A stretch of 64,000 bases of DNA from Candidatus Thalassarchaeaceae archaeon (GCA_943841885.1 CALSZZ010000001.1:382253-446252), one strand, 5' to 3'. Shown: positions 1 to 64,000, numbered from the stretch's first letter. Numbers and translations: made by a program. Notes: a model not told the origin generated them from the letters alone.

Positions 1-91
1 TTTTTCGGAGGAAGATGGGAATGACACCTTAATATGGTGTAAAAAAGACACTAACTTTATAGAGTAAAGCATCATTGGGTAACTGAGAGAT

Positions 92-226
92 ATGGAAATA
101 TTAGCTATCTTTAATTGCCCTGCTTGTAAATCGCCTTTATTGTACCAAGAGTATGTAACCAGAGAATTACGAAGTACAACATGTATGACATGTAATATTA
201 CTTCTATAACAATAAATGAATATTGA
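92..226 (+). CDS. small zinc-ribbon protein (44 aa)
   Basis: Manual translation MEILAIFNCPACKSPLLYQEYVTRELRSTTCMTCNITSITINEY; two CxxC pairs; below ORF-track cutoff. Confidence 0.5.
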   Translation: MEILAIFNCPACKSPLLYQEYVTRELRSTTCMTCNITSITINEY

Positions 227-248
227 TTAATAATGGAATCGGAATTAA

Positions 249-515
249 TTATTCTTGTTCATTTTGATATGTGAATAATTCAACTGGTTCATACTTCTCA
301 GATATTCTAGAAAATACAATCCATCCAATGTTCAATAGTACTGTAGCTGTAGTTAAAGAACAAAGAAACCAGATTCCCCAATTAGTTGCACTATAGTACC
401 ATCCCAAGTATATTGAAAATGATATTACAAGAATAAACCATAGCCTTGAAGCGCTACTGGGAGTTTTATTCCCACTTTGATCTCTTCTGGGAGAATGTAA
501 CGAACTATTGGCCAT
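249..515 (-). CDS. hypothetical small membrane protein (2 TM)
   Basis: 88-aa ORF with two hydrophobic segments. Confidence 0.6.
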   Translation of the reverse strand: MANSSLHSPRRDQSGNKTPSSASRLWFILVISFSIYLGWYYSATNWGIWFLCSLTTATVLLNIGWIVFSRISEKYEPVELFTYQNEQE

Positions 516-567
516 AAATCACGTTTCACGTTAGTAGTTTTTAATATGTGTTCAAAATGATAATATT

Positions 568-1227
568 TTACTCTGCTGAAACTGTAATACAACGTCTAAA
601 CCATTCTGAATTATCAACTATATCTACTGTCCATTCTGCTAAATCAGTGCGAGAAATACTTGTATTACTACGAGTCACCAATGATTCTCCACCCCTAATT
701 TTTTGATTTAGAATGTCATCTTTAAGAATTGGAGGGCGTATTATTGTCCAATCTAAATCTGATTTTTTTAACATATTATCCGCTCGTTCATGATCCTTAA
801 ATGCAAATCTTAAGTTACTAATATTTATTAGAATTCTAAATAGAATACCTGTACGATTTCGTGAATCTCCGACACCTTGAGCGGAAATTTTGATTATTCT
901 TTTAGTATCGGTATTTTCTAATGCATTCAAGAGCAATCTCATAGAGGAACTATGCAAATCCAAAGGACCGATTACTGAGGCGAAAGGTGATTTAGATTTT
1001 CTTGGAATTGATAATGCTAAAATTATAACATCTGCTCCTTTGATTGCTTCTAATATTGTATTAATATCTGTGACATTTCCTTGGAATGGTATCGCTCCGA
1101 GAGGAGTATTTTCAACTGATGCAGAGCGCCCCAAACAAACAACTTCATACCCTCTTTTGATTGCTATTTCAGAAATTTTATTACCTATTCGACCAGTTCC
1201 TCCTAGAACAACAATACGCTTTTTCAC
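568..1227 (-). CDS. NAD(P)H-binding oxidoreductase (atypical SDR / flavin reductase-like)
   Basis: N-terminal GGTGRIG Rossmann motif, DWTIIRPP and ISRTDLA motifs. Confidence 0.85.
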   Translation of the reverse strand: MKKRIVVLGGTGRIGNKISEIAIKRGYEVVCLGRSASVENTPLGAIPFQGNVTDINTILEAIKGADVIILALSIPRKSKSPFASVIGPLDLHSSSMRLLLNALENTDTKRIIKISAQGVGDSRNRTGILFRILINISNLRFAFKDHERADNMLKKSDLDWTIIRPPILKDDILNQKIRGGESLVTRSNTSISRTDLAEWTVDIVDNSEWFRRCITVSAE

Positions 1228-1354
1228 AGATTGTGGAATGTATTAATTGTTATATATTTATGATTATCAAATACAGACAAATAGAATTTGTCCATTCTTC
1301 AAAAATGATACTTGATGTCAATGGATATATTACTCAGTTTTGATTGGACATTAT

Positions 1355-2146
1355 ATGCCAAAACTCAAAGTTGATGGTCACAATTTTCACTATCAAGAAA
1401 TAGGAGATGGACCAACAGTACTACTATTATGTAGTACTGGATTAGATTCTAGACAGTGGACAAATATCTTTCCGATGCTTGAAGGAAAGAAGGTTATTTG
1501 CCCTCATTACTTATGCTATTCGGGTACAGATAAATGGCAAGGAGTTGGAGAAATTGATCCATGGATAGACTATCGTGCTGTTGAAGCAATTCTATTAGCT
1601 GAAGATTCTCCAATCGATATTATTGGTCACTCATATGGTGGTTTTATTGCATTAAAGCTGGCTAAGAAGTATCCAAAAATGATTAAAAAAATAGCATTAC
1701 ATGAACCGATAGCCTGGGGATGTCTTCAGTATACTGAAAGGGACGATTTGAAAGACGAATTTGGAGAAGTAGTGGAAACTTTTTTCACAGAAAATCTTGG
1801 TCCAGAAGATTTTCTAAAAGACTTTGTCGACTATTGGAATGTTCAAGGGACATGGGACTCTATGGCAACCAAAAGAAAGCATAAATGGCTTGATTTACAA
1901 CCAAAGATTCTCAGTGAGGTAAGGATGTTATGTTATGATAAAACTCCTCCCTCTTTTTACGAAAGTATACAGCACCCCATTCTCATCACGTTAAGTAAAG
2001 AAACTCCTCCTCATCAATTTGAGGCTTGTAAAATAGTTGCATCGTCTATGAATGATGCGCATATAATAGAAGTTCCCGGAGGACATATGGGCGTTGTCAC
2101 CAAATCTCATGATGTAATGCCATATCTTGTGGATTGGCTATTATGA
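1355..2146 (+). CDS. alpha/beta hydrolase
   Basis: GHSYGG nucleophile elbow, C-terminal GGHM His; ATG at 1355 preferred over TTG at 1340. Confidence 0.85.
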   Translation: MPKLKVDGHNFHYQEIGDGPTVLLLCSTGLDSRQWTNIFPMLEGKKVICPHYLCYSGTDKWQGVGEIDPWIDYRAVEAILLAEDSPIDIIGHSYGGFIALKLAKKYPKMIKKIALHEPIAWGCLQYTERDDLKDEFGEVVETFFTENLGPEDFLKDFVDYWNVQGTWDSMATKRKHKWLDLQPKILSEVRMLCYDKTPPSFYESIQHPILITLSKETPPHQFEACKIVASSMNDAHIIEVPGGHMGVVTKSHDVMPYLVDWLL

Positions 2147-2158
2147 CACGAAAAAAGG

Positions 2159-2575
2159 TTAGTCATCGAATACTTCTATCTCTGCATTCTTCTTTACTAG
2201 ATCGGTAAATTTCGAAGTATACCTAGTTGCACGTACCACATGGTTGTCAATCCAATGGTAATTTCCCCCTCTAGGCTTACCCATCAATAATGAGTGGTAT
2301 CTGAAACCTTTCTCAACTAACCATGTTTCTGTTACTTGTCTGTGAGCTTCTGTACGGGCAGTGAAAAAGCAAATTTGATGTCCTGCTTCAAACCAATTAT
2401 TGATTGTTGAAATAGCATCTGGATAGGCCTCAGCTATAGCCATTCGCTCTGGTTCCTCATTGGGAATATCTTCACCGATCGTACCATCGATATCTATCAA
2501 ATAATTCTTGATATGTTCGGGCAATACAGGGCTTATTGGCATTCCATGTTTGTTTGAGGTATCAACTAGTTTCAT
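2159..2575 (-). CDS. small capless HAD-superfamily phosphatase
   Basis: DIDGT motif I, FTAR motif II, MGKP and WIDN motifs; start at MKLVD preferred. Confidence 0.75.
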   Translation of the reverse strand: MKLVDTSNKHGMPISPVLPEHIKNYLIDIDGTIGEDIPNEEPERMAIAEAYPDAISTINNWFEAGHQICFFTARTEAHRQVTETWLVEKGFRYHSLLMGKPRGGNYHWIDNHVVRATRYTSKFTDLVKKNAEIEVFDD

Positions 2576-2711
2576 ATTTATATTCGTCCATGGGCCGTCC
2601 ATAATCATAACCCTTCTCTGATGTATATGTGAAAAGTCATGAATACTAGAAAAAGGGTTTTGTTAAATTCAAAAAATATATAGATAGAATATTTATTAAA
2701 AAGCATTAAGA

Positions 2712-3251
2712 TTATTTTGAGTCAAATACATATTTTCTATAATGATTTAATTCTTCAATACTCCCTCTAACGTCATCCATTGCTCTATGACCCGAACGTT
2801 TACTAAATCTCGGAGAATTAGGATACCATCGCCTGATTACTTCTTTTATTGAAGTTACATCTACACTTCTATAATGGAAGAAATCATGTAACTCAGGCAT
2901 ATATTTTCTAAGAAAACGACGATCTTGACCAATTGTATTACCACATAATGGAGGTACGCCTTCGAGACAATGTAGTCTTAGGAATTCTATTGTTTGCTCT
3001 TCTGCTTCTTTCATTAGGACGCCTTTATTTCTCACCCTTTCTATTAATCCATTTTCAGTGTGATGGGTTTGATTCCATTCATCCATTTTATCCAACTCTT
3101 CTTCAGGTTGAGATATTGCTAAACTTGGCCCTTCGGCTACAATATTAAGATTACCTTCTGTAACTATAGTGGCTATTTCAATAATGGTATTTTCATGTGG
3201 ATCTAGTCCTGTCATTTCTAAGTCTAGCCATACTAAACGCTGTTCGACCAT
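2712..3251 (-). CDS. orn: oligoribonuclease (DEDDh exonuclease)
   Basis: LVWLDLEMTGL, PLCGNTIGQDRRFL, HYRSVDVTS and HRAMDDVRGSIEEL motifs typical of Orn; start at MVEQRL removes the overlap with the divergent MFS gene. Confidence 0.92.
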   Translation of the reverse strand: MVEQRLVWLDLEMTGLDPHENTIIEIATIVTEGNLNIVAEGPSLAISQPEEELDKMDEWNQTHHTENGLIERVRNKGVLMKEAEEQTIEFLRLHCLEGVPPLCGNTIGQDRRFLRKYMPELHDFFHYRSVDVTSIKEVIRRWYPNSPRFSKRSGHRAMDDVRGSIEELNHYRKYVFDSK

Positions 3252-3329
3252 GTTTCTATCCTCTGACCTTACCTTCTTAGGTATTCTCATCATAGTAGAC
3301 ATGATATGTGTTAGTATATGCGCAAAGCC

Positions 3330-4574
3330 GTGTCTGATGTTGGGTACTTTCAACTTTTGAAAGAGAATAAGCCATTTCGTCAGTTATTTACGGCAGATAT
3401 GATTTCATACGTTGGAGATTGGTTCACAGTAATTGCACTATTTATCCTAGCGGGCGAGGCTACTGATAACTCTCCACTTGCAATTGCAGGAGTACTAGTG
3501 ACCAGAAGTTTTGGCATGGCATTATGTGATCCTTTTTCAGGTATGTTTGCTGATAGATATTCCAGGAAAGGATTGATGATGTTATCTAATTTTATTTCTC
3601 TTATTGCGCTAGTTAGTGTTGTTTCACTTGACTTATTAGATAGTTTATTTTCATATTATTTACTTGCCTTTGTGATGGTTTTAGCAAAGTCCTTATTCGA
3701 CCCTGCAGAATTCTCATATTTACCAAAGATTTGTACAAATGATGAATTAATTACAGCTAATGCATTGGGCTCAGGAGGTTGGTCAGTTGCCTTGGGAATA
3801 GGGGCAGGAATAGGTGGCCTTACGATTTCAGAATTTGGAGTTACTACCGCTTTGTGGATAGACTGTACAACTTTCTTATTTTCAATATTATTAATTTCAA
3901 GATTACCCCCTGGCGGTCCCGATAATCCAGTGGAAGGCATATTAACTCCGAAAAAAGCCATAGTTGAAATTATTTCTGGATGGAAATATATTCGAGGTAG
4001 ACCTCCTGTAAGAAGAGTTGTATTTGCTAAAGGAATGTGGGCTGCAGGTGGTGGAGCACAAGTTTTTTTACTAATATTAATTGGAATGGAGACAAACTTT
4101 GGAGAACTTGCAGCGGGAATAGGTTTGCTGTTTATGATTAGAGGATTTGGATCTGGATTTGGTCCAATAATTGCCAAGCCATTGATGAAACAAAAAAATA
4201 TTCTTCCTTACCTTTTAGGAGTTTCAGTGGGTGTTTCAGGAATTTTTTATGTTTTTGTTTCACAAATAGAATGGACTAATTTGTTACTAGTATTTGTTTT
4301 CTGTGCGCATGCTAGTAGTGGAGTTAATTGGGTTTATTCAACGACAATGCTCCAAAAACGTTCAGATGATGAATGGAGAGGAAGAGTCGCTGGAACTGAT
4401 TATTTAGTAATAACATTCACAATGGGGGCTTCAGCACTTGCTGCTGCCCTGATACTGGAGAATCAACTTTTGGAGTTAAGAGAAGTAATAGCGATTACTG
4501 GTACAATACAGATTGGTCTAGGAATATTATGGGTATTACTGGCATCTCCTAGTGAAAAGAAAATTTTTATTTGA
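3330..4574 (+). CDS. MFS transporter (H+ antiporter / macrolide-efflux-like)
   Basis: About 12 hydrophobic segments, GMFADRYSRK motif A, EWRGRV in the C-half; start at GTG 3330 or ATG 3318. Confidence 0.88.
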   Translation: MSDVGYFQLLKENKPFRQLFTADMISYVGDWFTVIALFILAGEATDNSPLAIAGVLVTRSFGMALCDPFSGMFADRYSRKGLMMLSNFISLIALVSVVSLDLLDSLFSYYLLAFVMVLAKSLFDPAEFSYLPKICTNDELITANALGSGGWSVALGIGAGIGGLTISEFGVTTALWIDCTTFLFSILLISRLPPGGPDNPVEGILTPKKAIVEIISGWKYIRGRPPVRRVVFAKGMWAAGGGAQVFLLILIGMETNFGELAAGIGLLFMIRGFGSGFGPIIAKPLMKQKNILPYLLGVSVGVSGIFYVFVSQIEWTNLLLVFVFCAHASSGVNWVYSTTMLQKRSDDEWRGRVAGTDYLVITFTMGASALAAALILENQLLELREVIAITGTIQIGLGILWVLLASPSEKKIFI

Positions 4575-4597
4575 TTAGATTTATCATTTATTTCAAA

Positions 4598-5197
4598 TTA
4601 ATCTTTTTGAATTAGTACTCCATCATTAGAAAACCAGTTTTCTTCTCCTGCATCAAAAAATATTAAATCACAATTTGGACATCCGTCTATTTCTATAATT
4701 TTTTGATGTCCTGACCATGCTTCAATTTTTTCCAAAATATCTGGCTTCAACAAACTACGTTCCTTAGCATGATGTATGAATATTATATCCACTTTTTTCA
4801 TTTTATCCATGCAATCTATACAGTCAAAGTCACTAGTTTTGACAGAAGAGGATAATTTTTCTCGGATAAAATCCGCTGATTGAAAAACTCCAAAAATACC
4901 TTTGTTAAGCCTTTTATCTATTGATTTAGATTCAAAGATAATACCATTGCATGTTCCACAAAATAAATCTGAAGTAACTAGTGAGGTGAGATGTAGGCCC
5001 AGAAAAAGAAGTGCCACACCCGGAAATAATTCTACGATAAAAGTAATAATTTCTGAATTAGTTAATACACCTTCGTTCTCTATGGAATTAAGGGATTTAA
5101 GGGCTAAGGCAATTCCAGCGAGGCCCAAGAATGTCAAGGGAGTTCCGAGAGGGTGGAAAACTCTTTTTTGTTCTTTCGATATTCCATTGTCCCACAA
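4598..5197 (-). CDS. membrane protein with C-terminal Zn-ribbon (zf-TFIIB-like) domain
   Basis: Two TM segments then CGTC, CIDC and IEIDGCPNCDLIFFDAGE. Confidence 0.6.
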   Translation of the reverse strand: MWDNGISKEQKRVFHPLGTPLTFLGLAGIALALKSLNSIENEGVLTNSEIITFIVELFPGVALLFLGLHLTSLVTSDLFCGTCNGIIFESKSIDKRLNKGIFGVFQSADFIREKLSSSVKTSDFDCIDCMDKMKKVDIIFIHHAKERSLLKPDILEKIEAWSGHQKIIEIDGCPNCDLIFFDAGEENWFSNDGVLIQKD

Positions 5198-5297
5198 CCC
5201 CTAGGACAATCAACTTCTTTGGATGAAGCCTTAGAGTCATCACTGCTCATGAATCATGAGTATTCTAGTAATGCTTCAATATTTCGGCGGCATTATG

Positions 5298-7847
5298 TTA
5301 TGATGATTCGACAAGTCCGGAACGTTTTGCCCAAACAACTAACACACTAGGTAAAACCCAGACAGAAGATAGGAATGAGAATAGAATTGTCAGAGCCGTT
5401 ATTGTCCCAAATTGTTGCATTGGGACCAATATCGACTGAGATAATACTCCAAATGATAGAACTGTCGTCATGGCAGCTCCGAATAAAGAAAATCCAGTAT
5501 TCTTTACAGTATTATTTACTGCATCTTCCAATGAATGATGTTCTTCTAACTCTTCAATAAATCTATGAGAGATATGTATAGCATATGTCACGCCAAGGCC
5601 GATAGTCAGTGCCCCTATTAGCGTAGTCATAACATTCAGACTGTAACCAATAACAACCATGGTTCCAAGAATCCAAGTTAATACTAAAATTACAGGAATC
5701 ATAGTCAGAAGTCCTAGAATTGGTTGACCATCATTCAACCAGAATACTGCTGTTAAAACAATAAATGATAGGATAATAGTATAACCAATAGACTGAATCA
5801 TTGTAGAGGTTATTGTATCCATTACTACAACAAAAACAGGAGGTTGTCCAGTTGCAACTACACTAATTCCACTACTAGATTCTATATCTTGTAGAGGTTT
5901 AATATCTCTATTCAATTCATCACTGACTTGAATGTAATCAGTATTTCTTGACTTTGTACCAACCATGATGTATGAAACTGTATATTGATCAGTAGTTTCA
6001 TCTAAATAAATGAAATTTTGTATCATATAAGGCTGATTTTCAAACATCCAATCTAAAAGTTCCTTCACATCAGAATCTGTATCAGGTATTCCATCTTCAT
6101 CGACATCAGAAGCATTGAACATTTCTCCGAATGTAGAATTCATTTCTACCGTGAGATTCATAATTACCAAAGGAGATAATACTTTTTCCTCATCATCTGT
6201 AACATATGTTCTGTCTCTATTATCAGTGTCTGGTATATTTGTTAAAAGTTCATCTTGTGTTTCTTGCATTGCTCTAAAGACTGCCGTGGTGGCTACATCT
6301 TCTCCACTAATATAAATAAAAGAGGTTTCACCTACACTAGAACCAAAATTATCTTGGAAATAATTGAACTCCTGGACAATTTCTACATCTTGAGGTAAAA
6401 AGTCTTCAGCATTAAATTCAGATGAAATTTGACTTCCTCCGTAACCTGCAACAATAGTTAGAACCACAAAGAAAGCAATTGCTCTCTCCGGAAATTTAAG
6501 TGCTAAAAATGACCCAATACTCATGAATCTGTCCGAAATAGCATTACTCTTACTACCAATTTTTTTGGCTTTTATTGCCTTGATATTCGATTCTGATAAA
6601 ATATCAATACCGTTTTTTTGTCTTCTTCTATCTATTAATATCCTACATGCGGGAAGGAATGTTACAAATATTATGAAAGCAGATAATATTCCTAATCCAG
6701 TTTGAATGCCAAATTCCCTTATTGGCGTTATATCTGAAGAAAGATTTGAGAAGAAACCAATCATTGTAGTAATGGTAGCAAATAATAATGCAGAACCTAC
6801 AGATACTATTGAAGTCTCATTGGCTTTATCTAAATCTCCATCTTCAACAACTTCTTCACGATATCTCATAGTCAGATGTATTCCATAGTCAACTCCTAAT
6901 CCAATTAGTAAGATTGGTATTATTGTCAAAAAGAAACTTGCTTCAAAGTCTAAAATGATACCAAATGCAAATGTCCAGATGATGGAAATTGTTAGTGCCA
7001 CCAGAGTTAAACTAACATCTGTGAAAGACCTGAATGTTAGTCCTAGGACTAGTAAAATGAAACCTAATACAAATATACCTAAACGATTATTTACATCATT
7101 GTTAAACTCAGTATTTACCTCTTGATCTATAGCACCTACTCCAAGAGAATAGACTAATGTGTTTTCAAAGATATTTTCTCTGAAGTCTACAGCTACTTCA
7201 CCCATTAATTTTTCTACTTTAGTGATTCTTTCTAGAGCCTGTACAGAATTCTCACCATCACGGTTACTATTGTCGAATGTTAGAATTACAACAGTCGAAG
7301 TTGCCAAAGCGTCACCATCTCCCTCTCCAAGAAGATTGGATACAGCATCTGCCAGGTTTTCATCATTTTTTGCTTCTCTGAGCGCATTTTTTATTTGCTC
7401 ATCACTCTTACCTTCATAGAGTTCTTTTAGTTCTGATAAAGTACTCTCGTTAGCATCAAATTGTCCTGCTAGTAAGGTTGGTAATGAAACAATATTATTT
7501 GTTATATTTTCAGGATCGAGTAAGCTACCTAGTATTTCCTCATTATTCACAAAAGATATTTCTAAATCTAGGATTTCTACAAATACTGAACTAGTTACTA
7601 CATCATCTGATTTTATTAAAGTAACAACGGGATATTCGGTCTGAAATTTTTCTCCAATATCTGTTAATGCATCAACAACTTCATTCTCTGGTATGAAACC
7701 GGCTTGACTAGGATCTTCTGCTGGTGGAGCATTTATTAAAACAACTAACATTAAGCTAGTAACTGCTAAAATTGCTACAACCACTTTTACTGGATTTCGG
7801 TTAACTGGTCCAGCTACATTATGTAGGATGTCCATAGCGTCCGGCAA
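5298..7847 (-). CDS. MMPL/RND family transporter (archaeal HAE3-like)
   Basis: Two repeats of TM + large loop + 5 TM; GLGVDYGIH and GLGVTYAIH motifs. Confidence 0.9.
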   Translation of the reverse strand: MPDAMDILHNVAGPVNRNPVKVVVAILAVTSLMLVVLINAPPAEDPSQAGFIPENEVVDALTDIGEKFQTEYPVVTLIKSDDVVTSSVFVEILDLEISFVNNEEILGSLLDPENITNNIVSLPTLLAGQFDANESTLSELKELYEGKSDEQIKNALREAKNDENLADAVSNLLGEGDGDALATSTVVILTFDNSNRDGENSVQALERITKVEKLMGEVAVDFRENIFENTLVYSLGVGAIDQEVNTEFNNDVNNRLGIFVLGFILLVLGLTFRSFTDVSLTLVALTISIIWTFAFGIILDFEASFFLTIIPILLIGLGVDYGIHLTMRYREEVVEDGDLDKANETSIVSVGSALLFATITTMIGFFSNLSSDITPIREFGIQTGLGILSAFIIFVTFLPACRILIDRRRQKNGIDILSESNIKAIKAKKIGSKSNAISDRFMSIGSFLALKFPERAIAFFVVLTIVAGYGGSQISSEFNAEDFLPQDVEIVQEFNYFQDNFGSSVGETSFIYISGEDVATTAVFRAMQETQDELLTNIPDTDNRDRTYVTDDEEKVLSPLVIMNLTVEMNSTFGEMFNASDVDEDGIPDTDSDVKELLDWMFENQPYMIQNFIYLDETTDQYTVSYIMVGTKSRNTDYIQVSDELNRDIKPLQDIESSSGISVVATGQPPVFVVVMDTITSTMIQSIGYTIILSFIVLTAVFWLNDGQPILGLLTMIPVILVLTWILGTMVVIGYSLNVMTTLIGALTIGLGVTYAIHISHRFIEELEEHHSLEDAVNNTVKNTGFSLFGAAMTTVLSFGVLSQSILVPMQQFGTITALTILFSFLSSVWVLPSVLVVWAKRSGLVESS

Positions 7848-8010
7848 TAAATTATAATAATAAAAGAATAAGTAAAGATATTTACACTAAATAAAAAAAT
7901 TACACTATTATTAAAAATTGTGAAACATAATTAAAAATTAAATTAATTCTTGAATTCCAACTAAAACAAATAATTGGAATATTGCGAATGGTACAATACT
8001 AATCAAAGAT

Positions 8011-8835
8011 CTAGTAATAATTAAGATGAAAAATTGCTAATAACGTGACGAAAATAGATGGTGCTAAGGTACGCATCAAAGTAGTGATTATCTGGACATA
8101 AGTTCTCTTTGTGTAATTTTTAAATTCATCTTCTAAAAATTCATCAAGTTCTGAGAGTCCAAAAGTTGCCACCTCAGTTATCTTTTCACTTACCGTATTA
8201 GCAATTGCACCTCCTAAATTTCCTAAAAAAGTAGTTGCTGGAGATATTAGAGATGATAAAAAGTCAGACGAAGTACTGCCGGCCTTCTGGACATTTTTTG
8301 GTAACTTGGAAACTGAAAGATTTTTTATTTTGATTAGACCTTTTCTAGCTTGTACTAACAAATTTAGTTTATCTAAACCAGTGATTCTTTTTAGTGAGGA
8401 TAATGATTCTGCCATGGCATCTAATTCATTAATTGCGTAAATCAGTTTTTTGTTGGTATTATCTGAATTCTTATAATCGACATATAACCAAGTTAACATT
8501 CCAATTATGAAAAAAGTCAAGATGGTTGAATTCATCTGTGTTATTAAAACATCATCAACTCCAAAATAATACATAATAGGAATTCCAAGTATTGCAGGAA
8601 GTAAGGCTAGAGAAATTTCGGTTATTACAAATTGATTAATTCCTTTAATTTCTAATTCTCTGATTAGCTTTAATCCAGCAACTGGTTGACCATCAAAAAA
8701 TTTGGAAATTTCTTTTATTGGCCTCAGGACTAAAAAAATCCTTATTACAAAAGATAATAGTAAAACAACAAAAGTCCAATCTTTTAATGTTTCAGGAGGA
8801 AACGAAGGTAATAAATCAAAAATCATACCAATCAT
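8011..8835 (-). CDS. hypothetical membrane protein with amphipathic 11-mer segment
   Basis: 274 aa; three N-terminal TM helices, helical soluble region, C-terminal TM; last gene of the small-protein cluster. Confidence 0.7.
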   Translation of the reverse strand: MIGMIFDLLPSFPPETLKDWTFVVLLLSFVIRIFLVLRPIKEISKFFDGQPVAGLKLIRELEIKGINQFVITEISLALLPAILGIPIMYYFGVDDVLITQMNSTILTFFIIGMLTWLYVDYKNSDNTNKKLIYAINELDAMAESLSSLKRITGLDKLNLLVQARKGLIKIKNLSVSKLPKNVQKAGSTSSDFLSSLISPATTFLGNLGGAIANTVSEKITEVATFGLSELDEFLEDEFKNYTKRTYVQIITTLMRTLAPSIFVTLLAIFHLNYY

Positions 8836-8881
8836 CTCAAGCAGAACTGAATCATCCTAAAGGTGATTAGGATAATAAGTT

Positions 8882-9067
8882 TTAATTTTCTATTTGTCCT
8901 AATTTTGTATAGATAGAATCTACAATGTCATCATTATATTGGCATATCATGGTTCCATATTTTCTTCCAAATTTATAACCTGCGCCAGCGGAACCGGCAA
9001 TAGCCATGTAATTGCTGGCTTTCCATGCAAGTGTAATAACTCCCAAGATAGTTAACTCTCTAATCAT
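8882..9067 (-). CDS. small Gly/Ala-rich hydrophobic protein (61 aa)
   Basis: Shine-Dalgarno AAGGAGGT upstream; ATG overlaps the upstream TAA (TAATG). Confidence 0.75.
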   Translation of the reverse strand: MIRELTILGVITLAWKASNYMAIAGSAGAGYKFGRKYGTMICQYNDDIVDSIYTKLGQIEN

Positions 9068-9246
9068 TATTTCTTACCTCCTTTTATTTTGGATTTTTTT
9101 ACTTCCTTTATTTCTTGTATATCATTGCCTAGGTTTTCATCTAATCCGGCATAGTGCCTGAAACTACTTACTGTAGCTCCGACCATTGCTCCACCGACTC
9201 CAATTGCCATACAAGTCATTCCTAATGCAAATATTTTCATTACCAT
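9067..9246 (-). CDS. small glycine-zipper-like hydrophobic protein (59 aa)
   Basis: Manual translation MVMKIFALGMTCMAIGVGGAMVGATVSSFRHYAGLDENLGNDIQEIKEVKKSKIKGGKK; AAGGAG upstream; fills the gap between its neighbours exactly; missing from ORF track. Confidence 0.75.
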   Translation of the reverse strand: MVMKIFALGMTCMAIGVGGAMVGATVSSFRHYAGLDENLGNDIQEIKEVKKSKIKGGKK

Positions 9247-9248
9247 AT

Positions 9249-9527
9249 TTATTTCTCCTTTTCTTTTTTATCCTTCTTATTTCCCTTGACAATTCTTGAC
9301 GCACTATCTCCAATCGTCCCTACAACGTTACCAGCAGTCTCTACTGTAACCTTCGTGACTTCTCCGGTTGCATCAATGATCGCACTTATTGCGCGTCCGC
9401 CGCCTACTGCAAGATGTACAACAGTTTCTTCACCTGCATTTACTAATTCTTTAACAGCTGAGGAGAACTCATCAACAAGTGCATTCAGTCCTTTAGTGAC
9501 TTTGTCTACGGGTTTTGGTCCAGACAC
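9249..9527 (-). CDS. small amphipathic 11-mer-repeat protein (92 aa)
   Basis: Six consecutive 11-residue repeats, Lys-rich tail; TATA-like TTATATA about 25 nt upstream of the GTG. Confidence 0.75.
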   Translation of the reverse strand: MSGPKPVDKVTKGLNALVDEFSSAVKELVNAGEETVVHLAVGGGRAISAIIDATGEVTKVTVETAGNVVGTIGDSASRIVKGNKKDKKEKEK

Positions 9528-9570
9528 GTTTATCGGATTGGGGGCCTGTATATAATATTCGGAGGGATGA

Positions 9571-9596
9571 TATAGGGGGTTAAATAACCTCCTATA
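9571..9596. promoter_or_regulatory. 26-bp imperfect palindrome (candidate operator or terminator hairpin)
   Basis: TATAGGGGGTTA-AA-TAACCTCCTATA, 12-bp arms with one mismatch, between the regulator stop and the small-protein promoter. Confidence 0.6.
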
Positions 9597-9605
9597 TTCT
9601 TATTT

Positions 9606-9956
9606 TTATATCTTCATATCATCTGAAGGAAGGTAAAAGAAGTCTTTAGGATAAATCTCCATTCTTTGGCCCAATTGGATAAATCTACCAATATCGGAAC
9701 GCCACATTCTCCCATTCTCGGTCACTTCCCAATGGACTACAGGATGCCCTCCTCTGCCTAATTTTCCTGAGTCTTGATTTTCAATTAATTCCATTTTAAC
9801 GAGTTTATTTAATAGATTTTTCAATTCCTTCCTGTCTATACCGGTAGCTCTTTCAATCCTAACTAATTGTTTTGTATTTGATTCATTTGAACGCATTCTT
9901 GAAAGGTAAAGAAGTATCCTGTATAATGTAACTGGAAAGTCCCTCTGCTTCTTCAT
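9606..9956 (-). CDS. winged-helix transcriptional regulator
   Basis: HTH-like IERATGIDRKELKNLLNKLVKMELI plus wing ending WEVTENGR; start at MKKQRD preferred. Confidence 0.72.
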   Translation of the reverse strand: MKKQRDFPVTLYRILLYLSRMRSNESNTKQLVRIERATGIDRKELKNLLNKLVKMELIENQDSGKLGRGGHPVVHWEVTENGRMWRSDIGRFIQLGQRMEIYPKDFFYLPSDDMKI

Positions 9957-10027
9957 GTGATTGACGATGGAAAGTAAATAGTAGAAAAACAATTCTATTA
10001 TAGAGGGATGAATATATACATATATCA

Positions 10028-10462
10028 CTAATTATTTATTTTAAGACTCATACCAATAGAACGTGGAGCTGTTAATTTGAATCCCCATTTTTCATAGAAA
10101 CCATTCACATCAGCTAGTAAGTTTATGTAGGCATATTTTTCAGCATTTTCATAGATATATTTCATGAGGGAATCCATTATCATCGTACCTCCTCCTTTGC
10201 CTTGCCATTCGATTTTTACGGCCATATCACATATCTGGAAAACAGTCCCTCCGTCTCCAATTATTCTACCCATTCCAACTACTTCACCAGTCTCTTCAAC
10301 TCTTAGAAGTACACAATACAACTCATTTCCTATTCCTTTTTCTGCCCCTTTTTGAGATCTAGGGGCCATTCCTGCAGAAGCGCGTAATTCTAGATATTCT
10401 TCTGGACTTGGCAACGATTCAATTATGCTAAAGATAATATTCCCTCCAAAATATTCAATCAA
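10028..10462 (-). CDS. GNAT family N-acetyltransferase
   Basis: VGMGRIIGDG, WQGKGGG acetyl-CoA motif, FYEKWGF. Confidence 0.88.
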   Translation of the reverse strand: MIEYFGGNIIFSIIESLPSPEEYLELRASAGMAPRSQKGAEKGIGNELYCVLLRVEETGEVVGMGRIIGDGGTVFQICDMAVKIEWQGKGGGTMIMDSLMKYIYENAEKYAYINLLADVNGFYEKWGFKLTAPRSIGMSLKINN

Positions 10463-10732
10463 ATATAATGTAAATTAGAATATGGATTATCCCAATGATA
10501 GAATAAGTATCTATTATTGCCTCCATTACTCAAAAACAACATATCCTCTCCATCCGGATAGTATTGATGTTAACATAATTAATATCATTATCAATGGTCT
10601 AAAGTTTCTCATGGCTTTGCGTCTTAATGAATAGATATAATCATTTTACCTACCGATATCATATTGATGAATGCAAGTTAAGTAATTTTGGAATGAGATA
10701 ATACTATAATCTTCATTCATTTACTCTGCACA

Positions 10733-11402
10733 ATGCATATATCGGCTAAGATATTTTTTTCCATCGGCGGAGTCCTACTAGTAATTGGAGTTATTATGAT
10801 TGGTTTGGGCGGTTCTTCAGTGAATGATGTTGGAAACTGGGATCCCATACAAGAAAGTGAATGGAATGGCGATAATGGGGACTACGCATATGAAGGAAAA
10901 GAAATGTTAGTGATGGTTAGAGATAGCGTTAGTTGTGAAAGCTTTGAAATGACTATGGAAAATGAAACAGGTACAATTACTTCTCTTGAGGTTAAATGTA
11001 CTGAAGAGAATTCAGCTATTCCAGAAGGGTATGAAGATGATCCTCCTGGATGGTACCATATGGCCTCCATTAACAGTTGGGAATACAGACAGGGGCAATT
11101 ATAGAATAGAGTCAAGTTCTGAAGTATATCTTGTAGATACTTGGAAAATTATAACGGACGAAATTGGTGAAGGTATATCCGTTTTCTTTAGTTTTGCATT
11201 CGGTGGCTTTACAATATGTTGTGGATTTTTCTTCTTGATAACAGGGGGAATTTTAGCTGTTGCAGTTAAGACACCTGAAAAACAACAGACGTATATTGAA
11301 CAATCAGAAGCAACAATAACAGTTACTTCTCCTTTAGAACAAGTTGAAAATATCTCAGAAGAGGTTTCTGGAAATTCAGGAGATCCCGAATGGTGGGGGT
11401 GA
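10733..11402 (+). pseudogene. frameshifted membrane protein (N-terminal TM, extracellular domain, C-terminal TM, acidic tail)
   Basis: ORFs 10733..11104 and 10962..11402 join into one protein (...EYRQGNYRIESS...) if one G is removed from GGGG at 11092-11095; could be a sequencing error. Confidence 0.7.
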
Positions 11403-11623
11403 AAAGGAAGAAGGTAATTGATAAACTACTTCTCATATCAAAATATATTGATATATTTTTCAATCTAAATAGTAGATTTATGAGGATGCATATGAATGAT
11501 TGAGTTTATCTTAAAAGGAATTAAAATCATAGATTAAAAAATTAAAATACAATAAAAAGATTAAAAAAATTGTATAATTTTAATACAATTCATAATAAAT
11601 AGTATAACTTTGTAACAACTTGC

Positions 11624-12493
11624 ATGGAGAAAGTTTTGGACAGAGTGTTTGATACTTTCATGGGAAGTGAATCAGATGAGATTGTACGAAAAATTGCAAT
11701 AGGATCAGCAATATTAGGTTTTATTACTCACCTTCTAATATGGGCATTATATGTTACAGATTTAATAAGTATTGAAGGAGATTCTGTGGAGTTAGTAAGT
11801 TCACCCCTATCTTCACTTTACACACCGTTTTCAATATTATTAGCATATGAAATATATGAATTAATTAGAACAATTCCGAATTCATTTTCTTCTGCTGTTG
11901 GGAAACAGTATGAAATAGCAACATTATTAGTTGTCAGAGATATTCTAAAAAGACTCTCTGTGATAGAACTTTCTGATGATTGGAAGATAGATGATGATTT
12001 AGGATTTTTACTCGTAGAATGTTGTGCATTTTTGGTCTTATTTTATACTTCACTAACATATTATAAAATAAGTAGCAACCTAGATCATGATGATAATATA
12101 TCAGATCATGTATCGTCATTCGTATCTACAAAAAAGGCCATTGCAAATGTGATGCTAATATTCTTTATAATAATAGCAATAATGTCACTAACCGGATGGA
12201 TATCTTCGGCAATGGAAGGAGGAGGTTCTGTCAATAGAGAGATATTTTTCTTAGATTTCTTCACATTTCTAATTCTAGCAGATATATTGATACTATTAAT
12301 GTCTTATTGGTTTTACACTGATTTTGGCAATCTTGCAAGAAATACTGGTTTTGTATTATCCACAGTCATCATTAGAGTGGCAATATCATCAACAGGTGTC
12401 TCCTCAATGATTTTATTTGCCCTAAGTGGGTTCCTAGGTATTATGATATTAAGAATTTCTAATAATGTTAATTTAGCAAATATTTCAGAATAG
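11624..12493 (+). CDS. hypothetical multi-pass membrane protein
   Basis: 289-aa ORF with about 7 hydrophobic segments. Confidence 0.75.
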   Translation: MEKVLDRVFDTFMGSESDEIVRKIAIGSAILGFITHLLIWALYVTDLISIEGDSVELVSSPLSSLYTPFSILLAYEIYELIRTIPNSFSSAVGKQYEIATLLVVRDILKRLSVIELSDDWKIDDDLGFLLVECCAFLVLFYTSLTYYKISSNLDHDDNISDHVSSFVSTKKAIANVMLIFFIIIAIMSLTGWISSAMEGGGSVNREIFFLDFFTFLILADILILLMSYWFYTDFGNLARNTGFVLSTVIIRVAISSTGVSSMILFALSGFLGIMILRISNNVNLANISE

Positions 12494-12612
12494 AGATAAT
12501 ATTACATAATTATCTATCTCATATTTTTGTAAGATGGAGTCAGTTAGTTCGAAATATGTGTAGAGTTTTTTATTTACATAAAGTTTAACAAAAAATTACA
12601 GGAAGAAGTATC

Positions 12613-13143
12613 GTGCTACCCTTTGAACTTACAGATAGTGCTAGGAAAAGAATAGACGAAATTGGAAAGGCTACAATGACATTTCGAGTTTGGGGAGACA
12701 ACCCTCCGGGTCACTTAGCCATCGAAGTTTTTTTTGAAGATATGAGATCTCCTCAGACTGATTATAGAGAATTTAAAGATGGAAAAATAATTGCATATAT
12801 TCCAACTAATCACTATGATTTTATTAGCGGAGTCACAGTTAATTTTTCAGAATGGAATGAAGAATATGAGTCAAATTATAAATCAAATATGACATTTAGC
12901 CATAGAGGATTTGAGTGTTTACCTCATCAAGTTGAAACATCTGAAATTCGGTTAAGTTGGTTTGAAGTAAACGATGTGATAAAAAAAATCTTTTCAATTA
13001 ATTTCGATCCACCATATAGTTTCCACAAAATAGCAGCTGCTAGTAATTATTTACGAGTTAAGAAAGAAGGTGAGGAAGAACTTCATGAAGTTTTATTCTC
13101 GTTTGGAGAATTAGAGGAAGCGATAAGGGAAGTTTTGAATTAA
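12613..13143 (+). CDS. hypothetical protein, weak IscA/HesB-like N-terminus and Nfu_N-like C-terminus
   Basis: FELTDSARKRI...FISGVTVNF pattern; lacks the Fe-S ligand Cys motifs. Confidence 0.5.
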   Translation: MLPFELTDSARKRIDEIGKATMTFRVWGDNPPGHLAIEVFFEDMRSPQTDYREFKDGKIIAYIPTNHYDFISGVTVNFSEWNEEYESNYKSNMTFSHRGFECLPHQVETSEIRLSWFEVNDVIKKIFSINFDPPYSFHKIAAASNYLRVKKEGEEELHEVLFSFGELEEAIREVLN

Positions 13144-13223
13144 AATTAAATGAATAATTAGTAAAATCAAAATTATTTTGATTATAATTTATCAATTCGC
13201 ATTAGTAGACGTTGAGGAAATAG

Positions 13224-14147
13224 TCAGTTTAAATTATCATTTGGATTAATAAAAGTTCTTATTATGGTTTGACAAGAAGCAATAAGAGTAAACATAGTTG
13301 CTGCAACTAAAGAGATTGCTGCGCCAGGTCCAGCATCATACTCTGCTGAAAGATATAGTCCTATAATGACTGAGCTAAGGCCAAATATTTGTGTCCAAAC
13401 TAAACATGATTTGAAACTACGGCCGATTAATTGAGCGGTTGATGCAGGCGTAACTAGTAATGCAGTAACCAATAATGCTCCGACAATTTTTACCATACTT
13501 ACAACCACTGCTGCAGTAATAATACTGAATAAGAGGCCTAGCCCTCTGACGGGGATTCCCTGTACTCTAGCAGACAATGGGTCAACTGAAATTGCTAGTA
13601 ATCCATTACGGGTATAGAATAATACAAATAGTGATAATATAGATACAATTGAAATATAATTTAGTTGATTTGTATTAATTAATAATTGAGAACCGAATAA
13701 GTAACTGTGAATTTCTGCCGTAATGGCACCTCCAGAGACCCTTAAGGCTACAAGTCCTAGTGATAGCACCCCTGTCATAAAAATGGCAATAGATGCATCT
13801 CCAGTTAGTATATTTCTTGATTGTAATTCATAAATTAAAATGGATGCAATAATACTAAACATCATAGCATACGCTAGCGGAGAGGTTGCACCGAGAACAA
13901 TTGCAATGGCAACACCACCAAATGATATGTGTGCTAATCCATCCCCAATTAATGCAAGATTTCTAATCAATAGAAATGTTCCAAGAAATCCCGCTACAAT
14001 TGTAACCAATATAGAAGCAATTAATGCTCGCTGTAAACTTGGAATATCACCATTAAAGAACATTGGGAAATATTCACCTGGCATTATAGGTGCAATATAA
14101 GATAAAAAAGGAGAAAATAAATCGATAATAAATGTATCAATTACCAC
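13224..14147 (-). CDS. znuB: Zn/Mn ABC transporter permease
   Basis: LIGDGLAHISFGG, SYLFGS and VGALLVTALLVTPA motifs of ABC-3 permeases. Confidence 0.88.
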   Translation of the reverse strand: MVIDTFIIDLFSPFLSYIAPIMPGEYFPMFFNGDIPSLQRALIASILVTIVAGFLGTFLLIRNLALIGDGLAHISFGGVAIAIVLGATSPLAYAMMFSIIASILIYELQSRNILTGDASIAIFMTGVLSLGLVALRVSGGAITAEIHSYLFGSQLLINTNQLNYISIVSILSLFVLFYTRNGLLAISVDPLSARVQGIPVRGLGLLFSIITAAVVVSMVKIVGALLVTALLVTPASTAQLIGRSFKSCLVWTQIFGLSSVIIGLYLSAEYDAGPGAAISLVAATMFTLIASCQTIIRTFINPNDNLN

Positions 14148-14956
14148 AATTTTCCCTCCTTTTCAACAGTTTGATCAGAATTATTATCATCTCCATGTAC
14201 ATGGTGAATGCCTCGTAAATTGGCAAGCTTTTCTAATTCCGGGAAATCTTCAGCGGGACCATCGAAATTAATTGTCTCTTCTAAGAAAATCATCCTATGT
14301 GCTGTTTGGCGTATAGCAGTTAAATCATGAGAAACCATCAGAATTGTTTTTCCACCGTCATGACATAGTTTATCTAGTAATTTTAATAAGGAATTTCTGG
14401 AATTGCGATCCATCCCAACTAATGGCTCATCAAATAAGATAAATTCAGCCTCAGTTGCAAGTGCACGAGCAATGACGGCGCGTTGGCGTTGCCCTCCGGA
14501 TAGTCTGGCAACGTCCATATTTTCGAAATCTTGTAATCCTACCATTTTGATTGCTAGATTCACTTTTTTTCGGCGTTTTTTATTTGATAAAGAAAATAAG
14601 TTTTTGGCATTCAAAGTACCCAAATGAACTAATTCGCGTACAGTGATACGAGTATCTTGAGGCAAATTTGCTGCAGCCTGAGAAACCCAACCAATTTTTC
14701 CATGAAGATTTCTTGAAAGAGGAGCGTAATCATAGACTTTGATATTACCTTTTTGTGGCTTCAAAACTCCAACAATAGATAGCAGTAGTGTTGACTTCCC
14801 ACTACCATTTGGCCCCACTAAACCAACAAACTCTCCTTTATTTATAGATAGATTGATTCCTTTTAAGACTAGTTTACCAGAACGAAAAACTGTTAAATTA
14901 TCTATTTTAAGAATCGGCACTTCTGAGGCATTTTGCCTTGATGGTACCGTTTTCAT
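14141..14956 (-). CDS. znuC: Zn/Mn ABC transporter ATP-binding protein
   Basis: GPNGSGKS Walker A, LSGGQRQR signature, FDEP Walker B, His-containing tail; operonic with permease. Confidence 0.88.
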   Translation of the reverse strand: MKTVPSRQNASEVPILKIDNLTVFRSGKLVLKGINLSINKGEFVGLVGPNGSGKSTLLLSIVGVLKPQKGNIKVYDYAPLSRNLHGKIGWVSQAAANLPQDTRITVRELVHLGTLNAKNLFSLSNKKRRKKVNLAIKMVGLQDFENMDVARLSGGQRQRAVIARALATEAEFILFDEPLVGMDRNSRNSLLKLLDKLCHDGGKTILMVSHDLTAIRQTAHRMIFLEETINFDGPAEDFPELEKLANLRGIHHVHGDDNNSDQTVEKEGKLW

Positions 14957-15079
14957 ATTAAGTCCAACCAAGATAAACTATTAGATTCATTGTATATCAA
15001 TGAATTTTTATGCCTTTCTAGCCAAATAAAATTCTACTATTAAATAACCAAATACACATAAGGAAATAACTGATATTAC

Positions 15080-15130
15080 GATGATTGGAAGGGTATCGAC
15101 CGTATGCATGTCTTCACCCTTCTTTTCATC
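15080..15130 (-). terminator. intercistronic stem-loop after znuA (terminator or mRNA-stabilising element)
   Basis: GATGA-ttg-GAAGGGT-atc-GAC...GTC-ttc-ACCCTTC-ttt-TCATC symmetric hairpin 22 nt downstream of the znuA stop. Confidence 0.55.
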
Positions 15131-15152
15131 ATTTATCATCTAATATTCCTAA

Positions 15153-18100
15153 TCAGCATCCTATTCCATCAACAAGATTGTTAAGATTCTTGTTCATCAT
15201 GGACAGGTAGTCATCGTTAACGTCACTTGGAGCCATTTCCATGGTATACAATATCTCTATTGATACTCCTGTATCTTCAACAATACTATTTACTGCGTTT
15301 TGGTTAGTATATTCTTCAACGAAAAGAACTGTTATTCCCTTTTCATTAATTGCCTCAGTAACTTTGATTATATCCTGTGGAGAAGGTTCTCCTTCAGGAT
15401 CTAATCCATGCAGAGTAATAATGTCGATATCATAGCTTACGGAAATGTAGGAGTATGCATTGTGGTTTGCTACTATTGTTTTATCGTGGCCTCCTGCAAC
15501 ACAAGTTCCACCTTCTCCGAATGCGTTCTCATAATTATTATCCAAAGTTTGCAATTGTGCTTTGTATGAATCAGCATTAGCGGTAAAATCACTAGTCCCC
15601 TCAGGGAAAGTTAAGATTAGTTTCTCTAGAACAACATTAAGTTGTGCTTCAAAAGCCTCTGGGTCGAGCCAGCTGTGAGGATCATATGTGAAAGACTCAC
15701 CATCCTCTGCAACTATTGAACTATCCCCGTCTTCATCACCATGATCGTCATGATCATCACCATGATCACTGTGATCATCATGAGCACCTGCTCCTTCTTG
15801 AGCGATTGGCTCAATATCGGTTCCTGCAGAGTCTTTCAGATAATGCGCATCACGCTCAAATTCGGTAGGTACGTATTGAGCATACATTGCCATACCTGAT
15901 ATTCCAGATGTATCAATAGTGAATAATGAATCATCTCCAGTACCAACATGTAATTCGAAACAGGAACCAGTCGCAGCAATTGAGGTCATGGTTTCTCCAT
16001 CTTCAACAACAGTACAATCTCCTTCTATTAGTGCTTCAACACCAGATTCTAGGGAGTGCATGTTCTCTTCAGTAGGTGAATCCGTTGGTATTAGTACAAG
16101 TCTCATAGTAGGATCAGCATAGTCGCCACCAACTTTCTGCATGGACCATGTATGAGTAGCGTCACTCATCTCGAACATACCTGCCCACTCGAAGGGACCA
16201 GCTCCATGGTCGTCATGATCTTCATGCCCTCCTTCTCCCTTCATTACAAAGATTTCAACATCTTTAGGTAAAGCAAACCCATAATCGCCCTCTGCCTCAA
16301 TATGGATAACAACTGCTCCCACTTCATGGTGTTCCTCTTCATCGGAGTGATTGTCTCCAGCAGTCCACATCAAGCCAGCAGCTTGACAGTCGGATTCAGT
16401 TGTAAGACTCATATTTACAGTGTGAGTACTCATGTCATAGCAGACCATTTCATCATGATCATCGTGGTCATCATGAGCGTGATCCATTTGACTCCAAGGG
16501 AATCCACCACAGCCAGTATCTAAGTCCGTAGCAATCGCGTTTTCAGCAGATAGTGCATCAGCCTCGGTTTCAGCAGCGTAAGTTGACTGGCAATAATACA
16601 GTTCTCCAGAGTCCCATGTCCAATCATATTTAGACCAAAGCCCAGGGCTCCATGAGGCTGCACCATTCTCCGCAACAGCCCACATCTCATCATTATCATA
16701 ATGAGTGATAGTATTATTATTCCAGGAATCAGAATCTATAATTTGACTTGAGTTCCATTCATCCATCCATTCTCCTTCAATAGAAATTGCCTCAAAGAAA
16801 GAAAGTGTATGTGCAACTAGTTCAGCATGGATTTCTCGTAGAACATGATCATCATGCCCTAACCACATGTCCCCTGCAGCTTCACACTCTTCCTCAGTTG
16901 ATTCATAGTTCTCATGTGCCTCTGCGTTATGGCACATTTCATCACCATGATCGTCATGATCATCACCATGATCACTGTGATCATCATGAGCACCTGCTCC
17001 TTCTTGAGCGATTGGCTCAATATCGGTTCCTGCAGAGTCTTTCAGATAATGCGCATCACGCTCAAATTCGGTAGGTACGTATTGAGCATACATTGCCATA
17101 CCTGATATTCCAGATGTATCAATAGTGAATAATGAATCATCTCCAGTACCAACATGTAATTCGAAACAGGAACCAGTCGCAGCAATTGAGGTCATGGTTT
17201 CTCCATCTTCAACAACAGTACAATCTCCTTCTATTAGTGCTTCAACACCAGATTCTAGGGAGTGCATGTTCTCTTCAGTAGGTGAATCCGTTGGTATTAG
17301 TACAAGTCTCATAGTAGGATCAGCATAGTCGCCACCAACTTTCTGCATGGACCATGTATGAGTAGCGTCACTCATCTCGAACATACCTGCCCACTCGAAG
17401 GGACCAGCTCCATGGCCATGGTCATGATGGTCATGATGAGCATGTCCTCCTAACATTTTGAGCACGGCCATATTGAAGTCTTCATCATGTTCTGACTCAA
17501 ACTCTAGAATGTGCTCTCCTTCTTCCATGTGAAATACCTGAATTGTTGTATCTGCCGGACAAGCCTCTGGGTTTTCGAAAGTCATCTCAGCTTCAGAGTG
17601 TTCATGGCCATCATGATCATCATGGTCATCATGGTCATCGGTATCATCATGGTCATCATGGTCCTCAGTATCATTATGATCATCATGGTCATCATGGTCA
17701 TCATGGTCATCCTCTGACATCATTGCAAGTGTAGTACTTTCGAATGGTCCATTATTCAATAGCTCACATAGGTTAGATACTAACATTGATTCATAATCGA
17801 GAGTAGTTTGCCCTGATGGCATTGCGTGTGTCATGTAGGAGGGAGGTGCATTATCAAGAGAGGAAAGTGTAGAATCTACCCAAGGCTCAAGATTTAATCC
17901 ATGATAGAAGAAAAGGTCGCTGTTTTGTAAACGAACTATATCTGCCACTGAAGGCTCGTAATCATGGACAGGAATATTATTTTGGCTCATGTATTCAACT
18001 TTTACATGATCTCCTGCTACTGCAGAAACTAATTCTCCGACATGGTATGTTGAAACCATTACATTACCAAAAGGTAAAATTTGGTCATCTGATGTTGTAT

Positions 18101-18239
18101 TATTACCAGTATCAGTATTGTCTTCAATATCGTTATCAGCAGGTAAAGGGGCATCTTCTTCAGCATCTAGGCACCCCGCCATGCTTGATATAATCATAAT
18201 CAAACTTACCATTAGTGCTCTATTCCATTGCGTGTTCAT
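15153..18239 (-). CDS. znuA: giant Zn/Mn ABC substrate-binding lipoprotein with His/Asp-rich multi-domain insertion
   Basis: SMAGC lipobox; cluster A-I motifs PVHDYEPS, YDPHSWLDP, NHNAYSY and EGEPSPQD; about 700-aa insert between the first and second His motifs. Confidence 0.88.
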   Translation of the reverse strand: MNTQWNRALMVSLIMIISSMAGCLDAEEDAPLPADNDIEDNTDTGNNTTSDDQILPFGNVMVSTYHVGELVSAVAGDHVKVEYMSQNNIPVHDYEPSVADIVRLQNSDLFFYHGLNLEPWVDSTLSSLDNAPPSYMTHAMPSGQTTLDYESMLVSNLCELLNNGPFESTTLAMMSEDDHDDHDDHDDHNDTEDHDDHDDTDDHDDHDDHDGHEHSEAEMTFENPEACPADTTIQVFHMEEGEHILEFESEHDEDFNMAVLKMLGGHAHHDHHDHGHGAGPFEWAGMFEMSDATHTWSMQKVGGDYADPTMRLVLIPTDSPTEENMHSLESGVEALIEGDCTVVEDGETMTSIAATGSCFELHVGTGDDSLFTIDTSGISGMAMYAQYVPTEFERDAHYLKDSAGTDIEPIAQEGAGAHDDHSDHGDDHDDHGDEMCHNAEAHENYESTEEECEAAGDMWLGHDDHVLREIHAELVAHTLSFFEAISIEGEWMDEWNSSQIIDSDSWNNNTITHYDNDEMWAVAENGAASWSPGLWSKYDWTWDSGELYYCQSTYAAETEADALSAENAIATDLDTGCGGFPWSQMDHAHDDHDDHDEMVCYDMSTHTVNMSLTTESDCQAAGLMWTAGDNHSDEEEHHEVGAVVIHIEAEGDYGFALPKDVEIFVMKGEGGHEDHDDHGAGPFEWAGMFEMSDATHTWSMQKVGGDYADPTMRLVLIPTDSPTEENMHSLESGVEALIEGDCTVVEDGETMTSIAATGSCFELHVGTGDDSLFTIDTSGISGMAMYAQYVPTEFERDAHYLKDSAGTDIEPIAQEGAGAHDDHSDHGDDHDDHGDEDGDSSIVAEDGESFTYDPHSWLDPEAFEAQLNVVLEKLILTFPEGTSDFTANADSYKAQLQTLDNNYENAFGEGGTCVAGGHDKTIVANHNAYSYISVSYDIDIITLHGLDPEGEPSPQDIIKVTEAINEKGITVLFVEEYTNQNAVNSIVEDTGVSIEILYTMEMAPSDVNDDYLSMMNKNLNNLVDGIGC
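15732..16209. repeat. 478-bp intragenic direct repeat, copy 1
   Basis: Matches 16938..17415 at offset 1206; no mismatch seen by eye. Confidence 0.92.
16938..17415. repeat. 478-bp intragenic direct repeat, copy 2
   Basis: Encodes the same HGAGPFEWAGMFE...HDDHGDE module as 15732..16209. Confidence 0.92.
17609..17712. repeat. degenerate 9-bp tandem repeat (TCATCATGG)n encoding (HDD)n
   Basis: Visible tandem array; protein reads DDHDDHDDHDDHNDTEDHDDHDD... Confidence 0.85.
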
Positions 18240-18329
18240 AGCCTCCTCGCCCTGCTATTAACTATTTAATTAATATTATTAAATATTCATTTGGTAATTA
18301 TTATTAACTCGTTCTTATCCGGCAAAAAT

Positions 18330-18755
18330 ATGAGTCAAATTATATCTTTTAGTACTGACAAAAAATTTGCAAATGACCTAGATAATATTATAGAAAAATC
18401 TGGATATCAAAATCGGAGCAGATTCCTTCGGGATGCTTCTTTATTTTTCGCAGATATGCAACAACGTGGAGAACTGATGAAGATGAAAGATGATGAAATA
18501 CTTGAAGGTCATTTAATAGTCTATTATCAACATGGAATCGAACATAAATTATTAGATATTAGGCATTCTAAAAAATTATCGATAAGTTCCTATAATCACA
18601 GTTGCCTAAAGCATAGTCATTCCTGTGTCGATATTCTTCAATCAATTGGGAGTGCAGAAGATTATCGCGAGATAATTAAACAATTACAAAATACTCCTAG
18701 TGTAGATAAGGTTCAATTTATTAGCGCTCCTTTGAGAGAAGAGGGTTGTTGTTAA
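18330..18755 (+). CDS. NikR-like (RHH + metal-binding domain) transcriptional regulator
   Basis: ISFS...GYQNRSRFLRDA ribbon-helix-helix; C-domain RH...SYNHSCL...CVDI; divergent from znuA. Confidence 0.8.
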   Translation: MSQIISFSTDKKFANDLDNIIEKSGYQNRSRFLRDASLFFADMQQRGELMKMKDDEILEGHLIVYYQHGIEHKLLDIRHSKKLSISSYNHSCLKHSHSCVDILQSIGSAEDYREIIKQLQNTPSVDKVQFISAPLREEGCC

Positions 18756-18821
18756 GAAAATTATTATATTTTTTGTATCATATACCAAATTCATAAAATA
18801 CCTGTTTTTGATGCAGCGATC

Positions 18822-19220
18822 ATGAGTAAAAAATTTTTTGTCAAAATAGTGACTGATCCGGAAGTAGATTTGAGGAAATGTGTAGTTGGATTAGCATGTG
18901 CATCTCAAGCGATTAAAGATGGACACGATGTTAGTATTTTCTTCGCTGCAAATGGGGTTAAAATGTTAAATTCAAGATATCTTAAAAGTATAAATCAAAT
19001 GGAAGTTTTTCCTAGTAATATGATTTTTGATATTCTAAATTCAGTCACCCAAGGTGCGATAAATGTTTATTGTTCAACTGGTTCCCAAGCAGCTAATGGA
19101 GTCACATCTGAGAATGCAGGAGAAAAGCTTCTCCAAGGTTATGAAAAATGGATGACATGGAGTGGTCCTCCTGGGGTAATTGAACTTAGTGCGGCTTCTG
19201 AAATCCAACTTATCTATTGA
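18822..19220 (+). CDS. DsrE family protein
   Basis: GHDVSIFFAANGV and VYCS motifs. Confidence 0.75.
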   Translation: MSKKFFVKIVTDPEVDLRKCVVGLACASQAIKDGHDVSIFFAANGVKMLNSRYLKSINQMEVFPSNMIFDILNSVTQGAINVYCSTGSQAANGVTSENAGEKLLQGYEKWMTWSGPPGVIELSAASEIQLIY

Positions 19221-19279
19221 TAAAGAATAATTAAATCATAGGGAGACTATTCAAGTAGAGTGAGACAGGAGGGAGTAAT

Positions 19280-19951
19280 ATGTTACGTTTGATTTATTTC
19301 TCAACACCTGGAAGAGCGGAGGCGATACGTGTTGCATTATCCCTTTCTGGAGAGCAATGGGAAGATGTTACTGTAGATGGGATAAAATATCGTTCGATGA
19401 AAGATAATGGCGACCTCCCTTGGGGTATGTTACCTGTTTTGCAAACTCCAAACGGAACTATCGCAGAATCTACAGCAATACTAAGATTCGTAGGCAGGAT
19501 GTCTGGTTTTGTTCCTGATGAGCAATTTCAAAGAGCAAAAGCAGATGAATTCATAGATGGAATGGAGCCTTTATCCAAGGCACTAGACTCTACCTTTGGA
19601 ATTTCAGATGACGATGAAAGGATTAGGTTGAGAAAGGAAGTATTTGGACCTGATGGAAATGGTACTAAAAATCTACTATTATTAGAAAGAAAAATTAGTG
19701 AATCCAAGACTGGATGGGCAGCAGGTACCGATGATATGAGTATTGCAGATCTTAAATTATTTACAGGTCTTTTCGGCCTATTCTCTGGAAATTATGATGG
19801 AATAGATGCTGCAGTAATTTCTAATTATCCTCGACTAATTGAATATCATGATAAAATTGCAAATGATCCTAGGATTAAACAATACTATGCAGGAACCAAT
19901 TCAGAAGATATTCGTTGGACTTTTCTGCCAGGTGCTTTCAAACAGAATTGA
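19280..19951 (+). CDS. glutathione S-transferase (Tyr-type, sigma-like)
   Basis: LIYFSTPGRAEAIR, LPWGMLPVL, ESTAILR and SIADL motifs. Confidence 0.88.
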   Translation: MLRLIYFSTPGRAEAIRVALSLSGEQWEDVTVDGIKYRSMKDNGDLPWGMLPVLQTPNGTIAESTAILRFVGRMSGFVPDEQFQRAKADEFIDGMEPLSKALDSTFGISDDDERIRLRKEVFGPDGNGTKNLLLLERKISESKTGWAAGTDDMSIADLKLFTGLFGLFSGNYDGIDAAVISNYPRLIEYHDKIANDPRIKQYYAGTNSEDIRWTFLPGAFKQN

Positions 19952-19982
19952 AAAATTTACTCTGGTTTTTAAAATAAGATAT

Positions 19983-20525
19983 TTATTCGCCCTTGGCAAA
20001 TGAAATTAGACGATCTATGGGCAGATGATCAACTGTATCTTTGCAGTAATGTGCCTCTACAATCTTTCCTTCTTCATCTATTAAAATATCGACTGGTATA
20101 GTCGACATTTTGGACATTGAGAGTGTCAGTGGTATGTATCCCTTAAATATAGCCTGCAAAGTAGTTATTGGTGCCCTCAATGGTGCAAATAAAACTCTAG
20201 AAATGGATTTATGGACACCATTTTCTAGGAAATACTGGTATGTTTCATCTGCTACTATCGTAAATTTTGGGTTGTGTTTTGCCATCTTTTCGGTAAGATC
20301 GGATATCTCGGCATCAAAAACGCCAACCATAATGGTATCATCTGGAAACTCATCCCATCTTTTCATAATCTTATTAATTCTGATATTACAAAAGGGACAA
20401 GTGGAGAAACGATAGAAGGTAAAAATAATTCTCTTACCCTTGTTTGAAGACATTGTAAATATACTTCCGTCTATTGCTGGCAATGAAATATCTGGAGCAG
20501 AATCTCCAATTTTTAATTTGGCCAT
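19983..20525 (-). CDS. AhpC/TSA peroxiredoxin-like redoxin
   Basis: LKIGDSAPDISL, FYRFSTCPFC, ILIDEEGKI. Confidence 0.85.
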   Translation of the reverse strand: MAKLKIGDSAPDISLPAIDGSIFTMSSNKGKRIIFTFYRFSTCPFCNIRINKIMKRWDEFPDDTIMVGVFDAEISDLTEKMAKHNPKFTIVADETYQYFLENGVHKSISRVLFAPLRAPITTLQAIFKGYIPLTLSMSKMSTIPVDILIDEEGKIVEAHYCKDTVDHLPIDRLISFAKGE

Positions 20526-20681
20526 ATACCTTCGAATTAGGTTTAATGTAAAAAGTACACTATGTTAACTGAAAAAAAAATATACTATTCTGAACAAAAA
20601 TTTAAATTTCTAATCACTATCAGTTGTTTATAATTTGTGTTAGAATCTAGTTTGAATTTAGTGATAAAAGGAGATAAAAAG

Positions 20682-22277
20682 ATGGGAAAAGCAATTGTAT
20701 GGTTTCGTAATTTGTTGAGAATTCATGATAATCCCCTACTAAATTGGGTACATTCTTCAGAAGAAATAGATGAAATTATTCCGATATATATTATTGATGT
20801 AGAATGGTTTAATCAAGATTCAAATGCCATAGGCCATAATCGAAAAAAGTTCCTATTTGAGTCCCTTTTAGACTTAAATCAAAATTTTAAAAAGAAATAT
20901 GGTACAAACATTCTAATTCTTTATGGTAAATCGTCAGAAGTAATTAGTTCTATCATTGAAAGTTTAGATTCTGAGCTAAAATATCTAATATGTGATTATT
21001 GTTCTGAACCACGTAAACGGAATTCTATTAATGAAATAAAAGATAATTTATCACATTCCGGTATTGGTGTTAAAATATTTCCTGCGGTTAATACTATTTT
21101 GGATATAGAAATAATAATTCAATCCCCAAATTATGTAAATCCTAAGTCAGCAAAAGATATTGATAAAATATTTAGAGAAAATTTTGAAGAAAGTCCGAAT
21201 GGATATTTTGTTGGTGAGTCCTTATCTCCTCCGGATGATTTGAGATTCGATTTAGATGCTATGGTTAACATGATTAAGAAATATCCAATTAAAAAATACC
21301 ATGTAACAGACGATATGCTCAAGAATAGATTAACAAAATTGAAATTGGATTTTAATATGGTTGATTCTTATTTTATTGGAGGTGAAAAAGAAGGATTAGA
21401 AAGACTAAAACGGAAAATTTCCAAAAGACCAGATTTTGTCAATTCATTCAAAAAACCGAATACAATTTCAACAAATAAAAAAGATAATCCACTGGAACCA
21501 ACAACTACAGGACTATCTCCTTACCTTAGTAATGGTTGTCTTTCTCCCAGGTTAGTTTGGAATGAATGTTTAAGAATTCATTTTAATTCAAGACACGAAA
21601 ATCCTCCTGAGTCACTACATGGGCAACTTATGTTTAGAGAGATGTTTTATCTTCTTTCGAGATCAGTAAAAAATTGGGATAATGATGTAGGTAATTCAAA
21701 TTGCAAAACGATTCGTTGGGGGGACTATGATAATGAAAAAATAAAAGCATGGGAATCAGGTAAGACGGGTTTTCCATATATTGATGCTATGATGAGGCAA
21801 CTTGAGTCGACAGGTTGGATGCATCACCTAGGCAGACATGCTGTTTCTTGCTTTCTAACCCGTGGGCAACTTTGGCAGAACTGGAAATATGGCAGAGATA
21901 TTTTTGAAAAGAAATTAGTTGATTCTGATTGGGCACTGAATAATGGTAATTGGCTTTGGCTTGCAGGGGTTGCTCCTTTTTCAATGCCTTATTATCGGAT
22001 TTATAACCCATGTCCTGATTCTAAATCAAGTCTTAACGTAGAAACTATTGAAACAAATTTTATTCGTCAATGGATACCAGAACTCGCTATGTTTCCATCA
22101 AAGTACATTTACGAACCACATTTGGCTCCAATTGCTGTTCAGAAGTCATCGGAATGTATTATTGGAACAGATTACCCTTATCCGATGGTTGATAGAAAAC
22201 TTTCTAGAAAAGAAAATCTGATTCTTTTCAAACAGAGTAACGAACGGATATTGGCCTCAAAAAAAAATAATTTTTGA
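20682..22277 (+). CDS. cryptochrome/photolyase family protein, eukaryotic (6-4) photolyase-like
   Basis: VWFRNLLRIHDNP, TTGLSPYL, TGFPYIDAMMRQL, GWMHHLGRHAVSCFLTRG and DWALNNGNWLWL; GGAG upstream of ATG 20682. Confidence 0.9.
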   Translation: MGKAIVWFRNLLRIHDNPLLNWVHSSEEIDEIIPIYIIDVEWFNQDSNAIGHNRKKFLFESLLDLNQNFKKKYGTNILILYGKSSEVISSIIESLDSELKYLICDYCSEPRKRNSINEIKDNLSHSGIGVKIFPAVNTILDIEIIIQSPNYVNPKSAKDIDKIFRENFEESPNGYFVGESLSPPDDLRFDLDAMVNMIKKYPIKKYHVTDDMLKNRLTKLKLDFNMVDSYFIGGEKEGLERLKRKISKRPDFVNSFKKPNTISTNKKDNPLEPTTTGLSPYLSNGCLSPRLVWNECLRIHFNSRHENPPESLHGQLMFREMFYLLSRSVKNWDNDVGNSNCKTIRWGDYDNEKIKAWESGKTGFPYIDAMMRQLESTGWMHHLGRHAVSCFLTRGQLWQNWKYGRDIFEKKLVDSDWALNNGNWLWLAGVAPFSMPYYRIYNPCPDSKSSLNVETIETNFIRQWIPELAMFPSKYIYEPHLAPIAVQKSSECIIGTDYPYPMVDRKLSRKENLILFKQSNERILASKKNNF

Positions 22278-22381
22278 ATAATAATACCAACAACATAAAA
22301 GAATTTACCATCCATTTACCATTAGGGTTCAAAAATCTCTTTGACAGATAAAAATCTCTCTATTCTTGATTTAGTTTTGTT

Positions 22382-24136
22382 TTAGCAGCAATCACTTTTG
22401 ACGCTGTCTTGAGCACAGAAACAAGTTTTTGCTGGTACTATATCTGCGCGGGCACTACGTTCTTCAAATAAAGCAGAGACTTGTTGTAATTCACCTGAAG
22501 TATCACCACGGGCCTCAAGACAAAGTTTTAGCCCCAGTAATCCCCACATATTGTCTTTCCAAAGTTCGATATCTGCACGATATACTTCTTCGGCCTCTTC
22601 AATGTGTCCTTGTTCTAGAAGTAATGCTCCTAAGATATGACGAACAGGTTGCATTTGACCCCAAGGTTCATTGTATGCAAGATTTAGAGAAAGATCTACT
22701 CCACGACGGAGGTGATCAAAGGCCGCAGTAAAGTCTGCTACTTGTCCACTTTCCTTTGCCAAGAATTGTCTACGATATTCTATTTCACCATCAAGAATAG
22801 CATCATTTACTAAAAGAATACAAGGTCCATCACTAGGATTTTGGAATAGTAAGTTATTGTGAAGTACTCGACCCGCAATAGCTGGATTTTGCAATGCCTC
22901 CTTGAATAGAGCTTGTTCTGCTTCTGCTTCAGGGACCATTCCTTTAGAAGCATAAGCAACACCTCTAGCATAATGCTGAGTTGCAATTGCAGCAGGGAAA
23001 ACATCTCTGTCTGTATGTAATGGTTCACTTATTATTTCATCCCATTTACCAAATCTAATCAATACGTGCCAAGGCATCGTAACGTAAGATTCTAGGAAAA
23101 TAGCCCCCATCGGTATAATTCCAGCTAACATAAATTGCACTCCTGATTCAGCATCTCCAGCAGGAAGAGTACTGACTGCTTTGCGTGCATACTTTAGAGC
23201 AGTTTCATATTGCCCATCAAACATTGCACACCAAACTACAAAGTGGTGATTATGCATCCTATAAAATTTATAGAACTGTGATTCGTTACCAGTAATCTCA
23301 ACATAACGGTCATCTGCTTCTACAGCCGCTATATTACAGTCAATGGCTTCTTTCCACTGACCGACCCAAGCATCAATGTGTGATGGCATGTGAACTAGAT
23401 GGCCTAATCCTGGCATTAAGGTACGCAAAACATCTGCTGCAGGGAGTGCTCTTTCTGGGAATGGAGACAATTCTAATGCATGGCAATATAGATGGCAGAG
23501 TGCAGGATGAACTTTTGCTTCTTCACTACTTTTGAAGGCATCTTCAAGAACCTGTACTAGTAGTAATGTATTATCATCTGCAGGAGTAATTTCACCAGTT
23601 GATGTATTCTTATCCCAAAGTTGCCATGCTTTCAGATTCATTAGAGCCTCGACATATATTGCGGTAACATCTAAGTTTCCTTGATATTTTTCATAAAGAG
23701 GAGCCATGGCTTCAGCAAATGCAATATTTAGTTCAGGACTATTTCCCATATTGAGAACTGAGGGGTCTGCTGCATCACGAGCTTCTTCAGAATGTCTCTC
23801 AGCTAATGCGTCGATTAGATCTTGTTCCAGTTCTGTACATCCATCTTTGAGAGAGATAGCTTGCTGAATTGGATCATAACCAGATCCTAATCCAGGAGTC
23901 CAGTTATAGTTAGAAGAAACGCAATATGCAATTCCCCACCATGCCATGGCACAATTTGGATCTAATTCAGCACATTTAGTAAAACATGCAATTGCTTCTT
24001 CGTGGTTGTAATTTAACATATGACCATGTGCAAGAACATACATTTTCTGGGCATCTTCGTTAGCACAAGTAACTTCGGCAGCGAAGGAATAATTTTCTGG
24101 GATTCCGTAATCATAGTCAACTGGTTTCAAATTCAT
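22382..24136 (-). CDS. tetratricopeptide-repeat protein with conserved His motifs
   Basis: NHEEAIACF, CAMAWWGIAY, HLVHMPSHID, YNEPWGQMQPVRH; ends CFC...DCC. Confidence 0.8.
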   Translation of the reverse strand: MNLKPVDYDYGIPENYSFAAEVTCANEDAQKMYVLAHGHMLNYNHEEAIACFTKCAELDPNCAMAWWGIAYCVSSNYNWTPGLGSGYDPIQQAISLKDGCTELEQDLIDALAERHSEEARDAADPSVLNMGNSPELNIAFAEAMAPLYEKYQGNLDVTAIYVEALMNLKAWQLWDKNTSTGEITPADDNTLLLVQVLEDAFKSSEEAKVHPALCHLYCHALELSPFPERALPAADVLRTLMPGLGHLVHMPSHIDAWVGQWKEAIDCNIAAVEADDRYVEITGNESQFYKFYRMHNHHFVVWCAMFDGQYETALKYARKAVSTLPAGDAESGVQFMLAGIIPMGAIFLESYVTMPWHVLIRFGKWDEIISEPLHTDRDVFPAAIATQHYARGVAYASKGMVPEAEAEQALFKEALQNPAIAGRVLHNNLLFQNPSDGPCILLVNDAILDGEIEYRRQFLAKESGQVADFTAAFDHLRRGVDLSLNLAYNEPWGQMQPVRHILGALLLEQGHIEEAEEVYRADIELWKDNMWGLLGLKLCLEARGDTSGELQQVSALFEERSARADIVPAKTCFCAQDSVKSDCC

Positions 24137-24229
24137 GATTTACATCGGAATTTGATTCTTACTTAACTGTTGACCTATATGATTTATTAATGATTAAAGA
24201 GATTATCAAAAAGTATTATCACTCGAAAT

Positions 24230-24298
24230 GTGGCGATTGAATAATTTTGTGACTGCTCGCCCTGTGGATTAGATTGTAAATGTGATGGTTGCTGTTAA
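24230..24298 (+). pseudogene. metallothionein-like Cys-rich micro-ORF interrupted by TAA
   Basis: GTG-A-I-E-TAA-FCDCSPCGLDCKCDGCC-TAA; 7 Cys in 16 residues. Confidence 0.4.
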
Positions 24299-24365
24299 TT
24301 TTCTACAGATAAATCATTTAAATAAAATCTACTTCTAATGTCAATTTATATTGGCAAAGGTGTAC

Positions 24366-26564
24366 TCACACAACTGGAGGTACGAATACTTCACAATCTG
24401 AGCACCACTCGATATTATAATCCCAAGTGATAAGTTGGATTTCATAGTCGACTTGTTCTCCATCATCGTTGTGTTGACATTGGAAGCTTCCACCTTCTTC
24501 AGAATCAACAGTAATATCAAGGAAATAATCTCCAAGACCTTCTTCACCGAGATCGATAGAATTTTGAATTTCAGATTTCGAATAATTCGACTGAGTATCA
24601 TTATTACTTATTGCAAGTCCCGCATTTGCAGTGAACCATATCCAAAAAGGAGACTGCCCTAATAAAAATCCTGGATAACCTTCATCAAATTCTCCTAATT
24701 TAATACCAAAATTACCTTGTTGATTAAGGGAGGAATCAGTATCATTCCAATCAGGTAATCTAAGCAAATTATGCCGTACAGTGCCGGTAATTGTATCAGG
24801 TTCAGAATCACCTCCTACTGCGCAACCTAGTCCACTACTAGTTTCGTCTTCATCGAACGAGATATAAACCAAAGCCCCCACCACGTTGGTTCCATTTGGC
24901 CATGATTCAATTGAGTCAGAATTGAATGAAAGGGACAAGGTTTCTCCATCATTTATGTATTCAGAGCCTGAAGTAAAAAGGATAGTTTCTTCGGTATATG
25001 TTACAAGATAGCCTCCTGTAGAATTAGATACATTTGAAGAATCAGGTGCGGAGACATAATACACGGCCTCACTCATAACTAAGCCTAGTGCGATTACTAT
25101 AGCAAAAGTTGCCAATTTTTCTTGAGTTGGTATCTCAAATCTTCCAAGAGAAGATATTTCTGGTGTTCGAATTTGATTCATTACAAAGTGAGCTATGAAT
25201 GCAGCTCCCATGCCAGGTACAGAAGGAAATATTCCATCTGAATCTCCAAATTTCAGTAGACTCCATCCTATAACTCCAACAAAAGCTGAGACCATCATCA
25301 CAATAGAATGTGTAGTGTCAGGTTTGTATCCCATCCATCGTATAATCAGTAACGGGATGAAAATTCCACCAAGACCGTAAACGGCAAGAATAACTAGCGT
25401 GAATACTGAGTCACCACCAGGAATGTATAGTCCACCTATTGAAATCATAGTTGCAAATGCTGCCACCACCAGTGTTACTCTCTTTGTGGTTTTATGATCT
25501 TGGCTCCATTCAGGTTTAATATCATCTGTTATGGCAGCAGTACATGCTAGAACTTGGCTATCTGCTGTTGACATAGTTGCAGCAAAAATAGACGCAAGAA
25601 TCATACCAACGCCAATTTGTGGCATTGATTCCATTGCCAACATAGGTAAGCCAAGTTCTGGATCGAAATCACTACTAGTGAATAGTATTCTACTCGCTAG
25701 GCCGATAATGAGCATTAGTACTGTGAATGGAATCTGCCAAATGAAAAACCAAACCATGGCTTGTTTGCGATCCGAATCAGAACCAAGAGTCATTACTCTA
25801 GACACTACTTGCGGTTGTCCTGCAACGCCTAAACCACCTAAAAAGAATGCGAATGCCCACATTGAAAATCCAAATCTTAAATCAGGAGGAAGAAATTCAA
25901 TAAGTATTGGATCTTGATTTTTCAACCCCTCAGTAAGGCCTCCGAAACCTCCTACCTCTTGTAGTGCAATCCAACATAGAATAGTTGAGCCAATTATCAT
26001 TACACATGACTGGGCTGCATCTGTCCAAATTGAAGCTCTAATTCCTCCAGCGTAGCAGTAAGCTACAACTAGAACAAAGCCAATGAGGATTCCAATCGTC
26101 TCATTCCATCCCATCATGACATACAGGGCTTTTCCTCCGGAGGTTAATTGAGCGGCTGCATAAATACTAAGGAATAGTACTGACAATATAGCAGCTAATT
26201 TTGCTTCTGGTGCGCCAGCCCGATCAGCAACAAGAGAAGAAAGTGAACGGATGCCCCTTTCTTGGCCCTGTTCTTGAATAAATTTGTACAACCATGCCCA
26301 AGCTACAATTTGTCCTATTGTAGATAATACGGCTAACCAAATAACATTGAAACCTAGCATGTAAGTAAATCCAATAAAACCAATAAACATGTATCCAGAA
26401 TTCCAAGTACTGACTGCAGATAATGCAGCTAATGCTGGATGCATCCCTCTACCAGCTACGAGATAATCATCGGTTGTATCTTCTTTAACAAACATAGATG
26501 CCAGGCCTACTGCTGCAAAAATAGACATAAAAAATAGAAATGAAAGAACCAACATCAAATCCAT
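24366..26564 (-). CDS. putP: sodium/proline symporter (SSS family) with C-terminal extracellular domain
   Basis: DDYLVAGR, AGGIRASIWTD, GQPQVVSR and ATMSTADSQ motifs; extra ~230-aa acidic domain. Confidence 0.82.
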   Translation of the reverse strand: MDLMLVLSFLFFMSIFAAVGLASMFVKEDTTDDYLVAGRGMHPALAALSAVSTWNSGYMFIGFIGFTYMLGFNVIWLAVLSTIGQIVAWAWLYKFIQEQGQERGIRSLSSLVADRAGAPEAKLAAILSVLFLSIYAAAQLTSGGKALYVMMGWNETIGILIGFVLVVAYCYAGGIRASIWTDAAQSCVMIIGSTILCWIALQEVGGFGGLTEGLKNQDPILIEFLPPDLRFGFSMWAFAFFLGGLGVAGQPQVVSRVMTLGSDSDRKQAMVWFFIWQIPFTVLMLIIGLASRILFTSSDFDPELGLPMLAMESMPQIGVGMILASIFAATMSTADSQVLACTAAITDDIKPEWSQDHKTTKRVTLVVAAFATMISIGGLYIPGGDSVFTLVILAVYGLGGIFIPLLIIRWMGYKPDTTHSIVMMVSAFVGVIGWSLLKFGDSDGIFPSVPGMGAAFIAHFVMNQIRTPEISSLGRFEIPTQEKLATFAIVIALGLVMSEAVYYVSAPDSSNVSNSTGGYLVTYTEETILFTSGSEYINDGETLSLSFNSDSIESWPNGTNVVGALVYISFDEDETSSGLGCAVGGDSEPDTITGTVRHNLLRLPDWNDTDSSLNQQGNFGIKLGEFDEGYPGFLLGQSPFWIWFTANAGLAISNNDTQSNYSKSEIQNSIDLGEEGLGDYFLDITVDSEEGGSFQCQHNDDGEQVDYEIQLITWDYNIEWCSDCEVFVPPVV

Positions 26565-26676
26565 TACATTGTATCGATAAGGATATACTATTTGTCTATT
26601 TCTGACTGATAGAAAATGTTTAATTAATAATTTTTTAATTACGTAGGTTTTAATTTAATGTCGAAGACCGAATGGT

Positions 26677-29055
26677 ATGAGAATTTATGCTCTTAGTTTA
26701 ACCGTCCTTATTATATTAGTTCCTTTATCTGGATGCACTGATTTATTAGAAGAAGTCGATAATTCAGATAATAATCCGGTAGAATATAGTGAGGCAATTA
26801 TTAAAATATCTCATGGAGATAACAAATATGAAATTAAAATTAGATTAAATCATACTGCAGCACCTAACCATGTAGATAATTTCCGAAAACATATTACCCA
26901 TGGAGATTATACTGATTCAGGGTTCCATAGAATTATTGATAACTTCATGATTCAAGGTGGAGATTTTGAAAATAATGATGGTACTGGAGGATATGCTGCT
27001 GATTGGTATGGCGTTTGCAATGGAATTGAAACTTCAAAAGAAAACTGTCCTGACCAAACAAGTTGGAATGTACCAGATGAAGCCAATAATGGCCTAAGGC
27101 ATATACCTTGTACTATATCGATGGCTAAAACTACTCAACCAAATAGTGGTGGATCTCAGTTTTTCATAATTCCTCTCGATTCGGAACCCTATCACCTCGA
27201 TGGAGTACATACTGTATTTGGAAAAGTAATAGAGGGATGTGATGCAATAACGGAATTATCTGAAGTTTCGACTGGTGAAATGGATAGGCCAATTATTCCA
27301 GTAATAATTTATTCTGCTGAGGTTTCTGATGTTAATATTGAATATTTTGAATCAGAAAGTGACATAAAAAATGAATTCGTAAAATGTGATCAAATTGGGT
27401 CGGGTATGAACCTTACAGGAATCGATTTTACTGGTTGTAATTTTGAAAATATGGATTTATCATATTCCGATTTTACTGGCTCTATCTTTGTCAATACGAA
27501 TCTAATAAATACTAATTTTACTGGATCGACCTTGATTGATGTTGATTTTAGTTATTCAAATATGGACGGGGCAATATTAGAAAATATAAATTTTAGTCAA
27601 TTAAATTTGGATTATATGCAAGGATGTGCCTCTGTTCTTCCATCGGAATGGAATTGTTACAAGGTTTTAAGAATGAATTTTTGGGCTGATCAGATATTTG
27701 TATTGTTCGATGCAAATCAAGAATATTATGATAGAATTAACAATCTTAAGTATCAGGAAAGAGAAGATGCATTTTATGAAATAATTGAAGAAAATGAAAT
27801 ATCGTCAGATCGAATTAATTTACCAAGTTACGATGATTACGATTACTTCTATCTGGGCCCAGGGTGTACACTTAATAGCGGTAACATATACGGAGTAGAT
27901 GTATCTAATTCTGATTTATCAGGTTGTACTTTTAATAATTTACAAATAAGTGATTCAGATTTTTCTAATTCTGATTTTACAAATTCGTATTTTTATCAGG
28001 TTAATATTTTTAATTCTGATTTCTCTAATGTTGAAAGTACAAATGGCTATATGTATTTCCAGAATGGTAATTGGGTAAATGTCACAATGGATAATTCAAA
28101 CATTGGTAGTTTTTATGCCTATCAAATATTTATGAATAATGTTAATTTAATGTCATTAAAAGCCCAATATGCCGATGTCACTGTTGCTGCTGAGAATTTA
28201 AATCTTCTAGATATTAATGTGGAGATTATTAACTGGTTTAATTATAATAATTGTTCAACTATTCTATTAGATAATGGTTCAGATTGTTTTGGTAATATTA
28301 TTATTGGACCTAATGTAAATTCTCGTTATAATAAAAATCTAAGTGGTTTAGACTTATCTCATCTAAACCTTAGTGGTTCTAAATTAAGTGATATAATCTG
28401 TCCAGAGACGTTACCGGAGGATTGGTTATGCGTCAGAAGGACCAATTTTGGAGATATGACATTTAATGGCATTATTCTAAATCCTAGTGATAATTTATCA
28501 AGGTTGGAATTAAGTACAACAAACTTATCGAATCTTAATATTACAAGTTCTGACTTTTCTTATACTAGGGCGATAAATTTGGTATCTTGTCCTAATGAAT
28601 TACCTGATGGATATTATTGTCTAAATAATAATATTATTGGACCAATAATGAACATAATTCATGCAAATCTATCTAATTTAGATATGTCAGGAATTGACTT
28701 CTATAAGATACATGCAAGGAATCTTCAAACCTGCCCTTTGTCATTACCAGATAGTTATACATGTATGGCTATCCCAGATGGATCAGGAGAATATGCTATT
28801 TTAGGGCCAGATATGTTATTAGAACACTATGGGAATGCAGAGGCCAATACATCTTTTGTAAATTCAGATATGACCAATCTTGATCTTACGAATATGACTA
28901 TTTCCAACTATGATTTTACAGGTGTAAACTTCTCTAATACAAAACTAGATGGAACCATATTCGGAAGTTGTATTTGTCCTGATGGGACTCAGACTTCTAA
29001 TCTATATTCTACCGATTTATCTTTGTTAACAACTTGTGCTAATAATCTATGGTAA
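26677..29055 (+). CDS. lipoprotein: cyclophilin-type PPIase fused to pentapeptide repeats
   Basis: PLSGC lipobox; FHRIIDNFMIQGGD, SMAK, GSQFFI and HLDGVHTVFGKV; following S/T-D/N-F/L pentapeptide runs. Confidence 0.88.
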   Translation: MRIYALSLTVLIILVPLSGCTDLLEEVDNSDNNPVEYSEAIIKISHGDNKYEIKIRLNHTAAPNHVDNFRKHITHGDYTDSGFHRIIDNFMIQGGDFENNDGTGGYAADWYGVCNGIETSKENCPDQTSWNVPDEANNGLRHIPCTISMAKTTQPNSGGSQFFIIPLDSEPYHLDGVHTVFGKVIEGCDAITELSEVSTGEMDRPIIPVIIYSAEVSDVNIEYFESESDIKNEFVKCDQIGSGMNLTGIDFTGCNFENMDLSYSDFTGSIFVNTNLINTNFTGSTLIDVDFSYSNMDGAILENINFSQLNLDYMQGCASVLPSEWNCYKVLRMNFWADQIFVLFDANQEYYDRINNLKYQEREDAFYEIIEENEISSDRINLPSYDDYDYFYLGPGCTLNSGNIYGVDVSNSDLSGCTFNNLQISDSDFSNSDFTNSYFYQVNIFNSDFSNVESTNGYMYFQNGNWVNVTMDNSNIGSFYAYQIFMNNVNLMSLKAQYADVTVAAENLNLLDINVEIINWFNYNNCSTILLDNGSDCFGNIIIGPNVNSRYNKNLSGLDLSHLNLSGSKLSDIICPETLPEDWLCVRRTNFGDMTFNGIILNPSDNLSRLELSTTNLSNLNITSSDFSYTRAINLVSCPNELPDGYYCLNNNIIGPIMNIIHANLSNLDMSGIDFYKIHARNLQTCPLSLPDSYTCMAIPDGSGEYAILGPDMLLEHYGNAEANTSFVNSDMTNLDLTNMTISNYDFTGVNFSNTKLDGTIFGSCICPDGTQTSNLYSTDLSLLTTCANNLW

Positions 29056-29124
29056 AGAAATAATAATTAAGTCCAATATCCTTATGATAATAGTCGCAAA
29101 TCATCATAAAAGAGTTACATGCAA

Positions 29125-29571
29125 ATGAGTATATCAAAACCATAGTTACTATTTGTAATTTTGATATTTCGCAATAGCGGGATTTCTATGATATCAGTTA
29201 GAATAGTTCCCACCAATCTATCCTAGAACTAGTCTTAATTTTCTTTAAAGGAATAACAATTTTATTATTCATAATCTTACCAGAGTAAATTTATTTATGA
29301 AGAAGTGTTTGTTTAGGCTATATAAAAAAAGTAGTAATATGCATTATTAGTCGATTAATCGTAAAAATATGAAAGGTTAGTGACATTAGCATAATTTTAT
29401 TTCAATAGTAAAGATGAGGGTGATTTCATTAAAGTTAATGAATCATTTGGAGTTTAATTAGTTAGAGAAAAAGAATACAATCTACATAAAGAAGGCCCAT
29501 ATAGAGTAATTCAATTTGCCGAAGAAGCATTTAAATCTACATCTTCTGATGGAAATGAGTGGTGGAAATAA
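29125..29571 (+). pseudogene. degraded gene remnant ending ...SSDGNEWWK
   Basis: Protein-like frame 29401..29571 interrupted by TAA at 29455; more stops upstream; 5' boundary uncertain. Confidence 0.45.
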
Positions 29572-29576
29572 TACAA

Positions 29577-30353
29577 CTAGTATACTTTATGACCAATTTC
29601 TATTGATGCAAAATATAATGTTATTATTGTCTCTCCTCCTCCATCTGCATACAAAGTCAAGGACATTTCCTGTCCTACTGATGGGATACAAGAATACAGT
29701 AAAAGAGGTACACGGTATTTCTTGCCAGCTTCAATAACATCATTTTCTACAAATGCAGATTCATCGCCATCAGTGTTAGTCCCATCTAAAAATGTCATTT
29801 GAGCACTTACCATATCGTTAGAATCAAATTGTAGTGTATCACTTTCACCGCAAAAAATGAGGAATTTTATGTCTTGTGCATGGACATCTAGCGATCCTGG
29901 AGTCATTTCCCATGTCAATAACAATTCTTTACTATCCAATATAAAGCAAGATTTAGTATGTCCAATATGAGGATCACCAAATACTCCATTGGTGCAGGGA
30001 GTTCCGTCAGTAAGTTCTAAATCAAAGAATTTTGAAGAATCGTCGTTAGAAACGTAACGAATCAATTTAGTTCCAACAAAATCACAATTATCATTTTCAG
30101 TGGCACAAAATAACTCCCCATCACCTTCTCCGATGATACTTATGCTAGTTGGGCGTGGTTTGGTATTTACCGTTGCACTTACATCGGTACCTGTACTTTC
30201 TCCTTTCTGTTGTAGACTCTCTATTGTCTCCATGATAACAGTGGAAGCTACAGCAGCAACTAAAATAAGTGCAATGAATACAATCATGGCTCCAATTCCG
30301 ATGGAGCCATCCCTCGATTTTATGCATGATATTGGGGTACCCAATTTATGCAT
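29577..30353 (-). CDS. archaellin (archaeal flagellin)-like protein with inserted Cys-rich lectin-like domain
   Basis: Class III signal peptide KSRDG/SIGIGAMIVFIALILVAAVASTVI; C-terminal archaellin-like beta pattern; insert CATEND...CTNGVFGDP...KSC. Confidence 0.85.
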   Translation of the reverse strand: MHKLGTPISCIKSRDGSIGIGAMIVFIALILVAAVASTVIMETIESLQQKGESTGTDVSATVNTKPRPTSISIIGEGDGELFCATENDNCDFVGTKLIRYVSNDDSSKFFDLELTDGTPCTNGVFGDPHIGHTKSCFILDSKELLLTWEMTPGSLDVHAQDIKFLIFCGESDTLQFDSNDMVSAQMTFLDGTNTDGDESAFVENDVIEAGKKYRVPLLLYSCIPSVGQEMSLTLYADGGGETIITLYFASIEIGHKVY

Positions 30354-30448
30354 ATATTACTGTAAGATATCCCGTGTATAGTTCTATCTAATTACAGGAG
30401 AAGAAAAAATACACATTGATAATATCTAAGTTATCGGCCGGAAGTAAT

Positions 30449-31093
30449 ATGGATGAGGTGAGGCAGAACAGTCGTAGGATAAGAGATGGAGTACATAAAA
30501 ACTCACTAGATTGGTTTGAAGAACTTTATGCATCTGCTAATGGAGATGATTATTGGATTCCTTGGTCAAATGGCTTGCCGCACCATTTTCTCGTAGAATG
30601 GATAAAGAAATCAAAAACTAGAGGTCGTGCCTTGGTAGTTGGTTGTGGGCTTGGAGAGGATGCACTATACTTGTCTCAGCAGGGGTGGGACGTAACTGCG
30701 TTCGATATTTCGGCATCTGCAGTCAATTGGGCAAGGGAGAAATATCTTTCAGAAAATATTGATTGGCAGGTAGCCGATCTACTTTCACTTCCTGAACGTT
30801 GGAATGGTTCATTCGACTTGGTAGTAGAAGTTCATATTCTTCAGGCGATTCCTGAGTCTCTTCGCATTATTGCTGCTCGTAATATGTCGCCTTTGCTCGC
30901 TCCATCTGGACATCTAGTTTGCATAGGTAGGTTAAATGAAAAAGAAGAAGAATTTGATGGCCCTCCTTGGCCTCTTTCTCATGATTTTATTGACTCTATT
31001 GGAAGAAATTTAAAGAAAATAGATTTTAACAAAGGGAATTTTTCTAATGATGATCCCGACGTTATTAGATATCGAGCTGTTTGGAAAAAATGA
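30449..31093 (+). CDS. class I SAM-dependent methyltransferase (TPMT-like)
   Basis: ALVVGCGLGED, VTAFDIS, GPPWPL. Confidence 0.88.
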   Translation: MDEVRQNSRRIRDGVHKNSLDWFEELYASANGDDYWIPWSNGLPHHFLVEWIKKSKTRGRALVVGCGLGEDALYLSQQGWDVTAFDISASAVNWAREKYLSENIDWQVADLLSLPERWNGSFDLVVEVHILQAIPESLRIIAARNMSPLLAPSGHLVCIGRLNEKEEEFDGPPWPLSHDFIDSIGRNLKKIDFNKGNFSNDDPDVIRYRAVWKK

Positions 31094-31128
31094 GGCATGA
31101 GGGCTGTAATAGATTATATTTTGAATAT

Positions 31129-32028
31129 TCAATTATCTTCTTCGATGAACTTAATAATCCTTTCAATTACTTCTTTGTCGCCCAAAATTTTCCTATGCCC
31201 TAGACCTTTAGTTTTGAATAATTTACCATTTTCCATATCATTATATACGGATTCAGATATCATGATATTGGCCTCCATATCATCTTCACAATGAATAAGA
31301 AGGGTATGATTTTTAATTTTTGAAACAAATTGTTCAGGTCCGTAATCAATAGGATTTTTGCCTTTCTCAGATATTAATTTTTTAAACATTCTTTCTACAT
31401 AAAAATCACTTGGTAAATTAAATAATTCAATAAAACCAGTGAAAATTGGATTTATTCTATATGCTCCCAGACTAATCAATACCACTTTCTCAAAACTCGC
31501 CCCCAAACGAATAGAGTTGAGACATGCTAAAGCCCCCATTGAATGCCCAATTACTACATCAAAGGGCCCTTGGGATTTTTCTAAATCACGGATAATATCT
31601 GTGAATTCAGGCAAATTACTTCTATTTGATTCAGATTTACCATGTGCAGGAAGATCGAATACAGTAATGTCATATCCCTCGGGGATAAAATAGTCTATAA
31701 ATTTATAAAATTGACTTCCTCTTCCACTCCAGCCATGAATGAATAATACTTTAATCCCTTTTTGAGGAAATTTATATACTTCGATATTTTTTTGAATATA
31801 TTCAGAATAGAATTTTGAGGAAGTGACTTTATTGTAAAAGTTCAACTCTCTACTTGGGGTTTTAAATTTCAAAGGTCTTGTGAATAAATACCATAGAAAA
31901 TTCGTAGTGATTTTTTTTGATACTATATTTAAAATGCTTACAAAAAATAAGAGCCATGTTGGAAGATTATAATAAGATTTGATTTTTTGCTTATCGGCAT
32001 CCATAGTGCGTCGCATGGTAGAAGGCAT
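31129..32028 (-). CDS. alpha/beta hydrolase
   Basis: HGWSG, DLPAHG, GHSMG, HCEDD, GLGHRKIL. Confidence 0.88.
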   Translation of the reverse strand: MPSTMRRTMDADKQKIKSYYNLPTWLLFFVSILNIVSKKITTNFLWYLFTRPLKFKTPSRELNFYNKVTSSKFYSEYIQKNIEVYKFPQKGIKVLFIHGWSGRGSQFYKFIDYFIPEGYDITVFDLPAHGKSESNRSNLPEFTDIIRDLEKSQGPFDVVIGHSMGALACLNSIRLGASFEKVVLISLGAYRINPIFTGFIELFNLPSDFYVERMFKKLISEKGKNPIDYGPEQFVSKIKNHTLLIHCEDDMEANIMISESVYNDMENGKLFKTKGLGHRKILGDKEVIERIIKFIEEDN

Positions 32029-32046
32029 TTATTCTATTGGGAGAGG

Positions 32047-32274
32047 TTATGATGGATTTTCAACCAGATAGTCTATGTATTCAATGACCTCTATTAATCT
32101 CTTATCAGGTATTTGTTTGTATGTCTGACCAAACTTATTCTTAACGCAAATAGCTACATGAGCATATGGATTTCTTCCCTTAGGATGATAGTCGGATGGC
32201 GGAAGTTTTCCTACCAATTTATCTCCTGCCTGTTGAATATATGTCCAAATTTTCTTCACATTTTCTTCATTCAC
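32047..32274 (-). CDS. conserved-looking hypothetical protein (75 aa)
   Basis: Compact ORF with HPKGRNPYAH motif, co-oriented with neighbours. Confidence 0.7.
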   Translation of the reverse strand: MNEENVKKIWTYIQQAGDKLVGKLPPSDYHPKGRNPYAHVAICVKNKFGQTYKQIPDKRLIEVIEYIDYLVENPS

Positions 32275-32345
32275 ATACCTTGCAAGAACACATTAAAAAA
32301 AGATTTTTCTATAATCGTAAAGATATTGAGATAAGAAATAGATCT

Positions 32346-32939
32346 TCACTTCTTCAGAGAAGAAATAAAATTTTCTACCCTATTGAAATATTCATTTTCT
32401 AAAGTTATTAATTTTATAATTTTAGTGTTAGTTGATGGTATTTCTTCATTCCAAAGTGGCACCATAGATGACCAAACACCCTCTCCTTTGATTCGAGAAT
32501 AGAGTGCTGCACCAATATGAATTGCTATGAGAATATAACTAAGGTCAGCAGAAAAACCATGTAAATCGAGTATAGAATCTTGTATTGGCCCATCAGTAAT
32601 TCCTTGTGTGAACATGGCTGCAATCAATAAGCCCGTAACAGGTAGAAGGGCCAAACAGAAATACATACTTTTATGAATTATTTTTGCAATATATTTGTGA
32701 ACTAAAGGTACGGGTTCGTGCGCACCTAGGAAAGTCTCGAATTGTTGCATGTAAAAATATCGCATCATAACAATAATGAGAAATAGAATTGCAAAGAATA
32801 CCTCAAATATAAGTAATCTTGAATTCTCTAATTCAGATATGTCATCGATTTGTTTGAATATTCCATATACATAGAGAAGTATGAATCCCCAATGAAATAC
32901 CTTGGCAGGTAATTTATGGTTACCTTCCATTCTACTCAT
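32346..32939 (-). CDS. cytochrome b561 / di-haem cytochrome b family protein
   Basis: Four TM helices with His in FHW, IHK, LHG and IHIGAA. Confidence 0.82.
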   Translation of the reverse strand: MSRMEGNHKLPAKVFHWGFILLYVYGIFKQIDDISELENSRLLIFEVFFAILFLIIVMMRYFYMQQFETFLGAHEPVPLVHKYIAKIIHKSMYFCLALLPVTGLLIAAMFTQGITDGPIQDSILDLHGFSADLSYILIAIHIGAALYSRIKGEGVWSSMVPLWNEEIPSTNTKIIKLITLENEYFNRVENFISSLKK

Positions 32940-33145
32940 TTCTATATTCCAGTATTGTGTAATATATTAGTATTAGGATTTTATTTATTCATATGAATGT
33001 AGAAAAATATTTACTTATGGCCTTAATTCAAACAGCGATTATTTGCAGTTATTTGCTGCTTCATCTTGGTTATTAGCAAATATTGCTACAATTTTAAGAA
33101 ATTAAAAAAATAAATAACTAAGTGCTTAGATACTAGTGAGAAAGT

Positions 33146-33532
33146 ATGGAACTGTCAAAGGGAGAGGGTCGTAGTCAAAGTACATTTTTGATCTCAATTT
33201 TATTTTTAATCATATTTATTCCAAATACTGCTCATGGATTATGTATCAATGCAGAAGCATGTGGAATCTTAGGAGGTACTTTGCTATCCATAGTAACCGT
33301 ACCAGTATGCTTAATATTATTGATTTTTGGATTTTGGAAAAAAACTAGACAATTACTTCAAGTCTTTGCATTATTACCTGGATGTATGTCATTACTTACC
33401 GGCTATCTAATAGTTATACAAGGAAATAGATTTGATTTATTATTTATTCCTTTAATTCATATCTTAATAGCCATCTTGATGATCGGTCTTGGGCGTTTAG
33501 ATACATTAAATAAATCAAAAAATATTGATTAA
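33146..33532 (+). CDS. hypothetical membrane protein
   Basis: 128 aa, 3-4 hydrophobic segments. Confidence 0.6.
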   Translation: MELSKGEGRSQSTFLISILFLIIFIPNTAHGLCINAEACGILGGTLLSIVTVPVCLILLIFGFWKKTRQLLQVFALLPGCMSLLTGYLIVIQGNRFDLLFIPLIHILIAILMIGLGRLDTLNKSKNID

Positions 33533-33588
33533 TAGAAACCAATATGATTGAAATAAAGATAGAATTAGTAGATTGAGGAATTTAATAT

Positions 33589-33936
33589 TCAATTTCCAAT
33601 TAATTTGTAATCTTCAGAAAGCGGAGTAGCACCAGTTTCCATTGAAATTATTTGGCCATCTTTGAAACGCATGAAGGATAAGACAGCCTCAGAGTCCGAA
33701 TCGTTAGTAAAGTGAACGATAGAATGTGCAATGCCTACCTCTTCATTCTCGAATAGAGTACGGTTATGTTCTGAAGTTGGTGTGTTTTCACTACCTGCAA
33801 AACCTAAAATATCTGCCTTACTCATGGTAATACCACCAACATGTGGATTAAATACACATTCATCGTGAATAAGTTTTGCTAGTGCGTCTACATTTCCGTT
33901 GTCCCAGGCTTCGTTGTATGCTGCTATGATTGACAT
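33589..33936 (-). CDS. SnoaL/NTF2-like domain protein
   Basis: AYNEAWDNGNVDALAKLIHDEC and FKDGQI patterns. Confidence 0.78.
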   Translation of the reverse strand: MSIIAAYNEAWDNGNVDALAKLIHDECVFNPHVGGITMSKADILGFAGSENTPTSEHNRTLFENEEVGIAHSIVHFTNDSDSEAVLSFMRFKDGQIISMETGATPLSEDYKLIGN

Positions 33937-34082
33937 ATATACATCTAGACAACTTCTATTCTTAATTTAATCGGAATACTGATGTCAAAATATTTTTTAT
34001 ATTATATTCTTATAATGCGATAATTATTTCTCAAAAAGTAATAAAAAATAGTATGACTTTGATATTATGAGTACAAATGAAA

Positions 34083-34583
34083 TTAGATTTCTGCGGGCAT
34101 GGAAGAATGGTGCAGATGAATACGCAGTTTTCCAGAGGAGTCAACAATATATCCAAAGGAAAATTCTACTTTAACCTCATTATCTTCTGATGCTGTAAAG
34201 AAATAGTTCCCCATGACCATAGAAGTTGTACCATTTATGATGATGTCTTCATTTTCAAAACGTACCTCTTTCCAGCCTTTGATAGCGAAGCCTTTATCCT
34301 CAGGAAATGTACTATTACCTCCAACAAAATAAGATAATGCGCCCTCGAATGTAGGGCGAAATTGCTTCTTTGAAGCAAAAGTTGGCTTGAACAAAACGGG
34401 ACCAATGTCGTAGGCGTACAAAGATTCTACGTGATAACGAGCTACTTCTAAATAGTCTATTCCAGCACTTTTTGCTGCTGATATCGAAACGATACCTTTT
34501 CCCCACGCTCGCTGGGCCTTCTCTATATCCGCTACAGTCATCATTATGGTACCTACAGGCCTAAGGGATTCACGTTCTGCCAT
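34083..34583 (-). CDS. iota-class carbonic anhydrase-like protein (COG4337-type, NTF2 fold)
   Basis: LFKPT, FRPTFEGALSYFVGG, EDKGFA, MGNYFF and C-terminal HHSSMP. Confidence 0.75.
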   Translation of the reverse strand: MAERESLRPVGTIMMTVADIEKAQRAWGKGIVSISAAKSAGIDYLEVARYHVESLYAYDIGPVLFKPTFASKKQFRPTFEGALSYFVGGNSTFPEDKGFAIKGWKEVRFENEDIIINGTTSMVMGNYFFTASEDNEVKVEFSFGYIVDSSGKLRIHLHHSSMPAEI

Positions 34584-34771
34584 AATATAACCAGTTAGAT
34601 TAAACAAATTAACTTTGTCTATTCAAAATAATTAATTATAGAGAATTCTATAACCATGATATATCGGGCAAATATATGATGAGGAGTGCACTTCTAGTCA
34701 ATTTCTTCATAATAATGGTAGTTTCATTATCCAAATTTACTGCTGTTCACTCGCCAACTCATTCTCGATGG

Positions 34772-35001
34772 TCAACAGAAGATAATTAATCCAATTTAGA
34801 GTTGATCTGCTTGGTAGATTACAATAATAATTCTATGCTACTAAAGGCATGAAACCCATTATTGTTATTGCTACTGATGCATATCCTCCAACAAGGAAAG
34901 TAAGTATTTGTGCTACGTTCATACCTTTACCATTGACGAGGTATTAATTAAAGAGTGTTTATTTCTGATATAATCTAATATATATCTTTGTATATCTGCA
35001 A
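34772..35001 (-). repeat. dispersed inverted repeat, copy A (~230 bp)
   Basis: Reverse complement of 48566..48814 apart from a 1-bp indel, a substitution and a 20-bp tandem duplication in copy B. Confidence 0.92.
34833..34922 (-). CDS. 29-aa hydrophobic micropeptide, copy A
   Basis: MNVAQILTFLVGGYASVAITIMGFMPLVA; TATA-like TTTAATTA about 25-30 nt upstream. Confidence 0.55.
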   Translation of the reverse strand: MNVAQILTFLVGGYASVAITIMGFMPLVA

Positions 35002-35097
35002 TACATGCTTAATCGGAATTATGATTGTTGTATGAAATTTACCTATCAAATTAAAAATTGGTTAATTTTATATAACAAAAAATATTGCAACATTTAT

Positions 35098-35790
35098 ATG
35101 GTTAAATATGAAATTATTGATTCTGAAGAATTGAGGATGGTTAAAGCTACATTGAATGGAGAAACAGTGCGTGCAGAGTCCGGCGCATTGCATTACATGA
35201 TTGGAAATATAGAAATGAAAACCAAATCACCTAGTGTCGGGGGATTTTTAAAATCATTAGCAACAAGTGAATCCATATTCAGGCCGACATACACCGGTAC
35301 TGGAGAAGTAATCTTTGGACCGCCAACATTTGGGGAATACCATATTATGGAGTTAAATGGTAATTCAATGATCTTAGATAAAGGGGCATATATCTGTTCA
35401 GATGAGGGAATTGAAGTAGGAATTATTAGAAATAAAGGACTTAAAACAATGGCATTTGGAGGAGAAGGAATATGGCAAACATCTGTTTCAGGAACTGGAA
35501 CTCTAGTATATTATTCACAGGGGCCCATCCAGGTGGTAAATTTGGTAAATGATACAATCACAGTAGATGGGAACTTTGCAGTTGCAAGAGATGCGAATTT
35601 AAAATATGAGACAAAACTCCTTGGAAAGAGTCTTTTTTCCAAATTTGCTGGAGGAGAGGGATTTGTTAATATCATTTCAGGAACTGGTAAAGTATATCTT
35701 TCACCTATTCCAAGTACATTTAATAATTTAGCAAGTAGAGTCATTGGAGATACAATTTCAGGACTTGTTCCATTTATAGGTAAAAATTGA
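35098..35790 (+). CDS. AIM24 family protein
   Basis: GETVRAESGA, ESIFRPTYTGTGEV, FGGEG and GGEGFV...GTGKVYL motifs. Confidence 0.88.
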   Translation: MVKYEIIDSEELRMVKATLNGETVRAESGALHYMIGNIEMKTKSPSVGGFLKSLATSESIFRPTYTGTGEVIFGPPTFGEYHIMELNGNSMILDKGAYICSDEGIEVGIIRNKGLKTMAFGGEGIWQTSVSGTGTLVYYSQGPIQVVNLVNDTITVDGNFAVARDANLKYETKLLGKSLFSKFAGGEGFVNIISGTGKVYLSPIPSTFNNLASRVIGDTISGLVPFIGKN

Positions 35791-35814
35791 TTTAATATTA
35801 ATATATTTTCATAA

Positions 35815-35853
35815 GATTATGATGCCTATACTAGTCCATGAGCCATCATAATC
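35815..35853. terminator. inverted repeat downstream of the AIM24 gene
   Basis: GATTATGATG...CATCATAATC 10-bp arms; adjacent ATCATAA-caa-TTATGAT palindrome. Confidence 0.4.
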
Positions 35854-35892
35854 ATAACAATTATGATCAGGAGTTATTTGAATAATGATTAA

Positions 35893-36369
35893 ATGAAAAA
35901 GAGACGTGAAGAAAATATGGCTAATTTTTTTCCTACAATTCATGGAAAAAATCTCAATAAAGAAAAAGTTATAATTCCGGATAATTTTTTAGATAAAAAT
36001 ATCATCATAATAGTTGCTTTTCAAAGATGGCATCAAGAACTTGTCGATAAAACTATTAAAATTTTAGAAAGTAATGGTTTGGATCTAAGTCATGACATAA
36101 TTGAAATTCCTATAATTCAGAAAACCTCTTGGTTTCGACAAGTACGCTTGGATACTATTATGAGATTAGGAATTACAGATTATAATATCCGTAAACGAAC
36201 TATTACAGTTTATCTTGACAAGAAAGACTTCAGAGACAAATTAGACATTCCAGATGAAGAAACTATTCATTGGTTCTTAGTAGAACATTATTCTAAAAAT
36301 ATCCTTTTGAAAGGAATAGGTATTATTTCAAATGAGGAGATAAGAAAAATAATGAATAAACTATCTTAA
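35893..36369 (+). CDS. hypothetical thioredoxin-fold-like protein without CxxC
   Basis: FPTIHGKNLN...IIVAFQRWHQ...WFLVE pattern. Confidence 0.65.
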   Translation: MKKRREENMANFFPTIHGKNLNKEKVIIPDNFLDKNIIIIVAFQRWHQELVDKTIKILESNGLDLSHDIIEIPIIQKTSWFRQVRLDTIMRLGITDYNIRKRTITVYLDKKDFRDKLDIPDEETIHWFLVEHYSKNILLKGIGIISNEEIRKIMNKLS

Positions 36370-36398
36370 AACAAGTAAATATTTCAAATAAAATTGTA

Positions 36399-36533
36399 TT
36401 AGTTTCCACATCCACAGCCAGGAGTATCGCAAGAAGTATCAACGGTTTTTTCCACTACGGGTTTATTCTTTTTTGCCTTAGAAATTGTTGGCATCTTGAA
36501 TTTTCTTTGACTCTTTTGAGTACGGGGATTCAT
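36399..36533 (-). CDS. basic micro-protein with C-terminal Cys motif (44 aa)
   Basis: Manual translation MNPRTQKSQRKFKMPTISKAKKNKPVVEKTVDTSCDTPGCGCGN; fills an otherwise empty gap. Confidence 0.55.
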   Translation of the reverse strand: MNPRTQKSQRKFKMPTISKAKKNKPVVEKTVDTSCDTPGCGCGN

Positions 36534-36635
36534 AAACATCGTAGAACGATGCCCTTTTTGAACATTTTTGAATATAATATAGAAAATATTATATTAAAAT
36601 ATGAGTAAATAACATTATTCTATAAATCGATAAGG

Positions 36636-36878
36636 ATGATAATGGAAGGGAATAGACTAAAGGCAAATTGTAGGGGGGCCGGATTGATGACAAGTTGGAT
36701 TATGACAATGACAGAAGTTGGATTGACAAGGATAAGATTGGATGCAATATGCGCATATCAAGAAGTAGACAATGGAACAAAACTATTGGTTTATACAAAG
36801 GATAATTCCCTATTTGAAATAGTAGAAGATATAGCCTCGACTATTTCTAAACTAGATTCTGAATTCAATATTAATTAA
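36636..36878 (+). CDS. hypothetical small protein
   Basis: 80-aa ORF; start may be internal MTSW. Confidence 0.6.
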   Translation: MIMEGNRLKANCRGAGLMTSWIMTMTEVGLTRIRLDAICAYQEVDNGTKLLVYTKDNSLFEIVEDIASTISKLDSEFNIN

Positions 36879-37066
36879 TTGTCCAAAAATGGATTTGACA
36901 TTTTATTTTCAATTTCATCGAGTTTGATATTAACCTCGATTATTTTTTGTTTAATTATGCCTAATTCAGCCTGATTAAGAATTTTTTTTAGACTATCAGA
37001 TTTTCTAATTAATGAATTAATAGTTTTTTTATCCAATTTTTGTTGGCTTGGGGAATCATCTTCCAT
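36875..37066 (-). CDS. hypothetical small coiled-coil protein
   Basis: 63-aa helical ORF convergent with the previous gene. Confidence 0.5.
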   Translation of the reverse strand: MEDDSPSQQKLDKKTINSLIRKSDSLKKILNQAELGIIKQKIIEVNIKLDEIENKMSNPFLDN

Positions 37067-37148
37067 ACTCTTCCGAGGTAGATATCTGTAATCTTATTTG
37101 CGTTAGGTTGAGCAACGGGTTGAAGAAGGTAAATACTAACCCATATAC

Positions 37149-38702
37149 ATGGGAGAGCAAGAAAGACGTAGTAGAAGTTTACTACTTCCGTTAATTTTCT
37201 TGTTTATAACATACCAAATTAGTGATTCACTACTTGTAGTGGTAGCAATCGCTGTTTGGTATTTTGGTTTAATAATGTTAGAGGAAAATGGAATTTTAGA
37301 TAAATGGGATGCGACAAGAGTTCTTGGAATAATTTTAATGTTAAGAACTAGGCAGGGCCAAAAAATATTAGATACAGTTTCTAGGAATAGGAAATTTTGG
37401 AGAGCATATGGTGAAATTTCTATTTGGATTTGTCTATTTGTGATGGCAGGAGTCGTACTATTACTTTTGTTAAGTTTTGGAAGTAGTGTCACAAGTCCTC
37501 CAAGTGAACCAATTCCTGCTCAAGATTTGTTACTAATACCCGGTGTGACTAGTTTTGTTCCTTTCTGGTGGCCAGTTTTAGCATTAATAGTAGCCATAAT
37601 AATTCATGAATACAGTCATGGAATTCAGGCTAGAGCGCATGGAATGAAAATTAGGAGTTTTGGATTACTGCTAGTTGGCCCACTGCCCATGGGGGCTTTT
37701 GCAGAACCAGAACAAGAAGAGATGTATAGGGCTCCTCGCCGTGATAGAATGAGATTATTTGCTGCTGGACCATCAATCAATTTAATTGCTACATACATAG
37801 TCATTATTCTTTTATCCTCAACCGCTAGTGGGTTTGTAGCAAAAAATCCAGGAGTACATGCAGTAGAAATAATTGAGGATACAGGGGCTGAAGAATCTGG
37901 ACTATTACCCTATGAAATAATCACTCATATGAATGGTTTTCCGGTATATGAATATGATACTTTTAGCAAAGAAATGGATAAGTTTTCACCTGGCGATAGA
38001 ATAATACTAACAGTACTTTCAGGACCTTGGAGTGCAGCTGATTTTGACCAAGAAACTAAGGAAGAAGAAAGAGAAATTCCCGTAACTCTTATGGATCGTC
38101 ATGATTGGTACATAGGTTTATGTGAGCAAAATGATGACTGTAATATGGAAGAAACGGAAGAATACTTGGAATCGATAGGAGTTGGGCCTGATTCTGAAAT
38201 TCCTTTTCTTGGAGTTAGTGGATTAAGTGATGGATTAGTTGGAGTTGAAAGTTATGGTTCAATTTTGAATGCAGTAAGAGATAATAATATTCTTGGGGCC
38301 TTAATAATTACTTCAATAATGCCACTTCTTATGCTAGGTGTTCCACTAGTTGGCGAGGGCCAAGTAATGAATCTAAGAGAACAAGCTATGCTTTCAGCAG
38401 GAGATGGAGTTGTTGCATCAATTCTTGGAACATCAGGTATGATTATGCTATTTACTTTCTTATTCTGGTTAGCTTGGATTAATTTTTTACTTGGTTTTGC
38501 TAATCTAATTCCAATGGTTCCATTCGATGGAGGGCATATTGTAAAAGATGGAGTACATTCTTCATTGGTATTATATAATAATATTTTTAATAGAGGCATT
38601 AACCCAGTAAAAATAGAGTCTTGGGCAAATAAAATAAGTAATAATAGTAGTTTTATATTTCTAATTATTCTTATAATTCCTGTAATTATGTCATACTTAT
38701 GA
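37149..38702 (+). CDS. site-2 protease (peptidase M50) with PDZ domain
   Basis: HEYSH, GAFAEP, AAGPSIN and NLIPMVPFDGG motifs. Confidence 0.92.
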   Translation: MGEQERRSRSLLLPLIFLFITYQISDSLLVVVAIAVWYFGLIMLEENGILDKWDATRVLGIILMLRTRQGQKILDTVSRNRKFWRAYGEISIWICLFVMAGVVLLLLLSFGSSVTSPPSEPIPAQDLLLIPGVTSFVPFWWPVLALIVAIIIHEYSHGIQARAHGMKIRSFGLLLVGPLPMGAFAEPEQEEMYRAPRRDRMRLFAAGPSINLIATYIVIILLSSTASGFVAKNPGVHAVEIIEDTGAEESGLLPYEIITHMNGFPVYEYDTFSKEMDKFSPGDRIILTVLSGPWSAADFDQETKEEEREIPVTLMDRHDWYIGLCEQNDDCNMEETEEYLESIGVGPDSEIPFLGVSGLSDGLVGVESYGSILNAVRDNNILGALIITSIMPLLMLGVPLVGEGQVMNLREQAMLSAGDGVVASILGTSGMIMLFTFLFWLAWINFLLGFANLIPMVPFDGGHIVKDGVHSSLVLYNNIFNRGINPVKIESWANKISNNSSFIFLIILIIPVIMSYL

Positions 38703-39581
38703 TTATTCTTCTTCAGATTTTAAATCTGTAATTTTCTTTCTGAATACTCCCTCGTATATCATTGGAGAACATATCACAAAAAGAATTGTAAATGATAAAT
38801 TTGTCCAAGTTTCCCCAGTAACAAAATGGTGAGTGTTGGATGTAAATAGTTTGATGGAACCTATCCAAGGTATTTCAGAAGAGGCTACTCCAACTACCCA
38901 TTCATCCTTAACTGCGGTTACTGGGTTGCCCTGATCATCTTTTAGACCATTTCTACCATCTTGTCCCGTTGCTACTATTTGATCTATTTTACATCCATTA
39001 CTATTTGGATTATCACCAGTAGTCAGATACCCTGCATGATTTGGAATCCAATCTTTTATTTCTAGATTGTAAGTACCACTATGATATTCACATGGATAAT
39101 TTATTGTTAGATTAATACTTTTTACATTTTTTAAAGATGTCCCTTTCACATCCCATGTTTCCTCTCCGGGCTGGGTGTTATTTGTAACAACTTTCAGAAT
39201 TGCGCGGTGGATTACCGGAGTATCGTTGCCACCATTTTTACTGTATATTATCACATCACCTTCCATGCCATGACTAGTGTATCCAAAATTTTCATTTTCC
39301 TCTTGCATTGCTTCAACAAATGTTATTATTTCTACTCTATCTGGATTCATTACTAATACTAAATCCCCGGGATCTATTGCGCCCAATGAACCATCTTCAG
39401 TATCATGCATCATAGATCCTGATTCAACTACAACCATGGGAGGGAATTGCCCTGTTGCAATCCATAAAGAGCCTAAAATTAGTAAAACCAAACCTATTGC
39501 CAAAAACGCTTCTCGAATAAAATCATTAATCGGATTTGTATTGGATAAATCTATTTTATCAGAAGTTTTTGAAGTTGACAC
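38703..39581 (-). CDS. signal peptidase I (S26, archaeal Sec11-type)
   Basis: VVVESGSM catalytic Ser, GDVIIY, PVIHRA His, TTGDN, IPWIG. Confidence 0.88.
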   Translation of the reverse strand: MSTSKTSDKIDLSNTNPINDFIREAFLAIGLVLLILGSLWIATGQFPPMVVVESGSMMHDTEDGSLGAIDPGDLVLVMNPDRVEIITFVEAMQEENENFGYTSHGMEGDVIIYSKNGGNDTPVIHRAILKVVTNNTQPGEETWDVKGTSLKNVKSINLTINYPCEYHSGTYNLEIKDWIPNHAGYLTTGDNPNSNGCKIDQIVATGQDGRNGLKDDQGNPVTAVKDEWVVGVASSEIPWIGSIKLFTSNTHHFVTGETWTNLSFTILFVICSPMIYEGVFRKKITDLKSEEE

Positions 39582-39582
39582 C

Positions 39583-40077
39583 TCATTCCTCCTCTTCAGA
39601 TGCTCCTGATGAATTAGAGAATTTATTCTTCTTGGAAGGTAATGATTTTATAGCGAATTTCTTACCTTTTACTTTAATTCCCAACTCTTCATAAAGTCCT
39701 TTTAATCTAGCCCTATATTTACTTCCCAGTAAATCTGCCGCATTTTCTGCCTCTTTTCTTCTCTTAAGTACTTCTGACCTCGAATCTAGATTCAAAATAT
39801 CTTGTAAATTTTGTCTTTGATTTAAGAAATATAGAAATTCTGGTAGGACATAAAATGAAATAATAATTGATATAATGAGGCCCAACCAATGATGTGGCAC
39901 TAGGTGATCTCTATCGGGGTCAGTTGTTCCCTCAAGAATAAATAGAAATGCCATTGTCCAAAGGAATGTCGCAATTGATATTATAGAAATTATTCCTATG
40001 ATTTGAAAGTGATTTTCGTTCTGTGAATTCCACCATTTTCTGAGTGGGCCAACTTGATTTTTTCTTGGGCGTGCCAT
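39583..40077 (-). CDS. DUF3198-like membrane protein
   Basis: Two TM helices then ...LDSRSEVLKRRKEAE...; syntenic with Lhr; start at MARPRK preferred. Confidence 0.6.
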   Translation of the reverse strand: MARPRKNQVGPLRKWWNSQNENHFQIIGIISIISIATFLWTMAFLFILEGTTDPDRDHLVPHHWLGLIISIIISFYVLPEFLYFLNQRQNLQDILNLDSRSEVLKRRKEAENAADLLGSKYRARLKGLYEELGIKVKGKKFAIKSLPSKKNKFSNSSGASEEEE

Positions 40078-40203
40078 GATAATCAACATGCCGAATGAAT
40101 AACTAGAGATAGTTCCTTTCATAATAAGTTCATATAAAATTAATCTTTAATATAGAAAATTATTGAACATAGGGTTTTCTTATTAGCCCTTAGAGGAGTA
40201 GTT

Positions 40204-43182
40204 ATGGCCGGAGTCAGCGAGCACTTGCATTCGAGTGTAAATGACTTGGTTAAGGACCTAGGATGGACTTTGACACCTATTCAAAATGTGGCAATACCCG
40301 ATATTGTTAATGGGAAAGATAGGTTACTAGTAGCGCCTACTGGTAGTGGAAAAACTGAATCTGCAATATTACCAATAATTTCCAAATGTCTAACTGAAAA
40401 ATGGTCAGGACTTTCTGTATTGTATATTACACCTTTAAGAGCTCTAAATAGAGATATAGATAGAAGATTGTCAAAGATGTTGGAGCCTGTTGGATTATCA
40501 GTTGGCCTCAGGCATGGCGATACATCACAAAAAGAGAGAACGAAACAATCGAAAAAACCTCCTAATCTGCTCATCACAACTCCAGAAACTGCTCAAATAA
40601 TGCTTTTAGGAAGTCGCCTTAGAAAACATCTAGCAGGAGTCAGGGCAGTTATTTTAGATGAAGTACATGATATGGCTGGTTCTGAAAGAGGTTCACAATT
40701 ACTAGTCGGACTGCAAAGAATACAAGAATATTGTTCGGAAAAAATACAAATTATTGGACTATCCGCAACAGTAGGAAATCCAGAAGAGGTAGCTAAATGG
40801 TTTTCTGAAGATGCTTTGCCGATTATTGGCCCTGCTCCAAGAAAAACTGATGTTTTGGTACATAAGGAGCTACCTAGTACTGAAGATGAAATATTATCTA
40901 CAGAATGGCATATTTCTCCTGACTCAATAGCAGCATTCAGAAGACTAACTAGGACTTTAAAAGAAGAATCCCCTGCATTAGTATTTGTTAATTCAAGAAG
41001 TACGGCAGAAACTGTTTCGCAGAGATTACGGAAAATAATGCCCGACTTGAATATAGGGGTGCATCATGGTAGTCTTGCAGCAGAAACTAGGAGAGATGTG
41101 GAAAAAGCTTTACTAAATGGTGAATTGAACGGTCTTATATGTACAAGTAGTCTTGAATTAGGTATTGATATAGGCTCCATAAAAAAAGTTCATCAGTTAC
41201 AAAGTCCAAGATCTGTAGATAGTTTACTACAACGAGTAGGCAGGGCTGAACATTATCTTGGAGGAACTGGTGGAGGGGAAATTCTAGCATGGGAAGTTGA
41301 TGGCATTTCGGAATGTAGTGTAATAGCACGTAGAGCAATGAATGGTGAAATCGGAGGTGTTAGTTGGCGTACTAATCCAAGAATTGTGGCAGCAAATCAA
41401 TTTTTACAAATGGCAATAGAAAGAGGAGTTGTCCCTCTAGATAAACCAACTCAAATCTTAGAAAAAGTTTCTATTTTCAAAGAATGGAAGCATGAATCTA
41501 CTTTAGCCGTGCTAAGAGTTCTTGATGATAGGTGGTTAATTAGATTAATAGATGATCCTAAGAATTCTGATCCTACAAAATGGACTACTAGATTATGGAA
41601 AGAGTTAGCAGAGAAAATTGGAGGAGATTTTCCAGCAGAAAGACCTCATTGGGAAAAAGAATATTCCGATTTACAAAAAAGTAAATGGTTGAATAAATTG
41701 ATTAAAGTTCTACCAAAATCACTTGAAAATGGTTGGTTTTCTCCTGCAGGAAGATTAGGTAAAACAAGAATGGATCATCTTTCAATGATACCTGATGAAA
41801 CATCATATCGCGTGAGAGATGCAGTTACTAGAAAGATACTTGGATCAGTAGATGAGGCTTTTGTGTTATCATTGGATGATAATAATGAAGATTCAATTAA
41901 TAATGCTAGAAGATTTGTAATGGCGGGAAGAACATGGGAGATAGTTGATGCTGATCCGGAACAAGAAGAATTATTGGTAGGACCAGTAAGAGAAAGTGGC
42001 TCTGCACCAGTATGGGCAGGAGAATTACCCCCTGTACCCCAAAAAATAGCTGAAGAAGTTGGTCTTTTAAGAAAAATTACAGCTAAATCAGTGGGAGCAA
42101 TAGATGTAAAAGATATTATCGGAAAGTTAGATGATTACCCACTAAGCGAATCTGCTCGAGATGTTTTAATTTCTGCTGTTATAGAACATTTAGATGCAAC
42201 TGGTGAAATTCCCGATGGTCAAACAATGACAATAGAAGAACGACAAGGAACTATAACACTGAATACTTGTAAGGGTTCAAAAATAAATGAAACTTTAGCA
42301 CATTTTATACAATCTATGGGCTCGATGCGAGAAGGAAAAATGGGTAGAGTTTTGATAGATCCTTATAGGATTTCATTTCAGATACCCAGTACAAATGCAT
42401 CAGACATAATGGGATGGTTGAAGGATACTCCGGCAATTGCTCTACCTTCGATACTAAGAATGACAGTACCAAATAGTCGCACTGTAAGATGGAGAGTGGT
42501 CCAGGTAGCTAAAAAAATGGGTGTTTTAAAGAAAGGAGTAGATCCTAGAAAAGTGAATCTTAGAGGTTTGATGAAGAGGTACAAAGGAACACCTGTGATA
42601 GAGGAGGCTTTGGATAAGTTATTCCATGAGAGGATGGATGTTGAAGGAACAATGGATGTATTAAAATCCATACAGGATGACTCCATTAAACTGATTCATA
42701 CCCCCCCAGGTAAATTAGGAATATCTCCAAAAGCAGAAAGAGATCTATTATTGCCATCGTGGTCAGATAAGGAATTACGAGAGCGATTAGAACTAAGGCT
42801 ATTAAATGAAAGAGTATCTTTGATTTGTATCAATTGTCACGATAAAACTAGGAAAAGGGTCGCGCGAATAAATAAAAAATTAGAACCTTGTTCATTATGT
42901 GGCGGTACTATGTTGGCATGTTCTCCTGAAAGAATGGAAAAAAGACTAATGGAGATGGTTGAGAGTAAGGACTTTAAGGTTAAGAATAAAGTAGTAAAAA
43001 ATGCTGAATTGATTAAAACGCATGGTTTAGATGCAATCGTCTGCCTGATGGGAAGAGGTGTTGGTGAGGAAACAGCTACCAGAATCTTAAGAGGAAAAGT
43101 TCCTGGAAATCGTGCCTCTCTTCTACGATCAATTCATGAGGCGGAGCTCAAATATGCAAGTACTAGAAGATATTGGGGTTAA
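40204..43182 (+). CDS. lhr: Lhr-family ATP-dependent DEAD/H helicase
   Basis: APTGSGKT, TPLRALNRD, DEVH, SAT, HHGSL, SLELGIDIG, QRVGRA; C-terminal CxxC...CxxC. Confidence 0.92.
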   Translation: MAGVSEHLHSSVNDLVKDLGWTLTPIQNVAIPDIVNGKDRLLVAPTGSGKTESAILPIISKCLTEKWSGLSVLYITPLRALNRDIDRRLSKMLEPVGLSVGLRHGDTSQKERTKQSKKPPNLLITTPETAQIMLLGSRLRKHLAGVRAVILDEVHDMAGSERGSQLLVGLQRIQEYCSEKIQIIGLSATVGNPEEVAKWFSEDALPIIGPAPRKTDVLVHKELPSTEDEILSTEWHISPDSIAAFRRLTRTLKEESPALVFVNSRSTAETVSQRLRKIMPDLNIGVHHGSLAAETRRDVEKALLNGELNGLICTSSLELGIDIGSIKKVHQLQSPRSVDSLLQRVGRAEHYLGGTGGGEILAWEVDGISECSVIARRAMNGEIGGVSWRTNPRIVAANQFLQMAIERGVVPLDKPTQILEKVSIFKEWKHESTLAVLRVLDDRWLIRLIDDPKNSDPTKWTTRLWKELAEKIGGDFPAERPHWEKEYSDLQKSKWLNKLIKVLPKSLENGWFSPAGRLGKTRMDHLSMIPDETSYRVRDAVTRKILGSVDEAFVLSLDDNNEDSINNARRFVMAGRTWEIVDADPEQEELLVGPVRESGSAPVWAGELPPVPQKIAEEVGLLRKITAKSVGAIDVKDIIGKLDDYPLSESARDVLISAVIEHLDATGEIPDGQTMTIEERQGTITLNTCKGSKINETLAHFIQSMGSMREGKMGRVLIDPYRISFQIPSTNASDIMGWLKDTPAIALPSILRMTVPNSRTVRWRVVQVAKKMGVLKKGVDPRKVNLRGLMKRYKGTPVIEEALDKLFHERMDVEGTMDVLKSIQDDSIKLIHTPPGKLGISPKAERDLLLPSWSDKELRERLELRLLNERVSLICINCHDKTRKRVARINKKLEPCSLCGGTMLACSPERMEKRLMEMVESKDFKVKNKVVKNAELIKTHGLDAIVCLMGRGVGEETATRILRGKVPGNRASLLRSIHEAELKYASTRRYWG

Positions 43183-43219
43183 CGAAATCAATATCTTCCT
43201 CCTCCTTGTAGGTGTTAAT

Positions 43220-43762
43220 ATGTTGATAGGCCTCACAGGTAGAAATGCATCCGGAAAATCCACCCTTGTTGATTGGTTTTCTAAAAAAGGAATGAAGAGT
43301 TTTTCTTGTTCAGACTCCATCAGAGCGTGGTTAAGGGAACACAACAAAGAGATTACTAGAGATGCATTAATTGAAGGAGGGAGAGAACTTAGAAGACAAG
43401 GTGGCGGAGGAATTTTGGCTGATATGTTGATTAAAATAATAGATGGAGAAGATGCAGTGATAGATTCAATCAGGACTCCTGCAGAGGTTTTTTCATTAAA
43501 ATCTAGAGGAGATTTTGTACTTATTGAGGTTAAAGCCAGTGAAGAAATGCGGTGGGCAAGATTACAAAGTAGGGCAAGGCCAGGCGATCCCATTGATAAG
43601 CAGATTTTTTTAGAGCAAGAAAATAAAGAAGCAAAGGCTAAAGATGCTGCAGGACAAGATTTGGATGCCACTGCTGAAATGTCTGATTTTGAGATAATCA
43701 ATGACGGTTCCGTAGAAAATTTACATAATAAATTAGAAGATTTATGGGAAAAAATATCATAA
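43220..43762 (+). CDS. P-loop nucleotide kinase (dCMP / dephospho-CoA kinase-like)
   Basis: IGLTGRNASGKST, VIDSIR, IINDGS; start at MLIGL. Confidence 0.8.
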   Translation: MLIGLTGRNASGKSTLVDWFSKKGMKSFSCSDSIRAWLREHNKEITRDALIEGGRELRRQGGGGILADMLIKIIDGEDAVIDSIRTPAEVFSLKSRGDFVLIEVKASEEMRWARLQSRARPGDPIDKQIFLEQENKEAKAKDAAGQDLDATAEMSDFEIINDGSVENLHNKLEDLWEKIS

Positions 43763-43782
43763 TTTACAGTTGGGCACTAATT

Positions 43783-44613
43783 TTAGATACTCTGTCTCCA
43801 TTTGACGAACTGAAAACATGGAACAGACCATAAAATAATTGCCAAAAACCATGCTAGTAAAGATCCTAAGAAAATACCAAAATTAGGTAATGACCACATT
43901 GCTATGATTGCATATAATCCAACTGATCCTCCTCCCAATATCATTGGTCCTGCAGCGCCCATTGGAACTGATGGTCCTTGAGAAATCCATAATGCAACCA
44001 TGCTAGTAAGGAATATAGCAGGAAAGACCGATGCTAGTCCAGCAAGAAGAGAATATCCAAGACTAGAAATCCATACTGCAAGTCCTATCGCGAATGCTGC
44101 CATAATACCTCTTGAAAATAAAACATAATTGTTAACTTTATTTTTCCCACGAGGAGTTGAATCGATATGCCAGGACATTCCAACTCCAAGAATAACTACT
44201 AATGATTGGCCAAGTAACCCTATTTCAAAAGAAGATAGTGAAGAATCATAACCGAATTCAATAATTCTTAAAATTACTAATCCGGATAAAGACCATATTG
44301 ATAAAGATATTATAATAACAATAAATAATGTGGTATACATCTTTTCAGTGTTATTAAAATAAGTGGGTAAAATTTTCCAATTTACTAAAAATAATCCATT
44401 TATCAGCATCCCTGCTGGGACAATTGCTAAGCTGATATTGAGATCAGTATCGTTGGTTGCCAGAGCCATTCCTGCTGCTGCAGGAACTATCGTAGTTGGG
44501 ATAGTCCCCAAAATACCTCCAATCGCTCCTCCATATTTTTCTATCAACAGTGTAACTGCAATTGCTACAAAACCTGCAAATAAAGCTGCGATTATAGTAT
44601 TGATAATTGTCAA
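43783..44613 (-). CDS. hypothetical multi-pass membrane protein with internal duplication
   Basis: About 8 TM; GGILGTIPTT and AGLASVFPAI half-repeats. Confidence 0.75.
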   Translation of the reverse strand: MTIINTIIAALFAGFVAIAVTLLIEKYGGAIGGILGTIPTTIVPAAAGMALATNDTDLNISLAIVPAGMLINGLFLVNWKILPTYFNNTEKMYTTLFIVIIISLSIWSLSGLVILRIIEFGYDSSLSSFEIGLLGQSLVVILGVGMSWHIDSTPRGKNKVNNYVLFSRGIMAAFAIGLAVWISSLGYSLLAGLASVFPAIFLTSMVALWISQGPSVPMGAAGPMILGGGSVGLYAIIAMWSLPNFGIFLGSLLAWFLAIILWSVPCFQFVKWRQSI

Positions 44614-44621
44614 ATCAAGAC

Positions 44622-46473
44622 CTATTCCTTACGTGTCCCTGTAACTATTATTGCAGTACTTATTATTGAAATAATCCCTAAAATAGATGTAAAGCCTGGT
44701 AATTCTCTATTCTGATTTGCTTCACTACCTTCTCCTCCAAGTAAATAAATATGAGTAACTAAATTGGTTGAAGCATCATCACCAAGTATGGCCCTCAACA
44801 TAACAGTCTGATTGCCTTCAATCTGATTTCCTGGTAAATATTGTAGTCTATCGACCAACATTTTGTAACTGACTTCAAAGGTTTGATCTCCTGAATTATA
44901 ACTAGGATGGCTCATCCAATTATCTCTCATATCCCATGTCCTCCATTGTATTTCTACCGGTCCTCCCATTACAGAGACCTCGAAAGAGTCACTGGGGTTC
45001 AGATAAATTCTATTATCTTCAGAAATATCAGTGGTTGTATTTAGAGTAATATTAGTGTTCAATCCATACACGTAATTAGCTGCCTCAAGTAATGCTGGTA
45101 AACCTTCAACCTGGCCATGCCCGTAAACATTGTTCTGCCTATTTTTTGGGATTAAATCTTCAGCGCATGGTTCATTTGCAGCCATGTAATGGCACTCTCT
45201 GTAAGTTGCTGTTTCTTGCATAATATTCCTAATATCAAAAGGAGATAAATCAGGATTGGCCTGATACATTAATGCTGCAAGACCTGCTGCCCCTGGAGTA
45301 GCCATACTAGTGCCAGAATACGCAACATATCCATCACCAGAATTTGCTTCTGGGGCATTAACACTGGATCCTACGAATGCGAGATTAGGTTTGACTCGTC
45401 CTTCTTCCGTAGGCCCTTGACTAGAATAAACGGCGATTGAGGTGTCTTTATCTAGCGCTCCAACAGTAATTACATCCTCAGCAGAACCTGGCGTTCCTAT
45501 TTGGGCACTAAATACACTATTGCCAGCCGCAATGAAAAGAGCTACTCCAGCCCTAACCATCTCATTTGCCATTCTATTGACGCTTTCTTCTTCTGATGAT
45601 GTCCATTCTATCGCCCCAATTCCTCCTAAACTCATAGTTGCAGCCCTGATATTGAAATCATGCCTCTTATCAACAGTCCATTCCATTCCCGCCATTACTG
45701 TTGCGAAGGATCCTGAACCTCCTGAATCGAGGACTTTTACCCCAACTAATTGTGCTTGTGGAGCGACTCCTACATAATCGTAAGTAGGTGCTCCTGTACC
45801 AGCCGTGATTCCTGCGCAATGAGTTCCATGTCCTTGATCATCATATGCTTTTATCTCGGTTCCATTTGTCTTTTCAGGATTATTTACAGGGTCATAAAAA
45901 GCTATCACTTTAAAATCATTAGTAGAATTATCATCATCTAAGTCATCTAATCCAACATGTGAAGAATCGATGCCAGTATCAATTATAGAAACTACACTTC
46001 CTTCACCAGTGTATCCAGTATCTTCCCAAATCATTGGTATCCCATGAACTTCGTTAACCTCATTCATCTGGATAGTGAGCATGCCATCTAACTCCACCAT
46101 TACTACTCCCGGAAGTTTGGAAAGTTGTATTATATTGTCTATTGGTATCGTACCTGCAATACTATCTATCAAATGATATCTAAACTGAGTTTCAAAACCT
46201 ACTTCATTTTCCAACATATATTGATCTTCTATTATTGGTTGATGATCAAAATCAACTATTACACTTATTGTATTATCATCTCTAACCCAATCATAAAGAT
46301 CACTATCGATAGCAATCCATATTGCGTCATGGATTCCATCCCGGTCTTTTATCCATAGAGGTGGTTTCCCACCACGGAATATCATCTTCAATGTAATCGG
46401 GAAATGCTACACTGGAAGAAGAAAGTGGTAAAGCCACTAGTATTACTAAGACGGCCGCGATAACTGATTTCAT
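44622..46473 (-). CDS. subtilisin-like S8 serine protease with PGF-CTERM-like anchor; frameshift near N-terminus
   Basis: IIDTGID, HGTHCAG, AAGN and SGTSMATP; LPGF + TM + basic tail; signal peptide MKSVIAAVLVILVALP at 46473 joins if one T is removed from 46347-46350. Confidence 0.88.
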
Positions 46474-46556
46474 AGACTGAAGACCACCGTTATAGATTTG
46501 AAGGAAACGGTTTGTTGACTACTTAAATTATGTAAATAATTTATTAGATATTTTCT

Positions 46557-47498
46557 TTAGTCCCAACTACTTAGCCAATTCCATGCTATTCCATTTGTAT
46601 CTACAGTTCCACCATTTCCTATGAAAACTAAAGGACCATCGGGATCAAAAGTATTTTCATATGGATTGTGATCTGCTGCATAGAGAGTCACCAAAGATAC
46701 CATAGAATTATTCCCACATTCTGTAAAGGTCTGTTGTGAATAAAATATTGATGGCGTATTTGAGTCAGGAGTTGATCCCTCGCAACCATTCATTTCTGCC
46801 CACATTAGTAAATTTTGTATAGCTCCATGTTCTTGAGCTTCAATATTTGGAAGATGGATAGCGTCATTGGAATACAAGATTATTTGATCGAGAAGTCCAT
46901 GTATTTCCATTATTGGAATTGGTGAATAGCTTGGTGCTGGATCATCTAGTAGATAATACGACATGCACGCAATAGCTGTAAAACGATCACTATGTTCATT
47001 TGCCAACTTCTGACTTAGGGAGCATCCATTTGACCAACCAGTAAGATATACTCTACTTTCATCAACAGAATGATTTAAGATTATCTTATCTAATATATTC
47101 ATGATTAATCCAGTATCATTTAATCCTAATTCTCCAGCCGTACTACAACAATATCCTGAGTTCCAGGAATTATCGAAACCTTGAGGCCAAACTGCAATTG
47201 CACCGTTTTCAAAGGCGATATCATCAAAGTCAGATAAATTTCTTTGATCTTGCATACTTAAAGTATTTCCATGTAAATCAATAATCAAAGGAGCACCTGA
47301 AATATTTACCGTACTTGGAATAAAAACATTCCAACATCTTTCAAGATCCTCATGTAACATACATTCTAAATAATCTATATTTTCGAATAATAAATCTTCT
47401 TCACTATCAGTGCTTTCTGATAAATTTTCTTTTTGCATTTGTAGGCATCCAGATGAAAAGCATAATACGATTATCATCGCGTATGCATTAATTTTCAT
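46557..47498 (-). CDS. PHB depolymerase / LpqP-family esterase lipoprotein
   Basis: SSGC lipobox, DLHG, WNSGYCC, GWSNG, HGLLD. Confidence 0.82.
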   Translation of the reverse strand: MKINAYAMIIVLCFSSGCLQMQKENLSESTDSEEDLLFENIDYLECMLHEDLERCWNVFIPSTVNISGAPLIIDLHGNTLSMQDQRNLSDFDDIAFENGAIAVWPQGFDNSWNSGYCCSTAGELGLNDTGLIMNILDKIILNHSVDESRVYLTGWSNGCSLSQKLANEHSDRFTAIACMSYYLLDDPAPSYSPIPIMEIHGLLDQIILYSNDAIHLPNIEAQEHGAIQNLLMWAEMNGCEGSTPDSNTPSIFYSQQTFTECGNNSMVSLVTLYAADHNPYENTFDPDGPLVFIGNGGTVDTNGIAWNWLSSWD

Positions 47499-47566
47499 AA
47501 ATATCGCATAAGTTATGTGCTTATATCCTTTCTTAGAAAAAAGGAATGGAATAAATAAGTAAATAA

Positions 47567-48511
47567 TTAATATTTTTTATTGATTTTTTCAACTTCTTTG
47601 ATCTTATTAAATTTAATTAAATATTTAGAGGAATTAAGTAATCCTCTTGCGAAACCAGAGAGTAGAAGGGCTGAAAGAGCTATTGTAGATGTCCACCCCC
47701 AAACATTTCCAATTGCTGCAAATTCTTCTTTAGTCAAAAGAAGGGCCATGGCAGTTACTAACCCGATTCCTAAGGAAGTCTGAATCCTCATGCCGAGAGG
47801 CATCGCTAAAATTGTTCTGAATGCCTCTAAACGTTGAAGAAGTACAAAGGACCAAATCATTGTACCAATCGACCAGATAAATAAATCCACAGAATAATCT
47901 CCTATGACTAAATTAAACGATTCTATGTAAAGTGTAGTTCCAATGATTAATGAAAGCCAAATTACAGAAAAACCAAGTAACATTATAATTTCACTTAGAG
48001 AGGTCCCTAGACTTTCTTTCAAACCCTGCTCCTGAAGAGGTTTTTTATCCTTTCTTGACTTAAGATCTGAGGTTAAAATTTTCATTTTTTCTAATGATTT
48101 TTCAGCTTCCAACAACTTTTGAGTAATAGCCAATGATTCTATTAACATTCCTTCCTGTTCTTTCCTTATTTCTTCATTTGCTAAAAATGATGTCAATAGA
48201 TTTTCATATTCTTCAGTTGGAATTATTACATTACCCATTGATTGTGCAATATCTTCAAGAGATGGGGCATCAGGAGCACGAGGTAAAGATTCTCTCAAGT
48301 TAGTTAAACGTTCAATTTCTTCTTGAGAAAGAGGTAAAGGAGTCCAACGCGCAATTGCCTTATCTAACTCTCTAGAAGTTGCTTTAGTAACTTCCTTTAC
48401 TTTTTTACCGGTATATTCTGTTGCAGCAATCATCTTCTCTTTCAAATTACTGAATTGTTCACCTGCAGTAGTTTGCCATGATAAACTATCGTCGGTAGTG
48501 TCTTCAGTCAT
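47567..48511 (-). CDS. hypothetical membrane protein with amphipathic/coiled-coil N-terminus and 4 TM
   Basis: 314-aa ORF architecture. Confidence 0.72.
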   Translation of the reverse strand: MTEDTTDDSLSWQTTAGEQFSNLKEKMIAATEYTGKKVKEVTKATSRELDKAIARWTPLPLSQEEIERLTNLRESLPRAPDAPSLEDIAQSMGNVIIPTEEYENLLTSFLANEEIRKEQEGMLIESLAITQKLLEAEKSLEKMKILTSDLKSRKDKKPLQEQGLKESLGTSLSEIIMLLGFSVIWLSLIIGTTLYIESFNLVIGDYSVDLFIWSIGTMIWSFVLLQRLEAFRTILAMPLGMRIQTSLGIGLVTAMALLLTKEEFAAIGNVWGWTSTIALSALLLSGFARGLLNSSKYLIKFNKIKEVEKINKKY

Positions 48512-48565
48512 ACTAATACGTTCTTCGAGAATGGCATCTAAACTTCAAATGTACGTAAAAATGAT

Positions 48566-48814
48566 TTGCAGATATACAAAGATATATATTAGATTATATC
48601 AAAAACAAACACTCTTTATCAAAAATAAACACTCTTTAATTAATACCTCGTCAATGGTAAAGGTATGAACGTAGCACAAATACTTACTTTCCTTGTTGGA
48701 GGATATGCATCAGTAGCAATAACAATAATGGGTTTCATGCCTTTAGTAGCATAGAATTATTATTGTAATCTACCAGCAGATCAACTCTAAATTGGATTAA
48801 TTATCTTCTGTTGA
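48566..48814 (+). repeat. dispersed inverted repeat, copy B (~249 bp)
   Basis: Matches reverse complement of 34772..35001; AAACACTCTTTA present twice here. Confidence 0.92.
48665..48754 (+). CDS. 29-aa hydrophobic micropeptide, copy B
   Basis: Identical to 34833..34922. Confidence 0.55.
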   Translation: MNVAQILTFLVGGYASVAITIMGFMPLVA

Positions 48815-49723
48815 AGTATTCCACCACTCAATATCTTGAGTAGGCTCAATTTCTTCTTGTACTATTTTATCATCTTCGAGAATGATAATAGGTATATCTA
48901 TGGTTTTTTTGATATTATTCTTTGTAGGAAACAATAAAACTAAACCAATCAAAGTACCTATAAAACCACAGCATATAAAGGGGATTGTGAGATCTCCCTG
49001 TAAAGTTGGTTTTGTATAAGCCTCATAAACAATGTAGAGAGGCAAAATACTGAGAATTATTATACATATTCCAATAATTTTTTTCAAAAATACAAATATT
49101 AAATTTGTTTTTCTTAATCTTTTATTTGGTACTGAAATAGTCATAGACTGAGAAGCGGATATTTTTTCAAATGAAATTGAAGTATTATTTTGGTTTTTTT
49201 TACGTTTCCCTAATTGAATTAAAATCACACCGATAAAAAATTGAAAACAACAACAACATGTTACTGTAGAAGTAATTTCCTCCACATCTTCTGTTAAACG
49301 ACTATTGGCTGGATCATCGGGATAGTACCATACTGATACATTGAATGAAGAATTATAATATTGTAATGTGGTATCGATACAACTAACACTCGATTTATAT
49401 ACGGTATATTCTACAGGTTCCCCATAGTTACCGAAAAAAACCTCTTCATTAACAGTATATGTATAATTTAGGAATGCATAACATCGATATTCATCCCTAT
49501 AAATTTGTCTTCCATTGATTGTACTTTTTATTTCTCTATATTCTTCAAACCATTCAGTTCCTTCTTCAACATGACCATAAACCTGATCTGTTTCTGGCTG
49601 TAAAAACATATTTAATAATCCCATGGTAAATAAACAAAATATAGCCCAAAAAACAATCAATATCAGGAAAAATCCTTCTTTAAAAATAGATGAATGGTTA
49701 CTATCTTCCCCGCTATCCGACAT
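48797..49723 (-). CDS. membrane protein with DUF3592-like domain
   Basis: YTYTVN...VSVWYYPDDPANSRL pattern between TM helices. Confidence 0.65.
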   Translation of the reverse strand: MSDSGEDSNHSSIFKEGFFLILIVFWAIFCLFTMGLLNMFLQPETDQVYGHVEEGTEWFEEYREIKSTINGRQIYRDEYRCYAFLNYTYTVNEEVFFGNYGEPVEYTVYKSSVSCIDTTLQYYNSSFNVSVWYYPDDPANSRLTEDVEEITSTVTCCCCFQFFIGVILIQLGKRKKNQNNTSISFEKISASQSMTISVPNKRLRKTNLIFVFLKKIIGICIIILSILPLYIVYEAYTKPTLQGDLTIPFICCGFIGTLIGLVLLFPTKNNIKKTIDIPIIILEDDKIVQEEIEPTQDIEWWNTSTEDN

Positions 49724-49823
49724 ATTATTATCTGGAAAGACTTAATTATTTTATTTTAATATGACCCGTTAACATTATTCAATGAATAGATACTTAATTT
49801 AGTTGGTTATGCAAACACCATAA

Positions 49824-51152
49824 ATGGATGAGAATAAACTACTGATTACTGATTCACGTCGTAGATATGACATAGATTGGTTACGTGTTATCTTATTTGG
49901 GTTATTAATTTGGTTTCATTATGCTGTTTTCTCTCTTGAACAACTTAACGATAGTGAGATGGAATTATTCAACATTCCACTATATTTTATCATTACAGTA
50001 ATGCATCAATGGAGACTAGCTGCATTATTCATTATTTCGGGAATGGGAACAGCATTCGCTTTTCGAAGAAGAACATGGAAAACTTACATCAATGAAAGAT
50101 TTATCAGGCTTGGTTTACCATTACTATTCGGCACATATATTCTATTTTTTGGAGTTTTTAGTCCAATTGATTCTACAATTAGGTTATTCAGCATATTTCC
50201 TGGTTCTGATGATATGCCATATGGACATCTTTGGTTTATCTATAATTTACTTATTTACTCTGTTTTACTAACTCCATTATTTACTCATGTCAGAAATAAT
50301 CCCAGTGGAAAAATTGTAATATTTGTGCGTTCTATATTCAATATTCGTTACGGATTAGGGATCTTATTTTTACCCCCTATAATACTCAGTATAAATGGCA
50401 TTTTATTCAAACCATGGGAGTTTGGAGAAGTTGGCATGTGGTGGGAATTCCCACGCTATCTACTTTATTTCTTATTCGGATTTCTAATGATTTCTGTTAA
50501 AGAAGACTTCTTCAAAGTTATTGATAAAATAAGATTTTCAATCACCATCTTTACACCCTTTCTAGCTATTGTTTGGTTTCTATCAATTGATGAATTCGGA
50601 ATACCAAATGTAATGGAGGGGGGGTGGATGAAAAGTCCTCAGTGTATTCTTGAAAGCAGTGCTGGAACTCTTGCCTGTTCAGCATTTTCATTGGAAGCTA
50701 TGCTGGCTGCTTTTATTCAGTCTTTTCATGCTTGGTTCTGGTGTTTATTCATATTCAGTTGGGCATCTAAACTAATTAATCGGCCCAGTAAGTGGTTAGT
50801 ATACCTTAATGAAGCAGTTTACCCGACCTATATTGTCCATCTCCATCTAACATTTCTGCCCATTACTATTTTTGGGATTATTGGTCTAAATTATTATGTT
50901 GGTTTGACTTTAGGTACAATATTTGTTATGTTTACAGTAATGTTCTGCTTTGAGATTTCTAGACGAGCCGTCTGGGCAAGACCATTATTTGGAATCAAAG
51001 GTGGATTCTCAGAAGTAAAGAAATTATTTCCATATAATTTAATCGATGACCCTACAACTAATGTAATTATTTCTTTAATATTTCATCTCTTCACATTAGC
51101 AATGATTATTGGTCTATGGGTCTTTTTCTTAGGAGGATTGAGTATTTCCTGA
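49824..51152 (+). CDS. acyltransferase family 3 (OpgC-like) membrane protein
   Basis: RRYDIDWLR, LFIISG, ERFIRLGLP, HLWFI, YPTYIVH. Confidence 0.88.
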   Translation: MDENKLLITDSRRRYDIDWLRVILFGLLIWFHYAVFSLEQLNDSEMELFNIPLYFIITVMHQWRLAALFIISGMGTAFAFRRRTWKTYINERFIRLGLPLLFGTYILFFGVFSPIDSTIRLFSIFPGSDDMPYGHLWFIYNLLIYSVLLTPLFTHVRNNPSGKIVIFVRSIFNIRYGLGILFLPPIILSINGILFKPWEFGEVGMWWEFPRYLLYFLFGFLMISVKEDFFKVIDKIRFSITIFTPFLAIVWFLSIDEFGIPNVMEGGWMKSPQCILESSAGTLACSAFSLEAMLAAFIQSFHAWFWCLFIFSWASKLINRPSKWLVYLNEAVYPTYIVHLHLTFLPITIFGIIGLNYYVGLTLGTIFVMFTVMFCFEISRRAVWARPLFGIKGGFSEVKKLFPYNLIDDPTTNVIISLIFHLFTLAMIIGLWVFFLGGLSIS

Positions 51153-51153
51153 G

Positions 51154-53694
51154 TTATGAAATAACTAATTTACCATTATTTTTAATAATCTTCTTGATTG
51201 AGAATTCCATTCCTAGGGAAAGCAAAACTGCAATAATCTGAAATATAGAGAATACAATATTCCAAGTTAAACTAAATACAAGTCTTGGGAATGGTGGTGC
51301 GAATGCTAAAGTTGCAAAACAACCTACCAATTGTAGAGATAGTGCAAGGGCATAAGGGCGGAGTGAAAGATTCCTCTGTCTTAATTTTGATACTATTGCT
51401 GTAGAAGAAAGTAGTAGTGGCAAGGATATCAAAATAGCCATCCATACTGTAGGAGGATTATCTCTAGCCCCTACATATCCGCCTTTTACAATAAGTCTAC
51501 CAGGATCGAGTTCCCTTGGATGGGGGAGAGCCCATGCCTCTAAGCCATTTACTTGACCGAGCATTGTCCACCAAAGTGTCCATATCACCAGAGGGAGAAT
51601 TGCTGCAGCAATGAATGGTTTAGCATTTTTTAGATTATATTTTTCCAACGTAATCCATTTCCATTCTGTTCGCATTAGTACATCAATTGAAGATATTATT
51701 AACAGAGTTATAGCTGATGACCAAGCCCCCCACGTTAGAACTAATAGACCGCCTAATGCGGCAATATCGAGTTCTTTTGGTAATTTTATATTGAATAATT
51801 TGTCAGGGATAATATTTGCTCGTTGAGAGATTCCTACGATACCCATAATCAATATGGTTAGTAGAGAAATTATATCAATTAAAGAAATTTCAATCCAATT
51901 TACAAACAGTATTAGTAATAACCAAAGTGAAGTAAAAATACCTTCTATTTTGTATTCTTCTGAATTACTAAGATATCTATAAACGGGACCAGTTATTGAA
52001 AGAATAAGAATACTAAATATCAAATTCATATTATTATCTGGCCAGCCAGATTGGACTAAATGTAAAACCCAGTGTTCTCCAACAAGCCTTTCATGAACTC
52101 CCATAATAGCTAGTAAGGAAATGCTTCCCAGTGCTAATAAAGAATATTTTTCATGATTAGTTTGAAAATTATCGCTAGTTTTAAATCTACGATTTATAAT
52201 AATCCAAGTTAGAGGTATTAAAGTAAACCACAGCCTTATACTACTGAAACTTAGAACTAAAGCGGCAGCTAACCATGGCCACCATTCTGGCATAGTACTA
52301 ATCCATTTATGCTGTTTCTTCTTTGAATTAAGATTCGGGTATTCATTATTATTTAATGACCACCAAACTATCCAAATTGATGAAAAGGCTCCTATGAGTC
52401 TAGGAAAAATTGTCACATACCCAATAAAGGCATGACTCATTATCATCACCGTTAAAACGGTTATGAATATTGCAGAAACTCTACGTTCTTCAATAGTTTT
52501 TGGAATCCCCATTCCAACTAATAAAATTGCTGAAGCGGCAAGAAGGCTCCATGTACTGGCTGAAATTAATAAATCTATGAATCTGGTAAACTCAGCATCT
52601 ATTGGTATCTTATCCCATTCAATTATATCAGGACGTATGTCATTTGCTGCAGGCCTATCTATAGATTGAAGAAAAATTTGTCTTTCATATGCAGCTTGCC
52701 AATTCCACATATCAAGTTCAGCTCTTTCTATTGCAGAAATATCAAGAATATCTAGTGGTATTTGGCCATGTAATTGAACTGGGAAGGGTAGATTAAGTAC
52801 AGCTATAGTCAGTGCTGGAATATCACGTTGATGGCCTTCTGAATGTGAACCAGGAATAATACTAGGGCCCCAAACTAATGCAGCAACTTCTCTAGTTACA
52901 TCTTGAGATGAGCCATGAGTTCCTAGTTTTGTCATACCATGATCAGCAGTAACAAGAATTGTCCAGTTTTCTGGAACTGCGTCTAAAACCTCATCAATTA
53001 GACCATCTATATGTGTAATTTTTTCTGAATACTTCTCTCCAGTAGTTCCCCATCTATGACCTACCTTGTCTGGTCCTGAAAAATGAGCTCCAATTACGTT
53101 ATAAGAATCATTTTCAAACCATTCAAATAAGACATCAGCAGTATCTTCATCTCCTTGATAATAGTCTGCATGACCAAGGAAAGTGTTTGTGAATTGTAAG
53201 TCTTGCATTTCTCCATACATATTTCCAAAAACATAACTACCGACTAATCCAACATCATATAGTGGGCTATTACTTGATGCAAGCGTCCACGCATCATCGC
53301 CACCAGGGTGTTCTAAATTGAAATTTCGAAGTCCATCACTCGGAGAATTAGGTACACCATTCATAATTTCAGAGACACAGGTAGCTGAAAGAGTAAGTGG
53401 TCCAGTCCTCAAATGAAGAGTGGCACCACTTTCTCTTCGCTCATTTAACAATGGCATACTCTCTTCATTAAGCATCCAACCTTCACCGACTCCATCAAGA
53501 ATAATTAGAATAAACCCTTCACTAAGAGGTTCGTGACTAGAGGGCGGGAGGATAGTTATTCCTTCTGGAGTTTCGGAATCGAGTAAAACATGAGGTGCAG
53601 TAACAAATAAAGGTATAATTAGCATTAAAGTAAGATAGGTAAATGGTCTTGAACGAATTATATCTGCTAATTGGTTAGATTTGGTGTCACTCAC
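51154..53694 (-). CDS. alkaline-phosphatase-superfamily membrane protein, GPI ethanolamine-phosphate transferase-like
   Basis: LIILDG, PLTLS, HFSGPDKVGH and TADHGM...GTHG, followed by many TM helices. Confidence 0.75.
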   Translation of the reverse strand: MSDTKSNQLADIIRSRPFTYLTLMLIIPLFVTAPHVLLDSETPEGITILPPSSHEPLSEGFILIILDGVGEGWMLNEESMPLLNERRESGATLHLRTGPLTLSATCVSEIMNGVPNSPSDGLRNFNLEHPGGDDAWTLASSNSPLYDVGLVGSYVFGNMYGEMQDLQFTNTFLGHADYYQGDEDTADVLFEWFENDSYNVIGAHFSGPDKVGHRWGTTGEKYSEKITHIDGLIDEVLDAVPENWTILVTADHGMTKLGTHGSSQDVTREVAALVWGPSIIPGSHSEGHQRDIPALTIAVLNLPFPVQLHGQIPLDILDISAIERAELDMWNWQAAYERQIFLQSIDRPAANDIRPDIIEWDKIPIDAEFTRFIDLLISASTWSLLAASAILLVGMGIPKTIEERRVSAIFITVLTVMIMSHAFIGYVTIFPRLIGAFSSIWIVWWSLNNNEYPNLNSKKKQHKWISTMPEWWPWLAAALVLSFSSIRLWFTLIPLTWIIINRRFKTSDNFQTNHEKYSLLALGSISLLAIMGVHERLVGEHWVLHLVQSGWPDNNMNLIFSILILSITGPVYRYLSNSEEYKIEGIFTSLWLLLILFVNWIEISLIDIISLLTILIMGIVGISQRANIIPDKLFNIKLPKELDIAALGGLLVLTWGAWSSAITLLIISSIDVLMRTEWKWITLEKYNLKNAKPFIAAAILPLVIWTLWWTMLGQVNGLEAWALPHPRELDPGRLIVKGGYVGARDNPPTVWMAILISLPLLLSSTAIVSKLRQRNLSLRPYALALSLQLVGCFATLAFAPPFPRLVFSLTWNIVFSIFQIIAVLLSLGMEFSIKKIIKNNGKLVIS

Positions 53695-53798
53695 ATATAA
53701 TCGTAAATGACTTATAATTAAATAAGATTGGTGAAATTATTTAATTAGAGGTAGATAATTATAGTATTCGTCATTTTTGATAAATTATATTGAATAAT

Positions 53799-54020
53799 TT
53801 ATGCTAATGATTCATTTACCTGATTAATGATTACAGATGTAGACCATCCTTCTTCATGATGATAATGTGGATTGAAGCCGGTGTAAAGATTAGTGATATG
53901 ATCGTCAAATTCAACATTTAATTTAGGGTATTCAAGTTTTGTCTTCAATATTACTGAATCTATTAAATTGTATAAATCAATCAAATTCTCGGCAACTAGT
54001 CTGTGACGTGCGATTTTCAT
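53799..54020 (-). CDS. hypothetical small protein
   Basis: 73-aa ORF co-oriented with neighbours. Confidence 0.5.
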   Translation of the reverse strand: MKIARHRLVAENLIDLYNLIDSVILKTKLEYPKLNVEFDDHITNLYTGFNPHYHHEEGWSTSVIINQVNESLA

Positions 54021-54084
54021 ATCTGACTAGTGATGGACTATGCTTGAATAGTTTACTAAAAATAACTAAATTAAAAAGTCCTAT

Positions 54085-55596
54085 CTAACTATTTTCTGGA
54101 GGATAAAATTCAGTTAGCATACCTACTGACTCATATAAACTTGGACCATTACCAAGGTAGTAAACTGAACCTAGACTGTTTCGAGAATCTTCGGCTGTAG
54201 AATTGAGATTTTCTGCACAACTATCAGTACAACCATCTGCAAATGCAACATAGACACGTCCATCTCTATCAATATGTAAATCATTAAAGTCAAGTAAATT
54301 TCTGTTAGAACCACCGATATCTCTACAATCTCCACTATTCAGACATATACTTCCTACCTGAACAGGATCCGGAGAAACTCTGATTGTATGAAAAATTGGA
54401 TTTGTATCTAAAGCATTTAAACTGAATGTAATGTAGAGGTAATAACTAACATTACTAGATGCATAGTGTGGATTTCCATCCCAAGGTTCTCCATCAATAT
54501 TTGAAAGATTTAACTCACTGGAATTCTCACTACCTAGATATGTAATTGCTATCCTTCCTGGATCTCCAGCATCAATTTGAGGAAAGGTAGTAGATATTAC
54601 TTCTACAGGACTAATTCTAATACTTTCTTGTTCCCATGATTCACCAGAGTCTACACTATGTGACATGTATACGCCAAAATCTTGTCCTGACCATATGTGA
54701 TATGCATTGGAATTTGTATCAGTAGCGACTTCAGAGTTTTTACGAGGATTAGGAGTCCCTACATCTTCTCCCATTTCACGAGTTTCCCAAGATAAGCCAT
54801 TATCTTTAGAAAAAATTACTGCAGGAGTTTCAACTCTAGGAGTTACATATACAGTTCCATCAGGGGCAGTGGTAATTGCACCATGTAAGCCTCCATTTGT
54901 AGTAGCAAGTCCGAATATCTGACCACCTACTTCGAAAGTAGCACCTCCGTCAAAGCTAGTGTAACAGAATATTCCTGCAAGTTTATTATAACAAAAATAT
55001 ACAGCTTCATCATAAAGTGGTGTCATTACACCAGGTATTCCATACCCGTCACTAGTCCAAGGCCCGGTTGCAAGTTTAATATGATCATTTAGTGGGAGTG
55101 GACCAGAATCATGCGGGTTTCCCAACCACGATTCTCCATCATTATCCGACCATCCAATCCAAGTTGATTCTAGACCCATCATGTGTATATTAAAAACTCG
55201 ATCAGTGACTGGATCTACCCAACCATATGGATCACTAGTGAAAGGTGCCTGAGTGAAATCTCGAGTATTCTCCCATGTCAAACCATGATCGCATGAACGC
55301 ATTGGTAATTCCATGGCAATGAAAAATATACAACCACTGGAAGTTATTCCTATGCTAGGTTCTGGACCGTCTTCGCCAACATTACTAAAAACAAAATCAA
55401 ATGGAATTTCTAAAAAGCTCTCGTAGAGATTGATGTCGACTGCCATGCCATTTCCATATGTAACAAATTCACCATCTATTCGAGATTGTTTATCAGAAAA
55501 TATTGAGTTTACATTGGATTGAAGACAGCCGGAAAGAGATATAGTTATCATCATAATACTGATGACTGAGGCAAAGTACTTCATATTACCATCCAA
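54085..55596 (-). CDS. BNR/Asp-box (sialidase-like beta-propeller) lipoprotein
   Basis: SLSGC lipobox; five SxDxGxxW/F boxes. Confidence 0.82.
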   Translation of the reverse strand: MDGNMKYFASVISIMMITISLSGCLQSNVNSIFSDKQSRIDGEFVTYGNGMAVDINLYESFLEIPFDFVFSNVGEDGPEPSIGITSSGCIFFIAMELPMRSCDHGLTWENTRDFTQAPFTSDPYGWVDPVTDRVFNIHMMGLESTWIGWSDNDGESWLGNPHDSGPLPLNDHIKLATGPWTSDGYGIPGVMTPLYDEAVYFCYNKLAGIFCYTSFDGGATFEVGGQIFGLATTNGGLHGAITTAPDGTVYVTPRVETPAVIFSKDNGLSWETREMGEDVGTPNPRKNSEVATDTNSNAYHIWSGQDFGVYMSHSVDSGESWEQESIRISPVEVISTTFPQIDAGDPGRIAITYLGSENSSELNLSNIDGEPWDGNPHYASSNVSYYLYITFSLNALDTNPIFHTIRVSPDPVQVGSICLNSGDCRDIGGSNRNLLDFNDLHIDRDGRVYVAFADGCTDSCAENLNSTAEDSRNSLGSVYYLGNGPSLYESVGMLTEFYPPENS

Positions 55597-55651
55597 AAGC
55601 CATTAGGAGATTATATTATCCATTAGTAGGTCAGAGAAAATAGTAAAATTT

Positions 55652-57492
55652 TTACTCACTTTTGTGAATAAAGAAGTCAGATTTAATTTGTTCTTCGAGT
55701 TTGTTCCATAATTTATCCATATCTGTCATTGTCTTCACTAAATGGATTTACAATTGGGGTTACGTATAAACAGTCGTTTAAAATTAAGAGTAATAATTTA
55801 CTAAAAAAGAATTGATTTTTTAGATTCTTCTGGAATATTTGCCACCAAGGCAATAAAGATTAATATTATCACAAAGGTAAATTCTGACCTTAAAATAAGG
55901 TTTTCAGAGTTTTTTCTATATATATGGCAAATGGTATAAATTATTAAGGCAAAAATAATAGAAAATATATCAATACTGATTAATTAAAAGGTACCAATTA
56001 CTTGTAAACTTACGAATATTATTGGTAAAAGAACGTATGAGGCATACACATTCCTATCTAATAATGCATCAAAACTTCTTTGCTCTGAACTAATGTATTT
56101 GTAGAATGTAGTTATTGATGAAACTACTATAATTAATGAGAAAAAAATACTTGATTCAGACAATAGTACAATATTTAGTGATGCGGCAAGAATTACTAAC
56201 GAGGGACCAAAAATATTCCCAAATCTACCTCTACTTTGGCCCCAATAACCTAATGCTAATATTAAAGGAAATAGTATTAAGCTCGATGCTGTGGTTGAAT
56301 CAAGAGTGAAATCACCGATATTTATCAAATCAATTTCATTTTCTACTCCTATAACACTTGAAATGAGCCAAGCGATAATCATAGCAAAATATGTTGCTTT
56401 TACTACCCAATCTCGGGCTTGTTCTCTTGTTTCTAAATAAATAAATGCCAAAAATCCGATAAACCAACCAATTAATGATGCTTCTGCAGATAACAAAGTT
56501 AGTGAAAGGGCAAGACCTATTGGCATAGCAGGAGTTCGTAACATGGCCGTAGGTGCGAACCAACCAATCAATAGTGATACCCATAACCAGAAGGTTAATC
56601 CAAAAGGATCAGGGCTATCTATTAATCCTACAAAAACATATGATGTTTGATTACCTGCTGCAATAATTTGTGCGAATAAAATAGCTGAAACAACGACTCC
56701 AGAACCTCTTTCAATCATCTGTTGAGAGAGGCCTTTATCTGTAGCAGTTATTCCTATTATTATAACGAATGGAACTAGTAAGCTTAAGTGTTCAAAATTA
56801 TAAATTCCCAATAATAGGGGAAGGACAACTGCTAAGCCTGACGATAGTAAATATAATGCTGATCTATTAAGGCGAAGTGATGCTAGTATCGAACTTGTCA
56901 TTAACAATATAAATGAAGAAGTTAGAAAAATATCTAAAATACCATTAGAATAATCCATCCATATCGATATTGCACTAAATGCTAGACTGATTGGCGCTAA
57001 AATAACAATAGTCCTAGGTAGTGTCCCTAATGAATGCCTATTAATCATTTTAATACTTATTTCCATTACTATAATTATAGAAATTGTTTGAAGTAATGAA
57101 AGCCATACTGGAATCCATATCTCACTATCTTGAATCTCGATCCATTCATTTTCTATTCCCATAAAGAAAACTAAAAATCTAGAGAGCCATATTACTGAAA
57201 GAGAACCCATTAAAACAGCAGTAGCCGCAGAATATTCTTCAATTGCATTTTCATTTCTTTATTGCCCCTTTGTTCTGTTCAACCATTCGTGAAATATTAT
57301 GCAAGATATTGCGGTAGCACCTGTAACAATTCCTAGAGTTAAATATGCATAATCACTAGTTACATTAACTATTGTTACGTAATAAATTGCGTATGCTAAT
57401 AAGAATCCCCCCGCACCCAGAGAAGCATAAAATCCGTAAAGAGAAGTATCTGTTTCTGAATTCAAAACAGTTTTATCCGGATATTCATACAT
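55652..57492 (-). pseudogene. large multi-pass membrane protein broken by in-frame stops
   Basis: ORFs 57259..57492 and 55984..57210 are in one frame separated by a single TAA; the frame continues 61 codons past TAA 55984 to TAG 55801; further remnant to 55652. Confidence 0.75.
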
Positions 57493-57594
57493 AAATCATC
57501 TTCAAGCAGGCTTGCTTTAGAGTTGTCTACGGATTCATAAAAAATAATATAAATATAACAATTTATTAAATACATCAGATAATGTCGTTGTGGT

Positions 57595-57825
57595 ATGGGC
57601 ATTGACTGGATTAGCCAAAGTGACAAGATGGTTGAGGTCTGCTCAAATTGTTTTAGCCCTAGAATAACTCCATATATGGGTTATGAAACTGGTAAGAGAT
57701 TTATTTGTCAGGATTGTGATAACATCAGTATGGTGACAATAGAATTTTCAAATTTAGAATCATTAGTATTATTTCTAAAAGAAAAAAGAGAACAAGAAAA
57801 TATAGATAATTCGACCAGTAAATAG
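57595..57825 (+). CDS. small archaeal zinc-ribbon protein
   Basis: CSNC...ICQDC. Confidence 0.68.
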   Translation: MGIDWISQSDKMVEVCSNCFSPRITPYMGYETGKRFICQDCDNISMVTIEFSNLESLVLFLKEKREQENIDNSTSK

Positions 57826-57858
57826 TAATTTATTTTTTAAATAGTCATATTTTTTGTC

Positions 57859-59988
57859 TTAACCCCAACTTAGGTTATCTGAAGTAAATGTACAATCACC
57901 ATTGCATGTATCTAGAATATCTTGCATTTGTAAATATGCAAAAGCCATATCACGAGCAATTTTTAGTGCACCTATTGCATTATGTGCTGGATGTGGTTCT
58001 TCTCCATATTCATTCCCATCTGGCGCATGTATATATCCTCCATCAAAGAAAACTCCTACTGAACCCTCATGTGATTCATTGACTATTTCGATACCATATG
58101 GAATTATAGTTGAGGAATCCAGAATCGGGATATTAGCTGTCCTCATCATCCTAGATGATGAAATATTGGAGATTTGTAAATCACCGATAGAGAATAATGT
58201 CATTAATTCATAAGGTTCGACTTGATCGAGATATCCTTCTTCTCTAAGAGAGAGGAATGTATCTGATTCAACTGAATCCCAAAGAGATTGCATGATTGAA
58301 ATTGCTACTGCTCTATCTAATTGACTCGAGTATCCATATTCGCTTGCAAAAATAAAATGAAATCTGTCATATTGAGTACATCTTTCTATAATATGTGAAA
58401 AGGAGGAGCCTCCAGCCCATAGTACTCCTCTGTTAAGATCTGGCGAAAGTCCGATTATCGATGGTCCCCTAATAGCGCCATTAGAATATCCAGTATATAC
58501 TGGATTGGAATTATCTATTAAGCTACTACCATTGTAATATAATTCAGGTAAATCAGCACAAACACCCATGAATGATTTAATCATCACTACTTGATTAATC
58601 ATAGATTGTTCTAATCTTTCTGCTTGATGTTGGAATTTCTCCATATCCAATACTGCATATTCTATGCTTATGGTGTCATCACTTGACCAGCCATAAAAAC
58701 TAGTTCCTAACATGGCAGCATTATTTTGATTAGCCCAGCCTTGTAATCCAGAAGTATCGCCAGTTCCAAGGAAACCATGCCCCCAAATAGTCAAGTCCGC
58801 CGGGTTAGAGATAGCAGTATTAGGAATTACTAACCAAAACGGTATTTCCCTATTTTCCACGAAAACAGGTGTTCGATCAGTATCTGAAGTTCTTCGGATT
58901 AATGTCGGAGGAAAAAATGATTCAGTATACTGAGGGGCTGTATAAGTACCTGTAAGCATCCAATGGCTTCTATTACCATCTTCGTCTAATACTTCTTCGT
59001 TTGTTTCAAGAGTACAACCTATTCCATTTTCACCAATTCTCTCTAAAGCATCATTTCTCATAGAAAGTAATGGACCAATTAACGATTCTGTAGATGCGGT
59101 ATTGAAAACCCATGCTGTTTGTAAAGAACTAATTGACCTATCAGTATTTTCATCTATCCATGTAAATAATTCTTCAAAATCAGATCTCCTATCTTCTATA
59201 TCAGGAGAATTAGTTATTACATCATCTCGAAGAGCAGCGAAGCCAACTGGAGCTTCTATGTAAGTATCATTTGAATCTTTAAGATCTGTGAATAATATTA
59301 CATAGGAGGTATTATGATCTAATGCTTTGATAGTTCTTAGATGAATTATTGATGGTTCATTTTCATCAGATCTGATATCTATTTCGGTCCAATGTGGGAT
59401 TAATTCTCCTGTATCTTGGTTGATTATCATCGAAGGATGTCCATTTTCAAGACTTTTTTCGATATTATATTGTCCAGCCATCTTAGAAACATCGGGGTCT
59501 GTATCAAAAGCTGTCATTATCTGAGTATTTGGACTAGCACCATCTATTTGATTAATAATGGGGAGATTTATTTGTGAAACTGTCCCAGAACTTGGTATTG
59601 TATTAGACGAATATGAAATTCTTTTACCGGTATTGGTAGAATCATCATCAACTAAAAAGGCATCAGATGGGAATGGTAACATACAATGTATTGGATTGGT
59701 ATTATCACACCCATCTCTGTGAGGTATTGAAAGTAAATCATCGGCGGGATCGTCAGGGAATTCACAACTATCATCTGAAATTGTAGCATTTTCATTATAA
59801 TTAATCGCGGTAATGTCCATACAACCTGTCAATGGAAGAATAGGTTGAATATCTTCAGCTTCTTTTTCATCATCATTATTCCCTAAACATCCAGCCGATA
59901 TTAACATCATGGCAATTATTAAAACAGTTAAAATTTGATTTTTTATTGGTAACATTACTTTTGACCTCATTATGTGTTGAAACAACAC
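57859..59988 (-). CDS. secreted lipoprotein with alpha/beta-hydrolase-like C-domain
   Basis: SAGC lipobox, GCMD..AINY...A..DDSC module, LPFPSD, GHGFLG, GYSNG. Confidence 0.75.
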   Translation of the reverse strand: MLFQHIMRSKVMLPIKNQILTVLIIAMMLISAGCLGNNDDEKEAEDIQPILPLTGCMDITAINYNENATISDDSCEFPDDPADDLLSIPHRDGCDNTNPIHCMLPFPSDAFLVDDDSTNTGKRISYSSNTIPSSGTVSQINLPIINQIDGASPNTQIMTAFDTDPDVSKMAGQYNIEKSLENGHPSMIINQDTGELIPHWTEIDIRSDENEPSIIHLRTIKALDHNTSYVILFTDLKDSNDTYIEAPVGFAALRDDVITNSPDIEDRRSDFEELFTWIDENTDRSISSLQTAWVFNTASTESLIGPLLSMRNDALERIGENGIGCTLETNEEVLDEDGNRSHWMLTGTYTAPQYTESFFPPTLIRRTSDTDRTPVFVENREIPFWLVIPNTAISNPADLTIWGHGFLGTGDTSGLQGWANQNNAAMLGTSFYGWSSDDTISIEYAVLDMEKFQHQAERLEQSMINQVVMIKSFMGVCADLPELYYNGSSLIDNSNPVYTGYSNGAIRGPSIIGLSPDLNRGVLWAGGSSFSHIIERCTQYDRFHFIFASEYGYSSQLDRAVAISIMQSLWDSVESDTFLSLREEGYLDQVEPYELMTLFSIGDLQISNISSSRMMRTANIPILDSSTIIPYGIEIVNESHEGSVGVFFDGGYIHAPDGNEYGEEPHPAHNAIGALKIARDMAFAYLQMQDILDTCNGDCTFTSDNLSWG

Positions 59989-60061
59989 TATCTCTTTGCA
60001 CTAATCAATAGGTTAAGAAAGTCTTCATTAAAATATAATAAGAATAGGCTTTATACTAATG

Positions 60062-61282
60062 TCAATTGAATTTGGATATATCAAAATCATCTTCTTTGAC
60101 TAAATTTTTTGTTACTTCTGGTAAGGGATACTTCAATCCCGTTGCAGTGTTAAATAATATTACTTTATCAGTTTTATCAATTAATCCTTTTTCAAGAGAT
60201 ATTTCATATGCTGCAAATGTTGCAGCTCCTTCTGGAGAAAGTAAAAGTCCATCAGTTTGACCTACATGTTCGCATATCTTAGTGATATGTTCATCTGTAA
60301 CTGAGATTGCAAATCCTCCAGATTCTTTTACAGCATCTAAGATAAGAAAATCCCCAATTGCAGAAGAAACACGTATCCCACTCGCTAAAGTTTCTGCATT
60401 ATGCCAAAATTCTGCATGTCTATTACCTTCGTCCCATGCCTTAACTATAGGAGCACATCCTGTAGACTGAACTGCTATCATTCTCGGTAATTTACAATCT
60501 ATCCATCCTAATTCAAGTAATTCATGGAAAGCTTTCCACATTCCAATAAGGCCTGTTCCTCCTCCTGTAGGATAAAATATAACGTCTGGTAAATTCCATC
60601 CTAATTGCTCTGCTAACTCAAGGCCCATTGTCTTTTTTCCTTCAATTCTATAGGGTTCTTTTAGAGTTGAAACTGCAAACCATCCAATTTGTTCTTTTCC
60701 TTCATTAATAATTGAGCCACAATCTCCTATCAATCCATTGACTAAAAATGTATCAGCACCTTGGGCTAAAGTCTCAGAAGTATTGATTACAGGAGTATTA
60801 TCCGGACATAGGACGGTTGATTTCAAGCCGGCTCTTGCTGCATATGCTGCTAGTGCAGAGCCTGCATTCCCATTAGTTGGTATAGCTAGGTGTTGGAAGC
60901 CAAATTCTTTTGCCATTGACACAGCCATACCTAAACCCCTGGCTTTGAATGAGCCAGTAGGAAGACGTGATTCATCCTTGAAAATTACATTACCATGATT
61001 TACATGTAAGTGGTCTATACTACTTTTTAGTGTTATAAGAGGAGTAATGACTTCACCAAGTGACACCTTATTATCGGGATTAGAAACTGGCAGAAGTGGT
61101 AAATATCTCCAGAAACCTGGTTCAGTAGAGTTTTCTATATCTTCTCTAGTAATTTCTTTTTTCATTCTTTTTAAATCATACTTAACCAAAAGTGGTTTGC
61201 CAGCTGGTGATAGAGTATGAGGAATACCTTTCTCAACAATTTCTCCAGTAAAGGCACATTCCAGATGAGTGACATAGTTCAT
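60062..61282 (-). CDS. thrC: threonine synthase (PLP fold-type II)
   Basis: LPTGSFKARG PLP-Lys, GNAG, EGKKTMG, PTGGGTG, PEGAA. Confidence 0.85.
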   Translation of the reverse strand: MNYVTHLECAFTGEIVEKGIPHTLSPAGKPLLVKYDLKRMKKEITREDIENSTEPGFWRYLPLLPVSNPDNKVSLGEVITPLITLKSSIDHLHVNHGNVIFKDESRLPTGSFKARGLGMAVSMAKEFGFQHLAIPTNGNAGSALAAYAARAGLKSTVLCPDNTPVINTSETLAQGADTFLVNGLIGDCGSIINEGKEQIGWFAVSTLKEPYRIEGKKTMGLELAEQLGWNLPDVIFYPTGGGTGLIGMWKAFHELLELGWIDCKLPRMIAVQSTGCAPIVKAWDEGNRHAEFWHNAETLASGIRVSSAIGDFLILDAVKESGGFAISVTDEHITKICEHVGQTDGLLLSPEGAATFAAYEISLEKGLIDKTDKVILFNTATGLKYPLPEVTKNLVKEDDFDISKFN

Positions 61283-61355
61283 GAATTAGGTAGTGAGTAC
61301 TGATTAATATCTTTTCTATGAACATATTTAATGGAGTAATAGTAGGGCGAGGAAT

Positions 61356-62072
61356 ATGGAAATAGTAAAATCGGTTATTGCTATTTTCTTAACTGCATCA
61401 ATCTTATCTGGTTGTGCAGCACCTCCTGATAAAGTAGATCCAGCAGTTCTGGAAGCTTTAGAAACTGGTGATTTTAGGTATCTTGACTTGTCTGGATTAA
61501 ACTTAGTTTATACAAATTTTGATAATACTAATTGGTCTAATGTTAATGCTTCAGGAGCTGAATTAACAGGATCTGATTTTGGCATAGTTGATTTTACCAA
61601 TGCGGACCTATCTGAAGCAAATATGGATGAGGGTTTTTTCGTAGCAGCAAATTTCATGTATGCGGATTTATCTTATTCGAATATGAAATATGCTAATTTC
61701 TTTTATGCCTCTTTCCTTTCTACAGATTTGACAAATGTTGTTGCTATTGAATCTGATTTTGAAAATTCCAATATGGAAAATGCTGATATGAGAGAAGGTA
61801 ATTTTGCTGATAGTAGTTTTAAGGGTAGTAATCTTCATCTCATAAAGGCATCAAATACTAATTTTCATGGAGTTGTATTTGATAATTCGAATATGACTTA
61901 TGCAGATTTAAATTTCACAGATTTAAGTGGTGCTAGTCTGAAGGGAGTTGACTTACAATTTTCTGACTTAACTGGAGCAATTATTGATGGTGCTGACTTT
62001 AGTGGGGTAGAATGGTATTATACAGTATGTCCTGATGGAACTAATAGTGGAATTTCAAGAGATTGTTTGTAG
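61356..62072 (+). CDS. pentapeptide-repeat lipoprotein
   Basis: ILSGC lipobox; A(D/N)(L/F/M)xx repeats; CPDGT cap. Confidence 0.88.
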   Translation: MEIVKSVIAIFLTASILSGCAAPPDKVDPAVLEALETGDFRYLDLSGLNLVYTNFDNTNWSNVNASGAELTGSDFGIVDFTNADLSEANMDEGFFVAANFMYADLSYSNMKYANFFYASFLSTDLTNVVAIESDFENSNMENADMREGNFADSSFKGSNLHLIKASNTNFHGVVFDNSNMTYADLNFTDLSGASLKGVDLQFSDLTGAIIDGADFSGVEWYYTVCPDGTNSGISRDCL

Positions 62073-62429
62073 AGAATATTCTCGTAATTTATCTAAAGAA
62101 ATAATTTGTAAAGTTTCTTCATGAGTAGCGGTAAGAACTACAGGGCAAGCACATCCTACGTCATATGCATCTTGCCAAGTTTGTGCGCATACACACCATC
62201 TATCTCCATCCTTAAGTCCTGGGAAATTGAATTGTGGAGCTGGCGTGATTAAATTATTACCTTTTGACAATGCAAAATTTAGGAAATCATCCGTAACAAC
62301 ACAACAAACTGTATGTAATGACCTATCATTTCTATCAGTATTACAACATCCATCTCGGAACCAACCTGTTAAAGGATCTATTGAACACTCGATTAATTCT
62401 CCACCAAGAACATTGAATGAAGGAAGCAT
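62055..62429 (-). CDS. DUF2237 family protein
   Basis: NVLG, PLTGWFRDGCC, HTVC, FPGLKDGDRWCVCA. Confidence 0.9.
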   Translation of the reverse strand: MLPSFNVLGGELIECSIDPLTGWFRDGCCNTDRNDRSLHTVCCVVTDDFLNFALSKGNNLITPAPQFNFPGLKDGDRWCVCAQTWQDAYDVGCACPVVLTATHEETLQIISLDKLREYSLQTIS

Positions 62430-62455
62430 GTTTTGACGAAAAGGTCCATTGTTCT

Positions 62456-63382
62456 TTAATTATTGTCTTCAATCATTGGCCTACTTGAACCACAATCGGG
62501 ACATAATTGAATTTTAGTATCAGAATATTTATGAAAACAAGCAGGACAAGAGGGGGAAAGAATCAATTTTTTACTTGTTTCTAAATTTATCTTTTCTTCT
62601 TCAACCCTTTCCAATTGAATTTTATCCTTTTCATTGATAGGAATTTCAAAACGACCTGGTCCTCCAATTTTTAATAAAACATCAGGAGGGAATGTTACCG
62701 TTCCAGTATCATCAATTATTAATTCTCTACTATTTGAAAGATCTGAGATATCTACTTCAGTTCCATGTTGTGCTACAAATCTACCCTCCCTTAATTCTAA
62801 TGAACGATTGCAAAATGATGCAACTTCTCTATTATGCGTAACTAAGAGGAATGCTACTCCAAATTCTTTGTTAAGATCTGAAAATAATTTTAAAACTTCT
62901 CTGCTTGTTATTGGATCTAAAGCGCCAGTTGGTTCATCTGCTAGAATTAATTTGGGATCTGTAATTAATGCTCTAGCAATAGCTACTCTTTGCTGTTCAC
63001 CTCCTGAAAGTTGTTCAGGTAAACCTTTAGAACGTTCGCCTACTCCTAATTTATTCAATAAATCTTGAGCTTTTTTTCTAGCTACTCTAGGTCTTATTCC
63101 TTGATGTCTTAGTGGTTGGGCAACATTATCCAAAGCATTCATATGAGGAAGTAGGTTAGAATCTTGAAAAATAAAAGAAATAGTTTTTTGCCGGAGTTCA
63201 ACAAGTTCTTTTCCTGTGAGTCTTGTCATACGTTTACCTACTAATGATACATTTCCAGCAGTGGGCTTCATTAGACCTCCAAGACATTTCAATAAGGTAG
63301 ATTTTCCAGAGCCTGAGGGGCCAACTACAGCAACTGCTTCACCTTCAATAATAGAGACATGAATTCCTCTAAGTGCAACCAC
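62456..63382 (-). CDS. ABC transporter ATP-binding protein (LolD/MacB-like) with C-terminal Zn ribbon
   Basis: GPSGSGKST, LSGGEQQR, LADEPT; CPAC...CPDCG tail; frame stays open upstream to about 63450, so the true start is uncertain. Confidence 0.9.
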   Translation of the reverse strand: MVALRGIHVSIIEGEAVAVVGPSGSGKSTLLKCLGGLMKPTAGNVSLVGKRMTRLTGKELVELRQKTISFIFQDSNLLPHMNALDNVAQPLRHQGIRPRVARKKAQDLLNKLGVGERSKGLPEQLSGGEQQRVAIARALITDPKLILADEPTGALDPITSREVLKLFSDLNKEFGVAFLLVTHNREVASFCNRSLELREGRFVAQHGTEVDISDLSNSRELIIDDTGTVTFPPDVLLKIGGPGRFEIPINEKDKIQLERVEEEKINLETSKKLILSPSCPACFHKYSDTKIQLCPDCGSSRPMIEDNN

Positions 63383-63462
63383 GTTTCCATCTTCTGCTTT
63401 TGATTCATAGATATGAAATAGACCATTTGCATTTAGAATAACATTATCACCAAATTTCAGAT

Positions 63463-64000
63463 TTATTCCCCCTTAAGTACTATTGCTAAATCTGATTTTA
63501 ATGCTTTACGTGTTGTGTATAGTAATGCCAATATAACTGCAATCAATACCGAACTATTGACTAATACTAAATCAAACCAAGGCCATATCAATTCCCTGTC
63601 AATAGGAACCGATTCTCCTAAAAATATTTGAAATATAAATCCGAATATACCAAAGAAACCATTGAAAGATTCGGCTATTGCCAAACCTAGTATAACCCCT
63701 AATCCCATACTAACTAAAAGAATAGCCATAATTTCAAATAATACCAATCGGATTACCTGATTAGGGCTCGCACCTATGGCCTGAAGTATAGCGAGTTCAC
63801 GTTTTCTCTGTGTTAATACAAGTGATAAGAAGACAAAAGCCGATGCTACTGAAGCAAGCGAAGCAACCACAAATTGTAGACTTAATAGACCCGGAGTTCC
63901 ATATATTAGCCCTCCCTTACGCTCATTTTCTTCGTGAACAGTCGGCCAATCTGTAGAAGACGAAACTCCTACACTATTTGATATCTCATTATTTAATTGA
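63463..64000 (-). CDS. FtsX-like ABC transporter permease (3' part, runs off window)
   Basis: QRKRELAILQAIGAS...VIRLVLFE motif. Confidence 0.85.
   Translation of the reverse strand, partial: QLNNEISNSVGVSSSTDWPTVHEENERKGGLIYGTPGLLSLQFVVASLASVASAFVFLSLVLTQRKRELAILQAIGASPNQVIRLVLFEIMAILLVSMGLGVILGLAIAESFNGFFGIFGFIFQIFLGESVPIDRELIWPWFDLVLVNSSVLIAVILALLYTTRKALKSDLAIVLKGE

Follow-up and report, generated by a model that had tools for sequence, protein, structure and literature searches.

Our analysis suggests that a small accessory cassette of a Candidatus Thalassarchaeaceae archaeon, encoding a winged-helix-like regulator and the small proteins p92, p59 and p61, forms together with the membrane protein p274 a self-regulated module at the membrane face, and we tentatively favour the reading that this module is of a conflict type. 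The two parts of this reading are held with different strength: that the cassette acts at the membrane face together with p274 stands about evenly for and against in our judgement, and a conflict role is possible but somewhat doubtful. The cassette resembles a conflict or stress module based at the membrane more than it does the coat of a fat droplet.

We are highly confident of the anatomy of the module, which is laid out here for the window, the whole 64,000-nt stretch of DNA analysed. An ORF check placed all five genes on the minus strand, co-oriented as in the preliminary description. The regulator (116 aa) occupies positions 9606-9956, and its start is taken as the ATG at 9956, in agreement with the starts of its homologues, within a longer GTG frame that extends to 10028. 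p92 (92 aa, 9249-9527), built on six repeats of 11 residues with a tail rich in Lys, starts with GTG here and with ATG at the equivalent position in its relatives. p59 (9067-9246), a Gly/Ala-rich single-pass peptide with a charged tail recognized from its ORF, hydropathy and conservation, starts 2 nt after the p92 stop, and p61 (8882-9067), a small hydrophobic peptide, is translationally coupled to p59 through a TAATG stop/start overlap; AGGAG precedes p59 and AGGAGGT precedes p61, so that both the tight coupling and the Shine-Dalgarno sites described earlier are borne out. A variable slot, here empty and only 46 nt long (8836-8881), separates p61 from p274 (8011-8835), an open frame with four hydrophobic helices. 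The dN/dS ratio is 0.016-0.079 for p92, 0.15-0.35 for p59 and 0.14-0.48 for p61; by this measure p92 is under extreme purifying selection and is the most conserved component of the cassette. With their order kept across two families and with these dN/dS ratios, the genes are more than chance ORFs. No protein of the five gave a match above cut-off in Pfam, NCBIfam, PHROGs or PADLOC, in line with the earlier label of a candidate undescribed system, and an Rfam scan of the window and of 8 loci gave no match. The literature that we searched on Poseidoniales/Marine Group II proteins and on archaeal lipid droplets holds no description of this cassette or of a comparable one; passages of PMC9723583 do not mention it, and the supplementary tables of that paper could list the genes.

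Neighbourhood analysis supported the expectation that the genes are conserved together, and the order regulator-p92-p59-p61-(slot)-p274 was found in all 22 genomes with DNA beyond p61. The notion of one five-gene operon is not supported as stated: p274 is near-core in the order and in most cases has none of the other four genes beside it, and therefore the unit is a four-gene add-on. Gene content indicates that the regulator, p92, p59 and p61 are an accessory cassette. In the phylum sample, p274 was present in 32 of 36 genomes of family f1, 39 of 58 of family f3 and 8 of 10 of the sister family f4, and in none of the 296 other genomes; 32 p274 genes stand alone with at least 1.2 kb of upstream DNA in view. 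p92 was detected in 12 of 61 relatives and in 57 of the 401 genomes of the order (10/199 in f1 and 46/199 in f3), spread over 12 of 26 genera, and about 86% of the order's genomes lack the cassette. In f3 the cassette occupies a fixed site among housekeeping genes, which is not a defence island: cassette-free genomes read cupin-p274-gpmA, and cassette-bearing ones read cupin-cassette-p274-gpmA at the same site. In other loci a conserved stretch preceding the regulator has the look of a divergent coding gene, and in cassette-free f3 genomes the matching stretch holds a 120-aa open frame, which we take to be cupin-like from its sequence. On a quick p274 tree, the cassette label must change at least 5 times to fit the starred branches, and in a tree of regulator plus p92 the f3 genus g17 is nested within the f1 clade (support 0.94-1.0); p92 itself evolves very slowly and largely tracks host families. 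Many contigs break at the cassette locus. A same-genus comparison with empty sites yielded only paralogues of the flanking MMPL gene (26-34% identical, 5 genomes) and unmatched DNA, and G+C content gave no island signal. An ORF at 4598-5197, which occupies the place of the stand-alone p274 of f1, proved to be no p274 relative.

The earlier winged-helix call for the regulator rests on many matches, all of them weak: ten Pfam winged-helix families were listed at E 6e-4 to 0.21, every one below its curated cut-off (DUF4423, 20.1 bits against 30; MarR_2, 17.8 against 27). An alignment of 10 regulator sequences contains 48 invariant columns, and the C-terminal tail is conserved as YYP..FFYLPSD. Of the 401 phylum-sample genomes, 20 carry strong homologues (E <= 1.1e-54), all of them in the two cassette-bearing families, and the 10 remaining matches of the search are generic (E 1.5e-4 to 8.2e-4); by these searches the regulator strictly co-occurs with the cassette. 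Just past the regulator stop, about 14 nt upstream of a TATA-like box of p92, lies a 20-bp inverted repeat, AGGGGGTT-N4-AACCTCCT on the plus strand (9574-9593). It is the sole site with at most 1 mismatch in the 1.49-Mb genome, where the scan found one further site with 2 mismatches and a 6-nt spacer. A site with at most 3 mismatches is present in the regulator-p92 spacer of 12 of 20 genomes, compared with 0 of 2000 shuffles; the remaining 8 miss it at this threshold, and most of them have a variant palindrome at the same place. We consider this palindrome a likely operator. The TATA-like box, AATATTATATA (9549-9559, minus strand), is centred about 27 nt upstream of the start codon of p92, and an A/T box was found at the equivalent relative place in all 12 loci compared. 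This spacing suggests that p92 has its own predicted promoter and a leaderless or near-leaderless mRNA.

The parsing of p92 into 11-mers in the preliminary description was confirmed by hydrophobic-moment analysis, in which residues 11-77 gave a single coherent peak at 98 degrees, equal to 360 x 3/11. The moment of 0.40 was reached by 0 of 2000 shuffles, whose best helical angle gave 0.17 +/- 0.04; the periodicity stays in phase over about 67 residues, and all 36 family members peak at 98-99 degrees. On the Fauchere-Pliska scale, the moment is 0.39-0.43, similar to the values of 0.30 for alpha-synuclein, 0.35 for perilipin 3 and 0.39 for apoA-I tabulated in PMC5889406. With the 3-11 helices of perilipins, alpha-synuclein and apolipoproteins p92 shares the 11-residue period and a weakly hydrophobic V/T/A/G face, and small residues abound in its hydrophobic arc, with V/I/L/T/A/G at repeat positions 2, 6, 10, 3 and 7. 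It differs from them in having no sequence-family match, in being acidic rather than lysine-flanked (net charge -5 over the amphipathic stretch, with few interfacial lysines), in an almost invariant polar face on which its invariant residues lie, and in sharing its locus with membrane partners and a regulator of its own; lipid binding by p92 is putative. The AlphaFold model also departs from such helices in preferring central strands, with residues 35-64 predicted as three beta-strands (pLDDT about 80; mean of the whole model 68). The acidic amphipathic stretch together with the invariant polar face points to specific protein contacts rather than generic lipid coating. p92 has no hydrophobic segment and no signal sequence.

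Searches with p92 returned its own family and little else. The model of mean pLDDT 68 found no match in the PDB with Foldseek at E <= 0.001 and none among 48,161 chains with VIA-align at Z >= 5. The family comprises 274 clusters, whose named sources are Poseidoniales/Thalassarchaeaceae or 'hypothetical', a few odd labels aside. When 1.84 billion representatives were searched exhaustively with a profile, 30 matches were obtained, 27 of them from the same family and the other three, to beta-propeller or repeat proteins, judged spurious; no relative was found in IMG/VR viral contigs. The perilipin, synuclein, apolipoprotein, phasin, Csm and PspA/IM30 families of Pfam were unlisted for p92 at E <= 1 and for the 36 members at E <= 10, where the HMMER filters discard most matches above E 0.1, and perilipin, synuclein and apolipoprotein were absent from the PDB sequence matches of p92 at E <= 10. 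The only PDB-profile matches, to designed armadillo proteins (summed over repeats) and to one phage tape-measure stretch (E 6.6e-4), were read as compositional. The TOBE domains PF03459 and PF08402 matched 22/36 and 15/36 members over only half of the profile, with a best E of 0.002 and below the cut-offs of 22.3 and 21 bits. By language-model features the nearest named clusters are the chlorosome envelope proteins CsmC (0.88) and CsmB (0.81), scores that shuffled proteins also reach, and the corresponding models PF11098 and PF27499 were unlisted in the Pfam scans of the single protein and of the 36 members. A complex prediction of regulator, p59 and p61 against p92, made from own alignments and without controls, scored 0.00 and counts neither way.

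For the small peptides, the earlier claim of hydrophobic stretches with charged tails applies in full to p59, whose N-terminal helix is clear (Kyte-Doolittle >= 1.6 over residues 1-26), and in part to p61, which in this window falls below the threshold of 1.6 and is thus only a marginal transmembrane helix. Conserved motifs are found in both, a juxtamembrane S.FRHY in p59 and G.GY..GRKYG..C..D in p61; like p274, both are hydrophobic and have basic stretches following their helices. p274 carries an N-terminal FPP motif and, between TM3 and TM4, a basic helical domain of about 130 aa that is probably cytoplasmic. The similar 11-mer run noted earlier in p274 was recovered within this domain, at residues 190-233, with a peak at 96 degrees that a share of 0.0005 of 2000 shuffles reached. 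Neither this copy of p274 nor 15 relatives matched a Pfam family, a homologue search returned only 5 close relatives, and the ESM Atlas offered no named neighbour; its model was too poor for a fold search (pLDDT 57.5). The slot between p61 and p274 is filled in some other genomes. In two genomes of one genus (G018 and G030) it holds a third TM peptide, of 55-58 aa and with a Gly-zipper, and in four genomes of four genera (G083, G211, G303 and G169) a protein of 124-159 aa that combines an HNH motif with a hydrophobic helix at its N terminus. The CxxC...HH...N...CxxCH residues are visible in all four of these proteins, two of which pass the 21.4-bit cut-off of HNH PF01844 (G083, 24.7; G169, 23.2) and two of which fall just under it (G211, 20.2; G303, 20.4). 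G083 additionally holds a 143-aa HEPN-like protein in the slot (E 8.5e-4, below cut-off).

These features can be combined in a model in which the cassette would be a lineage-specific add-on of Poseidoniales, always placed directly upstream of a p274-family gene and partnering p274 at the cytoplasmic face. A dimer of the regulator on the palindrome would set cassette expression, and p59 and p61 would insert N-out/C-in; their conserved aromatic-basic tails and the amphipathic domain of p274 could then form a platform on which p92 docks via its invariant polar face. As a conflict-type module it might serve virus exclusion, abortive infection or strain antagonism, with the Gly-zipper peptides and, in some lineages, the membrane-anchored HNH nuclease as effectors, p92 as a conserved scaffold or sensor, and p274 as a guarded or co-opted host membrane protein. 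This reading is favoured by the fixed order and linkage in 22/22 genomes, by the accessory status of the cassette on a near-core p274, by its turnover and inter-family transfer together with the p274 fragment of G044 and the tandem p274 paralogues of four genomes, by the dedicated regulator with a genome-unique palindrome, by an effector-like slot that holds an HNH nuclease-like gene in four genomes and a HEPN-like gene in one of them, by dN/dS ratios that mark real coding genes, and by RNA-library contigs compatible with expression. Zorya type II, with its HNH protein, and Kiwa, with its 4-TM sensor, are membrane-embedded anti-virus systems, and the cassette resembles them in its membrane proteins with an optional HNH protein, patchy distribution, turnover and swappable effector slot. 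It differs from both in that its components are much smaller, p274 is a near-core host gene and p92 is very conserved, and no model of PADLOC-DB 2.0 was matched (best E 0.0058, a generic winged helix; no matches for p59, p61 or p274, and weak HNH-motif matches at E >= 0.005 for slot proteins). Further points weigh against a conflict role: slow, host-tracking evolution as in p92 is unusual for arms-race genes, the f3 site is not a defence island, IMG/VR viral contigs hold no relative, the nuclease is absent here and its form of the cassette is limited to four genomes, the HNH-protein helix and the third peptide found in genus g7 are not significantly similar (BLASTP E 3.5), and the RNA-library evidence may reflect DNA carry-over. 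A bolder version seems to us unlikely, namely that p92 is the first prokaryotic 3-11 helix of the synuclein/perilipin type, reversibly bound to the cytoplasmic face of the isoprenoid membrane, reading its state and, around a core host membrane protein, licensing effectors embedded in the membrane, either Gly-zipper peptides or an HNH nuclease anchored there, in a new archaea-specific membrane-guarding conflict system.

The same parts would suit a phage-shock-like module of membrane-surface homeostasis or stress, which we regard as rather unlikely; once packing is disturbed, p92 would fold against the cytoplasmic side of the isoprenoid membrane or against p274's amphipathic domain, with p59 and p61 serving as anchors or sensors and the regulator closing a feedback loop. 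Psp operons encode a dedicated regulator, a helical protein that is small and peripheral, a pair of small single-pass proteins and one more membrane protein, a cast similar to that of the cassette with p274. The coherent 11/3 periodicity of p92 and its small-residue arc fit such a role, as do membrane partners that all have basic cytoplasmic stretches, a dedicated autoregulator and, as leads only, the Csm feature neighbours. The moment of p92 is comparable to those of the lipid-binding helices in PMC5889406, where methyl-branched diphytanoyl lipids are also reported to promote alpha-synuclein adsorption. However, the net charge of -5 with few interfacial lysines, the almost invariant polar face and the predicted strands speak against membrane folding of p92, whose Pfam scans list no PspA/IM30, ESCRT-III or other family of this kind; the Psp regulator is an enhancer-binding ATPase and not a small winged helix, the cassette is dispensable in about 86% of the order's genomes, and the HNH nuclease held in the slot of four of them has no place in such a module. 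The periodicity had led the preliminary description to propose the coat of a lipid droplet, granule or vesicle, with a perilipin- or phasin-like p92 and the small peptides as monolayer anchors, and this proposal gained no support and is now very improbable. Extreme conservation such as that of p92 is typical of self-assembling coat proteins. CsmC, CsmB and the Senescence domain PF06911 represent small A/G/V/T-rich lipid-surface proteins, a description that p92 may share; the Csm likeness lies within the shuffled-protein range, and PF06911 matched 11/36 p92 members below threshold (12-17 bits among those shown, against a cut-off of 24.6; best E 2.2e-4), the other Pfam matches being below cut-off as well. 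That domain is reported to target spartin and ERD7 to lipid droplets (PMC10415183, PMC8079945). Against a coat, the cassette and its surroundings contain no gene for the synthesis of neutral lipids or PHA, and PhaC_N was absent from all five cassette genomes searched (92-94% complete), with the control matched; a search for WS/DGAT was uninformative because its control matched nowhere. In addition, none of the perilipin, synuclein, apolipoprotein, phasin or Csm families was listed for p92, its amphipathic face is acidic, p59, p61 and p274 look bilayer-spanning, and a storage-lipid coat leaves the HNH gene inside four cassettes unexplained.

The other alternative raised at the outset, a multi-peptide membrane-active toxin of archaeocin type with p274 as immunity protein, fits the distribution better than a lipid coat does and lacks a leader peptide or exporter; we judge it very unlikely. 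Class IIb bacteriocin loci encode two co-translated peptides with Gly-rich helices, a multi-TM immunity protein and a regulator, and p59 and p61 are likewise two translationally coupled Gly/Ala-rich peptides beside a multi-TM p274 and a regulator. p274 also has a much wider distribution than the peptides, as in an 'orphan immunity' pattern, tandem p274 paralogues follow some cassettes (G018, G030, G083 and G117), and the HNH and HEPN-like domains of the slot are common toxin modules. Unlike the bacteriocin loci, all 22 cassettes are without leader peptide, processing protease or exporter, the basic residues after the p59 and p61 helices predict retention with the tails inside the cell, and the extra conserved cytoplasmic protein p92, which has no signal sequence, would have no role; the stand-alone p274 genes of f1, moreover, form a single clade of 12 rows in the quick tree, as a core gene would. 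Least probable is a selfish homing cassette, in which an insertion driven by the HNH gene would target the 5' end of p274, with the other genes as passengers. The insertion point fixed in front of p274, the inter-family transfer, the many contig breaks and a 54-aa N-terminal p274 fragment retained in front of the cassette in G044 would suit it, but 18 of the 22 cassettes, including that of this window, have no HNH gene, the four core genes are under purifying selection (p92 very strongly), and the N-terminal hydrophobic helix of the HNH protein would be unusual in a homing enzyme.

Marine Group II archaea rank with the most abundant plankton that remain uncultured, and to our knowledge almost nothing is known about their envelope biology and virus defence. 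If the cassette is a defence or exclusion system, it would be of a new type and help to explain strain-level variation in Marine Group II populations; if p92 binds membranes, the 3-11 helix principle would extend to archaeal isoprenoid lipids. Either way, the cassette offers a first handle on the p274 family, which is carried by most Poseidoniales, and it is a compact, strongly constrained and expression-compatible module whose parts are suited to heterologous work.

As to transcription, the genes are represented in contigs that come from the RNA libraries of three studies, and the flanks are covered too in two runs, so that DNA carry-over into the libraries is possible; the contigs are compatible with expression of the cassette. 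In two runs of low coverage their depth is seemingly greater over p92-p59-p61 than over p274, a difference that carries no weight since the contigs are unable to rank genes. One contig of 1019 nt corresponds to positions 8945-9963 with zero mismatches, and others cover 8840-9584 and 9205-9509.

The solid part of our reading of 8011-9956 is its anatomy: an accessory cassette with a dedicated regulator, always accompanying a near-core 4-TM protein. Five minus-strand genes follow one another there head to tail, namely the regulator gene (116 aa; 9606-9956), whose ATG at 9956 is the start position of all homologues; the p92 gene (9249-9527), which starts with GTG where relatives have ATG; the p59 (9067-9246) and p61 (8882-9067) genes; and, downstream of these four cassette genes, the membrane-protein gene p274 (8011-8835). 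The 2-nt gap, the TAATG overlap and the AGGAG and AGGAGGT sites of the preliminary description are read in the sequence as stated. A GNAT acetyltransferase gene lies upstream of the five-gene set and an MMPL/RND-type transporter gene downstream, the wider flanks consist of housekeeping genes, and the G+C content gives no island signal at the locus. In Pfam, NCBIfam, PHROGs and PADLOC scans, the regulator had only weak winged-helix matches and none of the four uncharacterised proteins exceeded a curated cut-off.

Among 61 relatives p92 is present in 12, and a count across the order Poseidoniales gave 57 of 401 genomes (family f1, 10/199; family f3, 46/199; 12 of 26 genera), always as a single copy. 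Strong regulator homologues (E <= 1.1e-54) occurred in 20 of 401 genomes of a phylum-wide sample, all in the two cassette-carrying families, and ten further matches in that sample were generic. The p274 family is present in 32 of 36 f1 genomes, 39 of 58 f3 genomes and none of 296 others, and in a sister family 8 of 10 genomes gave matches that were weak and limited to the N-terminal half. When the open frames of about 60 fetched p274 loci were scanned with HMMs of all five proteins, a p274-type gene followed every cassette (22/22 genomes with DNA beyond p61), and 32 p274 genes, whose upstream DNA was visible for 1.2 kb or more, stood alone. The proposed five-gene operon thus stands in that its genes are kept together, with the cassette always before p274, but not in its extent: p274 is near-core and mostly alone, and the unit proper comprises the four genes added in front of it. 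The f3 site is the same with or without the cassette, consisting of a divergent cupin-like frame, p274 (preceded by the cassette where present) and a putative phosphoglycerate mutase gene, the cupin-like and mutase labels being a reading of translations. Many contigs of other assemblies stop at the cassette locus, which fits strain-level variation and proves nothing. One genome (G044) has a 54-aa N-terminal p274-type fragment directly upstream of the regulator (locus L010, 2183-2347, corresponding to G044:C3:265335-265487); it ends at the palindrome described below and has the look of a scar left by insertion or duplication.

In a quick maximum-likelihood tree built from 62 p274 proteins, the f3 genes linked to a cassette are interleaved with those standing alone, starred branches forcing at least five changes, and the stand-alone f1 genes group in a single clade of 12. 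Four genomes carry a second, tandem p274 paralogue; the p274 of the window is of the type of this second copy and shares a deep second clade with those copies. At loci L059, L060, L068 and L069, the two tandem paralogues behind the cassette are of deeply different types. The f3 genus g17 nests in the f1 clade (FastTree, regulator and p92 from 22 genomes, support 0.94-1.0), and therefore at least one transfer between the families took place. A separate p274 from an f1 genome, on a 12-kb contig (L057, G015:C9), differs very little from f3 sequences (branch length 0.013), reflecting either bin contamination or recent transfer.

Across five pairs each, dN/dS was 0.016-0.079 for p92, 0.15-0.35 for p59 and 0.14-0.48 for p61, one p92 pair and one p61 pair being saturated. 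Part of the stretch is present in sixteen runs on record as RNA. Contigs of four RNA runs from three studies were aligned to the window; one spans 8945-9963, from the regulator through part of p61, with zero mismatches, and others cover 8840-9584 and 9205-9509. Such contigs give neither strand nor level, and because two of the runs cover the flanks as well, DNA carry-over is possible.

The regulator's stop codon is directly followed by an inverted repeat, AGGGGGTT-N4-AACCCCCT; some 14 nt further downstream comes an A/T box, centred roughly 27 nt ahead of the p92 start codon. In 12 of 20 genomes the spacer carries this site with no more than 3 mismatches, a match that none of 2000 shuffles of these spacers produced; the remaining eight are beyond 3 mismatches, most having a variant palindrome in the equivalent place. 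A further copy, with up to 4 mismatches, directly adjoins the start of the regulator gene in 11 of the 20 genomes, all outside the window's genus, and the window's own genome (1.49 Mb, 80% complete) has the repeat as its only site at up to 1 mismatch. The regulator may bind the inverted repeat, and the p92 transcript may be leaderless.

The earlier parse of p92 into six 11-mers reflects a real periodicity. Residues 11-77 share one coherent hydrophobic moment, which peaks at 98 degrees (360 x 3/11), and its value of 0.40, against 0.17 +/- 0.04 at the best helical angle of shuffles, was reached by 0 of 2000 shuffles; the centre by itself (residues 30-77) is still significantly periodic (p = 0.001), and a peak at 98-99 degrees appears in all 36 aligned family members. 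On an 11-position wheel, the non-polar arc comprises positions 2, 6, 10, 3 and 7, with small residues mid-arc. The similar run described in p274 was likewise recovered (residues 190-233, peak at 96 degrees, reached by 0.0005 of 2000 shuffles). The p92 moment on the Fauchere-Pliska scale is 0.39-0.43 over 67-76 residues; in the table of PMC5889406, alpha-synuclein stands at 0.30, perilipin 3 at 0.35, apoA-I at 0.39 and perilipin 4 at 0.257. A simple lipid-coat helix is nonetheless disfavoured, because the amphipathic stretch has a net charge of -5, the 31 invariant columns of the family (36 sequences, 63-83% identity) are mostly polar-face residues, and the AlphaFold2 model (mean pLDDT 68) places strands at 35-41, 45-51 and 57-64 between a helix at 6-29 and a poorly supported helix. 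A hendecad coiled coil is a further candidate fold for p92, as it would suit the a-d-e-h spacing too.

The supposed novelty of the proteins held up: word-indexed, profile, PDB and fold searches linked p92 to no characterised family and show it as an orphan belonging to a single archaeal order, and the cassette's protein families stay orphans even after an exhaustive search. The word-indexed search gave 274 p92 clusters, nearly all unnamed or 'hypothetical' and, where an organism was given, from Poseidoniales, Thalassarchaeaceae or Poseidonia. A profile search over the full set of 1.84 billion representatives gave 30 proteins, 27 of them the same family or fragments; the other three, long repeat proteins (one with NHL beta-propeller repeats), were taken for spurious. 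No relatives appeared in viral contigs, PDB sequences or fold searches. The language-model neighbours of p92 outside the family were chlorosome envelope proteins, at scores also reached by shuffled proteins, and the Senescence and TOBE domains were touched by 11 and 22 of 36 members, all below cut-off. Two metagenome proteins, one with ankyrin repeats fused to residues 1-68 of p92 (P0128) and one joining p92 to a p59-like peptide (P0127), are probably frameshifts or chimeric assemblies. The cassette is undescribed in the literature searched, which included passages of PMC9723583.

Between p61 and p274 lies a variable slot, 46 nt long in the window. Genus g7 has a third peptide there, a Gly-zipper of 55-58 aa, and four genomes of four genera and both families (G083, G211, G303, G169) have an HNH-motif protein of 124-159 aa with an N-terminal hydrophobic helix. 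PF01844 matched two of these proteins at 24.7 and 23.2 bits, over the 21.4 cut-off, and two just below it at 20.2 and 20.4 bits; G083 has an additional HEPN-like gene (E 8.5e-4, below cut-off). PADLOC recognised none of the slot proteins, and the N-termini of the HNH proteins showed no significant similarity to the g7 peptide.

By the positive-inside rule, p59 and p61 are predicted to have their tails in the cytoplasm, and p274 its basic helical domain of 130 aa; p92, which has no hydrophobic segment, must be there as well. In the simplest model, p92 would join these tails and the p274 domain in a candidate complex at the cytoplasmic membrane face. For its role we favour, tentatively, a conflict-type module, to which the patchiness, turnover and transfer, the swappable slot with HNH and HEPN-like genes, the small autoregulator, and the Gly-zipper peptides and tandem paralogues all point; the extreme conservation of p92, the housekeeping-type locus and the failure of known defence models to match speak against it. 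The periodicity instead supports a module for membrane-surface homeostasis, a possible but rather doubtful role that leaves the nuclease unexplained.

Neither function offered in the preliminary description found support. A secreted peptide toxin, there a multi-peptide pore-forming archaeocin with a membrane immunity protein, is very unlikely, as neither a leader nor an exporter accompanies the genes in any of 22 cassettes, and a coat for lipid bodies, the main proposal, is about as unlikely, a search for PhaC_N in five cassette genomes having turned up no storage-polymer gene. The closest known systems are analogies only and not relatives of the cassette.

The MMPL/sterol-sensing-type transporter adjoining the cassette (849 aa; 5298-7847, minus strand) is without an orthologue in five same-genus genomes, which have only paralogues 26-34% identical, so that the transporter side of the locus is variable too. 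The RNase T-like exonuclease and MFS transporter at 2712-4574 are the same pair that flanks the stand-alone p274 in other f1 genomes; the ORF in the place of p274 beside that pair (4598-5197) was considered as p274 and is unrelated to it. At 10733-11402 on the plus strand, two ORFs overlapping in different frames (10733-11104 and 10962-11402) look like a single membrane-protein gene interrupted by one additional base; the base at 11092 is missing in RNA-library contigs of two studies (runs X1 and X10), and its absence would join both frames. Contigs of three runs (X1, X2 and X10) depart from the window at 10556 with an identical foreign continuation, two runs (X1 and X2) rejoin it at 11535, and the intervening stretch of about 1 kb, beside the GNAT gene, seems to be a strain-variable insert. 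Finally, a 1028-aa protein is encoded at 15153-18239 (minus strand); its first 800 residues have no Pfam match, a ZnuA-type metal-binding domain is confined to its last 220 residues, and its gene adjoins a Zn/Mn ABC transporter and a NikR-like regulator.
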